A stretch of 64,000 bases of DNA from Ophelia neglecta. Its lineage: Eukaryota. This document shows positions 1 to 64,000 of the stretch, one piece after another. The position numbers and the translations under genes were made by a program. The stretch covers positions 46,314,001 through 46,378,000 of the forward strand of contig OZ260661.1 of assembly GCA_965285935.1 (NCBI GenBank), read 5' to 3'. The notes beneath the pieces are model-generated. The model worked only from the letters and a program-made list of their open reading frames with translations. It did no database searches and was not told where the DNA came from. Every line of letters starts with the position of its first letter. Within the stretch, counting starts at the first letter, position 1.

Positions 1-620
1 GGTTTAACTCAAGTGCAGCAGCCGAATACAAAATAATAAACAGCATATCTCTCCCAGTGTCGTCTGCAACAGTTGATTACTTCCAAAATTCGGATACAAT
101 GATATGGACAGAAGTTCTTATTTGTTCTTTTGGTTCAAGGTCTTTCACGTGTTTATGATTTGTGTTCTCTTTGCTTTTAATTATGTTTGTGCACCTAGTA
201 ATTTGCTACTTAATTTATCCAGGCTGACTCTTTTTTTTAGTTTTTTATTCAGTTTTTACAACCTACGCTGTTGAACCTCATTGGTACATACTCATGTCAC
301 TGCTCCTGTTTCTCATGTGTAATCCTATTGCCCTGCTCTATCCTGGCATATCTGGTTTAAATATGTTTGTGTAGGTACCGGTCTTCTTTTCTTAACTTTT
401 TAATGGATTCACATCAGTATCTTGGTTTTAATATCAATGCATTCAGAGTACATTGCAAATGCTCCTTTTCTGCTGGAACTTCAATTGCAGATTTCCTTTT
501 TTCAGCAGCTGTACTAGTCATCTTCAATTGTTTTTCGTGTTAATCGCCCCCATTATGCAAATGCTTCTTGTATGTCGTTCCTGGTACTATTTAGGCCAAT
601 ATTGATATTTTCTTCCTTAC
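1..620 (-). mobile_element. Highly decayed non-LTR retrotransposon (LINE ORF2) relic
   Basis: A-rich minus strand. A frameshifted KNFCP(I)SLYPNFG near 120-80 resembles the NYRPISLL motif, preceded by a K..xlD.i-like segment. No intact ORF. Confidence 0.3.
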
Positions 621-889
621 TTGTCTTTGATGATTTCGGATCGATTTAAAGAACTATTCTTGACCAATGATTTGGCTTTGTCTGCTCAAATTTACCACGG
701 GCTGCATTTCCGGCCTGGGTACCTGCAAGTGATGGTAATAGGCCTAGGGTTTTTTTTGTATTTTACGGGATTACTTGGACCTGCGTTGATAAATATCTTA
801 AAGGGATTATACTAATAGTTTCATTTTCAAAAACGTTTTCTTTCATGATATACATATATATATACCTATACAGTATGGTTACCATGTTG

Positions 890-912
890 CCCCCCCCCCC
901 CCCCCCCCCCCC
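890..912. repeat. Poly-C homopolymer (23 nt)
   Basis: Directly visible C run. Confidence 0.9.
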
Positions 913-1129
913 AGCTTAGCATAGGTTAAAGTGCCCGTGGCATATAATGCTTATATAGGCCTAGGTCCATTTGGAGTACAGAGTGGGATAAAATTATTTT
1001 GGTAGTGCTAAAAAGGAATTGATACAAAGTTATCCAATTTAACACATTACTTAACTATGTCTACATAGCACATGTTAAAACAAATTGCATCCCCTTCCCT
1101 TTTTGGGTGGCTCACAGAAAAAGAGTGAC

Positions 1130-1201
1130 TGCGTCGGCCGGGAGTCGAACCCGGATCGATTGCTTGGAAGGCAACCATGCTAGCCACTACACCACCGACG
1201 C
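1130..1201 (-). tRNA. tRNA-Gly (anticodon TCC)
   Basis: Minus strand reads GCGTCGGTGGTGTAGTGGCTAGCATGGTTGCCTTCCAAGCAATCGATCCGGGTTCGACTCCCGGCCGACGCA (72 nt). Acceptor stem GCGTCGG/CCGACGC, anticodon loop CT-TCC-AA, T-loop GTTCGACTC, no encoded CCA. A T5 Pol III terminator is at 1122-1118. Confidence 0.96.
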
Positions 1202-2718
1202 TTGTTGTTTTCTTAGGTTATTTCCAAGTCTTTTAATGCGCCTGTACATATATGTGCCTGGGCTAGGTCGTGCTTCACCTGACGCTGTATTTGGTGTGCT
1301 TCGACCCGTTTCACCATGACCTTAAATTCCCACCCTGGTGCAAAGAGATGTATAATCCAGGATTCTATTAAATGTCTATATATTTCATGAGCATCATTTC
1401 AAAAATGTTTTGTTATATCAAACCCCAAGCTATCACACAGAATTGGAGTAGGGTCGCTAAGCAACTTGTGACCAATGAATATGTTTAGACTAACTTGTGG
1501 CTTTGAGTTTGCTCGTCTTCGCCACGTCACCGAAACGACTACATGTAATTGAAGTCGTAAGATCTCATAAATGAGGGGGTGGTCATTTACTCTATGTGAG
1601 AGGGGGCCGCAAATCCTTGGGGGGGGGGGGGGGTTGTGACACCATCAGGTAGGTGAGGTCATCAAATTGTGACCTCGCTCATATGGGAGTGGGTCATGTA
1701 AACCGCATCACCTATGAACATTGATATATTATACAAACATATATGAAGGAAAAAACGATTTTTTGGCGATATTGCAAAGACCTTGGTTCGTTTTTCTCCA
1801 AAGTAATTTATTTGTACTGAGCTTTGTTTTCATAGAACCTAACGTTACTATTTGCACTTAGGCTGTTACTATAGTCCATAAGAATAAAAGAAGGTTTTTA
1901 TTTTTTTTTGCTTTTTTTTTGGAGGAGGGGGGACATTTACCGAAAGTTAACCGTGAAAAATAACTAACTGCATTTCTTAATGAATAAATGTATCTATATA
2001 CTGCCAAATAAGAGTCTCAAAGTAGTGTGGGGCAGAGAATCCCGTCGTGTTTTTGGGTGGGAGGTTAAGACCGACCATATAGGTTTAACTGTTACTATAA
2101 ACTAGTCAACACCTAGCAATATGTAAACCGAATGGAACACGCCTACGGTTTCTAATTCGACATTTGTAATAGGGTTACAAACAAATAATGAGGATTTTAA
2201 TTATATTGAACCAGGTATAGACCATGGGTGAGCGGGGGGGGGGGGTCAAAGAATCAGCGGGGTCTTTTATAGGGGTAATGGGCGCGGTCTCTGCCAGGGG
2301 CGGGTACTAAAATTTACACCTACACTGGAGCAGGGCTTTGCACCCCCACCCGCACCCCAGCCCATACCCAAAGTAAAACTGATACTCCCGTATGCGACCA
2401 AAGGAACAGAAACGTTTCGACAACTTTTTTGTGGAGATAAAAACTTTAAAAATAATATATATATAAGACGCCAAACAAGTCACATAGACCTTTTTTACCA
2501 AATTTTTTTTGCATGAATGTTATTCGGTGCTTAAACACTATGCATGCAGAAACGCGACACCTTTTTATATAGCGTTAATTAAAATGCTGTGCCTTAGTTT
2601 TCTACCTAACACTGATTAATGTGAGGGTGCCTTCAAATGTCTGGCTAAGTTTTAGAAGTCTGGAGTTCAAACGAGAGCTACTAACATAATGTATAATCAC
2701 ATGTATTGATTTTCTACA

Positions 2719-2761
2719 CCCCCCACCCCCACCCCACCCCCCACCCCCCCACCCCCCACCC
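2719..2761. repeat. (C4-7A)n microsatellite; G-quadruplex-capable on the minus strand
   Basis: Seven C-tracts separated by single A residues. Confidence 0.85.
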
Positions 2762-3032
2762 AAAGAAATCTATCAATTGTTTTTGGAGAATCCACCTATA
2801 GTTTCCAGGTAAATAAATTCTTAATGCCCGCCTTGTCCAATATATTTAACTCCAGTGATCATGGATCATTATTTGATCAAATGTTTATTATCTGCATTAC
2901 GGCTTAGTTCGATTGCCAAATGAATAATTTTAAACGAGTCGGCCTACATGGCAAAATGTGTTATTTCATTTATTTCTATTCTAGAATAAAATTCTGTCGG
3001 TTTTTTTAAAGATGAAGGATGAAAAAAGAGTC

Positions 3033-3104
3033 TGCGTCGGCCGGGAGTCGAACCCGGATCGATTGCTTGGAAGGCAACCATGCTAGCCACTACACCACCG
3101 ACGC
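3033..3104 (-). tRNA. tRNA-Gly (anticodon TCC), second identical copy
   Basis: Identical 72-nt sequence to 1130-1201, with a T6 terminator at 3027-3022. Confidence 0.96.
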
Positions 3105-3970
3105 TTCACGTGTAGGAAACGTTTAGTTTATATAAATAAAATAGGTCTTCTTTTACCTCCAGGGTCCTATTAATTTAATACCGAGGCTAGTTTATGACCT
3201 TATTGTTATTGTACCGCGGGGCTTGACGGTGTATAAAGAACTTTCGGACCGACAAATTTGCCATGGGTATGAACGGACCCTGGAATGTACGCCTTCGTTT
3301 ATCATGAAACACTTGCCACTGACTTGCGACAACCTCACAATGGGCATCATTATACCGGGTCCTGGATACAAACAATGTACACGTACATGTACAGAAAACT
3401 TAAACGCATCAGTAGGCCTACAACAGTCTTCTTATTGCAAAGTGTCACTTACCTGAAGTTTGGAGTAATGATCAATGTGTATATGCAATGTATCTGTTTC
3501 GTTGATTTCATTGATGATGCCGACCATTATGTTTTTGTGATACATGTACATTAACACAAATAATAACTAGACACAAAGTGGCTGCTCGAACTGATCCATT
3601 GTCAGAGTGGCACATTTTCTCGGAATGTGTAAGGATTGCAGCAAAAAGAGAAACTTAATTGTTCTGACAATTTTCCGGTATCTCCCAATGGTTAATAATA
3701 GTATAGCAAAATACAAAGCCAAATAAACTTTCTGCAGAAATATACTGAAAGATGTAGATCTAGTTATGACACGAGAATAATTTGTATTTCCTTTTGTTTG
3801 TGGTAAACTGTAGAGGCAATCATTATGGAAGTCCATACAATCACTCACATTGTCTGATGCAGAGGGCAGTCTATGGGAAGCCTAGATGATAGTTTCTTCG
3901 TTTGTCGCGGGTGTGATAAACATTCTTATTATCAATCAATTCTACAAGTTAGTGCGAGACTTTCCCATTA

Positions 3971-4256
3971 GGGACGGACCATTAGATATCTAGGGGGGGG
4001 GGCAGAGAACTTGGCTCTAGTTAGGAATTTTTTTTTCATGAATAAAGTTGACAGAAAATTTTTTTTCACCACAGAAACTGCCAGATTATTTTTTTCCTCT
4101 ATATGATATATTTTTTTACTTAAAAATAATAGGCAGATTATTTTTTTTCATGTATTTTTCTGGCAGATTATTTATTTTTGAGAAAATCAAAGCCAGAAAA
4201 TTTATTTTCATTTTTTTCTGGCCCCCCCCCCCCCTAGATATCTAATGGTCCGTCCC
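3971..4256. mobile_element. PIF/Harbinger-type (Tourist-like) MITE, 286 bp
   Basis: Perfect TIRs GGGACGGACCATTAGATATCTAGGGGGGGGG / CCCCCCCCCTAGATATCTAATGGTCCGTCCC. TTA target-site duplications at 3968-3970 and 4257-4259. Internal repeats of CAGATTATTTTTT. Confidence 0.9.
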
Positions 4257-4934
4257 TTAGGCCTACACCTAGTGGGGACATTACTTCCTGTGCATAGTGT
4301 AAATACATTGTAGGTAAAGTGCATAAACAATGACTAAGTTAGTGTGTGATGTTTTCACCCTAATTTGGCTTATCATGCTTCAAAAATAACCTTATTTGAG
4401 ACTTTAACCAATTTATTTGGCTATGAGATTCGATTGACGATTGCTAATATATCTCCATAGATCACCCGGTTTTCCTTTTTACCGGCAAAAGGCGGTACAA
4501 CGCGGTAGAAGGAGCGATGTAGGCGGTGATAGAAGACGTTATAGCGCGGTAGAAGACTCCTAGTTATTCCAGTTTCATTTTTCTGGTAAAAACTTAGGCT
4601 ACCTGCCCACAGTTTACTACAACCCACTCAGCAACCCATCCCCGGGGGAGGGAACACCCCCCCCCCCCCCTTTGGACTAATAAGGCAAAACTTGAAATAT
4701 TAATAATGCTTCATGCAACCGAAGTTCCGTTGTCTCTAAGTATGTCCGAATGTAGATCTATGCAAAGGAGCTTTTGGAACAGAGCAAAACTGAGCACGGT
4801 CATGAGCGCTTGTCATTGACCACTGCTATGTTAAGTTGCTTGTAGCAATGGTAAGTCATGGTTTGGAATTGGATTTTGGGGGTTTAACGACACATAAGCA
4901 CCATATAGGCCATTTCGTGTCTTTAGGTCATGGT

Positions 4935-6536
4935 GTCATTTTGATGCAAGAAACAAACAATTAAGTGGGATTTTGAAAGCATTTGATGTGTACCCAGAAC
5001 AAGTAGCTCTGTTTTTTATCATGTTTATTTTGAGAAAGTTTAGTGTCATCTAATTTTTCACCTCGCCGAGCGTTCCTCACCTCGGGAGATACGACCAAGG
5101 ACATTTCCCTGAGATATGCGTGTCATTAGCGTATATGTGAAGTCCGAAGCCATTCTGTTTGATGAGCAAGCCGAGAGGAAGGATGTATGCTCGATATAAT
5201 AGTGGCCCAAGGATCGATCCTTGTGGACCACGTGTCAAAAGCTCAGATGTAGCAAAACAAGTATGACTATTCACCGGTCACCTATGGTGGTCAATATGTC
5301 TTTATGAACACGCAGCGGCGCGGTCTCTGTAGAGTTTATGTTGTAAAACAGTACAATGTGTGCCCAGATCTGTGAGTAGGGCCAATCTCGTGCTGTCCCA
5401 AGTCGAGGGACGCGAGGAGATAAATATACTGAAGAGCATCACGACCACCATGGGTGTCAACGTGGAAGTTAAAGTCTCCAACAACAATAATGGCTTTAAT
5501 GCTATTCAATGACTAAACATATGAGAGCCAAATTCATCTAGGAATCCTCCTATCGACGAATGATTCTTGGCAGAAAGTGGTGTTCTATACATCACAATCA
5601 TATCATCATGTGAACAGGTTTGGTGTCCAAAAGAAATGTAATGTCACAAGTTATTATATGGTTATTGTGATATGGTCTTTATCCTTACGTTTGACAACAG
5701 CAATCGCACCGTGGTGACTATTGTCACTTCTTGGGAACGAATAAACTCAACAGGGTGAGGGCTTCGATGATGAATTAATCGTCTCCAGTCTCAAGCATCT
5801 CAGTCGCTGGGACGAATTTGGCTGTTCAGAGTAAGCCTGTGAAGAAACTGGGAGGCATGTTTGACCACTCATTGACAATCTCAGCTCATGTGTCGTCGGT
5901 TGTCAGGTCCGCCAAACACCATCTGCGAAATATTGGACGCATCAGAACAAAGTCTGACAAATGAAGCCCCAAAGAAGATTGTAAATGCACCTATTACATC
6001 CTGCATTGACTATTGCAATTCTCTGTTATGTTGTGTCTCTGCAGCTGTGCTTATACGGTTGCAGAAAGTGCAAAACTTCGCTGCTAGATAATTCACATAA
6101 CAAAATACGTGACCGTATTACACTGGTGTATGCCCTGCAATGGCTCCCTACCAAACACCGAATTGATTTAAGTTTTCGCTAATCGTGTTTAAGTCACTTA
6201 TTGGCTATGCCCCTGTGTACATGTCTGAGCTGCTGCAGAGATACGAACCGTGTTCTGCGGTCCGAGTTAAATACACTTCTCGTTGTAATGAAAACGTTGT
6301 AATGAAAACATTCTGTAATGAAGATCCCAGAATATGGAAATCCATAGCGGTTCATATAAAAATCGGTAAGCTCGTTCAAAAAAAAGTACCTGTTTTATTT
6401 GTATCCATATTCTTGGGTCATATCTTGTTGAGAAGCGCATTTGACATTCAGAAAGTTGAGGATAATAAAACAAACATTGACATATCTAGGGTACTGAGCG
6501 CTATATATATGTTACTACTACTATTTTCATTATTAT
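4935..6536 (+). mobile_element. Decayed L2-clade LINE (APE endonuclease + RT + 3' tail) with internal segment ~4960-5779 inverted
   Basis: Minus strand carries PRSDNSHHGAIAVV, VMYRTP...FLDEF, IIVVGDFNFHVD (GDFN at 5479-5468), QHEIGPTHRSGHTL, PQGSILGPLLY (5226-5194), HIYANDT and NFLKIN...TELLVLG. Plus strand carries KPVKKLGGMFDHSLTISAHV (5833-5892), IDYCNSLL, RLQKVQNFAAR, LQWLP..HRI and APVYMSELL, then an L2-like end AGCGCTATATA...(TAC/TAT)n at 6497-6536. Many frameshifts and deletions. Confidence 0.88.
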
Positions 6537-8099
6537 GTCATCTTGAAAATTTAGGTGCTCATACTCTCAGCTAGTAGAAATATACTGTTGCTAGATTGAG
6601 CAAAGATTAGCGTATCCGCTTGCAGACAACATTAATTAGTTCAGTAGAAATCGACGTGAAAGCAGCCAAACCCGGACATTTTAGCAAATTGTACTTTATT
6701 CCCTGTTTTCCGTATGTTTTGCTCCACTGTATATGTAATACTGTTAGAGAAACGATTCCAGTTTACCTCCGCTTAGTTTGCTGTTGGGATACGGCTGTAG
6801 AACTCATGGTTTAGCCACGAGATTCCTTTTTAAGGCTCCCTAGTCTGCCTTGATTTATTGGAAAGCCACTCGTGGTCATGTCTTGCTTTTTCTGTTCTTC
6901 TCATTACAGGTGATATTAATGTCATGTTTCCATTATTTTTATTGCATTATAAGTTTATTTACTGTTTGGGAGCTGGGGATTGACGTAAGAGGCTCCCTAG
7001 TCTCCCTAGTGACTCGTATTCCTGATGAATTCGGACCAATTTATTTGACTATTCTTGAAAATTTGCTTATAGTTTGCCCGTTATCTACTCCCGTTTTTGA
7101 ACTTTAGCCTTAGTCGATTTCACTTGGTGATAGTCACTTAAGCCGAAAACTATTTGAGTTTTTAGAAAAAAACCAAATGTGGAGTTGGAATTATGGTCAA
7201 GGATAATACTGCCTCAGTTAGCATGAAGTTTTATTTGATCCAAGTTGTGGTTTTACCTTCTGGGCTGTGATCTCTACCAGCCTTTCACACTTGCTTGCTG
7301 TCCCAGGCCCAGGATAACTAATGTTATCTCCAAGTCTACACGAGAAAGGTAGAACTGGCCACAAGTATAAGGTGGCATTTGATTGTTTGTTCTGTGCATT
7401 GAGTCATCACGAATTCGCTAGGATTGTGCTGGGCTGCCTTGGAGGGGCTGTTAATTTGAACCAACCTATATTAGCATCCTATTGCTTCCATACCGGGTTA
7501 AACCAGCCTGGTCTCTCATTTTTACTAACTGGTACAACCCTGTTTGCAACTTAAACAAACCTCCAGTTATGGGAAAGTGCACACATTAACCTGCTCAGAT
7601 CATACCAGTCTTGGCGTGCAAATGTTGTTTTGAGACACCTCTATCACTAAGGAAGATTGTCATTGTACACTGGTGGAGTACACTCAAATCTTTGCACCAT
7701 TGTACATGTTTGACATGTATCTCAAAATCAAGTAGCGGATTTACGGTTGTAGCGGTTCCCCGGCAGACAAAGCAAAATCATTAATCTAGAATAGGCCAAA
7801 AATCGGGCCGAAATAATCAGGAACTAGCTGCCACAGCCCCACACACATCAATACGTCAATCTTCAGCTCCCAAGCAGCAAATGGTAGTGTAATGCCCTTG
7901 AAAACATAAAACTTCATATCACTTGCAAAGTAGTTTTCCATGATGCGAGTCAGAACAGGAAACATACGAGTCAGTGGTCAGAATAGGACAGACATGAAAT
8001 AAACCCTTGGAAGGTCTTTGAGATATAAGCTCTTTCAAAGTAAGAGACTAAATAAGAAATAGTCTCAATAAATTTTAGTACAGACAGACGAACAATTAA

Positions 8100-8900
8100 A
8101 AATTTTAAATTGTAATATATGACGATTATTTGAGCTGACTGCACAATTCTTACATATAAAAATTGTCGCTAATGAACAGTTATTACCACCGCCTTGATTC
8201 CATTCATCAAGTGAATACTTTTATTTGGTTTTGATAAGCATGCAAATTGGTTCTTATTCTAATTGTATATTTCTGTTGGTATTAAACCGTTGACAGAAGA
8301 GTATGCGTTGTTTGTCTCTAATTTTAATTCTTGATTAGCAGCAGCCTGACAACTATCAGAGTTCAACGAAATGTAAATGTGCTAAACAGGTAGATTTCTA
8401 TAAGGTGTGATGTCGCCGTGTCTTTGACTGCAGGTTTTACAACAGTCTCTACAGCAGACCTGGTGAAATTGATATAAGAAGACAACTGTGGTTATGTGAG
8501 TTGATGAATTAATAAGATGAGGTATATGAGGTGAGAAATTGGCTGAGTCGCTCGGCCTCACTCTTATTTAGATTTTTTTGATGGCAGTTAAAGTCTCCAG
8601 CAATAATGATATTGCGCGCTGACAGATTGGGGGAGTCAACAATGTCTGCAAATGCTGGCACGAATCCGGTTGCTTTAAATCAAAACCTTTGTGTTCGATA
8701 ATGGCCGTTACGCGCTATTTAAAACCTAGATTTTGTTGAAGTATAACATCAATAGGTTCAGATGTAGTGGGTTTTGTCTGTTGGTTCTCAAAAACATTGA
8801 GGTTTGGTTATTTGGTGAATTGAAGGGCAAAGTTTTGAGTTCTTGCAATTCCATTTGTGTCCAATCAGACACGTTGAAAGATTAATCCACATTAAGCATA
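8100..8900 (-). mobile_element. Decayed LINE endonuclease fragment
   Basis: RNIIIAGDFNCH on the minus strand (GDFN at 8598-8587) in an A-rich minus-strand context. Boundaries are approximate. Confidence 0.4.
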
Positions 8901-10364
8901 AATGTTGTATCGCTGGGTCTTTCTTTTTTCCAGTGTATTCAAAAATACTGTGTAGACTACATGTATATACACTACTATAAAAGACATGATTAGTTTCAAC
9001 AGGTATAATAATTCCCCTACACAGGTAATTGTTTGTAACTGCAATTACCTGAGATAGAATTTTTTTCAATATTTACAGTAGAGGCATGTGCATTCCCATT
9101 TATATATATGTGTATACATGTAATAGGCCTAGTTACTACATACACATGGGTTAAATGTGAAAATCACATTTTTATTGAATTTGGGTATATATATTTTATA
9201 AGAAGTGTGGGTGTACTGCATGGTTCATTAGCAGCACTCAATAACTTTAACTTTATTATATATTTCTAAGATAATGAGATAAAAATGAAAGTATGCGAAG
9301 TGCGACCAGCTTAGAAAACAGTGTCAGCGAGCAAGTGAACTTAAACAATATACCAAAGTATTTGTTTTAACTAAAAAATAAATAAAAATAACAGGGACCT
9401 GTATGTCCGCATATTCACTTGGGACCCAAAGGCCCATTTTTAAAAATGTCCGGAGCAAGCATAACCTTTTGAGATGTCAGATTAATAAATTAATAATTGC
9501 CAAGTTGTGCACACAGTAAATTCTGAATTTAAATTGTAGCTTTCTTCATCAAATTCCCGTGATGAAGGTTTTGGACTGATATTAGAATGTTGAAATATAG
9601 TAAAAGGGCGATGATTGACGCTTGTTTTTATGTCTCGACTATTTGATGGTTAGACGAACTAAAGTGAGCCACGGGTTAATATATGCGAAAACTATTTAGA
9701 AAAGGGTGAAGTTGGCTGGAAAACGTGGCTTGTGAACTACAGCGCCGATGAGCTTTGTTTATGTCTGTTAACCTGCCGAGGCTACGATGTGCTTTTAACT
9801 GCTTTACCAGATTCCACTAACCTTTATTCGTACAGGGAGGTAACCAGTAATAACAATAGTGCTCCAAGGCAACACGGTAAACTACTTACGTGCAATAAAT
9901 ACCTAGAAATAAAAAATGAATAAAAAGTAAACACGGTCAAAAGTGCTCACTTGATTCGAAAGGGAACGCCTTCGATAAAAATTCACATGGAGTCTTCAAA
10001 CACAGTATCATGAAATGCGCCAATAAACTACTATAGCACTTGGTTGGATTCTACATACAACTGTCAGCTCTGGCTTGGTGCCATGACACGGGAGTTCCGT
10101 ATCATATAGCCTACTCGACTCTTAGGTCCGGCGAGGCTATCTCAACTGCAACAAAAAAAATAGCATCACTGGCCAGTGGCTACACGAACAAAAGAACTAT
10201 GTAAAGAATTATTTCATGACATCAAGACCCTAGACACATACTACACCATATGATCCTAAATGTGAGTGTTCGCGATGGGAAGGTCCCCAAACCCCTGAAA
10301 TACAGTCTACCAAAGGTGCTGACCAATAGAGCCAAGAAACAAAAGAAAATTGGTATTTGACTAA

Positions 10365-11568
10365 AACCTAGGTCCCACTGTGACGAAATTTGGTGGCGAA
10401 CTGCAACGAATAGACATTCGCCGAGAAATTCGCCGACGTCGTTCTGATTCGTTTCAGTTCTTTGTAGTTCGGTAACACTTTCGTTGCGCATCGGCGAGGT
10501 CGCAGAGGCGCAACGATGCACAACGAGAGTTTTAAAATGTTTAAAACATTCGTGGCTCCAGTACGAATGTTTTGACATTCGTTCTGAATTCGCCAGTATT
10601 CTTTCTGTTTCGTTGCAAATCTTTGCACTTCGTTGTTGTTCGTTCTAGTTCTTTCTTGTTCCGTTGTGATTCGTGTTTGCCATCAAAACGGCGAACTAGA
10701 ACGACTGTGGTGCGATGCGCAAAGACAAAGGACGATTTCACAACGAACCAGTACGACCTATGTGACGAAGAAGAAAGAACTGCAACGGAAAGCAAGGCGA
10801 TGAGCGACGATGGACAAAGAAGTACAACGAGTTAGGAAGAATATAAGAATAAGTGCAAAGAACTACAAAGAATACAGAACGGATACAGAACGACTAGCGC
10901 GAATTACAACGATGCAGAACGATACAGGATGACTTCTACCCGCTAGTATAAAAGGAGGGCCTACGTGATCAGCCAATGAGTCATGCTTTTCACTTCATTT
11001 GTGAACCATTTTCAGCTACTCTGTCCCATGTCTGTCGTTACCCCTCTGCAAAGATTACATTTAGCTCACGATGTCTTGCAGGTTTGTGAAGTTCTTAGTA
11101 TACTTTTATCATATTAAAATCTTCAGTTATGTCTTTCCACTTTATTATTCAGCCAAGTATACGAAACAAGTGTTGCGAACAAACACGGAAAGCGCAAGAT
11201 TTTATAGCATTCGGCACTATTCGTTCTAGTTCGTTCTAATTCGTATTAGATCTTTGCCGTTCGTTAAGCTTCCGTTGTAGTTCTTTGCAGTTCGAATTAC
11301 ATCGTTGTAAATCGCCGTCGAATTCGTTGTAGTTCTTTCATGCCTAAAGCGACTAAGAACGAATATCGTTGTGCTTCGTTGTGCTTCGTTGTGCTTCGTC
11401 CGATTCCGTTGTGCATTCGTCCACATTGTCGTATTGCATCGTATTGGCTCTCTCCTCAAGGCGAATAGCGACTTTTTTCGCCGCGATTCGCGCTGTGATC
11501 CGTAGCTCTATATTCGTTCTAATTCTTTGCAGTTCGCCACCAAAAATCGTCACAGTGGGACCTAGGCT
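10365..11568. mobile_element. Non-autonomous TIR DNA transposon (~1.2 kb), probably PIF/Harbinger superfamily
   Basis: TIRs of about 45 bp: AACCTAGGTCCCACTGTGACGAAATTTGGTGGCGAACTGCAA / TTGCAGTTCGCCACCAAAAATCGTCACAGTGGGACCTAGGCT, 3 mismatches, flanked by TAA and TTA. The interior is built from ACGAA/TTCGT microrepeats, including (CGTTGTGCTT)x3 at ~11367-11398. No transposase. Confidence 0.85.
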
Positions 11569-13299
11569 TTACCTGCATAAACGGTATTTTCCCCTCAAAT
11601 CTACTTTATTTAATATTATTCATGCTATGATTCCTTTATGAACATTTTTCATAATTGCAGCTTTGTTTATTTGTGCTACTTATTTCTTATTTCTCTTCGT
11701 ATTTTTAATCTTAACATTGTTTTGATAAACATAGATACAAACATCATTTTTTATCTTCTGTTTTATTAAAGCGTGTGTATAATGAAAATCAAATTATATT
11801 ACCAGAGGCGTCTGTAAGAAATAAAATGGCAAACAAAAGGAATCGATAACCGGCAGACACAGCATAATCATATATTACTCAGTAAGTCGTCCATAAATCA
11901 TCAGGAACCATGCACGAGTAACTCATACAAACCGTAAGTAAGTATCACGTGTGTTTATATAGATGAATGTGATCAAAATTAGACACTAATTCGAACTAAA
12001 GTTTGCTGCAGGGTTAGGATTAATCGTATTTCTAAAATGCCTCTTTGATGGTCTTGTGATTGAATCATAAGTCCATGGCTATTCTGTGCTCAGATCTGGG
12101 AAGGCGTTTACTGTAGTAAGTAAGTTCAATTTAATGACTACTTGTTTTCATTCATATTAAAACGAAATACGAATTAAATAGGCAGCAGGGATATGAAACT
12201 ATTTAAACCTTTGTTGCTCTGAGGTTCTCGTTGATCGGTTGAGAGACACGTGTATTTAAAGCCTAAGCAAATTAAGTTTGAGTAATAAACTATTGTTTAT
12301 AAAAAAATAATGAGTTTGTACAGACATCGTAAAAGGCACTGTTTTTTTTCTTTTTGTAGAAACAATGTAGCGTGCATGTACTGTTATTGACTTCTCGTGT
12401 CCCATATATCTGCATTTGATTTTTGTAATGGAAATCTACCGCATATTTTGACAATTGTTTTCATCAATTGATTTCACTGGTAAGCAAAATGTACCTATCA
12501 AATTCTGGATTTCATGCTTTGATAAATGTTAGGTTTTACAACTCTCCAAGGGTTGACCTATCCCATCAGCCTTTCTTTGAGGAGAATTATCTTGACATTC
12601 GGGAGTCTATTCTTCACGTTGTGATGGAGTTTCCTTGGTTTGTTTTTCCCCGGGGAATTCGTTAAGATTCTGACATTAGTCAACCTGGTGATATGCCTAC
12701 TTTACAAGTCTCTGTGTCTTACCAACCCCTAAGGAGAGGGGATTAGTTAGGACATCTCAGAGTAGGGTATTGTTACATTTCATCCTGTCAGAATGTTATA
12801 CCCTCAGGTTCTTATTTCCTGGTGCCTGAAAGCTAAGTCTTCTGGTAAGCTCACCCAAGTATATTGTGTTCATATTAATGACATCGCATCGAAAAGTAAC
12901 ACCATAATTTGGCCTTTATTAAAACGGATTCCGCCTACTGAATGCCTACAGTTACGTATTCAATGACATTACTGTTTTGTGTTTTAAACTTCTCTCGGGA
13001 GGCAGGTCCTCAAGATATGGCATTTATCTGCCTTTGTCGTTGAAAGAAACCCAACCGGATCACTGTCCTGGTTGAATTACAGTTAGGCTCCCAGTTTACT
13101 TGATACAGGCTTCAGGGGAATATTTCCTGTTTGATGTCGTTGATGTACTTTTATCAGACTCGGGGAACTCGTAAAGCTTTGATACATTCTTTTCAGAATT
13201 TATTTAGCGGCCTCTACCTGTACGTGTAACAAAGGATTTACATAGAAAAAAAATGGATTTGAAAGAATCAAGTGCAAAGTTTAAAGTCGATTTTTATTG

Positions 13300-14560
13300 G
13301 GAAAAAACAGTTTCTAACACACAATGAGGATATTTTATTGAAAGGATGCATGATATTTGCATATCTTGAGAGAGTTCACAAGCCTGTTATGGCAATGCAG
13401 CAAATCACAGGAGATGCTGTAAGTACTGTTAGAGTATTCTGTTAATACATTTCCTTGCACAAGCAGGATGAGTAAGTTTAATCCTAGATGCGTGTTATCA
13501 CGATCTGTGTGACACTGAAGGTTGCGGATAAAGTAATGGTGATTACATTGTCATTTCCATGAAGTTGTCATTCCAGCCGAACAGGTTTCATTGTCAGATA
13601 CATGGACTGGTAGCTGTCACCGAACACACCCACGGAATTGATACTGTCTCACAAGAAAGAGGTCAAACGTGAGTCCCATTCCAAAACACGAATTTGTCTC
13701 GTATGGCTGTTTGCTTTGGCGCAAAACTGCGAAATCATGAATATTTCCTGTGAAAAGGTGATGCCAAAATGTAGTTAGAGGAAGAACAAGACATTTGGCC
13801 AATTCTATTGGGGTTTTTCGAGTACATGTGCTTTAAAGTACTCAGTAGTTTGTATTGCTTTGAAATTAGCCCATATTTCAGTGAGCTCAAGGATTATGAA
13901 ATATAGTTATGCTGCCGAGAGTAGCTGACACAAGGTGAAATAAGGCTTGGAATCCAACAGGATATTTGAAGCTGTCACACCTTTTGGCACTCAGCTGAAG
14001 GAATTTCGAGAACATGTGTTTCTAGCGTCTAATTCATTGTACGCCTCCACATTCTACATTGCTCTTCATTTGACTTGTCAAAGGAATCGGCTTTACTATT
14101 AGACTTTCCAGGAACGTTTCATTGGACTTGCATATGCTCACAACAAAATAGTTATACCAAAATTTATGGAATGGTTTAACGAAGAGATTACTCTCCAGGT
14201 ATATTTGATAAACGTGATTCAGATGGTGAAATATTGTGATTGAGAACGATATTGATATATGTTTCCTGGTTGTTTATCATAAAGTTTTGTTTGTGTTTAT
14301 ACTTGTATAATTACAGTTCCCTCTTGACACTGAATTTTGTATATGTATGGTGGGCATGGAATTTGCCTAATGTACCAGTGGTGATTTCTGCGCTGGAATT
14401 TAAATGGCTCCAATTTCATCAAGAAGTTTGAATTCGCCGAATTTTCTTCCAAACGAAGCTGGGGTAACCATGATCTCAACCATTTGGATGATAAACCTGC
14501 CAACTATTGGTTTGGAATAGGGCATCATTGCTCCGATTTCTCTAGATCAACATAGAGATT
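13300..14560 (-). mobile_element. Decayed RTE-like LINE reverse transcriptase relic
   Basis: Ordered degenerate motifs on the minus strand: EQCRMWR (~ESQCGFR), HMFS..LQL..K, KLLSTLKHMYS, VLPLTTFGITFS (~VLAPTLFGIFFS, with frameshift). Boundaries are approximate. Confidence 0.4.
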
Positions 14561-16424
14561 AGCCTAGAGAAAGGTCATACCCTGCCTAACATAGTGTCCC
14601 ACCAACAGGGCGACAACTTAGTTAGCTTTGTTAGTATCGAAAAGCAGTCTGGCTCATATTCAAACTAGCAATACCACTAAGATAATCCGGGTATCTTATG
14701 TCGAGAAAAGCCGGGAATCCAAGAGAACCCCCGCAACTCCCGCTAGAAAGTCTCGCCCGTCATGTAAACAAATTCACTGTCTTAGACAAGCAACTCCTGT
14801 TGCGTATTAACTATCAAGGAAAACTTCCCTGCAAATAAATTGAGTCTTGAATTTCAGCGGCTGTGAGTGGTTAAGTGACCTTTCTGAAATATGTAACCCC
14901 TATTATCGGTTAGAGATTTGAGCTATGTTAGTTTTGGCTGCGATACAAAGTGATCGTTATCATACAAACTTTCCCTGATCCCTCTGACAGGAAGAGTTTC
15001 CTTATCACCGATTTATGTGTCTTGTGGTGTAAGAATAACAAAATGTAGATCCGAGCCTGAGTAAGTCTCCAAACTAGTAACACAAACAAGACTAATTACT
15101 TACCCAAAAGTCAACTATCGAAAACTATCGTTTGCTAAGACTAGAGTACTTATTATGAGTTTTGGACGAAGTATTGAGTGTTCCATAACTTTACTTGGCT
15201 TTAGATTTAATTCTAATTCGACAAGAATGTCGGTCAGTTCTTTCAAAAGTGGTTTCTCAGTTGTGTTCTGTGCAAACATGGTATATCCTGGAGGTGGAGG
15301 AGGAGGAATTGCTATCTTAATCCAATTTGGAATTGCCCTAGGAAAGAAACCGAACCGAATATTGCAGTTATCACAAAAGCAAACATGAGGTTATAAGCAA
15401 GTTATCGGTGATTCCTGTCCTGTCTCGAGCAGGCTGAGCTATAACAGTGATCAAGGGAACACTTGCTCATAGCCCCGTAAACCGCTCAAGGCCACATTTT
15501 AGTCTCCATCACCTTGCGTAGTGAACCGAGTGAAAGATAAATTTGATCATCCTATCTCGTATCACCAGTATGTTTTCTGGCTCTGGCAGCAAGGCAGATC
15601 TGCCAGAGGATACGTCGAATTGCTCCACGTTTGCCCTTTGACTCTTTTAGCTTAGCGGCGCCCGGTTCGGCCATCCAGACTCGAGAAGCACGCCTGATTA
15701 GCACGGCTAACAATCTGGCAGATATTGGGTGTGATGGGGTGAAAAGGCTGCCCACTGGCAGCAGAAATTGGTGCAGCATTACCGAGGGAAACCAGATAAA
15801 TAATCACCGATGAATATAATACCACCAACAAAACTTTAAAAAGATCCACCCGTATCTCACTGAATCGACATTAATAACTAAACGTGGAAAACGATCGCCA
15901 AAGCTAGTATACACAGTTGGTAAAAATGTAATGCAAATTTATATAAGGCGGACGTATATTTTCATTATCTATTGTGGAGTCCTTTTCTCTATGCTTATTT
16001 CTTATATTTCTTGTGAAATCGAACATGTAGACCTCGTAGTAATATATACCAGAGTGTGTACCCCATTTAGACCGGCCTGGCCCTCTTACGATCTGAAGGG
16101 TCAGTCATGTAAATATAAATAGGTCGTCCATTATTCAATCCCTTATACACATAAGGCGGTTAACTAGCGGTAATATTACAGTAGACAGACGACCTCATAT
16201 TTATAATTATCATTCAAACGAGAATGTGAGTATTAGGCAGCCTATTTAACCAGATTTATGGCTATGTAATAAAAACGGTGAAAATATGCTGAGGGCAGTA
16301 TTTATGCTTCATTCCAGTCTATAGCCATAGGCCTGTAACCATATTAGTCCAATATATTGAGCTAATAAACGGTTCTTAGACGCAAACAACGTTATTATAG
16401 CAGACGACTTTAGCCGTGTTCACT

Positions 16425-16438
16425 CCACAAGAGGGCGT
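16425..16438 (+). promoter_or_regulatory. CTCF-like motif CCACAAGAGGGCGT
   Basis: Matches the CTCF core CCRSNAGRKGGCR; motif match only. Confidence 0.35.
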
Positions 16439-19400
16439 AGCAGTCGATCCGAAGCGCTGCGTTTTTCTGTGATGAAAGGAAATATTCACATGTCTCTAAA
16501 ATATAGAAGCGCAAAAATATTGATGTTTTGCAGAGAATTGTAAGGCCTTTGCAGATCCAACATAATGTTTTCCATAAAAATTGGAACGGCATTTATTTTC
16601 TGTGTACATAGATTGCCCCTGATTTATTCAAGGCCATATAGAGTTGATGGTATTTTGTAATTTCGATTCGCCTGTTACGTCCATCATCCCGAAATACGCG
16701 AGATTTTGAGAATAGGACAGATTATTAACTTATTATCCACATTTAAACACCAATAGGTATCAGGATGAAGGGTTCATGCGAACAAACTTTGGGCTTACAG
16801 CCCAGCGCCCCCACAAAGTACGTGTACATCATGCAACCATAACTTGAGGTCATTTATCAGGTAAAGCCGGTATCACGAGAATTCAAGAAATGCAAGAATA
16901 GTCGAACTGGCGCCTCGCCGACAACTTAAAACAAAGGCTCGCATCTTTTTTTATAGTTTGTTTTTATTCAATTTGAAATTCTCTGCCTGTGGCCGATTTG
17001 CGATCACCTGTGTCCGACGCCGAGCCTGTTTATGACAAGCCAGTTTTTGTGGTTGATTTGTTTATTCAAGGTGTCGTCTGTCTACTTGCCTATCGGACAA
17101 GGGGCGGGGTAGTAGATAGACTCATCATACGCCCCGTCAAGTTGGACTTGGCCATATGATACAGGGGTGGTCCGCGGCCTGGTGTAATGACAATCCCTCG
17201 AGAATCGTCACGCGATACAATCGGTGTCGGATTCGAACAGGTATTGTTTGGTATTGATCGGGGAAATTATTTTGTCAGAGGCACAGAAAGTTAATCATTT
17301 CTGTGACATCTTCTTGACGACGGGCCATAATGGGGTTTTGTTCACCTGTATAACTAGACGCCCGTTGAGAATTTGGTGTTTTCATAAGTTGTCAACGGTA
17401 GAAAAAGACCTGTAATGCGTGGAAATGGATTCTGCCTTAATCACAGAATGGTTAGGCAAATCTTTAACTATTTAAAAAATTGAAGCGAAGAACATGCTGT
17501 CAGACGGTTTTTTAGATTCCATGTTGGCCAATTCTTGTCAGTACGGGGGGTATTAAATTTCTTACACTTTACGTCAATTACCTATACGATTACAAGACCA
17601 GACCCTCCAGACATCATCACCACTCACCGATGTATTATACAGCCTGTCGACCTAGCGGGGTGGAATAATTAAACCCTATCTGGTTACCACCTCCTATCTC
17701 TTTATTTTCCTTGAAAAGATTTACATGAGTTTAACACATCAAATAAATGTAAGGCATACTCATCGTGCATCGTTTAAAAAGCTATTTACAAAATCTAGTT
17801 ATGTTTTTATTAAGAAGACCTTGCGAGGACCTGTTGAACTCATTCACCTGGTCATTATCCAGTCCTATATCTATAACTATCACTTAGGGGGGAGGTGTTA
17901 AGGCATAAGGGAACTGCCAACAATACTCTATCAATATAGGCAAAGGTATATACCCTACCATTGTGAAGAACAGCATCACCAACAACAACAAGAGTTTTTG
18001 GATTTTAACATATATAAAGGGTGCAGAGTGGGTGATTTGTTCATTTTTGAGGTCTTGTTGTTTATGAAATATCGTTTCTCTTTCTTTTGTTTTATAAGAT
18101 ATCGTTCCTCCTTCTTTCGAAGGGCATAAGGGGATGCAACAATGCCTGCAGACTGGACATTGTGCAGGAGTGTGAATGATGGAAGATAATCCCTCAATAG
18201 CTGGTGCCTTTTGTGTGCTTATACAAGGGTATCACATGATCTCTCTCGAATCTTGTTATTTGCGAACCCCCCTGGAGTGTAAATTGCTATACTTTGGGGT
18301 CTGACTCGAGAATTATACGAACATTTAGTCGTAGTTTGCCGAGGTCTTTAGATTGGGTGAACAGTTTCCTTGGCTCGTCAGATGTCAGTATGCCTTTATG
18401 CACCTGACCAACCGCTCGTTATGTGATAAATGCTAAAGAGTTATTTTGTCAGCTTTAATATCATTATCGTATCTCGGCTCTAGCTATAGGTAAGGCGATA
18501 CCTGTCGGCAGTCAGACCGACTAGCGGGATAGCCATCGTGTCTGCCAATAAGAATTTACACCTGGCCGATTCTCAAAGGCCATAGCTTAATTATAATACC
18601 TTGGCAATACGGGTCTTCATTTCATCTGCCACATCATGGCCCCACGCTAAAAGAGGGAAATTGCACCCTTAGATTGTGGAAGACTATGTAATTGATTCAT
18701 CTATTCAACATTTACTAAATTCGTGATAGGATATACTTTGCTCAACAATAAACACCTAAGTAAACTCGGTATTAACTTGTCCATCAAAATGGAAACCTTA
18801 AACCAACAAAGCCTCAATGCCCCATAGAACAACACTGGCATCCAAATAAAGTATAAAAATCTCATCGCCAATAGAAAGAACCGGAAAACACCTCGCTAAG
18901 ATAAAGTTATTTTCTACATTTCAGGTGACGTCTAGCTCTCCAGTGGTGGTAGAGTGCACAGTGGGAGCATCTATTGGTGTTGTCTACTTTCACCAATTAT
19001 CTGGACTTGAATTGAATACCACCTGGATATGTCTGTTCTATACAAATTTCAAAGAAAATAATTCTTGACCTTTCGCGTTTGTTCAGTAATTCATTCTATT
19101 TATGAAGGATAAATAAGATGAAATTATTTAGGGTAATTGAGAAGAATCCGTGCCTGATAGGGTGTGCTTAAATAGTCCTTTAAGACGATTCCAAGGCAGG
19201 GCCGGCATTTGCAGAGTCCCGCTGGGCTATTCAGCACAATCATTCTGCTGAATGAGGCCGAACAAAGACGAAGATAGCCGGACAATGGCGGAAATCTCCC
19301 CTAAAACATCCAGCCTACCAAAGAGGTGTGAATGCGAACGAGGGTGGCATTACCGGGCCATTAAAGCCCCAATGTCTATCACTGGAGTGTCATGATATTT

Positions 19401-21505
19401 TTCAAGTAATCTTGATATTCATATGTGTCATTTATATGTGTCATTTAGGCGTTATCATGGCTCCGTCTATGTAGCCCACCAGTCGGGTTGTAAGTGTAGC
19501 AATGCACGTGGCTTTTGAGTGAGGTTCTGAAGAATGATTTGAACAAGCCCCCCTCCAAGGCATTGACACATCTGAGTGACAGAGGACTTAACAAACAAAT
19601 AACCAGTACCTCTTAACATGAGAACGTAATGCCCATGGAAAGTACTCTGCTAAATAACCCAATAATTGAAAATGTTGAACAGGTTTGGCTGACCAAGCGC
19701 ATAGGTGCAATTTACAAACTAAAGATCTCAACAAAATCAGTCCAACTGTCTGAAGTTTTGCTGACATGGTTCCATTAGTATATCTCTGCCTTAAGAAAAC
19801 TTGTGATTTGCATGGCCCTTTGTCAGTTAACAAGGTATCATGTGTAGTTTATTTTTGAAATATCTGATTGGTTTTTTATTGCCAAAATTGCATTGTGTGT
19901 ATATGTATGTCTTTTTTAGGGATCTGCCTGCGGCTGAAGTCAACAATAATTCCCGAGGACCATCAACTCTGATCTGACTCGTCTCGGAAATATGACCCAT
20001 CAAAGGTTGATATTAGTGAGTCATGCCCGTTTTCTTTGGACTTCTGTTATTGTCAAAGCCGGTAATAATTGAAGACATCTTTTCCTGGGGTTATGTACCG
20101 AGTTTAGTTCATTTTTGTCCCTCTTGCCAATTTCTGTCCAAGGTCTCTTTGGTCTGTAAAAGCCTCCACACTGAGACTTGGTCCAGCCACTTCAGGAGAA
20201 ACCACAACTTAGTGAATTCCATCACCTAAGTCAATATTGGCAGCTATTAGCCCCGCCAGCAATGACCGCCTTAGCTTGGTAAAAGGTCGAACCAAATGTC
20301 CCCCGATTATGTATTTATTTCTGTGGAAATATCCTGAACTGTTTACATTGAGTTTTTCTAAGTCATCGTTGAAGGCAAGGAGATGAGAACCATTCAATTC
20401 TAGTTAGCTGTATTTGACCAGAAAATTGTCCGAATTCTTTTGTTCGGAGCTTTCGTAAGCCCAACATTTAGGTTGCTGTTGACACAATTCCAGACATATT
20501 GAGAATTAAATTCGGTATCTATTCGGCTGAAGTGTGCTTGGTATATTGGACCACTTCTCTTTCCTGTGGCATTTTGACAGAATTTGTTCAGGTGAAACTT
20601 AACACTTCCATCGAATTTAGCCATTCAAAAAATAGCCGTAGGTGAAATCCAGTCATAGTGTGAGTTACAATTTATTGCTATGTGGAAAGAATTTGAAATA
20701 GATAGGAGATTGATTTGTATTTATTCAATGCGGTCTTGTCAACACACAAGGGACCCATGTTGGTAAGGGACTTTGTTGGTCATATCGAGGGCTATTTTCA
20801 TAAACTTTCACCATGTTGACAGCACTGACAGACAGTCTAATCATTTTTAACTGCCATTGTTTGCTTGAAGGTATTTGCCGAGTTTTGCCGAGTCGATATA
20901 AGAAGTTCTTGTGTTGCTCAGCGTTGGTTTTCATTTTAAGCTGCGCAAATTTCCTGGTAAACAATGCCCGAGGGCAGAAACGCGATGCGCCATAGATAGT
21001 CGTGGCATCTATTCGGAGTAACTGGCCACAGCTGCCGAGTTGTTGGGCATTCTCCGCCCCACCTGACGAGAAAGGTCGAGCGGCTTGGACCATAGGCCGC
21101 TGGTTGAACGCTAATGGACGTACTATTTAGGTGAAAATGCTCCTACAAGATCTAATAAGTGGGGTCTCGACACGATGGGCTTTGTAAAGTGTGCTGGAGC
21201 GTCGCCCTATTTAGAAGTAAAACAATCTTCATGAAATCGAAAAGAATAGCCAACACTTCAAAGAATAAACACAATGGAGATAGGCGTTTGCACTGATATG
21301 GGCGTAAAGGAAAGTTTCTGAAACCCACTCCTTTAAAACTACTTTCCATTAAGATATTCCAAACACTGGGCTGTTATTGTTACGATAAGTGTGTTGCCAT
21401 CTTAACTGAGTAGCATTGTATTTCTCCTAGCAGTCAGTTTAATGACAGAGTCAAGCAAAAAAAAATATTATTTGTGGGGTATTATTAAATCATATCATCT
21501 GTAGA

Positions 21506-21519
21506 GCTCCCCCTAGCGG
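21506..21519 (-). promoter_or_regulatory. CTCF-like motif CCGCTAGGGGGAGC
   Basis: Near-consensus CTCF core on the minus strand; motif match only. Confidence 0.4.
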
Positions 21520-24500
21520 TCTCAGAACGCTAAACGATTGTCGGACAATTACGAACGGTAAACGTTAATTGGGTTTGTATAGATAAAACTGTCAGAACGC
21601 CGCTTGAGGCATGTTGACTCGCAGACTGATGAAAATCGAAATTATAGACTGGGGTCCATTTCGTATCGATGATACAGTTAAATGGGCCCGGGCCGATATT
21701 GGTGGCTCAAAGATTAGCAAACACCATATCAGACGACAATGATCGATAACCGTACATAGGTAAATGGTGAAGAGAACGCATGCAAGACAGACGGCACGAG
21801 AGCCGATATCCCAAACTTGAGCAGGGTGGGATTCTGGGAGGCGGAAATGACATCGTTTTGTCGTCAATTGTAGCCGTCGTGTTAATGCATTTTGCGTGTC
21901 GTGATTTGACACTATTGAGAACTGCTACACTGCCGGCGGGACCAAGTCAGACAAACGTTAAGTAACTTTCCTACCAACCGGAAGTGGGGAAACCTAGAGG
22001 TTATGGAGACATGAGCAGGGTCTTTCAGAGTGTCGGGGGTAATGAATGAGGTGCAGTTCATGTCTAAAAGTCAGAGTAAACGCAGTGGAAGGCATTTAAT
22101 AGCTTTTGAGGATACGCCCTCCGACAAATGCAAACTCACATCCATAGTCGCTTGGCCATCACGTAGCCTTTGTGAACTCAATGACACTCAAGATCATTCC
22201 ATAAATTGTGGTTTGCTGCTTAGCGCGCCAGTAATATCATGAAATAAATTTCATTGATTAAAGAACTTGAACTAGCTAGGCAGTTACAAATTGTCTCATT
22301 GAATGGCTCCCTTATCACCGGCCAAACTGTAAATAATATATGTTGTAATGTGTTACTTCCACTACCAACTGTGCAAAGTGTTTCTTCCACTACCTAATGT
22401 AACACATTTCAATACAGTTTGACTCATTGGAACAATATGAATCAACCAGAAACTGTGAAGAGATTAGGCCCAAAAGAACCATATTTCTCTGTGTAACTTG
22501 GGATAGATTTTGTATGTTATTATACCCCATGCAGGTTTAACGGACTCCTTATTAGTCGCACTTAAATGAAATCCATTATATATATGTATTGTTCTGAATC
22601 ACATTGAGAAAAAGACACGTGTTAAGGTCAATTCCTCACGCCTTGTCATGAACCTGCTGAACTCGAGTAACCCTTCATTACACATATTAGCCGATGCCTC
22701 ATTATCAGATTATTGCTTTATGTTTGTTAATACTGTTGTGAGTGACCTTTAGTTTGACTTGGATATAAAGTGATTTGATGCCTATATGATTGTATACTTA
22801 TCGAGTACACATGGCCTGATTGTGTCAATCAAGCGCTAGGTAGACAATTGGACGGGTACAGTTGTTTCTAAATTGCAGTAATCATTGGCGAACACTATAT
22901 CCCTGGCGACCTTTTCAACAACAGATATTATATGAAGCACCGTTCATTTTCTCTTTAGCCTGGTTCATCTCCGGCCAACAGTCAGTGATTAGAAGTTTCG
23001 TTTGGCGGAAATTCTTACTGCCAATATCAGTATTAACTAATGGTGAGCCGAGCTAACACCAACTTGGGGCTGAATGGTAGTCGTCGTGGTTGCAGGTTTT
23101 TCCGGGTGTTATCACGGGGTGCGCGAGTAGGCCGAGCTAATAAGGGAGCAGACGGCCTCGAGCAGGCGCGGGAAGATCGGGTGTCGCCTGATAATTGACG
23201 GGGCGGGGCCCGACATGGCGGCCAGAATCACCAGCCGTCTGTTGTATAATGGCCGACTAGCTGTCTTAAATTGAGGGGGGAGCAAGGATTTGATACAGCC
23301 ACCTTACTCCCTTTTGCACGTTCACCGATATATGATCATACAGGATACACAGTATGTCCTGCGAACTTTATTAACGGACCCTCGTGTTCACCCGATAATC
23401 CATAAGATCAACACCAAAGTGGAACAGGACAAAAAGGGTTCACACAGACTGATCAGTTATGAAATCTAGTTTAAAAGCAAACCTAATAGTTCTAATTGAG
23501 TTGACCAATCGTGTTAGTGATGTTGCCTAACCTTTGAAGCAGACAACACATGACAGGTGTACAGGGCGTGCGTGTCACAAACATTTTCTATGGTTTGGGG
23601 CAATCATTGCGTTTAGTATATAGATCTATAGCGGCCACTCTGAAAATTGCGATGTTTAATTGAAAATAGGGCACATACGGGGAATCGCCAAATGGTGATG
23701 TCAAAATAAGCCAAGGGAATTGCCAGTATAAAGATCCCAAACTGAATGTTACCATTACATTGGAATACATGAGGTGTGGACAAAACAAGGGGTTTGACCT
23801 CAAAACTAGACTGTGGCGGTCAAATATCGTATGGTATTTATTGCTATGAGTTAGATATTTTTTGATATAACTATTGTGTTTAAGTAATAATCAAATAAGG
23901 AGAAATTTCAGGAATAATGGCGATAATAAAGCTCTAATTTTATATGGGTCAGAGGGATGTGCATGAAGAGTGAATGGGGTTCATTGCACACAAACCAACA
24001 TGGCCCTCTGGTGCATGTCCCATTATTCAGAGTATAGAGCCCCATATGTTAAACTTCAAAACATATAATTAAAAAATAACTACTGTGAAAAAAAGGTTCG
24101 ACCTTCTTTAAAAACATATGTTTGAAAATGGGGTGCATTATTTTCTAAATCTCATTCATCTACAACCTATTATAGAAATTTATGAAAAAAAACGCTGGGT
24201 AAATTTTATATAGACTTACCCCAAACCCCTATTTAGAAAATACCTTCACGCGCTAGTCATTCAACATTTCGTTACAACTTTTTTATATGATGGTCCAACT
24301 TAGCCATAAAAAACCCTACAATTTGCAATGAACACAGATATTGGGTGGGAGAGTCGAAGACGAGAAAACGTCGAAAATATCCCCTGCTCTCTTCTACAGG
24401 CGTGCATGGCTATAACATACATTGTCGTAAGCAATGGCTGGCTCCCTTCCCGGGTGGCAGATGTGCAAGAAAACTCGGCTATACATGTATATTACTTAAA

Positions 24501-26362
24501 CAACTGTTAAGTATAGGCCTAACGCATATACTAACACTCTATTCGGAGTGTCCAGTTTCTATTTTTTCCTAACCCTAAAAGTTCCATATCTCAGTTTGAA
24601 TAATAATATTAATAATTTAGCACATTCGGACTGTTTGATACATGTCTTCCCTACATCTTCTATTGGAACCTCAGGTTTTCTTAATTCACCTGGCGTGCCC
24701 CAATAACACTGGGGTCCCTATGCACTTTCCACGGACGGGCTGTATAATCCGATATTATCGGTCATCATAATAATGCAGTCATGTGTTTACTCATAATTGC
24801 GACAGAAACAAAAATGGAGCAATTTTCAACCCTACCTCACTATGTAATAATTATAATACAACACAATACAAATCCACGAATCCACGAAACATTTGTAGAG
24901 CGGAACATTCGTGCTACCTAATCTATATCAATGCTGTGACGTCACTGAAAAAATTTAATAGCCAAAGAATGTTTCTTGCCTATAGAGTATAGCAACAAAT
25001 ATAAATGTTCTCATTCGAGTTGGAATAATATGACATCATTAAAAGCCAAATATTGGCTTGTTCTGTGTCACAATATGTCATTAGTCACAAGATCTGTTAC
25101 TATGGTTTTATGTTTATATATCATCTTCAATATAGGCCTAGGCCTAATAGTAATATTACTGGTCATACAAATGAGACAATCTAACTAACTTGACAGTAAT
25201 TTAAAGAATGCAGTACGATCTGCCGAGGGACGGCAATATTTTGGACAACACCCATTGCTCGTGCTTATTCTAACGTTACCCACAGGGTCCCCATGAATGT
25301 TCCAGGATCATGAGCATGTAAGGACAATATCGTTAAAAGTCTGGCTATTACACTGCAATTTCGATCGATTGCTTACCATGTCGCACCTGCGGCGATATTG
25401 ATAATATCCGATGGATCATGATTGTGTTTGGTGGTCGATATTAGGGGACCAATCCTATCAGGCTCGGTTCACACGCCCTCCCCGTTGATAGTGCACAATA
25501 GTGGGATACTGATCGGAAACTTATCGGATGCCTTTCTGGGCTCTCTCATGGTAAAGCCATGCTGAACTTAAAATGTTTTCGCTGAGTAAATTACACATTT
25601 CATTTTCGTCGATTGACAAAATTGATTTACCATCGCGTGCAGCCAAATGCGACTTTCTTTTCAGGCTGGGATTTAGTGCGTATCCCTCACAATGGTAATC
25701 TGCTTTAATTGCTCTCCGAAACCAGACGCCACCCTATTGGCGCGCTTTTCCTAATGCAGCAGACGATAGGAAGCACTCGCATTATTAAATGTGTCACATT
25801 CTATGATACTCGCCCGAATAACTGATGAAACAACGCAATTATCTTTTATCTGTGAATTAAAGTATAGACCAGTGAATAATACGACTCTCTGCGTAATGAC
25901 GTGACGCCAGGCTTGGTTAGTCGATGAAAATAGTTATAATTTGAGGGATAAAGCCACATTAGGTGATGACTCAATGGACGACGGACTTATTGTAATTACT
26001 AATACAAGATGATCTGCTGTTCAGCTAGACAAACTTTATAAGTGTCCAGACAATGGATCACCAAGCCGCTTTACGTCACTCAGAGAACTCATCGATTGCT
26101 CGTGCACTTGGTGGCTGCCATTTTACCAGAATAGGAGAAAGGACCAAATTTAAAAAAATTGAAATTGTTTACATGGTAAAAGTATAATTACGGGCACATT
26201 TTAGTTGGTCCATGTACGTTGTAAATAGTCCTTTTTTATTATTAAAATTATTTTCGGTAAAGAATATTTGAACAGAACCAAGTCTTTTGTATCATAATTT
26301 CGCTAGGGATTCATTTTAACGGAGTTGTTCTCCAAATTTGCATGTATTAAGAAATTATTGTA

Positions 26363-26551
26363 CAGTAAAACCTGTCTTTGAGACCATTTATTCTCAGACC
26401 ACCTGCCTATTCAAAGCACTAATATGAAGACCATACGGTATGCTTTCAATGCAAAATGACCTTTTTAAACAGACACCCCCATTCGAATTCTCAAATTATC
26501 AGACCTGTATTTTCCAGTCGATAGGGTGGTCTAAATTCACAGGTTTCACTG
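26363..26551. mobile_element. Tc1/mariner-pogo type MITE, 189 bp
   Basis: TA-CAGTAAAACCTGTCTTTGAGACCA ... TGGTCTAAATTCACAGGTTTCACTG-TA: imperfect TIRs, TA TSD and repeated AGACC(ACC) subterminal motifs. Confidence 0.8.
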
Positions 26552-29500
26552 TATGTCTTGCATTTTGTAAATACTGAACATATAGTCCCATATTTGGTAA
26601 TATTCCGTTACACTTGTACATTGTAAGCCGTACACCTAAGACAAACTGTTGTAAACTGATAGGGCTACCCAAGGTCAAGAAATTCAAAATGAATAAATAA
26701 ATCAAGGAGAATGGCTTCAAAAAGAAAGCCACTTTATTGTATAAGTAATGTTGATGGTTTAAAGGACGGTGAAAGCTGTAATGACAGTAAGTTACGGATA
26801 TAGGCCTACAAGTACTTCACTATTGAACCCAGTTTTCCCACGGAACGCGGGGTTTGTCAGCTTTGGGGTTCCTCTCCCCTCACACCTCTGGAGGAACCCC
26901 ATCACGGCAGTACTGTTGATGATTAGGCCCGGGGCTATGGGTGTTAGAGTTGGGTTCTACCCCGGGCGGGGGCCGGTGTTATAATCAGTACTCTACAGCG
27001 GTTGGGTCTTTGTTCATGTCGGCAGCCGGCTGACATTTGTCCCAAGACTGGTCTCCATTAAAGCAGCGGGGATGAAGTCTTAATGTCGATGCTCCCTTCA
27101 TCCAGCCGATGATTCTGCAGCTTTTAAATTGCTCTCCGAGTTATTGTTCGCTGCAGGAACACGTGGAGCAGGTCTTAGATGGTGTATACTCTTACATGTG
27201 CCTGTCAGTATCTGTATTGTCCGAGACCCACCAGTGACAAAATTCTCGCTGCGGGGTTGAAGAAGATTGCAAGCCTGGCTTCACAGAGTCGGTTAGAAAC
27301 TTGAGGCTCCGCGGGTTGTAATTGGTAAATTGGAACTCGCTCATCGGCCCATGATTATGTGGTTACCCAGATTCAAAGATCGTCACATCTCCATTTTCAA
27401 CTGTAATTAAGACCAACCCAATTCCGGCACCAATATAAACTAATACATAACCTCACAGGTTGTGTGCGCTTCAAAGCACTTATCTGTCTTCTCGTTTCTA
27501 TTGAGTACCGTAATTCGGAGATATTTGGAGTTTGTGTTTGATCTTTGACCTCGGAAATGGCATGCAATGAGACGATTTACAAAACAAAAGAACGGGATTA
27601 TTATGATGCTTCCTTACAATAGCAGGCCTCATCTTTAGTGGGGCCACCATATTTTAGTTGACCTCTGAGCTGCCATGCATGTGACCTTATACTTTACTAC
27701 TGATTAGAGATGAGTATGTTGCGAATTTTACATGATTTTTAAGAGACCTGTTTCAATTACTTTTGGTAAAACCAAACTGTTGAATTGTTGAGACTATTCC
27801 TATAATTTCAATTCAAATAGCATAATGATATACAAAAGTTCACAAAAATGTAGCCGTATATAGTCTGAACATATTGAGAAAGAAAAAAATCGTTAGTCCT
27901 TATCTAACATATGAAGGCATCGAGGCCTATAAAAGTAGAATTTCTGTCGTTAGGCCTATATGCCTATTGAACAAGCATGTCGTTACAATGGGAAGAAATA
28001 TATCGACCAAGTTAACAAAATAGTTTTCTTTAAAATGTGGCACATATATGAAGCCCTTTTTTTTATTATTCAATGTATATCTATACTATTGTTGCACGTA
28101 GCCAAGGTATTAATTGCGAATATGCTTGAAATATAAGTTCGACTTAAAAATCATATAATCTAGTAGAAGGTAGGCAATATATATATATAGGCCAGGGCCT
28201 ATATGGGGCCCTTTGCCTATATGCCTGTAGCTATAGGGGGATATTATGCTTTAATTGTAAGTTGTTCAATATAAAATTCTGCTGATCGTGACGGAGTCAA
28301 AGATCATGTATATGTGCTATCATTATTGTTATGATCGAGATCGATATTTCCCATTTTCTCTGGCGTCAATTTGCCCTTCTCTGGAATTGCTAGTTTCATA
28401 AGGCTATATCGCCTGACCTGTCAAAACAGATACGGGAAGATCGCAATGGTATTATAGTCACGAATTTTCGGCTAATCTTTGATGCTTGTTGTCAACATAA
28501 ACTTGGCCGGCAAATTAATATCTGTGGCGAAATGTGAGCTTCTTAAGAATTAAGGAGGCTTTGACGTGCGAGGCGGCGTACTGAGTTACAATATTAGACC
28601 CTAAATTGGCTGATAGGTGTCCGAAGGATCTGCCTGCCACAAAGACTCTTTCGTGATACCGGCAAATTGTAATCATACATATTTTTCCGAAGCCATAACT
28701 TTCCGTGACACGTCCGCACGATTTCTGTTTACCGCGCTCAACATGAGAAGTGATCAAGCCGGGTTGATTAATTTAATTTCTGTTGGAGCGGACAGTCACA
28801 CTATGGGTTAAATTCACCACCGATATCTTCCTTTTATGCCTCGTGCCCGCTGATGCTGTTGTTGAATGGAAGAAAATTCGATAATTGCAGCCACAATTTT
28901 CTCTGTAGAAATCTTGTCGGTAAACCGTGTAATTTGGGCACTTTGAACAGAATGGCCTTAACTCTATTGCTGCTGTTCCATAGTCGTCTGCTTCACAGAA
29001 ATGGCCGTCAAGATGCTCTATCATTTAAGCGCGTGGGAAAGAAACAAAATGGGGGATTTAACGAAATCTATTCAACCGACTTTCTAATGGTCAAATATTT
29101 TGAATCAATCTCCTGGGCAGTTTTTTTCTTTCTTCAACTCGTTTTTGTCTCCTTCCAATTTTTTTACAGTTACGTGTGGCATAACTTTAATGGCTAACCG
29201 CGTGCATACAATGTAAACATGGAACTGTAACCTTTTATTACCAACATTTGACGATTGTAACTCTTACTATTGAGTCTTACGTCAGTGAAAACATTTTGCA
29301 ATGCGTTTAAAAAATGTATAGCCTAAGACCTCTTTTCTGAAATGACTTTGACATTTCGGACCATGTGGGTTTACGACTAATCTTAACAACATATGTTTGT
29401 GCGGCTTTAATGTGGCGTTTTGAATGTAAGAAGAAATACATAGAGGACAGCGTATATAATGTTACTGACACATCTCAAATAACAATAATAATATTACAAA

Positions 29501-32500
29501 TTACAATATTATCTGGTACATAAATTGTGTGGCCCTCCTTTTCACTTAAGCCTTAGCACAATTGGTTTATTAATCCGTCTTAATAATTGGCCAATGACTC
29601 ACTTCTTTAAAGCGAAGCCCCGTCACTCTTGAAATAAAATCCGTCTAATGTGAATCGCAGAAACTATCTGATATCTTCAAAAACAGCACTGGTGGTTTTT
29701 ACAAGGCTCCAAACTTGTCAGTCTAAATTGATGAGACCTTCCTGTTCTTAATATTCCAATCCAGATAGCATCATAGCCGTAATAATAAACTCGTCAAACC
29801 TGACGGACCAACATTACGGCCTTTGCCTTTCTTTATGGTCATTCTTCTTCTCTTTAGCGCCCTGGTGTCCTGTCGTCTGCTGACATTTATGAGGTATCTG
29901 ATAACAGTTTGTTTGAAGGGCGAGCAGAGTTTGGTGAAACTCTAGTTGGGTACTTAAACCTTGCTTATAGGGGTCACTGATGGTATCAGGCAGCGATTTA
30001 CCAATCACAACCTTTGTTACATTGACAGGCCATTTCTTGCAACAATACAATAACTATTCGTTTGATCCACCTTTCCATCGCACCGAGGACCGTGTTTCAA
30101 TAACCCATTGTACATTGTGATTAAACATTGGCAATTATGCAGTGACTCAGGTCAATATTTATATGCAGCCGACGTAGATTCGCTTGTAATTTTATTTATT
30201 CTTCTACATGAGCCGAAGAAAGGACCATGCGGCAATGCCATGTATTTCACCGGAAGGGTTGGTAATTTTGTTATTGGGATATACTTTAAGAGAAAATATA
30301 TTTTTAAGCCTATAGGCCCTATACAACATATTGCGTACACATGTAGTATTGCAATCCAAACTTAAAAAATACAATTCGCATCTACATTGAATTGAGAAAA
30401 ACACATGCTCGTATTGTTTTGTATTGTTTAATACGAGCATTTAACAGTAAAGACACTCTCATAGGAAGGAGTTGAGTTGTATAAATTCATACTTTTGCCA
30501 CGACAAAAATTCTATTTTATTTACCAACTAACAAGGATGGCTCATATGATAACGACATCACGTGCCTCAATATGAATCTCCCCGGACTAAACATTATTTT
30601 GTTCTTATATGTATCATAAGCTCTGTCTGAGTCTGATTCTGAGCTTGTATACACGTGTCTTTCAAAAGCCTCCGCTGGTTACACATCTTACTGAAGCTGG
30701 ATAATCCTCTATTTGGAACTGCTTCAGCAACCGACATAGAATTGCCTCCGTCCAGCTAGATTGCTTTCACAATATTTTAAATATTAAAGGTGGTTTCAGG
30801 AAACACCTTTGTTCATGCGCCAGGTATTGATATGACTCAGTGAGTCTCGAGTTGAATTATCTACATGTATGTATTATTCTTTTACCACGTGACTCAGAAA
30901 ACACTTTCAAATAACCTATGGATTTATTTTCAGAATGAATACTTTGGCTACAATATATCAGTTATCCCTCAAGTCAAAGGCCTGACTAATTATCTTATAT
31001 TGTTAAGGATGTGACAATATATCGTTGACGCTTCCATTGTCTCGGCATAAACACTGTTAGAACCTTTCTGTCAACACGTTGAAAAATAGATAAGGGGGAT
31101 TAATAAATAATACAGACACGATGGTTTTTTGTGCCAAGCCTTACTGCATTTTAAGCGTTAAAGCCACGGTGATACCATAGATAGAGCAATTTCAATTAAC
31201 CGCGGTGAATTATGGATCAATTTAGGAGCAGCAGACGACAACTAGTATATACATGTACTGAACTACTCTAGGCCGCCAAACAAAAAAACAAATACATCCT
31301 CCTCGCTAACATAATACCGCATTCCGCAAGCTTCTCGCTCTCTCGAGAACTACACGAGTGCCCATGTAATTAATTTAATATCTGGCTCCCTTTAATTTGG
31401 ACCTAATCAGATATGGTCGCTGATGCACCTGCACTTCTTTGTTGAACATCGATTGAAGCGCCTAGAGCAATGCCGACAGGCCAGTGGAGGGGTAGGGTTC
31501 CCATCTCACCCCGTTTATAACCACCCGAAAAAGTATTCGATCTGGGAAAATTAGAAGCTTTGAGTAACTTGATTCTCGAGCATTGAGACTAGACTGATAC
31601 TGGATGATGAGCCCGCGAGATCTGTTAAAAATATTATAATCTCTCCATTCCCTGAGGCGGCCGAGATGTTTTAGGGCTAGGTTAAAGGCAGCATGCCATT
31701 TGTTTTATTTCAAGAGGGCGAGTTCTTCAACTTGTCTGTTGGCATTTTCATGCCTTGTTTCGATTTTTATTCAGTTGTAGTATGAAAATTGTTCAATGCA
31801 AATAAGCCACAGAGGCAAGTGTTTATTTAAGAGTAGGTTATTAAAAAGTGTACTATATTAGGCCTTAGCTCCCGAAACTAACAAAAAACACTATATTACC
31901 TAGCTATAGTATCGTAATGATTTCCGGTAACAATGCAATTGCTGTGAATCCATTGGTTCAGCACAGGCATTTTCCCTCGCGTATTTATATGCGATAATTT
32001 TTGTTGAACATTACCAATTACATTAAGACGAATCAGTAAAGGATGTGTATAAAATAGACACCTAAATCGTCAATAATTCCATGAATGAGTACATGTATAT
32101 CTATCGAAGACATTTGAACGCCGTTTCGTCCAGGAAAATACGTCTTCGAAAATCTGCTGGGCTGATGTAATTTGAAACACATGATAAAGAGGATGATGGA
32201 GTGGCCACATTAAACCCAATGGATTCAAATTATTATGCACCAACGCCTTCCAATCACTCCGCTAACACCCAAGGGTCAAAATAATCTATTTCTCTATTCC
32301 ATAGGTCAAAATCGACCCGCCATGTCCTTAGCACAAGCTGTTGATTGATTTCTTCCTCTTTGCAAATATCCGAGAGAGCTACATTCGAGGCCCTAAGGTC
32401 TCGATGTGAACGAGTCTAATTCAGCATTAATGTTTCCTCTGTGAGACAATGCTTCTTGATGGGCACTACATTGTGTCATCTCTGGCCTTTAAGGGTCCGC

Positions 32501-35500
32501 ATTAACACATGAGGAGGATTATTAAATTTGTGAAAGAGCTCCACAGTTAAAGCAGAGGAACAAATATATTTACACGATGGGTAAGGGTAATAATATGATC
32601 GAGGTAGTCTTTGTTAGATGTATTATAGATGTATTATAGCTGTCGCGTGTTCTCTCTAGCAGACAAAAGACCAATATTTGTCCCAAATTTCTATGCTTTG
32701 CTCATCGCATGAAGATCTATTGCATTTGTCGCCTCACTAGTCTTACAAGTAACTATGTTACCAATGACTAGTCTTATATAGCCCAAAATCAATACGAACG
32801 AGAGCCCAGCTCCTGATTACAAAACAGAATAGGCCTGTCATTAAACCCGTGTTTAGGTAAAACATCGAGACAAAAACTACGAACTACACGGGAAAACCCG
32901 TCTTTCATGAATAAAAAGCTGTTAATATTTCACTCTGAACTGAAATAGGAAACGCTCAATAGGAAACCACTTGAATTGCACACCGAAGGACAAGTTGAAT
33001 TAAACATATCTTGACTCGTATTTTCTTTTGAACCTTTTTTACGCGTTAAAAGCTTCTCCATTCTATTTCCATGGGTATGTCGGGATCTTGTGGTGCTGAG
33101 TGTTTTGACAGCTTTGTATAATATGTTTCAGCGTCAGATTTGATGATGAAAAGACGCAACTGAACCAACATGCCATAACAAGGATTTAGAAAGCTTCATT
33201 TGGGGGTACAATTGGCAATGACTCTTATAGTTTCTTGTTTCACTTATACACTGTTGAAAGAATGCGCGAAATTGTTATTTTTACATTTGAATTGCTTTGC
33301 ACAAGGTATTTCCTCAGCTATTATAGCACAGATGTCACATGTGTAATTTGAGAGGCGATAGTTAAGCGAGGCAATTCTACAACTCTGCTGAGAGAGATGT
33401 CTAAAGCGTGTCAAGATGGAGATCTCGGGGGGAAACAGTCGATCAGTTATTAATAAAGCTGCCCCTTGGGCAAAGATATGCACCTGTCTCAGGGTCCATT
33501 ATGACAAAAGTTGCGTGAATTGTTTAGGAAACACGCGATTTGCTTTCCTGAAGCGCTCATATCGGCGATAGCGGCGTAACTCAGCTGTCACCAAATCCGG
33601 CAATTTGAATCCGCGGGTCAGACGCTAACCGAGAAGTTCCCGGATGATTGACGTATCTTTCGTCCATTTTGCCATAGAGACGAAGAAATTTGACAAATTT
33701 GATGACAGAGGCGAGGCCCTGAGCTAGTTACATCATACAGGTCTGATAAATCAAATAACCTGTTCCAATGTGATTACAGTAATTTTCCCATCGAACAACA
33801 ACGCCTGTTTGCGGCTGTCACCAGCTAGTTTTGAGTTGCTTGACATAACGGTCACCTACTAATTCCACTAGCCAGTGATTGAAGCCTGGGGGCAACAAGA
33901 ATACATTATCTACTGTTCATGTCAGATATGCACCAATATTTGAAGCAAACACTCGAAAATAAACCACAGGGCCGATGTTACCAATGTGGACTGCTAAATT
34001 AGTCATGGACCTTCATTTGTACTTTGGACACATCGTGCCCTCGAAGCAATCACATATTTGGAATTCTGCTGGTTCATTTTATTGTTTAGGTGTTCATTAA
34101 GTAAGTTTCCACCACCTAAATCTAATATCCGTTTCAATCAGAACCTTCACTCTTGTCATTTGCAACGAATAGTAGAAGCTGGATGAGTCCAAATCTTTTG
34201 TCAGCCATTCCCCTTCCTGTCAACAAGTTTCAAGCGAGAGAAAATTGTTCAAATGGTGCTTTTCATTCTTCAGCGACGGCTAACGTGTAATAAAGTTTCC
34301 ACCGCTAATTCTGCAACGGGAAGATCCATGTTTGTGGTATTGTCATTGAATACAAATAGACGAGCCATTCTTGCAACGCACACTGCGGTTGAAGCTTCAT
34401 TTTCCTGCAGTTGAGTCATAAACGATGGTGATTTGTTGGGTTTGGGAAAATAGTCCAGTCACGTCTGCAGAGGTGACATACTGTCCACAACAGATAATGG
34501 CCATCCCACCTAATATGGTCAACATGCTGCTGGTACACCTATTCTCTTTGGTTCGCATGTAGTTTCCTCTATTTATACCTTGAACAATGAACGCTTACTA
34601 TAAATTCGTGCCAGAACCCTTAATAGTCCTAGCAAGCAGCAGCGGCTATAGCTAACCAATTTAAATAATGAAACAATAAAAACACAAACAAGCCGTCAAA
34701 GATTTCATAGTTTGTAAACATATGGGTTCAGTAATTGGATGATTGTTTTTTGTAAACAAAATCGATTTTAAATATATGGTGGGGAGGAGTAGACCTGCCG
34801 TGGAAAGCGATAGTTGACCTTTACATTTGCTATTCCGATTAGGAATCCTGTTCCCTTCGCGGTAATACTAAGCTAATCCTTGTTCTGCAAACAAAAGAAG
34901 ACGAGTGATTAATCAGTGCTTCATCTGCGGTTTCATTCCCGGGACTATATTCAGGGCGTAGTAATCCCCGATCGCCCCCGACACCTCGGCAGACGACACT
35001 GCCAGATCGCTGCATGACGCAGCTGCCTGCGCAGTCTCGTCTGAAAGAAACCTGTCGGGACTCACACCTGAGCTTACGAGAGATGAGCAGTTCTTGATAA
35101 TTGAACTTTTAGATTAGTTGCCCGATTAGAAGCGATCTTAGCAATTGTGTGAAACTAATCCCGGAATTAGTGGCTAATCTTCCGGTGGTGGCACCTTGGC
35201 CGAAAGCGTCAAGCGTTTCTTCAAGGACAAGTGTATTCAGCGACGGATGAAATATGAAGCTAATATTTCAGATTAAATCGCTCCTTATTTCCGCTGTTGT
35301 TATTTGGCATTTTATCTCCTTGGTTGTAATTCAACACAAAACCTTCCTACTTCCACTACGTCAAGTACATAAATTGCTATGAAATATGCGTGCTAAATCG
35401 GATCGGACCTTCCTGACAAACACATTGGTTGATTACCAAGCAACTGCCGAGATCGCGACTTTTCTAATGAGGCGGAAGTCGACTTTTGGAAGGAGTGTTC

Positions 35501-38500
35501 TTCCAAAGAATACAAAAAAGCTTTAAATCAAATTTATTTTTAGCATGAACAGACATAGTAATGCGGTGTTAGATACAAATAGGCCTACAGGTTATTTACC
35601 AAAGGCAGCAACGATATGTCTAATGCCTAAACGCATTCTTTAGTTAGGCCTATAAAATAGTAGTATACGACGCTGAAAGTTTTACCTTGTTTTTAAAATG
35701 CTAACGGTTTAAACTTCCGAAAAAGATTGGACAAAGTGCTTAAAGTTTTGCTGGTCCTTTCTCTGGATTGATTGGCTGGGCTAATTCCCGCCCTGGGAGT
35801 TCTGCCCACTCGCCCTGATCTCGGCTCATACCCCCAAGCTGCAATCCGAACTGAAATTCGCCCCGATCGGAATTCCGCGGGATTAGATGAGGGTTTCTTG
35901 TCGAGTGTTTGTCGAAGAAAATGGATACTTTCCTCTATTGAAAGGCGAGATCATTGCTCAGCCAGACTAGGCAGCTTTGCGCAGATTGAAGATGACTTGG
36001 GACTTAGCCAAAGGGCAAGTAGGGACTATTTCTGAGCCATCAACGAGAAAACCGATCGGGAAAAGCGTGTGAAATTGACAGTGGGAAATACAACATCATA
36101 TCGTATGACCACCAGACTCATTTAGGGGCACTCTCGGCGAGAGTTTATCTATCCCCAGGCAGTTGTGGCCTTTAGAAACAACTCCGACACTCTACCATCA
36201 ATCCCTTGTGGTCTGCGGTCGCCGCTATTTTACCAGAAATCCCGCCTTTGACCAAGTATGTCGCATCAAGTTATCAAGATAAAATCCCGAGATCATTTGA
36301 TACCACTAGCAGACTGCCGAGTTTGTTGTTTTTTACCATGCTGTGGGCGTCGATGGTAATCTTTCACCAAATATTCGGACAACTTATGTTGGTTCTAGTA
36401 ATTGGTTCCACCCAATATTAAAGTTAACATGCCGCCGGCCACTTCTGCTTTCATGCAGGATTATTTCGATAAATGTCATTGAGTAAGAAATATTGAAATA
36501 TGCAGGTGTTTATCTTCTTCGTGTGGTAGATATCAGGGTTTCTTCGAGCCCGCTCGTGGATCGATTTGTAAGAAGTTAACAAATGGTTTACACATAGGCC
36601 TATAGACCTGTAAGAATTAAGTAAACAAATGGTTTGCCCAGTGCGCAGTGGTCCGGATGTAGATTAATCATGGTCTTTTTTGTGTTTTATGAAGTATATA
36701 TACTGGTCTACCAAGCCAATAAATATAAGTTGATATATATTTTTTTTTAATTCCCTCAGATATTTTACTAAAAATTGGAAACTACAGCGCCACTCATTCC
36801 TTTACATTCGTAAACTGAGAATTAAAGAATTCTTGTTGCTGCAAACACTGACAAAAAAAATTTGACAGGGGCAGGTGGGCTGTTAAAAGTATACATTAAT
36901 TATAAAGTCCATCAGATTAAACAACATGGAAATCGTTAGCAGGCCTATCCTTTTCACATCGAATTTGATAAAGGGTCTAATGTGAAAACTTAAGATGCTT
37001 GGACATCGACTCTACACTTTGGTTCCAGTTAATTTTCAGGACAGTAGCTTAATGGAGGTACACAATTAACTGGACTGCTAGAAATGTGATGCTGAATACG
37101 GAGCTGGTGAACATTGTTTTCCAACAATTGGTGTACAGATGGCGTTCTGCGGTATAATTATGACCTTCTCACCTTCAGCAGCACGACGTCTCTCCTCACG
37201 TGGTCACACCCGACAGACGAACGCCGACAAGCTTCCCGCTTGGACTCTCCAGCCCCACTGCGACTGCGCGGAAGTGTCATTTCCGACAGGGCGATTTCAC
37301 GCTGCGTTGAGCACATGATTGGCGGGGAGGGCCTGCGACAGCATAGTGGTCTGCTAATAGATTTATTTGACCTCTGTCAGACTGATTGTGATCACAATGT
37401 ATCCACCCGTCTGACGCGCCCTTAACCCCGTATTACGCCACATGTTGTTGTGACGAACCCTCCACTGCAAGTAGAATTTACTCTCCGGTCAGAGGAACAC
37501 CGCTCTCAGCCACAGCAGGATTTGGTAAACTCGATGGGTTGCCATCAATATGTGTATTGAACGCAGCGCAAAATAGGCTATAAAGGCTATTACATGGATA
37601 AGTTGATGGAGAGCCACCTAACCAGTCAGACATTTATATCGATTGAAGGAGAAGTGTAAAATTCTCCACAACTAACCATATGAATTATGAAAATCCCTCG
37701 CTTGTTGCGGTTATTCATTCGGAAAATCTAGAGTTAGTTATATGGATGGCGGGCATTATGTCGGCCTTTATCCAGAAAGCCTTCTGCTAAATCAGATTTG
37801 AGCGTGGGCAATGGAGGAAGCGTAATTCAGGGGATGCTCGGGGACAACATGTCATAATTTGCGTTATTGAACTGGAAGGATGTGTTCATATCGGAGAGTG
37901 GCGTGCAATACCCCATCGACGTCAATGAGGGTGCCGAGCTCGGGTGATCACATCCGAGAGTCTCGTCTGCTCGTAATGCGGGCAGATCGCCCTAATAATT
38001 ATTACATTTCACTAACATCATAAGCCTCCACAGTGACAATGTCGGTAATTCGCGTTGTCACTTTCTTGCCCGCAGGCACCGGTTGTCGAGTATGAAAATA
38101 GCGAGAGAACAAATTGTATTTTTCCTTGCCCACTCTGCCCAATTTAAGAGAAATGGCGGCCACTTTAGTCGACTTGTCGGAGGATGAAACCGGCTAAAAT
38201 GAGTTACCCATCCCTCATTACCCCGGCCCACTTGGACTAATATCATCATAATAAGCACGGCCAGCGGTATTTGGTATTCTGCGAAAGCAATATGACAAAA
38301 CCGTCTGATTATGCCATTAGATACCAATTCAGGATAATCATCGTTGAATTCGAATTGCGCCGAATAACTCGCATCAATGGCTATTTTATACAGCTCATTC
38401 GGCAGCTCATCAAAATTTGATGGCTTCCAATGGTCTGGCCTACGAAATCGAATCCTCTGACTGTTCCCCCAGCGATGTAGGACAGTCTTAAAGATGTGAC

Positions 38501-41234
38501 TGGCGTCCTAAACTCACAAATGGCAGTCTTTAGCTGTTTGTGAATGTCTCCAATACGGTTGGCCGGTGACGGATATAATTTCTACGTGTAGAATCCGCTG
38601 TATACAAAGGCGATTTAATGGCTCGCAAAGAGGCAATCGGAGTCAGCCTCATCCTGTATTATGATCCGACATCTTGTCGTTTCCTCAGGTTACAAGCTTT
38701 TCAACACAAATAGTCCCAAGTCCGCACCATCCTCTCGTTTGTTTTTCAAACGGCATTTTAAACTGCAGAAAAACATCGGGCCATTATCGTAATAAAAAGG
38801 TCTCCAATAGTGTTTAGTTGGAGTTTTTCTAATGATTCAGGGTAAGGGCTACATTTCATATATGATGTGTGATAACAAAAGATTGACATATTCACATGGG
38901 TATCGCTTTCTCGTACGCTGGTGGTATTTTCTACGCGATTAGCTCCCAAAAAGACACATTCAATAACAAGTTCAGCTTGCATTCAGCCGAACTTACACAA
39001 CAAAACTGGCAACTCTGAACTTTTCCCACGACAACCTCAGTTATTTTTCCTGTCAGTACGTAACCTGCGACTCAATGAAGGTAATCATCGAAGGTGTACT
39101 TGACAGTAATTGAGCTTATTTTAGCCAACCTGGGCTTTTCTTCATAGCTGTATTACACCTTAAGTGATGGCATTTTCCGACAGATTTGACACTGTAGTCT
39201 GCCACTGCCGGAACCCAGTGGCGCTGTATAGAGTTGTGGAATGGTACGGCATCGAAGGAGAATTATGTTACAAATTAACATCGATGATATTCATGTTGAA
39301 AGAATGTGATGGCTCATCTGATAGCAATCTCGAATGATACGAGTTCCAGCGTCCAAACAATGACCTAGCAGTTTGTCGGTGGACAAAGCAGTGTAATAGC
39401 AAACGTTGGTAAAGAAACTGATAATAACAGGCCTGGACTGATCACATGCATTGGTAATCACCCATCAAAAAACACCCGGGTTCAACATAAAATACCAATT
39501 ATTTTTGATGAGCAAAATATGATACCGTTTATCAATATCCTATAAATATCCTAATGCTGGCATAAACCTGTTTGCAATTCATATAAAACTAACAGCTAAT
39601 TTGTGTTTAGCTGGTAAACCGATCGCTAACTAATCCTGCGTACCGATAGTCGAGTAACCATAATTCATCCAAATAGTTTGGTGTAGCTCGCTGATCTGTT
39701 TAAGCTGGAGCGAGCATTCAATAACGGAAGGGCAATATGAAAAGGTTGGTGGAAGGCAGTGTATCTGCAAGTACTTATGTCAGCAGACGATCTAAAGCAG
39801 ACGATATGTGTCTGACTGTACTAATTTGGCGGGATACTCGGCTAATACACGCGAGCTGATGATGCTATGGCTTAGAGCAGATATCTGCTATAATCCGCCA
39901 TCCCCGCCTGTTAGGTATGATTTATGTAAACTTCTTGCCCACCAGCCCCACCACCCCCACCCTCTCTGTTCGCATAAACTATGCACAAATGGGAGTCTTT
40001 AGGCTAAAAAGTATGTAGACCTAGATACTACTCGGCATTAAAGCTTTGTAGAGCAACTCAGATTTTTGGCCTGCTTTGAAACAATAATTTTCGGCAAATC
40101 TTGGCTTTAAGTTCACTTCAATGATTATGTGTTACGCGTGACCTACATACTTTGATATTTTCCCTGACCCAGTTCCATAGCTGGCTCTGAACACCTGATC
40201 ACAGATCGCATTTGTGTGTATCATTATTTTGTGCTTTGTGCATAAGGGTAAAGCGCGTTGCGCACATCGCAAGAAGCACTGTAACCTAGTAATATTGTTG
40301 TCTGGAACAGTACTTTGTAGTCATGCCAAGATAAATGCTTGCATAGCTTATTTCCTGAAAGAGATGTCCGAGATTTTTTCACAATTCAGCGAGGGTTTGA
40401 AAGAACTATGCCTAATAATTAAAAATTGCCCGTTTTTGTTGCCACTTCCGGTTTTATAATGAAAGTATCCCTGGTTCATTGTGGAAGTAGAAAAAAATTT
40501 ACGTATCTAGGTCTTCAGAAATGAGTTTAGACTGCCATTGTTTATTAAATAATAGAATTTTCACAATGTGTTGCAAAATACCGCGAAGAGAAAATGTTAA
40601 ACAGTGTGTTCTGTAGAAAAATTTCTCAATATTTGACTTGGTCTAGAATAGTGAGAATAGGCCTATTCGTAATCGAGTTCATCGCCATATATGACAGGAT
40701 AGCAAATTAAGGCTAAATCTGGAGTAAAAAACTGAACACTGGTGATGAAGAAAATTTAAGAACCTGTTTTCTTCTATCATTTGGTGCTAACATGTGTGTT
40801 AGAATTTGCAAAAAGTAATTGTCAAGGTCAGAGATCTAGGTCGAGCGGAAATAATACCTTCCACGAGCGTTGCCTAATGACAATGCAGCTGTTGGGCTCT
40901 GTATACGACTACAGAACTGTAGGCTTTATGGTACAGAAACTATAGTTTTGATGTCATTTCGAAAGGTCAAGGTGGCAAACTTGGGCTTAATCCCGCAATG
41001 AAAATGGCCTTGCACCAAATGCTTCTATAGTCCATACTAGAATATAATCTCCCATACTGTAATTGGTCATTTTTGAACCAACTCACTGGATTATGGCTAT
41101 GTTTAAATGCCTGGGATATTGCCAGGTCAACGGGTAGGTCTTATATATATATTTTATAAAGATATATATATATTATAGTCGAATGTTTCTCAGACGACAT
41201 ATAGGCATACGCTGTCGCTTCAACGAAAAGTTTA

Positions 41235-41753
41235 AGGGAGTGCAGGGCAAGATGGGAGGCGGGCCAAGACGGGATATACCCTAGGCCTATTTCGCCATAT
41301 GAATTTATCTATTTTCCCCCAGTTAGTTAAAAAAATTGCTGAGCTAATCCATATCATATCTGAGCAAAAACATTCAACGCGGACGGTTGTTCATCGTTAG
41401 TAAATGCATTTAGTATAGGCATAATTTGGGATAGATCAATACAAAAAGAGATAAACTACGTCTTAAACCGTCTTGTTAAATTCATTGAGATAAGGCGGAC
41501 GAATAAGTCTAACATAACAACCTTCTTAATCTGCACTCGTGGGGTAAAACATGCTGGGGCAAAATACAACATTTATTTATAAATGCATAAAAGTTTTCTG
41601 GTAAAAGTTCTACATATTTATCGGTCATTGTCGTTGCACTGTCTAAAAGTTATTCAACACGTTAAGTTTCGTCAGAAAATTAAAGAAAAAATGCATTGTT
41701 CTTGTTTTAATGCCGAATTTGTCTTAGCTTGTCTGTTTTGCCCCGTCTTTCCC
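41235..41753. mobile_element. Old TA-flanked MITE (~520 bp, degenerate TIRs)
   Basis: Left end TA-AGGGAGTGCAGGGCAAGATGG versus reverse complement of right end TA-GGGAAAGACGGGGCAAAACAG. The GGGCAA(G/A)A motif recurs internally. Confidence 0.4.
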
Positions 41754-44700
41754 TATCAATAAAAGCACTTCCGGCCCTAGTTATCCCCCAAAACACTACT
41801 GTGATCATTGTCATCTCAACTCCCTGGAGGCGAGTTGACACTGTAGGCCATCATTTCGCCGCGGCAAATAATGTCAAATTAGGGCTCGTTTGAAGAGTAG
41901 CCTGTCTTTGTAATAATATCACATATTACATTACAAATTATTAGGTGTTTATCAGGATTCGTGTCCGATGTTTTTTGCCAGAACAAATATCAAAACACCA
42001 TTCGCATCCAATTAATGAAAAAAAGTCAGGAGACCCATGTTTATTTTAGCAACTAAATTGCAATTGACGGAATTTCAATACTGAACTTTCGCCCTTTGAC
42101 AATTGATCGTGAACATTTCATCTGACTGATATGAGCCATTACACGTTATATACGCGCATGATAGACTACATGGTGGCCGGATTCATCCTAATATAAGTCA
42201 TGTGATAATGAAACATATATTTGCCTGGTAGAATAACTTCCTGTGTTGAAACCAAATTATTAACCGCCTAATCTACAATATATAGACTGAAAAGTGGTTT
42301 GTTCGCACATTAAATAACAATCCTCCCTTCTTTGAAAATACTCCATCGATTCTATCTCTAGACAGGTCTATATTCGACTCCAGATTATTCTTTGAAATAC
42401 GCTAATGCAGCTATTTCCAAAGGATTGACCGATAGAGTTTTTTGGAATTATTACATTCTTTACGCCTCCAATGTCTCTTGAAAATCTTTAAATGGGGTGT
42501 TATCTCTTCAAACTTATGACAAATCAAATAGGCCTAGATTTGTTGATGTATTTCCCTCTATTCGCCTATCTAGAGTTAATGTCAAGTATTATATATGTGT
42601 TCTACATATCAATACCAATCAGGGTTTATGATATTCGAGGGCACTGTGTGTAATACCACATCTTATGAGTGTTGATAGTTTAAGTGTCTTCTGGTCTAGG
42701 TCGCCTCATCGCTGTCATGAAGTGAGATGCTTAGCGACACTCGAGCGCGCATTAATACACCGTTATATGCAAAGAACAACTAACTTCTACAGCCGAATCT
42801 GGCAGTCCTTTCTCTGGTGGTAGGAACACAGTCACAAAAGCTCGGCTAGGGGATCAGTTTTGAGGGCAGTTTACCTATCAACTGGGGCCTCTTGCCATGT
42901 GTTCTTTGTGGAGAAAGCACACTTTATTCCTGATGACATTTAAGGTCGGGTTCCCACTTTAGTCCCAGTGTACTTGAAGCATCACCGCTAATGGCTGTCA
43001 ATCAAGACGTTTGATACAGGCGATGGTTTTTACCTCTCAAGAGGGCAGACCCACAAATGTAGGGCCTTTATAACCAAATATAACTTCAGTATATATAAGC
43101 CTTGAGCCCGCCGGAAAAAGCAGTCTTTAGTAACTCAAAGACACAGTTGGTAGGACCTAAACGTAACTTATCGCTTTATAAGAAGCCTTGCATGTTCAAT
43201 CCAAACTCAGTTAACCACATAAATCGTAATATAAATAAGTTCGTCCACTCTTGGCCCGATATTTGAGGCGCGTAAAGCGCTAGTCATAACAAAAAATATG
43301 GTAAAGCTTTGCCCGAAAACTGCAAATGTACAAGGGGTTTAAAAACTAAGCCGGATAAGACTTCCTAAACGATAAATATGAAGGGAACTCGAATATAGAA
43401 TATTGATTAGCAATGTTAAAAGATATTAAATATATCTTTAATACTTTTCCCGCCTCAAATTACAACAATTTCAGCTCTTGTCCAATTCTGCTACAAGGGC
43501 TTGTGGACTAGGACACTCCAGAGCATTGTGACCGGGCCATCAGACCTTATGTAAATGTAGTGTCTGATTGGAAGTATTATATTTGCAGGCACGTCATATT
43601 TCAGTAAAATAGCCCTAGGCAAGATATATTGTATCGGGATAAAGCCCAAATACAAACTCGACATTTTTTCCCTTTGACACCTTTTTCACTGCCATGGTAA
43701 CCTTGCATCTCGTGTTTACCTAATCTTTAGCATACACACACGTCAGATTTAGGTTTATACTGCTTAAGCAATCAGAAAATGACAGAAGAAAAACGCCATG
43801 ATTCATATACCCTGTGCCATATGCTCCTCCATAATCTATTACTTGTAGGACGATATCTTCGTCATTCAACGGACCCTACTTCAACCGGGATTATAAATAA
43901 CACTTTCTAATATAAACAATTGTATAATGATAAGTGCACGTTAGTTTGGTTACAAGGTGACAAATGTACGCCTATAAAGGGCAGCAGTCTTTTTTCTTTT
44001 TGACACGCACGAAGGGGGCAGTGATCTCAAAGCCCCAGATTGTGCTTGCAATGCCAGATTATGGTTCATGTTTGTATGACCATACAATGTATAAATCCAT
44101 TACTTGTAACATATCTAAAAAGGTGGAAAAAAGGGCTGGAAAAATTACTGAATATCATTGATATTGACTGAATAAATAGAACCTGCGTTCAACAATTTAT
44201 AAAACTATACACATTGATAAAATTGGCGACAACTAGTGCCATGGGCAGTCAAAGGTAAAGCCTCTGTGCAAACATCATCAGGTGAAGTTGACATAACCAT
44301 TTACATAAGAAGAAACGTGATGAATATTACTTTGTGGATAAAAACCGAACCCGAGGTGACAGATTGTTTGACCTTAGGACCGAGTTCCGGTAAGTTGCTA
44401 GTTAGTATTCTCGCTTCTGTCACCTCATCCTCGGATCAATCAGAAAATTCAAGGCTCACCACAAACAAATCAAGGCAACGTCGTTAGTAAAGATCTCTTG
44501 GTTTCAATTTGTAACTCTTCCGTTGTCGACTGATGAGCCAATGCTGTCGTTTCCTGTGCGCCCTGAGTGAGGCTGCGAGAAACAGCCGCCGGTTAATCTC
44601 ATTTACGATAATCATAGGGACGCCTACATTGCCGCCAACAAAACTATCCCCGAAATGTACTTCGGAAATCTGCTGATCGGTAGTCGCTTCTTTCTCCTCT

Positions 44701-47700
44701 TCCTCCATTTTAGCGACACGGTTCAATCCGATTGCTTTTTCTGGTAAAAAGGCAATGGAGTTTGCAAGAAAAAACGGCACTGCTAAAATGCACTCTCGGT
44801 AAGGACATCACGAGAGCCAAACGTCATTGTTTTGAAACATGCCTTCCCTCGTTTATGTAAAATAATAATCTATAGGCTGGCTCTCCAAACAGAGATGGCC
44901 TGCATGCTGAGTTATGTATCAACCGATATAAGTACAGGGTGAGAGTTTTCTAAGTACAGTTTAATGGTTTGCATTTTCAGTGAAACAAAGAAGAAAGAGG
45001 CGTAGTTTCTTGTCGCAGTGTATACCAGCAGCACTTCTATAGGCCCATCGGAGGAGTTACAACGATTACATACCGCGGATTGACACAGGCGGTACCTCTC
45101 TCACTTGCCGCCCTATCATCCCACTATCTCTTCCAATATATTGGATTTTTCCCGTGGTTTAAATGGTGTTAGAGGCCCGAAAATCAATGGCAGTAAGCTT
45201 TAGAAGATTGCTGGCCTTCGCCCTGGGCGCACACCGTATTGAACGCAGATCCTAATTCCATGTCGGTGAGTTTCTAAAATAGCTTTGCCGCCTCCCAGCT
45301 TGCCCGGAATTAATATGGGTCCTGGCCCCGGTGAAAGTAGCACATGTTTTCTGCAGGACATTTCCTAAATGTGATAGGGCTACGTAGATCAAAAGGGAGC
45401 AAATTGGAGAGAAGGCAATGTCGACCTCAACAACCCGATGAAAATGATGCTTGTAGTGATTCCAGTATGGTTCATCAGTATGTCCTGCAGCCACCGGACG
45501 AAATTGTGAATTTCCTTAAACACATGTATAGTGAGCTACTCTCAGACCGCTAGAGTGGATTCGACTCAGTAAATGTCTTTTACATAGGCCTATATATATT
45601 GTGTGTTTATTGAGAATTTCATAGCCGCAGGCATATATTGCTGTTTTTGATTTGTCGTTTAATAAAGTCAAAACAATTATATAATTCGCATTAGAGAGAG
45701 AGAGAGACTCTTCCTCCCCTACCCCTGTCCTAAAACAGGTTAAGTTATTTAAAAAAATGATAATAAATACTAAAGTATACATAAACCTATATTCCCGTAT
45801 TTATAGTTTTGTTATTCCTGTATTATCTTAAATACTTGCATGTTGCCTCCACGCCATCAGACTTCCTTTGTTCCAGTAAGTCTGTACTATTAGTGGTTTG
45901 TCTTCTCCCGCTGTTCACTAACCGCATCCAACATGCGACCATTCCCTGTTAAAAAATTCAAACGCTGAATAAGTGGGTGCGATTTTGAAAGCATCTATTA
46001 CAATTGGACACCAGCGTGCTGGCAAATGCATGCCGATACTATGAGGTCAATAGAGCGTCATAATTGATTCTTACACAATTTATTTTACGGACACAAAATG
46101 CGCCGAGGCTATTTGGAGAAATTACCCTCAATCACTGACAGTGCCGCCCTGTTGGTTGTCTGGAAAATAAAATGTCGGTTACGTGTGGTTTACACAACAA
46201 AGAGGGGGAGAAGAGTGACACGCCATCCTCGCCAGTTTGAGAAGACCTAAATCAAGGTTAAAATAACAGTGATTATGAGGGGCGGTCAAGCTTGATTATC
46301 TGCTAATGGCCTATACCCGAGATGGCCAGACAGACAATGAGCCCAATTATACAACTCGCGTCCTAGACTCGACTTGACATGCCTGTTTTCAGACAAACAA
46401 ACTATCGATGACAGTTCGCCTTTCGATCCGGACCCTACCAGAAATGAGATCTCTTTTGTAGCCTGTCGGTGGGAGGTGGGTAATTTAGGCCCAGGGTGAA
46501 ACCCTCCCCCCGAGCTGGGTAGTGAATGTACCCCAGTCGGAGCCGAGGGGAACAAATGCCCCATAATGATGAGTTGAACATAATGGATAGTTTTGAATAT
46601 ATTATCACCTTCGCACAATTGAGGAAGAATAAAAAGTGTGTTTAGTAGTGCGGGTGTGGGGGCATTCTGGTGTAACCCCGAGACACCTCCCCGGGAGACG
46701 GGACCGAGGCAAAGGCACACGGACTAAATTTGCTTGTTCTCAACTGACAAAAGTGATGACACTTCTTTTCACCGTAGACTTCAGTTTGTTCAGGCATGTG
46801 AAAAATTTGCTTTTAGAAATCCCCCTCGCTAGGCACCATGGTAATTAAATTTAATGGCGGATCTGTTTTAATGGCTGAATAGACTGGCATCTCCTCATTT
46901 TAAGCACCTTTGTGTGGTATCCGAAATGGGAAATCGACGAAATCTAAACACCACAAAGTCGGTAAATATTTATCTCCCATGGGGTGATTTACAGATTAAA
47001 CCCCGGCTCTCCACGACCTGATATAAATCAAAACGGCGCGTCCTTTTGTGGGAGTTTTAAGCCTCCTATCTTCTTCTGGTCCCTAAAAGCCCCCAAATCG
47101 TCTCTTCTCAATACGTTAGCCAGATCCGACCACATGGGGTATCTAATCTTGTTTAAAAATAATATTGTATTGCGCGGTTTTGTGCTGGGGTGATATCATA
47201 CACCTGCTAGGGATTTGTCAAACCCGGCTCACTTATCATCTGACTTTCACAAATAACATACTGCCAAATTTAAAATTGGTACAAGTTTCATAAAGATTGA
47301 CAAGTTATTTATCATACAATGTTAAGAATGTGTAACAAATTTTCCAGTGTCCATTTTTATCATAACTTAATCGGATTGTCAGTTATTCAATCCAGTCTTA
47401 AGAGCGCACACAGGTTAGTAACACATGTGATACAATTTTAGATATAAAAAATATCAAATATTGCTATTTATATAAATACACATTCTTATAAATGCCTAGG
47501 ACTTATTGTCACTAGTACGTTATATGATTTCATTATAAAAGTTCGTAAGCGTTTTAGATGTAAAAAATAATTAGGTGTAAAAATGAATAAACAAATTCAA
47601 TGATTGAATAAAATAAATGAGTATTTAAGTATCAAAGAGTGTCAAGCTGAAAACATTCCAGGTTAGAGTTGTTTATCGCTTTCCAAGGGCCAGATAGAAA

Positions 47701-48209
47701 AAGTATTTTTCAGCCTGGCTCATCACATAGTCATAACACAACTAAAAGAACACAATTGATTACAGTGTATATATATTATCAAATTTACACCGTGTAATAG
47801 AATTTGATTCAATAAAACGAACAAACACCTTTTCAGTCGCCATGGAGGCCTAATTGGGGTATTTTAGGAGTATATTTGTAGGGAGTATATTTGTAGGGCT
47901 ATCGTGGGTGAAAAAAATTAAAATAAATATAGGAAAGCGTACTTAAGATTTTTGCATTTACAGCTAAAATTATTTCTTTGGTAATGAGAAGGATATTTTT
48001 TCTCCAGTAGCCTTCTTAACGACTTTAAATATGCTACTAAATACAGAATTCGTTGACTAATTTCCGATGAAATTACATTATGCAATTATTAATTATTTTG
48101 CTAGCGATAAATATATTTACTTAGTTCATATCTAAAGCCTGTACTAAGCGTTCAGGCTAAAAGATAAAATTGCAATGACACAAATTGGGTTTTCCATACG
48201 GGTAATAAT

Positions 48210-48215
48210 TTTATT
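48210..48215 (-). terminator. Candidate polyadenylation signal (AATAAA) for Six3/6
   Basis: AATAAA on the minus strand followed about 25 nt later by TTTGTGTC...TTTT. Alternative AATAAA hexamers lie at 49364-49369 and 48743-48748; I cannot choose among them without RNA data. Confidence 0.3.
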
Positions 48216-49668
48216 TGACTATACAACAAGCTACAATGAATCGTACGTGATGATTACGCCGTAGGTTTTCACAAAACATAATTACATTATGTAGCTTTAA
48301 AATAAAAATTAGATAGATTTTAACAAGTGTGTATAATAAAAAATAGTTATCAATACCACCAGTAACACCCTGTAGCCGGATTTTTTTTCTCTCACAATTC
48401 TGATGATACGATATGATGAAAAAATTCATTATGATAAAACTCATAATAATTAAATACCACTGTAATGACATTGAGTTGACATAATCATAGAGTTTTATAA
48501 TGACAAATATCAGTAATAAATAAATATCATTGCCTTGCAAAACCGGCAAAGCGAAAAAATTGTCTATGGCAAAGATTAATTAAACCATGTGATTGATATG
48601 AGTGTGCCATGCTGTTGCTTTAATCGCCGATTTTCTCAATCTCTATGAATGAATTAAGTGGTAAGGTTCAAACCAAGTGAAGAACAAATAGCATTGGGTT
48701 AAATATTACAATATTTTAACTATGAATAAGCACTCCATCTGCTTTATTGTGTATATTTGAATATATAAAGGCAAATATAATATCTGTTGCTAGAAGTTTC
48801 TACTGATACCATGCATTTATACCACTATATTATAGGCATACGACATGCCGGTTATTTAACACACGTATAATATCCAACATTTAAAATATTTGTTATAAGG
48901 ACAAACTTTAAACATAGCTTACTTTTACCAAAATAACGTTAAACGTTGAAACATACTATGCCAACCATAAACACTGAATCCATGGCAAAGGACAAGTAAA
49001 TAGTGTGATTTTGACAATTCATTTACATATAAGCAATGAGATATATTTCTAAATGTCTGCACATGAACTGGTATATAAGATATCTCAGTGGTTCAAATTT
49101 GACATCATAAATGTGTTGGGGGGGGGGGGGGGAGTTCTGACAGTTTGCAAAGTTCAGGTAATAAATAGCCATGTTTTTGCCCATGTACATTCTTGTCATA
49201 CGCCAAACAATACAGTTATGTGTGTGCAAAAACCAATTTGGTATACTATCGAGTTTTTTAATCTTTCAGAACTCCACCCTAGGCCTAACTATCACCCCTG
49301 TCTTCCTGATCATATCAGCAACACACAAGGTAGCCTGCCTATAGGCTATATGTGATACATATATTTATTTAGGCCAAATCATGCGCGTCGTATATTTTCA
49401 GATGTACAATTCATGATAGATGTTCTGTAAGCTCTGCCCTCTTAATTTACGCACTTGGCTATGCTTTTCGCCATGAAAAAAAGCACAAGAAGAAATTCCT
49501 TTGAAGTCTTGAAAACAATTATACCTTCAATGGTAAAGTGAACATGCAATCTTCAATTGTCAATGCGTATGCAGACAGACTAAATTGGCATCAATGTTCA
49601 TTAAATCCTGGGTTATATTATAGCACTTTTAGAGTATGTGCCTGCTTGCGCATGCAGATAAGCCGCGA

Positions 49669-50142
49669 TCAGTTCTTGTCCTTGTTGTAAAGACCGGCGG
49701 CTGGTACCCAGATTGGAAATGGTTGACTGAGAGGTACGTGAAGCGGCGGATGACGGAGAGGGAACGGTTTTTCTGGAGGGTATTCCCGTTGTCTACCCTC
49801 CCGGGGATTGTGGTCCCGGTACCGGGGCTCCCCGCCCCTCTCTTCCCCACATTTCTCTGGACTCTCAGGCATCCGGGGCGCCAGATGTCCTTCGCCCGTC
49901 CCGCGTTCATCTTCCCTTACGACTGTGCTACTGGCTAGTGCCTCTCTGCCTCCAGCCCTCTGGGGTGAACATACACCTAACGCGCTGGGTTGCCCTCCTC
50001 CCATCAGAGGAGACGCTTTAAAGTTCAGCCAGGCTGGCATTGGGGCCTGCATTCCTTCTCGACTGAGCCCGCCCGTGCTCGGTTCCTCGCTGCCCTCGCC
50101 CGATGGGCGAGGACGCGAGTCCTCCCAAGGGCGGGCTGCTAG
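49669..50142 (-). CDS. Six3/6: Putative stop-codon readthrough extension of Six3/6 (157 codons after the recoded UGA; extended protein 435 aa)
   Basis: Stop context is GCA TGA CTA G. The frame stays open to TGA 49671-49669; ORF-track entry 49669..50052 is its 3' part (50142-50052 = 90 nt, in frame). High GC persists to the second stop and then drops. Confidence 0.7.
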   Translation of the reverse strand, partial: LAARPWEDSRPRPSGEGSEEPSTGGLSREGMQAPMPAWLNFKASPLMGGGQPSALGVCSPQRAGGREALASSTVVREDERGTGEGHLAPRMPESPEKCGEERGGEPRYRDHNPREGRQREYPPEKPFPLRHPPLHVPLSQPFPIWVPAAGLYNKDKN

Positions 50143-50144
50143 TC
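50061..50144 (-). promoter_or_regulatory. GC-rich RNA stem-loop immediately 3' of the Six3/6 UGA (candidate readthrough stimulator)
   Basis: Basal stem AGCCCGCCC (50137-50129) pairs with GGGCGGGCT (50074-50066). Apical hairpin CTCGC-GTCCTCGCCC-ATC-GGGCGAGGGC-A-GCGAG (50119-50086) gives 15 bp with one G-U pair and one bulge. Paired by eye. Confidence 0.7.
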
Positions 50145-50341
50145 ATGCGGGATTCTCCCGAGCTTCCGTCCCCGCGCCAGTGGAGGAGGAGGGGGTGGAG
50201 GCCGGGGAGAGCGAGAGGGAGGGACTAGTGGGAGGAGAGTCGCCTACCACGTCCGGTTCCTCCAGATCATCCTCGTCGTCCGTCTCGTCACGTAGTCTCG
50301 ACTGCATGCCACTCGAACCCGCTCCGCCATGATTCAACAAT
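50143..50341 (-). CDS. Six3/6: Six3/6 coding exon 2 up to the first stop (acidic, Ser/Pro-rich C-terminal tail; full protein 277 aa)
   Basis: Strong acceptor with compatible phase, and a GC-rich island in AT-rich flanks. Reads (R)LLNHGGAGSSGMQSRLRDETDDEDDLEEPDVVGDSPPTSPSLSLSPASTPSSSTGAGTEARENPA*. The KNRL...SGM.S pattern resembles vertebrate SIX3. TGA is at 50145-50143. Confidence 0.88.
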
Positions 50342-53300
50342 CTGTAACAACAAAAACAAAATGTAGGAAATTTCTATAACATAGTCTATTCTAACTCGAC
50401 ATCTACTGAGCATTCACTGAAGACAATATTAACATTTATTTTTAATATTATAGTGTGTACACAGTCGAAATGTTTATTTCGATTCACATCTTACTTTCTG
50501 GAGTATATTGGGCAAAGAAATAAATGAGTTACACTGAGGTAGGGGTGATACCTTTGCCTATATAGACATATTATTCAATTAAACAATGATTACAATCATG
50601 CCTATACAGGCTCATGTGTCTATATCTAAAGCAGTAAATCTTCCAGCCCGTAGAGATGTATACGGGAATAACGATACACGGAAAGATATTAAATATATTA
50701 GGCATAGGCCTATAGTATATATAGGAACAAGTAGATGATGTAAAATCGATCTAGAATGGAACTAAAACCATAAGTATATTATAGGCCTATAGCGAGTGGT
50801 GATAATAGACACGAAGGGGGCTGATCATTGAGATTCTCAAGACAGCCCTCAATCAGAAAAGAAAATAGCAAAACTAACTTGCGCAGGCTTGTTTTTCCTG
50901 TAAGCTGTAAGACATTTATGCTTAGACCCATTTTGAATCTCTATGCCTCAAGAGGTCGTACATTTCTTTAATTGTTACGGGAGTTTGCTTTATTATAGGC
51001 CCATATACATACTTTTTCGTTTCGTTGTTACGTGATTCATATTTTAACGCCTAGACTAATATAATTATTCGATCTAGGCCAATATTTTCCGTTATTCTTT
51101 TTATATGCTTTTATAAACATTTCTTTGCTAATGGAAATCCGGTTTTTTACAAGTTGGGTATTTCATTTCCAGCTAGGGGGGATTTATAATGTTTATATTT
51201 TCTTTGCGAATATATCATTCGTTAATTGTTAAGAGTTCGGTTTTTTTGCACATAAAATTTGCCATGCATATGGCTATTTTATTTTATTTAAATATGTTTT
51301 ATAGTTTTACAACAAATTCGGCGTTCATATAAGGAATCACACAAATAACGGCGATAGCATTTCTCCTTTACTATGAAAATCGTGCGAGAACCGTTGACCT
51401 ATACACGTTCTACGTATTTTCACTTTTCTTTTGTTAACGGCTACTTACTTCCGTTAACCTAGTAATCTTTAGACGTCCGTTTCTAGTGGTCAACTGAATG
51501 AAATAAACTCGAGCATAAGTGATGGCTGGTTAGTCTCTTCTCTGGTGTTCACTTTATAAACTAACCAATAGTTATCTCCTAAGGGTCTTTAATGAAAGAA
51601 ACTGTTAAACAACTAATAAGTGTTTCTATGGGTGCTTGAGTGATACTAACGATATTTAAAGCATCTTTGTACAGTAGCTGTCAGACTTTCTTCAATTACA
51701 AAAGTGACAAATTCCTTAATGGATCTGCCCCCATTTAACCACAATACCAGCTCCACTTTCCTGCTTGGCGCACAAACATGATTGAATGCTGGTATAGGCC
51801 CATTCATTCTTCAAACATTCGCCCACCGCTTGCATCTTTTAGTGTTCTGTATGCGCTCGGAACTGCTAATGATGTCAAGAGCATTGTTTCTATTTAGTTT
51901 TCCGTACAATATCAGAGAGCCTTACAAAATCAATGATAGTCATTACGGCTGGGGAGAACGAGAATAGCCGGGTGTCGTTTCTCAGCGGGTTTGATATCAC
52001 ACGAGCTTTGGCTAGGAAACTGACAAGGAAATAAGCTATCGTTATCCTTTTGCCGAAGAAATGCCACGGCTGGGACTGTCAACAAAACAGACAGGTGTTT
52101 GGTAAACCCGGCAGCACTAAATGACAGCTTCAGATTTATTAGCTCAAGGTAATAATGAGTTTTTCTTCACCACCAAAAAAAAGTATGATATGGCATGGAT
52201 AATCTTAGAACTATATAAGCATACATGGAGGAGAACATAAGTACTATAAAGATATATAATTAACAAACTGTTCTTTGTCCACTAAAACAGTCAGTAACTT
52301 AACACTCAAGCCCGACTATAGGCCCGGGCTATGGAATTATTTTAATAAATAATTATGAACAAATGTATCCGTTCATTTTTATATTAGACGGACAATTATT
52401 TTGTTATGATTCACAAAAACAGATATATTCACTTGCAAATCAATATGTTATGCTGTGTTGACAATATTTGCAACTCAGATTTAACATATTATGTATCAAA
52501 AATATAGTAAGCGGATGTGCATTTCCGAAAGCTATGGCAAAAACAGTAAGAGCCTCAACTATAATATTCAATAACTATAGGGTTAGATTGGTTCATCAGA
52601 GAGCTGGAACTCACAGACAAAAACACCTTTGTTGGATTCTTGTTATGATCATTACTGAGCAAAACAAAAGTACCATGAATTCGATTTGAGAGCTTGAAAT
52701 TTACTCTTATAATATAAAAGATAATATTTACAACGTGAGCGAACGGAAAAGAAGGCCTCATCTTTAACCCCTATAGGCCTATAGGACCTAGACACAAAAT
52801 ACCTACAATTCATCAGTCTGTATTTATTTTCTATCCAACGAATTGATCGATAACACTTCACTTGTAGTTTGGATACATAAGACATCAGTACAAGTATAGT
52901 AGACCGACCCAGAAGTCGACAGATAGTATGTATAAATCCCCGTCGAGTTCCAGAGTTATATATTCTATACCGTCCACCTATTATCGCCCGATGAGAACTT
53001 CGTTCGCTATAGGACCTTATCATTGCTGAGCACCGAGTTTATAAAGCTATTAGATTCTAGGTACTCGAGATAAAACTCAGTTGTTGTTTATTTTTCTTCG
53101 GCCCTGGCAGCTTGTTTTGCTTTATCGAACCTTCCATCATAATTATGCACAGATACATGTATGGGAACATTTATAGGCGCAGATAAGACGACTTAATGAA
53201 AAATGACAACGCCGGCAATGTTGTGCACGCAAACGCTGCTGTTCTGCGTAATTATATTAAGTTATTATACTCAATCTCACTTAGTATCCACACTTCTCTC

Positions 53301-56300
53301 CTTTCGAAATGAAATCGTTCCACCGCGTAGGATCTCTCCGGTTAACGTCACACAGAGAGATTCATTTACATCGAACAAGCGCAATTATTGCATTTTCTTG
53401 ATCAACATGATCACTGGCAATAAGAAAAGATTAATGTTGGTGCCAGGTAGATGTGAACTTAAAGCAGCATGCAGGCTTATTTGTTTCACTGGAAATATTC
53501 TGTCACGAAGCACAACTGATTCCATTTTATAACTGTAAATTATATGTATTCGTCAATTTGAACCAGCTACCATTAAGCGTTCATATAGGTCCTAAATCTT
53601 ACCCTTATCTAAAAGAGTGGTCATTTTCTTTAACCACTTCAGTTCTGAATTTCCTGACATTATTAATAACAAACATTTAGAAAATAGCAGCATTTAAAAT
53701 GAGTACCCCAATTATTCATAAGAGAAAACTAATCATATCAATAGATATGTTTTATTCTCATGCTCTGGGGAATGAAAGGCAGGTAACTTTTACGCAATCA
53801 TGAATGGGTTGCTATGTAAACGAGAAAGTACAAAATTTTAACGGTTTTTTATTTTTTAAAGTATATATCATAAATAATATTTTTGAATTAATCGTTTTAT
53901 AAACAAATGTCCTGCATCTGAATCTACATCAAAAACTATCAGACACATGTTTCTTTTCAATTTTGAGACTTCTCCTTCATTTAACTATAGATTTTTTAAA
54001 TGAATAGGCCTAATTGCATGTTAAATATAATATTTGCTACAATACATTTTACATTTATGACTGAAGAACTGCATATTATATTTGAAATCTGCTAAAACAA
54101 AATTGTTCTTAACCAATGAGGGTAATTGACAAAGTCATGAGGCCAATTTTGCAACTAAATCATTAAATTCACTTGGAAATGAACCAAATCTTGATGATAT
54201 TCAATGTTTAAAAGATCCAAAGATCCAAATATATTATTTTATTCTGTATACCGGCCTATAAGAGGTTAGGGGAATATCCCCTATACTAGTCATACTTATA
54301 TACATATATACATACACCGTATACATATGGTCTTGAGTATTTGGATTGAACGAGTATTTGGATTGAACGCTGAAGTTAGTTCAGGGACACGTAAAAGCCT
54401 TCTGCGAGTTGAGAAATTGGCCAAACACTTCTTAACTCTATACTGCTTGGGGTCAGTAACTAAATATGTTCCATTACAGCACTAAGAACCAGTTTATTAA
54501 CTGATTGTGACCGAAAGAGGGCCTAGCTCCCAAGATCCGAAATAATAGCAGCACAGCCATTGTGCGCCTGTCAATCTCAACCTTCAAGAATGTAGCTTGT
54601 TTCACTCAGCCAGCCCCAGGTCGTCGAGTTTTAGGGGCTATGAATAGCATCACCGGATTTCTGTTTGTGCAAAAATAACAATTGAAATGTAGAAGCGCAT
54701 ATCTTTACCAATCAAACAATGATTCACTTCGAAGTAGGACACTGTTAAGCAAGCTCTCTTGTTTGAATACTGAGTGACATCAGTGGGACGGCAAACTGAT
54801 TTTCCCTCTGGGTCTGAGAGAACGACACAACTCGACAAATGAGGCCCCAGACCAAACCAGAAGAGAGATTTTGAGGCCTCATATAGGCCTATCAAAAGGA
54901 GAAAATAAATACCATATCGTTATATTTCGCACGTATTGCTCACCATTTGAACTAGGCTAGTATGTATTTTAATCTATAGCCATTTTCTTTAAGAGCTACC
55001 TTCTTTAATTGCCGTTCATCTCATGTTGAAACTTCAAACCAACTCATCTCTTCGTTTTAAATGGTTTGAGAGATTTCTTGGGTTTCCACTAGGAACATAA
55101 ACTAACATACCTAGCCAATCAAAATACGAGAAGCACGTCTGGAACTTTTATACTGATCCAGGCCAACTGTTGGCACTCAATATCGGTCTAAAATGACTGT
55201 TTATCTCCTTGTACTTCTTAATTTGCATTTAGAATTACCTTAAGAAGTGTCAATTAGGCTCCAATATGGGAAAAAATAAGAATTCATTTGGTACTTCAAA
55301 GGTTTAGCAGACGAGTGTGCACAAGAGGTGTACTAATGTGTTTTTTCCTCGACGAATAGTCCTCTTAGCTTGCGCAAATACGACTTTCCATTTAGAGCGA
55401 TAATGGGCCAAACAAGTAAATGTGCCCTTAAACGGATCGGCTGTAGACAACGAATAGAGAGAGCAAATAGAGTAAAATGTCCGGGGCTCGCTGTCCCTGT
55501 ATATAAACATATCTATGTGTATGAATACCACCTCAGCTCACCGCTAAGCCAATAACTCGTCATTGATCTCCTAATCGATCACAACCAGCATGAGAAAATA
55601 GAGACAAACTTTAGAACCGGGCTCATGACACATTTTCAAAAACACTGGTTGCTTACTGTTTGAAATAACTTTCAATGCACATTATCGTAAACATTTACTT
55701 AGTATCTTTGTGTATTGCAAGGTGTCAATGTGGCTTAAATTGTAATTGAAATAAAATTTCTCCCGCGGGGGGAGGGGGAGGTCCTAGGCAGATCTTCTGA
55801 CCTTCTGAGTATTTAATTGTACATATTTACAGAGTTAAAAATAATAAAAACCGATAGTTGTGAGGAAACAGTTAGAGGGCCAATTACGTCTCAGTATTTC
55901 AATATCTTTCAATCTGCTTTCCGTATTCTTCCGATTCTCAGAAACTATTAATTTCCTCTAGTTCAAAAACCATTTAAATTGCATTCTTCTTCTGATAAAT
56001 ATGAAACCGTCATGGTAACATTTACGAGAGAAAAAAACCAAGACATGTACAAGCAATAAAAACATATCTCACACGCTTATTAATTTTGATGAAGCAAAAT
56101 AATCTAGTTCTTAATACTGCACCATGAAATATAGTAGATTTGTTGCAGTAGAGTTAGTGCCTGAACAGACCTGTGTGTCAAGAGAAATAAATATAGACCT
56201 TTAAATTCACGTTTTCTGACTAATCTCACATTATTTGACACGATCATGGCTTGTACTAACAAATGTCATTTACTTGTGGTTAGACTCCCAGCGTCAATTG

Positions 56301-59300
56301 CTGTACAGACTCTGACCAAATCCCGCTAACAAATTTAGGAAAATGTAATAATGGGGGAGCAGGCCGCCACGTCGCCTCTGAGAGTTTCCTGACACCTAGG
56401 TCATTATCTCGAGGATAAATTTCATCGGGTGAAAGTGTCTCGGAGAGTCTTAAGATCCAGAGCGAGGGGACTAAGAGCTCTATGCCAACCTCTTCACACA
56501 ATGAACCCACCAAAAACTTAGAAAACTCTCCAAACCCTCTCGACAAAGTCTCTATTTAGCCCCATTTAGCAATAAATTGGATTGCTATGTCGTAGTGGTC
56601 TTGATATTGCACAATCTGTCTGCTTACATTTGTCTCTCGCTGTGATATTTATTTAGGAGATTTGTGAATATTGCAATTGTGAAATTGTTTCCGTGACAAG
56701 AATTTGAAATCCCGTGAATTAAAACTATGTTATTTTCTAGTAGGCATATATTGGCGAATTTTGTGTCAATTTAAGGACGCCCCCTTCCGAAACATAACCG
56801 ACGTGATAATGAAACCCGACACTCACAAGCTAATTGCAGGTTGTAATTTAATTTACACGAACATGGGCGGTCAGAGTTCATTTTTGGAGAGTGATTTGCC
56901 GCTAATTACTCTGAGTATCTGGCATGACCTCCATCGCCAAGGCAGCCATTTTGTGTGAAAGGAACGCGGTTTGTTTTGGTCAGTACACTACCTCAATATT
57001 GGCCTGATCCCTTTCTGTTGGTGTGCCAAAGTGACCAAAATCACATAAGAAATATTTGAGAAAGCTATTTAGAAACAATAAGAGCTAACAACAGAAGGTG
57101 TTCTGAATTACAGTCAATGTTGACAGTATACTTGTGCTGAAATCGTTACTTTAATCAAGACGGGGCAGGAAATTCGAGGGGATATTGAGAATAGAGTGCT
57201 TGCTCTTAATCATTATGCAGCAATTTGTTGACAGTGCGACAACACGGCACATGATATGACCATGATAATCTACGATTAACATTAACACAAGTAAAGTCCG
57301 TTTGATTTGAAATGTGTTTCACCGTTGGCACCTGTGCCTACGATGGCAGGATATAATTTGTCTCCGTGTTTACATTCAGTCCGGTCCAGACATCGATCAC
57401 TCGGATACTTTACTTTTTACATTGTTCCTGGCTCTGTGTAAATAAAGGATTCCATCAATTCTGAAGCTATTTCGTTTTCTGATTGGCTGCCTTTCATTTA
57501 GACAGATGGGGCATTTACAGCGCGGCAAAAAGGCCAGACGACACATACAGGCAAACCGTCGAGAAAGCCAACTTATAGTTATATGTGTAGATCTTTTCTC
57601 AAGCTGTTGGAAAGCGCTATAAGTGTGTTGAGAACAGATGACACGATATTTATTGTCCAAAGGACATAAAAGTTAATGCAGAAGTATTTTGGTTGATTTA
57701 GTCTAATTAACTTAACCTTAGCCATGGAATTTTCCCAGCATTGAGGCAATAAACGATGAGGATCGACCTGCTGTATACTCTTACCGGACTGGTTACATTA
57801 TCCTTCGATCGAGATATCGTTCATACAAAGCATATTAACGCGGTTTACTTAATTGTACACCATTGATGAGTCCTATATTTTATATAAGATTTTGTTATCC
57901 ACCCTCATCTAGTCGATATTATTGCATTTTCTGTATAACATTTATTTGTGTCAGCTGCCAGCCGAGCCGACGCGTAGCTTTCCAGTACAAGATAATCGGT
58001 AATTTTGGATAGCCAAGCCATCAAACGTGCCCGAAGCTTTGATATTTCTCGCCCATTTGCCAATGAAGATCTAAGTGAGCACACTTGTGACGGAGAAGAG
58101 AACATCTCTGCATGTTGTGACAAAAGACTCATCATGGAGCCGACACAATGAGCAGAGCTCTGTGCTGCCTGGCACAAAGACCCGCTGATGAAGACTCTTG
58201 TCGGCTGCTCAACGCGGTATCAGTCGTCTGCCTCGAGGCGGCCAGCCCGGGAAATCGACAAATGTTGTAGCAACTGGGGATAAATATTGAAAGCTCTCTT
58301 GATTGACCATTTTAGGCTTAACGAAGCGGAAGGCACTGCGGGTCAAACGCTACTTTGCCGGGCTAGTTCGCTGAGTAATGTGTAGGCAAAGTCCGGCAGG
58401 TTGACTCCGGGCGGTTTTTGACAACGATACTAGATTGAGTCGGAACAACAGATTGAAGCTTTTTGCACCCTTTATGATCCCTTGAATTAAATTTCACCAA
58501 TGGCAGTTTCATACAGCCAGTATACAAAGCATGCACAAATGTATGTAGGCCAATAGCTGCATTTACCATGCAGGCCAATGTAAGCCTACAAATATGTCTA
58601 GCCCCCCTTTTGTATATAATCTGTGTTGACATTCGACTGAAATAGGCACCTAAAAAATTGCGAATCTAAAGCAACCTGATAGAATTTAGTCGAGTTACAT
58701 CCTGTTTGGTTTATACCGTTCTGTGAAATAATTAGAGGGAAAACTGAACCATTGACTGAGAAATATCAATATCTGGATTAGATGAGCAATGTGTCTATTA
58801 AGTCAGTGAGAGTATAAGGCTTCCAGCTGGAGGGAAACTTCTCTGTAATTACTTAAATGTCCTCGATTGGTGGTCAGTAAGCAATCAAAGTCTAGCTTCT
58901 CACATCTTCCACAATAACACACTCGGCTTTCCGGAGGCGATGGCCAACTGGCCATTTCGTTTTGTCGAAGTTGGCAGTACAGTCAATCACATCGCATGCT
59001 GCTCATGGCTCACTGCATAGTCAATTTCCTACTAAACGTCACTTAATTTGGCGTAAAGTTGTAGAATAAATCGGGGAATTAATTAGAGGATGTTTGTTTC
59101 TGTGGAAATGATAACGTTATTAGATGCATTAGCGTAGATGAAAGGGCATACAAGAGCAGAAAATCTGCCCGATATCCTAGTTCAACAACAGGCCTATCCA
59201 AGCATGCGTGGAATGATGGCGATCATGAGCAGGTTCATTATCAAGATTATTACAACATGCACAACCCATTTGATCTTCGAATGTGCAATACTCGATTGAA

Positions 59301-61591
59301 TTATCATTGAATCTCTTCAGATACATTGCCGTTTTCATCGAGGCGAGGTGATGACAAATTCAGCCCTCATTGCTTTTTTCCTTTAGACCTATACAATACG
59401 TAATTGCATGCAACCAACGTCATGTTCAGGCGGTCTTTGTCAGAATACGGATGCACCCACATACTTGACAGTCTCGTCTGACTATGGTTGTCTAAAAATG
59501 TCACGTCAAAACTGTGCCGTGTTCGTATGTACTGGTTTGTGAAATGTTGGCACTGAATGCCCCGAGGCCTTGGAGCAATATTACCACTATCACTCTCAAT
59601 AATAACATACTTATAACTCTTCAAACTGCCAAAGAAAATATGATTATTGAATAATATCCTAAAGGTCATATATTCCAAAGAATACAACCCGAAAACCAAT
59701 AACTCTCTGAGAAAAGGCTTGTCCCATAGTATGCTAGACAACTTTCAAGTTGTTACCAAGCAGGGATGCAGCCCTTTCTTTACAGCCAGAAGAGCCATTC
59801 TTATTGTCATATATTTTATTTGCAGAAATATATATATACACCTATTAGCAGTCCAGGCTTTTTATTCAAACACTAGGAACAAAGGAAAAATATCATTTCC
59901 ACATCTCTAAGCTGTATGTATCATTCAAGTGCCTGAGTGTTTACAGACAGCAATACCTTTTTATCCTAGCTTTTCATGTGAAATTAAAATGGTGGTACTA
60001 AGCCTTAACGCGGTCTACCTATGCTATAGCCACTCGTTTTAGTTGGGCCTTTAATATATAAACTAAAATGTCAATCTCGGCTTCTTGTCACATTTCTACA
60101 TATTAAGAATGGCAGTATTCTTCGGGGTGTTCATTTTTGTGCACAAATGATAATCGGAGTCCTTTAATTCCGAAGATGCGTTCTTAGCTTTCAATCCAAC
60201 CCTCAGTGATATTTTCTGCCTCAACTCGCAGCTCAAAGTTGGGTTATTATTGCTGTGCCGTGTAAAGGCCTATGATTGAGTTGTCCTAAATGCTATAGAA
60301 TTTTACAAGAATGGCGTGGCGTAAATCGTACTTTTGCTGTACCACTTCAGCGATAAAACTTCGACAATATCATTTTCCCCGACTAAATTGAGTCTGCCGG
60401 CTTTGAATGACGTAACTGATGCCTGAACATTTCAATAAAATATATGGATTGTACCTAATCAAGAATAAACGATTGTGGAGTGCATTAGAACGATGGGAAA
60501 CAAGTTTTGGAATCTAATCAGAGGGAATAGTGTGTGTTTGGCGCCATACAAAGAATATTATTGGTGGCTGTAAGGACTTTTTAAGTCCCATCCAATGTGC
60601 TAGTTGGTCTGGTGAACCACTCATCATAATGATAGCTTTTTGAAAGCCTTCAAAACTAATACTCCGCCATTACGTCAAATGGTCGACGAAAATAAAGCGT
60701 ATTAACACCGTGCTGCTGACGCAATGACACCTCAGTTTGCACTTATTCAGGTTATGTAGTCTTATATGCGTATTGTGCTTTCTTTTAATTCGATTTGTAT
60801 TTGATAGAAAGGGTTTAGCGGTGTGTGTTATCTTAGCACGGCTGGCAGCATTCAATAGGCGGTATTCCCATCAAATTAAGCATGTATCGCTGACACGAAA
60901 AGTATTGGTCTCGGGGGCTATGACCAGCTGGTTGGTTATTTCAACATCATTTCACTTCTAAAGGCAAAATATTGTAAAACTGTCGCTGATATTTTTCAAT
61001 TAAATTATATGAATGGACGGACAAGTTGCGATTCAAACGGAAGGTTAATATTGCGCTTTGATTTTTTGTAAATATCGCTCCAACATGGCGGAAGAAAAGT
61101 GAACTTTCTGGAGTTCGTTTGACTGCATGTGTGCTAGAACTCGTATTGAATTCGAGGCCGGCCAACATTCCTTAACAAATATGAAACGCTCGATAAAAAA
61201 CACAGCGCCAACTATTGACATTTACACTACAACTCCCATTCGACTTACATACCATTAATTTCCATTCTTAAGAGGGCGTGAAGAACAAGCCCGATTTGAC
61301 CGCTTTATTAATCATATTAAGGGATTGCCATAGCAAATGCTTGATTAGTAGATTTGAATACTAAATGTGTGTTCCACGCTGTGTATGTTTAGTTTACGGA
61401 TCATGGCCTTAGAAAGGCGAGAGCGGACGGATAAACCAGGCAATTTCTTGTCAAATACTTGACATCTGTGAGTGGTTAAAGGACATGTCAATTGGGAAAC
61501 GGATACAGGACACTTTGCACCCAATTTCCCTCTAAGAGTTTAAAGTTCGGTATAGGCCTAGAGCTGAAGGACAAAAATGAAGAAATCGTAC
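50342..61591 (-). other. Six3/6: Six3/6 intron (11,250 bp, GT-AG, phase 2)
   Basis: Donor AG|GTACGA at 61591. Acceptor TTTTGTTTTTGTTGTTACAG|A ends at 50342. The join restores AG+A = Arg and continues in frame (KNR-LLNHGG). The position just after the homeodomain is typical for this family. Confidence 0.88.
54335..54368. repeat. Perfect 17-bp tandem duplication (GAGTATTTGGATTGAAC x2)
   Basis: Directly visible. Confidence 0.85.
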
Positions 61592-62226
61592 CTGTTTTTG
61601 GCTGCCGCGGCCCGGTCTCGTTGTCTGCGGTTTTTGAACCAGTTGCCCACCTGGGTGGGGGTGAGTCCTGTTCCCTGGGCCAACTCACGTTTCTTGGCGG
61701 GGTTGGGGTACGGGTCCTGCAGGTACCATTCCCTCAGGAGGTTCCTTGTCCTCTCCTTGAAGCAGTGTGTCTTTTGCTCTCCGTCCCAGATGGTCCGGGG
61801 CAGGGGGAACTTCTTTCGGACGCGGTACTTGTCGACGGGCCCGAGGGGCCTGCCCCGCAGCCTCTCAGCCTCCTGGTAGTGGGCTTCCAACCACATAGCT
61901 TGCAGCTTGGCATGGGACTCCCTGGTAAACTTGTGGGTTTCCAGGATGTGGTACAAGTCCTTAAAATTGCCGGTGTGGAAGGCTACCAGACAGCGGGCCC
62001 TAAGAACAGATTCGTGTCTGTTTAGGGCGTCGCAGGCGGAGGGGTTGACGGGCAGGGACCACAGGAACCGTCCGAGTCTCTCGATGTCCCCGCTCTCTTC
62101 CAAAGTCTCACAGACCTGTGCCACTTGCTGCGGGGTAAAGTTGAGGGTAGGCAAGGGCGGAAACATCATGATCAATCCCGGGGGGAAGGGGCTAGGCTGG
62201 CCAGGCGGGCCCTGAAGCCCCTTCAT
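61592..62226 (-). CDS. Six3/6: Six3/6 (optix-like) homeobox transcription factor, coding exon 1 (SIX domain + K50 homeodomain)
   Basis: Translation contains [35 protein letters not shown] (SIX domain start) and [68 protein letters not shown]. The QKTH tetrapeptide is diagnostic of the Six3/6 subfamily. First in-frame ATG is at 62226 (gcaATGa); the ORF track start at 62250 is a GTG. The exon ends at AG|GTACGA, a phase-2 donor inside the Arg of KNR. Confidence 0.97.
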
Positions 62227-62439
62227 TGCCTCTAACTTGGAGATATCCACTTTGGCTGTTCTGTGTAAGTCCCAAACAGAAAAAGTGGCGATGTATTACG
62301 ACAGCTGGGCGAACTAGGGAACGATCTGCGCGCACAGACTGGCTGTGTCGGCCTCTCGTTTACAACAGCTTGTTATGAGCTCTCCTCTATGATCATCAAC
62401 ACTATTATACTAAATGTCGGGGTGGAGCTTCATTCTATT

Positions 62440-62600
62440 TCATAGAACTGCTAATGCCAGGTCACGGCCCCGCGAGCTGCCTAGCGCGACCCGAGTGTCG
62501 TCTGCAGCGCGCGCTCTGATTGGTCGGTCTGCTATCTAGTCAACGATCATTGACGGAGTGAGTGCCAATCACTGTCAGGGAAGCCGTCAGCCCGCAGAGC
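62440..62600 (-). promoter_or_regulatory. Six3/6 proximal promoter (CpG-rich, two oppositely oriented CCAAT boxes, TALE/Meis site, Inr-like GCAGTT)
   Basis: CTGACAGTGATTGGCA at 62578-62563, CCAATCA at 62523-62517, CpG-rich stretch 62460-62520 and GCAGTT at 62451-62446, all 220-350 bp upstream of the ATG. Confidence 0.55.
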
Positions 62601-64000
62601 CATTGCCTATACTCGCCTTCCAAGCCGGCAACCACTCGCTCCTTGAAAGCATTGATCGAGATTCTCACTTCTGGACAGATACAGATAGCCAGACCCCTTC
62701 AACTCGCTCTATACAAGTCTCGTCAGCGATAGCTGCAACTTAGATAGTATTCGTTTCGACCGCTTATTCAAAAGCAAAGATATAATTGAAGAAATAGGGT
62801 TATACTTTATATAAAATCACTTATGTTAATGACACCGATACTTTTAATTCCACAGACTAATAAGATTTAGATAGGCGAGGAGATATTTGGCAGGTCTGCA
62901 GGCTACATCCTCCGGTATAACTTCTTTATATTGATTCACCAATCTCTGACAAAAAAGGAAGATGCCGGGCTCTTCTGGTTGACATGGGGCATCGTTTCAT
63001 GCGCTATAAAGAGATTGCTGCGTGTAATTTCAAGAGTCATAGCAGATTTGACAGCTCACTAAAGAATAATTTCTGTTTGCATTAACAGATTAATCCTGCA
63101 TTCGTTAGAGATAATCAATTTACTCGTTTCTTGCGAGGTAAGCATCACGAGTGAGAATGACATTAATTTGATATAACGAAATTGTCACTAGTATTGCTCG
63201 TCAGCCGTCTGCGAGTGTTTTTGTTATGAGTTTACTCATAATGTGCCTCGCCATTTGTACCGGCTTTCTTTGGAAAAGTAATATTCCGATCAAAAACAAA
63301 TTGAATTTGTCCATTGTTTTGGTGGCTCTTTATCAAGAGAAGGATATTAAGAGTCACGCAAGTTGCAGTGCCTAGATACGCTTCCTAATCCAAACAATTA
63401 CGTCGGTTTAGCTGGGACTAAACACACTATCAGATCAAATTCGAGGCTGCGGAGAAACCACCAGTCGAAAACTGTGAGGCACAAACGGCATGATCCGGAG
63501 CCTGGCGTGGGAAACTTCACCAATAAGCTTTGTTAAGCTAGAATATTATCGTTGAGTTTTACAAATTGGCCGAGCCAAACCGCTAGAAACAGAGGCATGG
63601 GCTGGCTTTGTGCTGGCGGATCCCGGAGGTGAATCAAATAGCTCCAAAATGTGCCATCACGCTGGGCACATTACATAAACACCAATTAATGTTGGCTTAC
63701 CAACCTCCATAGGTTTTGGCACATTATATATTACTTACCCAGAGACAATAAAATGCAAATCTGTTTAAGACCGGATCCCATAATTGTTCGTCTACGATAA
63801 CTATATAATTACGGCATGGAGCTATCCGTTTCTCCGAGACCTGTTTAAATACGCATCCTATTGATAATTAGTTCATTAGCAACCAACATTCTAGACGGTC
63901 CTCAAAGGGCCCGACAAATCAAAGCTTAACTTAATATGGATAATGAGCTAGGGCGTCTACAAAGCTAACAGTAGCTGGGTTTTTGTTACCAAATTGAATA

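Follow-up and report, generated by a model that had tools for sequence, protein, structure and literature searches.

Likely programmed stop-codon readthrough into a conserved C-terminal extension of Six3/6 in Ophelia neglecta

Stop codon readthrough with evolutionary support has been described for hundreds of insect genes and about a dozen vertebrate genes, and it is hardly documented elsewhere. The sequence UGA-CUAG is an established high-readthrough motif (PMC4132726, PMC12233894). UGA-CUA alone yields about 1.5% readthrough and every tested gene with UGA-CUAG at least 3.5%, with OPRL1, in which the context is GCA UGA CUAG, reaching about 31% (PMC4132726). A second type of signal occurs in alphaviruses, virgaviruses, and coltiviruses, where UGA-CUA or UGA-CGG is combined with a 3' stem-loop (Firth et al. 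2011, PMC3159437). Extended stem-loops located 7-12 nt past UGA-CUA or UGA-CGG raise readthrough 10-fold at most in the alphaviruses and in several plant viruses, and the stem of SEPN1, which has a 6-nt spacer, stimulates readthrough even in the absence of a SECIS element (PMC3159437). The insect cases, which affect neural and developmental regulators, include the Drosophila and Anopheles candidates (PMC5100048), the stem-loops of hdc and kelch, and the POU factor Drifter (PMC8417969). The only annelid case that we found is a proposed neuropeptide readthrough cited in PMC5100048. No paper reporting readthrough for Six3, Six6, or Optix was present in the literature that we searched, nor was any such report for Six3/6 in this kind of animal known to the author of a preliminary description of this locus.

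The Six3/6 gene considered here lies in the window, by which we mean the whole 64,000-nucleotide stretch of Ophelia neglecta DNA that was analysed, and it combines features of these systems. Like the vertebrate UGA-CUAG genes (OPRL1, OPRK1, AQP4, MAPK10, MDH1, and LDHB; Loughran et al. 2014, PMC4132726), it is chromosomal, carries UGA-CUAG, and has an extension with a coding signature, and it shares with OPRL1 the last sense codon, GCA. The vertebrate genes differ in having a universally conserved CUAG and short extensions (13 residues in MAPK10), whereas Six3/6 has CUGG in the sole relative available, an extension of 157 codons, and a large 3' stem-loop as its conserved feature. With the viral type it has in common UGA-C(UA), a long, stable stem-loop immediately downstream whose basal helix has about 10 bp, and raised synonymous-site conservation over the structure. 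The viral signals, however, serve replicases, have a spacer of 7-12 nt, and contain a stem at the base of a loop of 100-150 nt, while Six3/6 is a cellular developmental gene with a 5-nt spacer and a compact 72-nt hairpin. The insect cases resemble it in involving a transcription factor mRNA, a C-terminal extension that is disordered (by prediction in Six3/6), a preferred UGA-C context and, in some, 3' stem-loops; they differ in phylum, Six3/6 being a spiralian case, and in the gene concerned. The SEPN1 selenocysteine redefinition element also has a stem-loop about 6 nt past its UGA, but no SECIS was detected in Six3/6 and a selenoprotein is not expected. Although RNA and protein evidence is absent, it is likely that Six3/6 adds to the known readthrough class a member that is unusually well marked.

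Homology searches were run piecewise, with exon 1, exon 2, and the extension each used as a separate query. The gene meets the criteria for the SIX3/6 family and is closer to Six3/6 than to Six1/2 or Six4/5, having a SIX domain followed by a homeodomain and an exon 1 that is 94-95% identical to the Six3/6 of other spiralians (annelids, molluscs, nemerteans, and brachiopods). It is the only Six3/6 in the genome, and the two remaining SIX genes are 68% and 61% identical to it. Exon 1 ends in ...AAAKN plus AG, followed by a donor GT at 61591-61590 (-). The acceptor AG, at 50343-50342, is preceded by a polypyrimidine tract, and exon 2 opens at 50341 (-). Orthologue tails run on as KNR-L/M... past the intron position. 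The canonical exon 2 peptide is R-LLNHGG...ARENPA, after which comes TGA at 50145-50143. Spiralian Six3/6 orthologues are 254-287 residues long and, like our 277-residue model, end just past an acidic stretch and one rich in S/T/P. These lengths and endings show that the first TGA is the normal end of the protein. The best exon 1 matches (94-95%; siboglinid annelids, molluscs, and nemerteans) are not close relatives, and no exon 2-like or extension-like sequence was present at the corresponding loci (L011-L013). Coordinates are collected in Table 1.

Table 1. Features of the Six3/6 locus, in positions of the window
Feature	Position	Strand	Basis
Exon 1 coding sequence, SIX domain and homeodomain	61592..62226	(-)	Open reading frame; 94-95% identity to spiralian Six3/6 with PF16878 and PF00046
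Sole intron, 11.2 kb, phase 2	50342..61591	(-)	Donor and acceptor read; conserved position between KNR and L
Canonical C-terminal tail in exon 2: 65 codons and base 3 of the Arg codon that the intron interrupts	50146..50341	(-)	69% identity to the relative's tail
First stop TGA, proposed to be leaky	50143..50145	(-)	Same in contigs of three runs and in six Tara contigs
CTAG right behind the stop (high-readthrough motif UGA-CUAG); CTGG in the relative	50139..50142	(-)	Sequence; motif properties from PMC4132726, PMC12233894
Stem-loop, extended, 28 bp, starting 5 nt past UGA; 9-bp basal helix AGCCCGCCC:GGGCGGGCU	50066..50137	(-)	Folding
Putative readthrough extension, 157 codons, predicted disordered, three conserved islands	49672..50142	(-)	Open frame; protein-level conservation with the relative
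Island 1, LAARPWED, directly after the stop	50119..50142	(-)	Identical in the relative
Island 2, PAWLNFK	50017..50037	(-)	Identical in the relative
Island 3, FPIWVPA	49699..49719	(-)	Same in the relative, at the end of its contig
Second stop TGA, end of the extension	49669..49671	(-)	Sequence
First canonical AATAAA on the gene strand past the coding sequence	49364..49369	(-)	Motif scan

The coding sequence terminates in ...AAT CCC GCA TGA CTAG, with GCA TGA CTAG spanning 50148-50139 (-), so that in the window's species the criterion of a UGA immediately followed by CUAG is met. Past TGA-CTAG the frame stays open for 157 sense codons, up to a TGA at 49671-49669 (-), and encodes a peptide that starts with LAARPWEDSRPRPSGEG... 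and finishes with ...PFPIWVPAAGLYNKDKN. Provided that the ATG at 62226 is the start, the predicted products have 277 and 435 amino acids. The preliminary description, which had been made from sequence alone, had claimed this stop context, this frame with its peptide, and both protein lengths; all held when the sequence was re-read, the lengths on condition of that ATG. It had further pointed to a drop in GC content within about 40 nt of the second stop. The drop is real, but it is not independent evidence because an open frame leaving a GC-rich block produces it automatically. GC content is 0.54-0.70 from 50340 to about 49650, against 0.25-0.44 in the flanks on both sides, and about 62% in the extension (0.62 over the 474 nt after the stop). 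The block is single-copy in the genome, and the region upstream of the ATG is likewise partly GC-rich. The two alternative sense frames contain six stops each, no AATAAA was found inside the extension on the gene strand, and a frame as open as the observed one arose by chance in about 1% of dinucleotide shuffles (48/5000 and 3264/336971).

As controls, 30 homeobox and 30 forkhead loci were cut from the same genome, of which 59 were usable; the forkhead controls are single-exon genes, so that their stops and 3' UTRs are visible. The GC content of the 474 nt following the stop had a median of 0.36 and a maximum of 0.45 at the 59 control loci (range 28-45%), compared with 0.62 in Six3/6. The number of open codons after the stop had a median of 11, a 90th percentile of 25, and a maximum of 77 in the controls, compared with 157. 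A block like that of Six3/6 was found at none of the 59. Given the low GC content behind control stops, the block matches this genome's exons in composition and differs from its 3' UTRs. Among the control genes TGA commonly serves as an ordinary stop, and the genetic code is therefore standard.

Codon usage was scored with a 3-periodic Markov model trained on the transcription factor genes of this genome (the homeobox and forkhead controls). In frame 0 the extension reached +5.2 bits, compared with about -56 for the other frames. Shuffles with an open frame scored -4.3 +/- 5.9 (p 0.057), and genuine coding tails lay at 18 +/- 10. The model does not confidently tell the extension from such shuffles, and its likelihood ratio of coding tails to open shuffles is about 1. 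GC3 is 0.56 in the extension versus 0.68-0.77 in the accepted exons. With a marginal Markov score and a low GC3, the codon bias of the extension must be considered weak, and our case is not built on it. The plus (antisense) strand over the block also contains an open frame, of 192 codons. We rejected an antisense gene as a candidate since this frame scores no better than the sense frame; its openness results from the lack of T at the first position of the sense codons.

A relative was identified by searching with the exon 2 peptide, which matched 74-residue open reading frames on Tara Oceans marine metagenome contigs (P0123, P0124; L078-L083). All six Tara contigs have the same acceptor as the window, a tail that is 69% identical, and ...NPA followed by TGA. 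The relative is a distant one: exon 2 DNA is 66% identical, third positions are identical at 24 of 61 sites, which is near saturation, and dS is about 1.4. The intron of the window fails to align with that of the relative. The extension could be compared with this one relative lineage only, chiefly on contig L080, which reaches 419 nt beyond the stop and ends short of the second stop.

The frame of L080 is open for all 139 available codons, with two and four stops in its other frames and a 3.3% probability of such an open frame by chance. The extension peptides align over their whole length with 46% identity (E 2e-23). A nucleotide alignment made without regard to frame has gaps of 3, 6, 9, 3, 15, 24, and 3 nt, all seven of them multiples of three, and 401 of 401 columns are in phase. 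Mismatches at the three codon positions number 54/41/73 in the extension and 16/13/38 in the canonical tail, which is the same pattern, and the excess at third positions over first plus second positions in the extension is significant (p 2.5e-4). By the Nei-Gojobori method the extension has a dS of 1.46, a dN of 0.48, and a dN/dS of 0.33, compared with a dN/dS of 0.21 in the canonical tail; the difference between synonymous and non-synonymous change in the extension has p 1.3e-6. In the relative, too, the extension is GC-rich (0.66, versus 0.27 in the intron). The 12 nt preceding the stop are identical in the window and the relative. In these two species, purifying selection has thus acted on the extension at the protein level, in the frame set by the upstream coding sequence and across a conserved TGA.

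Two criteria for readthrough are met by this comparison: a protein-coding evolutionary signature beyond the stop, in two species, and conservation of the stop codon as a stop and not a sense codon, in one relative lineage. Conservation of CUAG among orthologues is a criterion that is not met. The six relative contigs all read TGA CTGG, which leaves UGA-CU and the G at +7 as the only common bases. What the two share as a signal is accordingly UGA-CU with a hairpin, the complete CUAG being particular to the window's species. The preliminary description had interpreted the locus as programmed readthrough, and this interpretation is supported, mainly by the Tara relative, although translation itself remains inferred, without RNA data. 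Its emphasis on CUAG did not survive, inasmuch as the relative has UGA-CUGG and retains only UGA-CU plus the hairpin. It had proposed aligning the last exons of related species; the alignment with the one relative showed a conserved TGA, frame-preserving indels, third-position bias, and the dN/dS given above. Two outcomes that it named as refuting readthrough were not encountered: an assembly error or private nonsense allele is excluded by the TGA of the distant relative, and the 139 codons behind the first stop of the relative contain no frameshifts or stops. Its picture of a disordered tail rich in Pro, Gly, Glu, and Arg was correct in part, as the tail is not of low complexity throughout and contains three conserved islands with Trp.

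Within the window's species, the sequencing runs bearing the locus were three in number, all of DNA type and all from one sample. TGA was confirmed in the contigs of all three runs. These contigs have four SNPs within the GC-rich block and no indels. The three SNPs that fall in the extension are all at third positions, one being synonymous and the other two forming an adjacent D>E and E>D pair.

The first conserved island (Table 1) contains three nucleotide differences between the two species, all of them synonymous and at third positions (CTA/CTG, GCA/GCG, and GAC/GAT). In a single-sequence AlphaFold2 prediction, the extension lacked secondary structure and had a mean pLDDT of 57, and by this model the tail is mostly disordered with short linear motifs. 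No Pfam domain was found in the extension, and no homologue of it among 5.8 billion proteins. The only matches among 1.84 billion representative proteins were two bacterial ones with cadherin-like repeats, owing to a word, 'PAWLNF', shared by chance. A first scan of the JGI metagenome gave no match to the extension and a second hit only 'PMPAWLNF', by chance, in a membrane-like open reading frame that is unrelated; the ESM Atlas contained no usable look-alike. We infer, without binding data, that the three Trp motifs are most likely protein-binding sites that would alter the choice of partner or the activity of the transcription factor. A bolder reading is that the tail is a regulated switch, in which ARPWED, PAWLNFK, and FPIWVPA would recruit a different co-factor and the hairpin would make readthrough dependent on tissue or stage, so that two Six3/6 activities would be set translationally in one spiralian lineage; we consider this unlikely. 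The ARPW(ED) sequence resembles the WRPW-type peptide that binds Groucho/TLE, a resemblance that is no more than a lead.

The 85 nt following the UGA fold with a minimum free energy of -54.2 kcal/mol (z -5.1), a stability reached by 0 of 200 shuffles; when the stop is included in the fold, z is -4.7. We scanned 25 windows of 90 nt across the last exon and 20 across exon 1. The two windows on the stem-loop had z values of -3.9 and -3.1 and were the sole ones below -3, while the remaining 43 were mostly near 0, the next lowest being an exon 1 window at -2.9. Only the first 90 nt or so of the extension are significantly structured. The relative has a stem-loop in the same place (-59.3 kcal/mol, z -6.0), and the elements of both species are roughly 72-80 nt long. 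The 9-bp basal helix is kept, its first pair changing from A-U to G-U with pairing retained. In both species the G and A of the UGA are predicted to pair with a downstream GUC, which would extend this helix. RNAalifold recovered the basal helix only; the helices above it are paired in a register that differs between the two species. Third positions are identical at 17 of 28 sites in the hairpin versus 67 of 166 elsewhere (p 0.06). The criterion of UGA-C with an extended 3' stem-loop (Firth 2011) is met, with a spacer of 5 nt that is slightly under the described 7-12 nt; with two sequences no covariation test is possible. No Rfam family (SECIS, microRNA, or other) matched either strand of 46000-51000 at E<=1.

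The extension was absent from the Six3/6 genes of six other spiralians (Owenia, Tubulanus, Lingula, Crassostrea virginica, Liolophura, and Patella), which have 0-20 open codons past the stop. GC content falls at the stop in five of the six, and in Owenia only after the first 200 nt. No structured element was found past any of these six stops (z -0.35 to +0.85). The extension must accordingly be lineage-restricted.

What these data show is the set of sequence features, the conservation of those features, and selection of the coding type acting on the extension; readthrough as the route of translation, its efficiency, and the function of the tail are inferred. Our favored explanation is that Six3/6 is a conserved case of programmed translational readthrough with a second isoform of 435 amino acids, which we regard as likely even though RNA, footprint, and peptide evidence is lacking. 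Under this proposal, most ribosomes would halt at the UGA at 50145-50143 and release the ordinary 277-residue factor. Some would decode the UGA by a near-cognate tRNA (Trp, Arg, or Cys, by inference) and go on in frame for 157 codons to the UGA at 49671-49669, producing the 435-residue isoform. The signal would consist of a weak stop, UGA with C as the next base (in this gene the complete UGA-CUAG), and a very stable stem-loop starting 5 nt downstream, the stem of which would stand at the mRNA entrance of the ribosome when the UGA is in the A site. Further points against readthrough are the single relative with a contig ending ahead of the second stop, the unconserved CUAG, the 5-nt spacer, the weak codon bias, the lack of a Pfam domain and of homologues of the extension in the protein sets searched, and the six orthologues without an extension.

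The extension could instead be translated because A-to-I editing changes the UGA to UGG (Trp) within a double-stranded stem that includes the stop. The predicted pairing of the G and A of the UGA with the downstream GUC in both species is consistent with editing, which would account for the conservation of the helix, of the stop that it surrounds, and of the coding sequence behind. The target A, however, has a 5' G, and a 5' G is the least favored neighbor for ADAR enzymes. Editing also requires neither a UGA-C/CUAG context nor a hairpin at readthrough distance, and there are no RNA data showing it, so that we hold it to be very unlikely. Also very improbable in our judgement is translation by another route, that is, by an alternative splice that skips the stop, by internal initiation at a downstream ATG, or by insertion of selenocysteine at the UGA. 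Any of the three would leave a coding signature past an in-frame TGA, and SEPN1, as noted above, likewise has a stem-loop 6 nt after its UGA (PMC3159437). Constraint, however, already holds from the codon that directly follows the TGA, the first eight codons being identical at the protein level. In the relative there is no AG between the TGA and the first codon, which excludes a conserved alternative acceptor. The conserved N-terminal 26-30 residues of the extension precede any in-frame ATG, and the ATG of the window, at codon 31, is missing in the relative; translation would therefore have to enter through the stop, which speaks strongly against internal initiation. For selenocysteine, the region 46000-51000 yielded no SECIS or other Rfam family at E<=1, the criterion for a selenoprotein is not met, and Six3/6 is not a redox protein. 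Splicing, internal initiation, and selenocysteine are thus made unlikely by the sequence, while editing and rare splice forms remain possible.

The conservation could also be that of an untranslated GC-rich 3' UTR or DNA element (an RNA structure, an enhancer, or a CpG-rich sequence) in which the frame is open by chance. GC-rich, T-poor sequence does open such frames in the small fraction of shuffles given above, the antisense frame of 192 codons is open as well, the codon model score is merely marginal, and the sequence upstream of the ATG is partly GC-rich too. Non-coding conservation would not, however, give seven of seven frame-preserving gaps, the third-position excess, or a dN/dS of 0.33 at a dS of about 1.4. 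Significant structure is confined to the first 90 nt or so, with z near 0 over the other 380 nt, none of the 59 control loci has a comparable block, and the antisense frame is explained by depletion of T at the first position of the sense codons. An untranslated element is accordingly very hard to sustain. The extension might finally be the relic of a longer ancestral Six3/6 that was cut by a nonsense mutation and is now untranslated and decaying, which would account for its exon-like GC content and its weak codon bias. The TGA is, however, common to two lineages separated by a dS of about 1.4, each of which has kept an open frame under purifying selection since; the orthologues in six other spiralian clades stop at the equivalent place; and the leaky context and the hairpin would be left as unexplained coincidences. 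A relic is all but excluded.

If Six3/6 is read through, as we propose, the gene combines a 158-residue extension under purifying selection with UGA-C(UAG) and an extended 3' stem-loop, the two stimulators that are understood best. A cassette of about 100 nt would offer a test of a virus-type signal in spiralian ribosomes, and the three short motifs could be used in tests of partner binding. Six3/6 is among the most conserved regulators of head and eye patterning in animals. Automatic annotation would label the extension as 3' UTR, and one isoform would be overlooked in functional studies of Six3/6 in this group.

Allelic differences between sequencing runs, compared over window positions 49300-50657, were sparser in Six3/6 exon 2 and the proposed readthrough extension (four SNPs and no indels in 673 nt) than in the intron part (six SNPs and one 2-nt deletion in 316 nt). 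Over the 369 nt past the second stop, the sole difference between runs was one 1-nt insertion.

An open frame also spans exon 2 and the extension on the opposite strand. We rejected a separate antisense gene here, regarding the frame as a by-product of the Six3/6 sense frame; an antisense stop would require a sense codon that begins with T, and such codons are rare in this region. Bacterial cadherin-like repeat proteins (P0121 and P0122) were likewise rejected as relatives of the extension. Its conserved PAWLNF(K) motif resembles their "PAWL(T/N)F" word, a match we attribute to chance, and a search of 1.84 billion proteins returned no hits other than these. Upstream of the presumed Six3/6 start codon, GC content is patchy (0.36-0.70, highest at 62451-62650), and this stretch probably represents the gene's promoter or 5' UTR.

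The Tara Oceans contigs carrying a distant relative's Six3/6 last exon (L078-L083) represent two strains or sister species of one unidentified planktonic spiralian, since their tail variants, ASPPSSS and ASTPSSS, come from different samples and all share TGA-CTGG.

Features located in the window and on chromosomes C1 and C12 of Ophelia neglecta
Feature	Location	Strand	Loci or remarks
Antisense open frame, 192 codons	window 49808-50332	+	spans Six3/6 exon 2 and extension
PAWLNF(K) word	window 50017-50040	-	
GC-rich stretch, ~400 nt	window 62251-62650	-	
Six1/2-like gene	C1:46257372-46257926	opposite to Six3/6	L003
Third SIX gene	C1:64199663-64200193		L004; 18 Mb away
Homeobox matches	C1:60.53-61.08 Mb	-	L019, L020, L022-L024, L027, L028, L040, L043, L044
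Tandem array, 8 forkhead genes	C12:45.19-45.28 Mb		L068-L073, L076 and one more

Chromosome C1, which carries Six3/6, also holds about ten strong homeobox matches within ~550 kb, every one on the same strand; the group resembles an intact Hox cluster. On C12, the forkhead genes of the array are ~370-485 codons long and mostly end in TAA-CCCA. Most are also very alike at their 3' ends, which points to a recent lineage-specific Fox expansion. A distance of only ~118 kb separates the Six1/2-like gene from Six3/6 on C1. With the third SIX gene so much farther off, the ancestral SIX cluster has been kept only in part in the Ophelia neglecta genome.

Follow-up and report, generated by a model that had tools for sequence, protein, structure and literature searches.

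We found that the most stable RNA hairpin of the window (the whole 64-kb stretch of DNA analysed) begins within the UGA stop codon of a Six3/6 homeobox gene, and that it is a real and exceptional structure. Since this hairpin is located where known hairpins cause stop codon readthrough, a longer Six3/6 protein is probably made. On balance, we favour the reading that the stem-loop acts as a proximal stimulator of UGA readthrough in the Six3/6 mRNA, like the stem-loop of Drosophila dfr/vvl. The coordinates of the gene, the hairpin and the open frame behind the stop are collected in Table 1.

Table 1. Features of the Six3/6 locus, the stem-loop and the downstream open frame (positions in the window)
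Feature	Position	Strand	Basis
Six3/6 exon 1 (SIX domain and homeodomain)	61592..62226	-	Translation, coordinates, protein identity
Six3/6 intron, 11,250 nt	50342..61591	-	GT at 61591 and AG at 50343-50342, read from sequence
Six3/6 exon 2 coding part, acidic Ser/Pro-rich tail ending ...ENPA	50146..50341	-	72% amino acid identity to relative P0123
Six3/6 stop UGA, followed by CUAG at 50142-50139	50143..50145	-	Read from sequence
Extended stem-loop, ~84 nt, ~35 bp	50061..50144	-	RNAfold, shuffles, window ranking
Basal helix GACU/AGUC, overlapping the stop	50144-50141 with 50061-50064	-	RNAfold
Perfect 9-bp stem, +9 (A50137) to +17	50137-50129 with 50066-50074	-	RNAfold
Apical 15-bp hairpin: 5 bp, one-nt bulge A50091, 10 bp; loop AUC 50104-50102	50119-50086	-	RNAfold
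In-frame open extension, 157 codons, GC-rich	49672..50142	-	ORF reading, shuffles
Second in-frame stop, UGA-U	49669..49671	-	Read from sequence
First AATAAA past the gene, ~300 nt beyond the second stop	49364..49369	-	Read from sequence

The window is animal DNA of about 40% GC with few long open reading frames. Protein searches, made separately for each exon, identified the minus-strand two-exon gene as Six3/6, and the UGA closes its last exon. Exon 1 starts at the ATG at 62226 or at an orthologue-like MMF start at 62169, and is 84-95% identical to annelid, mollusc, nemertean, brachiopod and vertebrate SIX3/SIX6 proteins (PF16878 and PF00046). The 3' end of this exon is AG, followed by the donor GT at 61591-61590 (phase 2). 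The acceptor at 50343-50342 is pyrimidine-rich, and exon 2 begins at 50341 in the correct phase with a coding part of 65 codons. The resulting junction is in frame (AG+A = Arg), and the same AAAAKNR-L junction is present in orthologues. This gene model confirms that the stem-loop lies on the sense strand of a genuine Six3/6 terminal exon; the gene had already been called Six3/6 in another note on this DNA.

The 762-Mb assembly of its own genome contains the gene once, and neither exon 2 nor the extension has a paralogue there. We also identified a Six1/2-like SIX/homeodomain exon (68% identity; L008, G000:C1:46257372-46257926, plus strand) and a Six4/5-like one (61% identity; L009, G000:C1:64199663-64200193, plus strand) on the same chromosome. 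The Six1/2-like exon is located about 57 kb before the start of the window, indicating that Six genes are linked here. Elsewhere in the window, two tRNA genes, 1130-1201 and 3033-3104 (-), have equal Rfam scores and lie about 1.9 kb apart, and are probably a tandem duplicate.

RNAfold of 50050-50148 (minus strand) gave 35 pairs, only 2 of which are G-U. The sequence agrees with the earlier description of a stem-loop after the UGA, with one coordinate corrected: position 50144 is the G of the stop codon itself (UGA, 50145-50143). The perfect stem that had been placed 5 nt after the stop is present, beginning at +9, and the apical hairpin with its AUC loop was reproduced in the MFE structure; both have pair probabilities of 0.97-1.0. 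The proposed pairing of the GACU overlapping the stop was likewise found in the RNAfold structure, where it forms the basal helix. Between the 9-bp stem and the apical hairpin, the middle part is irregular, with pair probabilities of about 0.83, and the UUGG/CCGA segment described there did not appear because the MFE takes another register. A small alternative hairpin that had been thought to compete for the same bases does exist, but at -8.2 vs -22.5 kcal/mol for the apical hairpin the competition is negligible at equilibrium. When the 8-12 nt after the stop were forced to be single-stranded, as they would be under a terminating ribosome, the remainder folded at -46 to -51 kcal/mol. The sense strand fold is 6.8 kcal/mol more stable than the antisense fold.

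The comparison with dinucleotide-shuffled controls that had been asked for gave an MFE of -61.4 kcal/mol for 50040-50150 (minus strand), against -44.5 +/- 3.6 kcal/mol in 200 shuffles (z -4.7), and none of the 200 shuffles was as stable. In a sliding scan, the 100-nt window 50160-50061 reached a z of -7.7, while every other window of the GC-rich block was near 0. When the 64 kb was scanned on both strands in 6,390 windows of 100 nt, the stem-loop ranked first, both on raw values and after regression on GC. Taken together, the shuffles, the scan and the ranking show that the stem-loop is not a by-product of composition.

These data bear on the possibility of a chance or neutral GC-rich inverted repeat behind the stop, with no function. 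Stable folds and long open frames are both common in GC-rich DNA, and the hairpin occurs once in the genome and belongs to no family. However, shuffles that keep the dinucleotides never reach its stability, its first rank among all windows is hard to reconcile with chance, and its 5' arm is kept in a relative whose neutral sites are saturated. We therefore regard a functionless repeat as very improbable.

After the stem-loop, the most stable local structure of the window lies at 34941-35080 (minus strand), where a 161-nt fold has an MFE of -69.8 kcal/mol (z -4.0). This structure has no Rfam match, and its 3' arm contains a 10-nt string that we take to resemble the start of miR-34.

One related species, P0123, was found via the exon-2 peptide, on Tara Oceans metagenome contigs. 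Its two 518-nt contigs (L015 and L016) are one base apart, at position 96, and are genomic DNA, since they contain the intron end, the acceptor and exon 2 at 72% protein identity. The occurrence of this relative's genomic DNA in open-ocean metagenomes suggests a planktonic species or a larva. Compared with exon 2 of Six3/6, the coding part of P0123 is 63% identical overall, and where the amino acid is unchanged, the third codon position is 41% identical (17/41). The synonymous sites are thus near saturation, and the divergence is deep.

The best-conserved 29-nt stretch of the exon, by contrast, comprises its last three codons, the UGA and the 17 nt that follow, with 27 of the 29 positions identical. 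The P0123 contig ends at +17, and the comparison downstream of the stop thus covers the 5' strand of the 9-bp stem only; within this stretch, which includes that whole strand, 15 of the 17 nt are identical (P 9e-5 at synonymous-site identity). The UGA and the +4 C are both kept. Such identity beside near-saturated synonymous sites indicates that selection acts on the stop, on the +4 C and on the 5' stem strand, and that the stop is old. This makes it unlikely that the open frame is a relic. Selection on the hairpin as a whole, as an RNA element of the Six3/6 mRNA, is part of the readthrough reading, to which we give a modest preference.

Two changes were found after the stop in P0123. The first, A50140 to G, falls in a bulge of the stem-loop. 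The second, A50137 to G, affects the first base of the 9-bp stem and turns the A-U pair into G-U (with U50066) or G-C. When the 5 comparable codons are read in the readthrough frame, each change alters only a third position and leaves the amino acid (Leu, Ala) the same. The CUAG motif behind the UGA is not conserved, as P0123 has CUGG. A search of the metagenome contigs with a degenerate pattern of the stop region gave no further match.

Two artefacts could be set aside with these data. The UGA is neither a recent nonsense mutation nor an assembly error, since P0123 has the same UGA. A foldback assembly artefact was rejected as well, since the two arms do not match perfectly and independent data also contain the 5' arm.

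The structure and the conservation of the stop region also bear on ADAR editing, in which A50143 of the UGA would become inosine and be read as UGG (Trp), so that the extension would arise through stop-loss editing and not through ribosomal readthrough. Editing of the A of a stop codon by ADAR is the basis of stop loss at the hepatitis delta amber/W site. Here, the stop lies within a helix (A50143 is paired with U50062 at a probability of 0.999 in RNAfold), the duplex comprises about 35 bp, and the stop region is conserved at the nucleotide level. However, A50143 has a 5' G, the least favoured neighbour of an edited A for ADARs, and the basal helix that holds it is merely 4-5 bp long and lies past a bulge. 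We consider ADAR editing improbable. If it did occur, the hairpin would be an editing switch that erases the Six3/6 stop in the RNA of some cells, and the product would be a transcription factor longer by 157 residues, a cellular counterpart of the hepatitis delta site.

Beyond the stop, frame 0 is the sole open frame of the six across the extension: the other two sense frames contain 6 and 5 stops, and the antisense frames contain 3-4. The frame is open throughout in 1% of dinucleotide shuffles of the extension itself, and shuffles of the 700 nt after the stop gave an equally long open frame in 0.17%. The extension belongs to a GC-rich block (0.54-0.70 vs 0.28-0.44 in the flanks) that begins with exon 2 and ends at about the second stop. 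Its GC3 is 0.56, compared with 0.67 for the coding part of exon 2 and 0.78 for exon 1. The codon log-odds of frame 0, scored with a table from five homeobox exons of the same genome, were marginally positive, between true exons and non-coding controls, and came mostly from missing stops. GC3 and codon log-odds thus gave no coding signal in the extension beyond stop avoidance.

No relatives of the extension peptide were found by word-based protein search or in the metagenome contigs, and the extension has no Pfam match. An exhaustive HMMER search returned two bacterial repeat proteins, which we rejected as homologues because a short PAWLNF..GG.P motif was counted repeatedly over their repeats. 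The ESM Atlas recognition scores of the extension (1091) and of the true coding tail (1323) are both low, and therefore uninformative. On the opposite strand, exon 2 and the extension are overlapped by an open frame of 174 codons (49808-50332, plus strand), with a TTG start and no Pfam match, which we take as a by-product of the GC-rich sense frame.

These results also allow a different role for the hairpin, as a conserved 3'UTR element that serves mRNA stability, localisation, protein binding or the control of termination and recycling. There would then be no recoding, and the open frame would simply result from the GC-rich composition. Neither the structure nor the conserved 5' arm needs translation by itself, the extension is without homologues or a clear codon signature, and 1% of its shuffles stay open. 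However, the position at +9 after UGA-C matches that of readthrough stimulators exactly, the stop's own frame is the only open one among the six, the GC-rich block ends near the second stop, and both P0123 substitutions are synonymous in the readthrough frame. A 3'UTR element would thus explain the structure and the conservation, but neither the uniquely open frame nor the exact position. We judge it unlikely, although we give it serious weight.

Three further roles, even when taken together, are highly improbable. The length of the hairpin is within the range of microRNA precursors, but there is no Rfam match (46000-51000 at E up to 10; whole window at gathering score), and a 3-nt loop and a GC content above 70% are poor features for processing by Drosha and Dicer. 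Stimulation of a -1 frameshift could use a -1 frame that is open for about 45 codons past the stop; however, 50160-50138 contains no X_XXY_YYZ slippery heptamer, and one shifted frame meets a UAG at once. The stop could also be skipped by alternative splicing, as an in-frame donor-like GT at 50247 and an acceptor-like AG at 49961-49960 (minus strand) could in principle remove the stop and the hairpin, but this would leave the conservation at the stop unexplained.

We then compared five distant spiralian Six3/6 orthologues, from Tubulanus, Owenia, Lingula, Mytilus and one transcriptome contig. Their stop is either TAA or a TGA that lacks CUAG. The frame past it stays open for 0-18 codons, and there is no structure there (z -0.7 to +1.7). 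The whole arrangement is absent from these five orthologues, which indicates that it is lineage-restricted. At the loci of the two closest exon-1 matches (L002 and L014), exon 2 was not reached within 10 kb.

Readthrough remains our favoured reading of the hairpin. Two of the features expected at such a site are present, namely a weak stop context (UGA-CUAG, 50145-50139) and a stable structure about 5-9 nt after the stop (the 9-bp stem at +9). While a ribosome has the UGA in its A site, the 9-bp stem would lie at the mRNA entry channel along with the apical hairpin, which is very stable. The hairpin, together with the weak UGA-C context (here UGA-CUAG), could then delay or disturb termination by eRF1, so that a near-cognate tRNA would decode the UGA in a fraction of ribosomes. 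Translation would run for 157 more codons to the stop at 49671-49669 and yield a C-terminally extended Six3/6 isoform, whose tail would probably be disordered. From the sequence evidence, we infer that the RNA adopts this fold in the cell, that the fold stimulates readthrough, and that the extension is translated and put to use.

The +9 position, the stability (also with the ribosome's footprint kept unpaired), the sense strand, the stop context, the open frame, the conservation in P0123 and a first poly(A) signal that lies beyond the second stop all argue for readthrough. The unconserved CUAG, the lack of an extension homologue or a GC3 excess, the marginal codon log-odds, the lineage restriction and the short spacer argue against it. 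The earlier note had called the hairpin the structural half of a recoding signal. This claim stands as far as the exceptional hairpin, its +9 position and its conserved 5' strand are concerned, but not for the conservation of CUAG or the competition between two folds.

UGA-CUAG is the most efficient cellular readthrough context known, and UGA-C is a weak stop in general (PMC4132726). In alphaviruses, several plant viruses and the Drosophila genes headcase and kelch, readthrough is stimulated by extended stem-loops located 6-12 nt past the stop (PMC3159437), and the spacers of other readthrough stimulators range from 5 to 9 nt (PMC3159437, PMC4132726). In Drosophila dfr/vvl, which encodes a homeobox factor, a stem-loop spans +9 to +59, and the region from -18 to +68 is conserved at the nucleotide level (PMC13170385). 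Readthrough of dfr decreased when the stem was deleted, moved by 3-9 nt or weakened, and increased when it was strengthened (PMC13170385).

The dfr gene is similar to Six3/6 in several respects: both are developmental homeobox transcription factors with a stem-loop from +9 and a long extension, and in both the nucleotide-level conservation runs from just before the stop into the stem. In contrast, dfr has a UAG and a stem-loop of about 50 nt, whereas Six3/6 has UGA-C(UAG) and a far more stable structure of about 84 nt (about -60 kcal/mol). The dfr stem has also been validated by experiment, whereas that of Six3/6 is known from its sequence and one partial orthologue.

The vertebrate readthrough genes OPRL1, OPRK1, AQP4, MAPK10 and MDH1 share the UGA-CUAG heptanucleotide found in this species (PMC4132726). 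Among these vertebrate genes, however, CUAG is universally conserved and mostly works without structure, whereas for Six3/6 the stem sequence is kept and CUAG is not (CUGG in P0123). ACP2 has a conserved stem-loop that starts 6 nt after the stop (PMC4132726). The alphavirus, tobravirus/furovirus, headcase and kelch signals resemble Six3/6 in their UGA-C stop, short spacer and long stem of at least 10 bp that encloses further structure (PMC3159437). They differ in that their enclosed loops are often 50-270 nt, their spacers measure 7-12 nt and their stems are backed by covariation (PMC3159437), whereas Six3/6 has a 5-nt spacer, at the short end of the known range, and one compact, nearly continuous hairpin known from the full sequence of one species.

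A stem-loop a few nt past an in-frame UGA is also found in selenoprotein N, where it acts as a Sec redefinition element, and the UGA of Six3/6 could accordingly be read as selenocysteine. The spacer of 5-6 nt between the UGA and the stem-loop resembles that of this SEPN1-type element, and such stem-loops are mentioned in PMC4132726. However, the selenoprotein N element requires a 3'UTR SECIS, and none was found here, either in 46000-51000 (Rfam, E up to 10) or in the whole window (gathering score). There is also no redox motif around the UGA, and Six3/6 is not a selenoprotein in any orthologue seen. The selenocysteine reading is thus close to refuted.

Throughout the animals, Six3/6 acts as a key regulator in the patterning of the anterior and apical nervous system, and our literature search gave no paper that connects this gene or any other Six gene with recoding. 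The mechanism itself is already known, and the gain would be a new case, in a gene family and an animal group without prior description, and not a new principle. If readthrough occurs as proposed, mechanistic work would gain a natural stimulator of unusual strength and compactness. Readthrough aided by a stem-loop in developmental homeobox genes, so far shown for Drosophila dfr, would then extend to a spiralian-type marine invertebrate, and one gene would give two transcription factor isoforms that differ by a 157-residue tail, with their ratio set at the ribosome.
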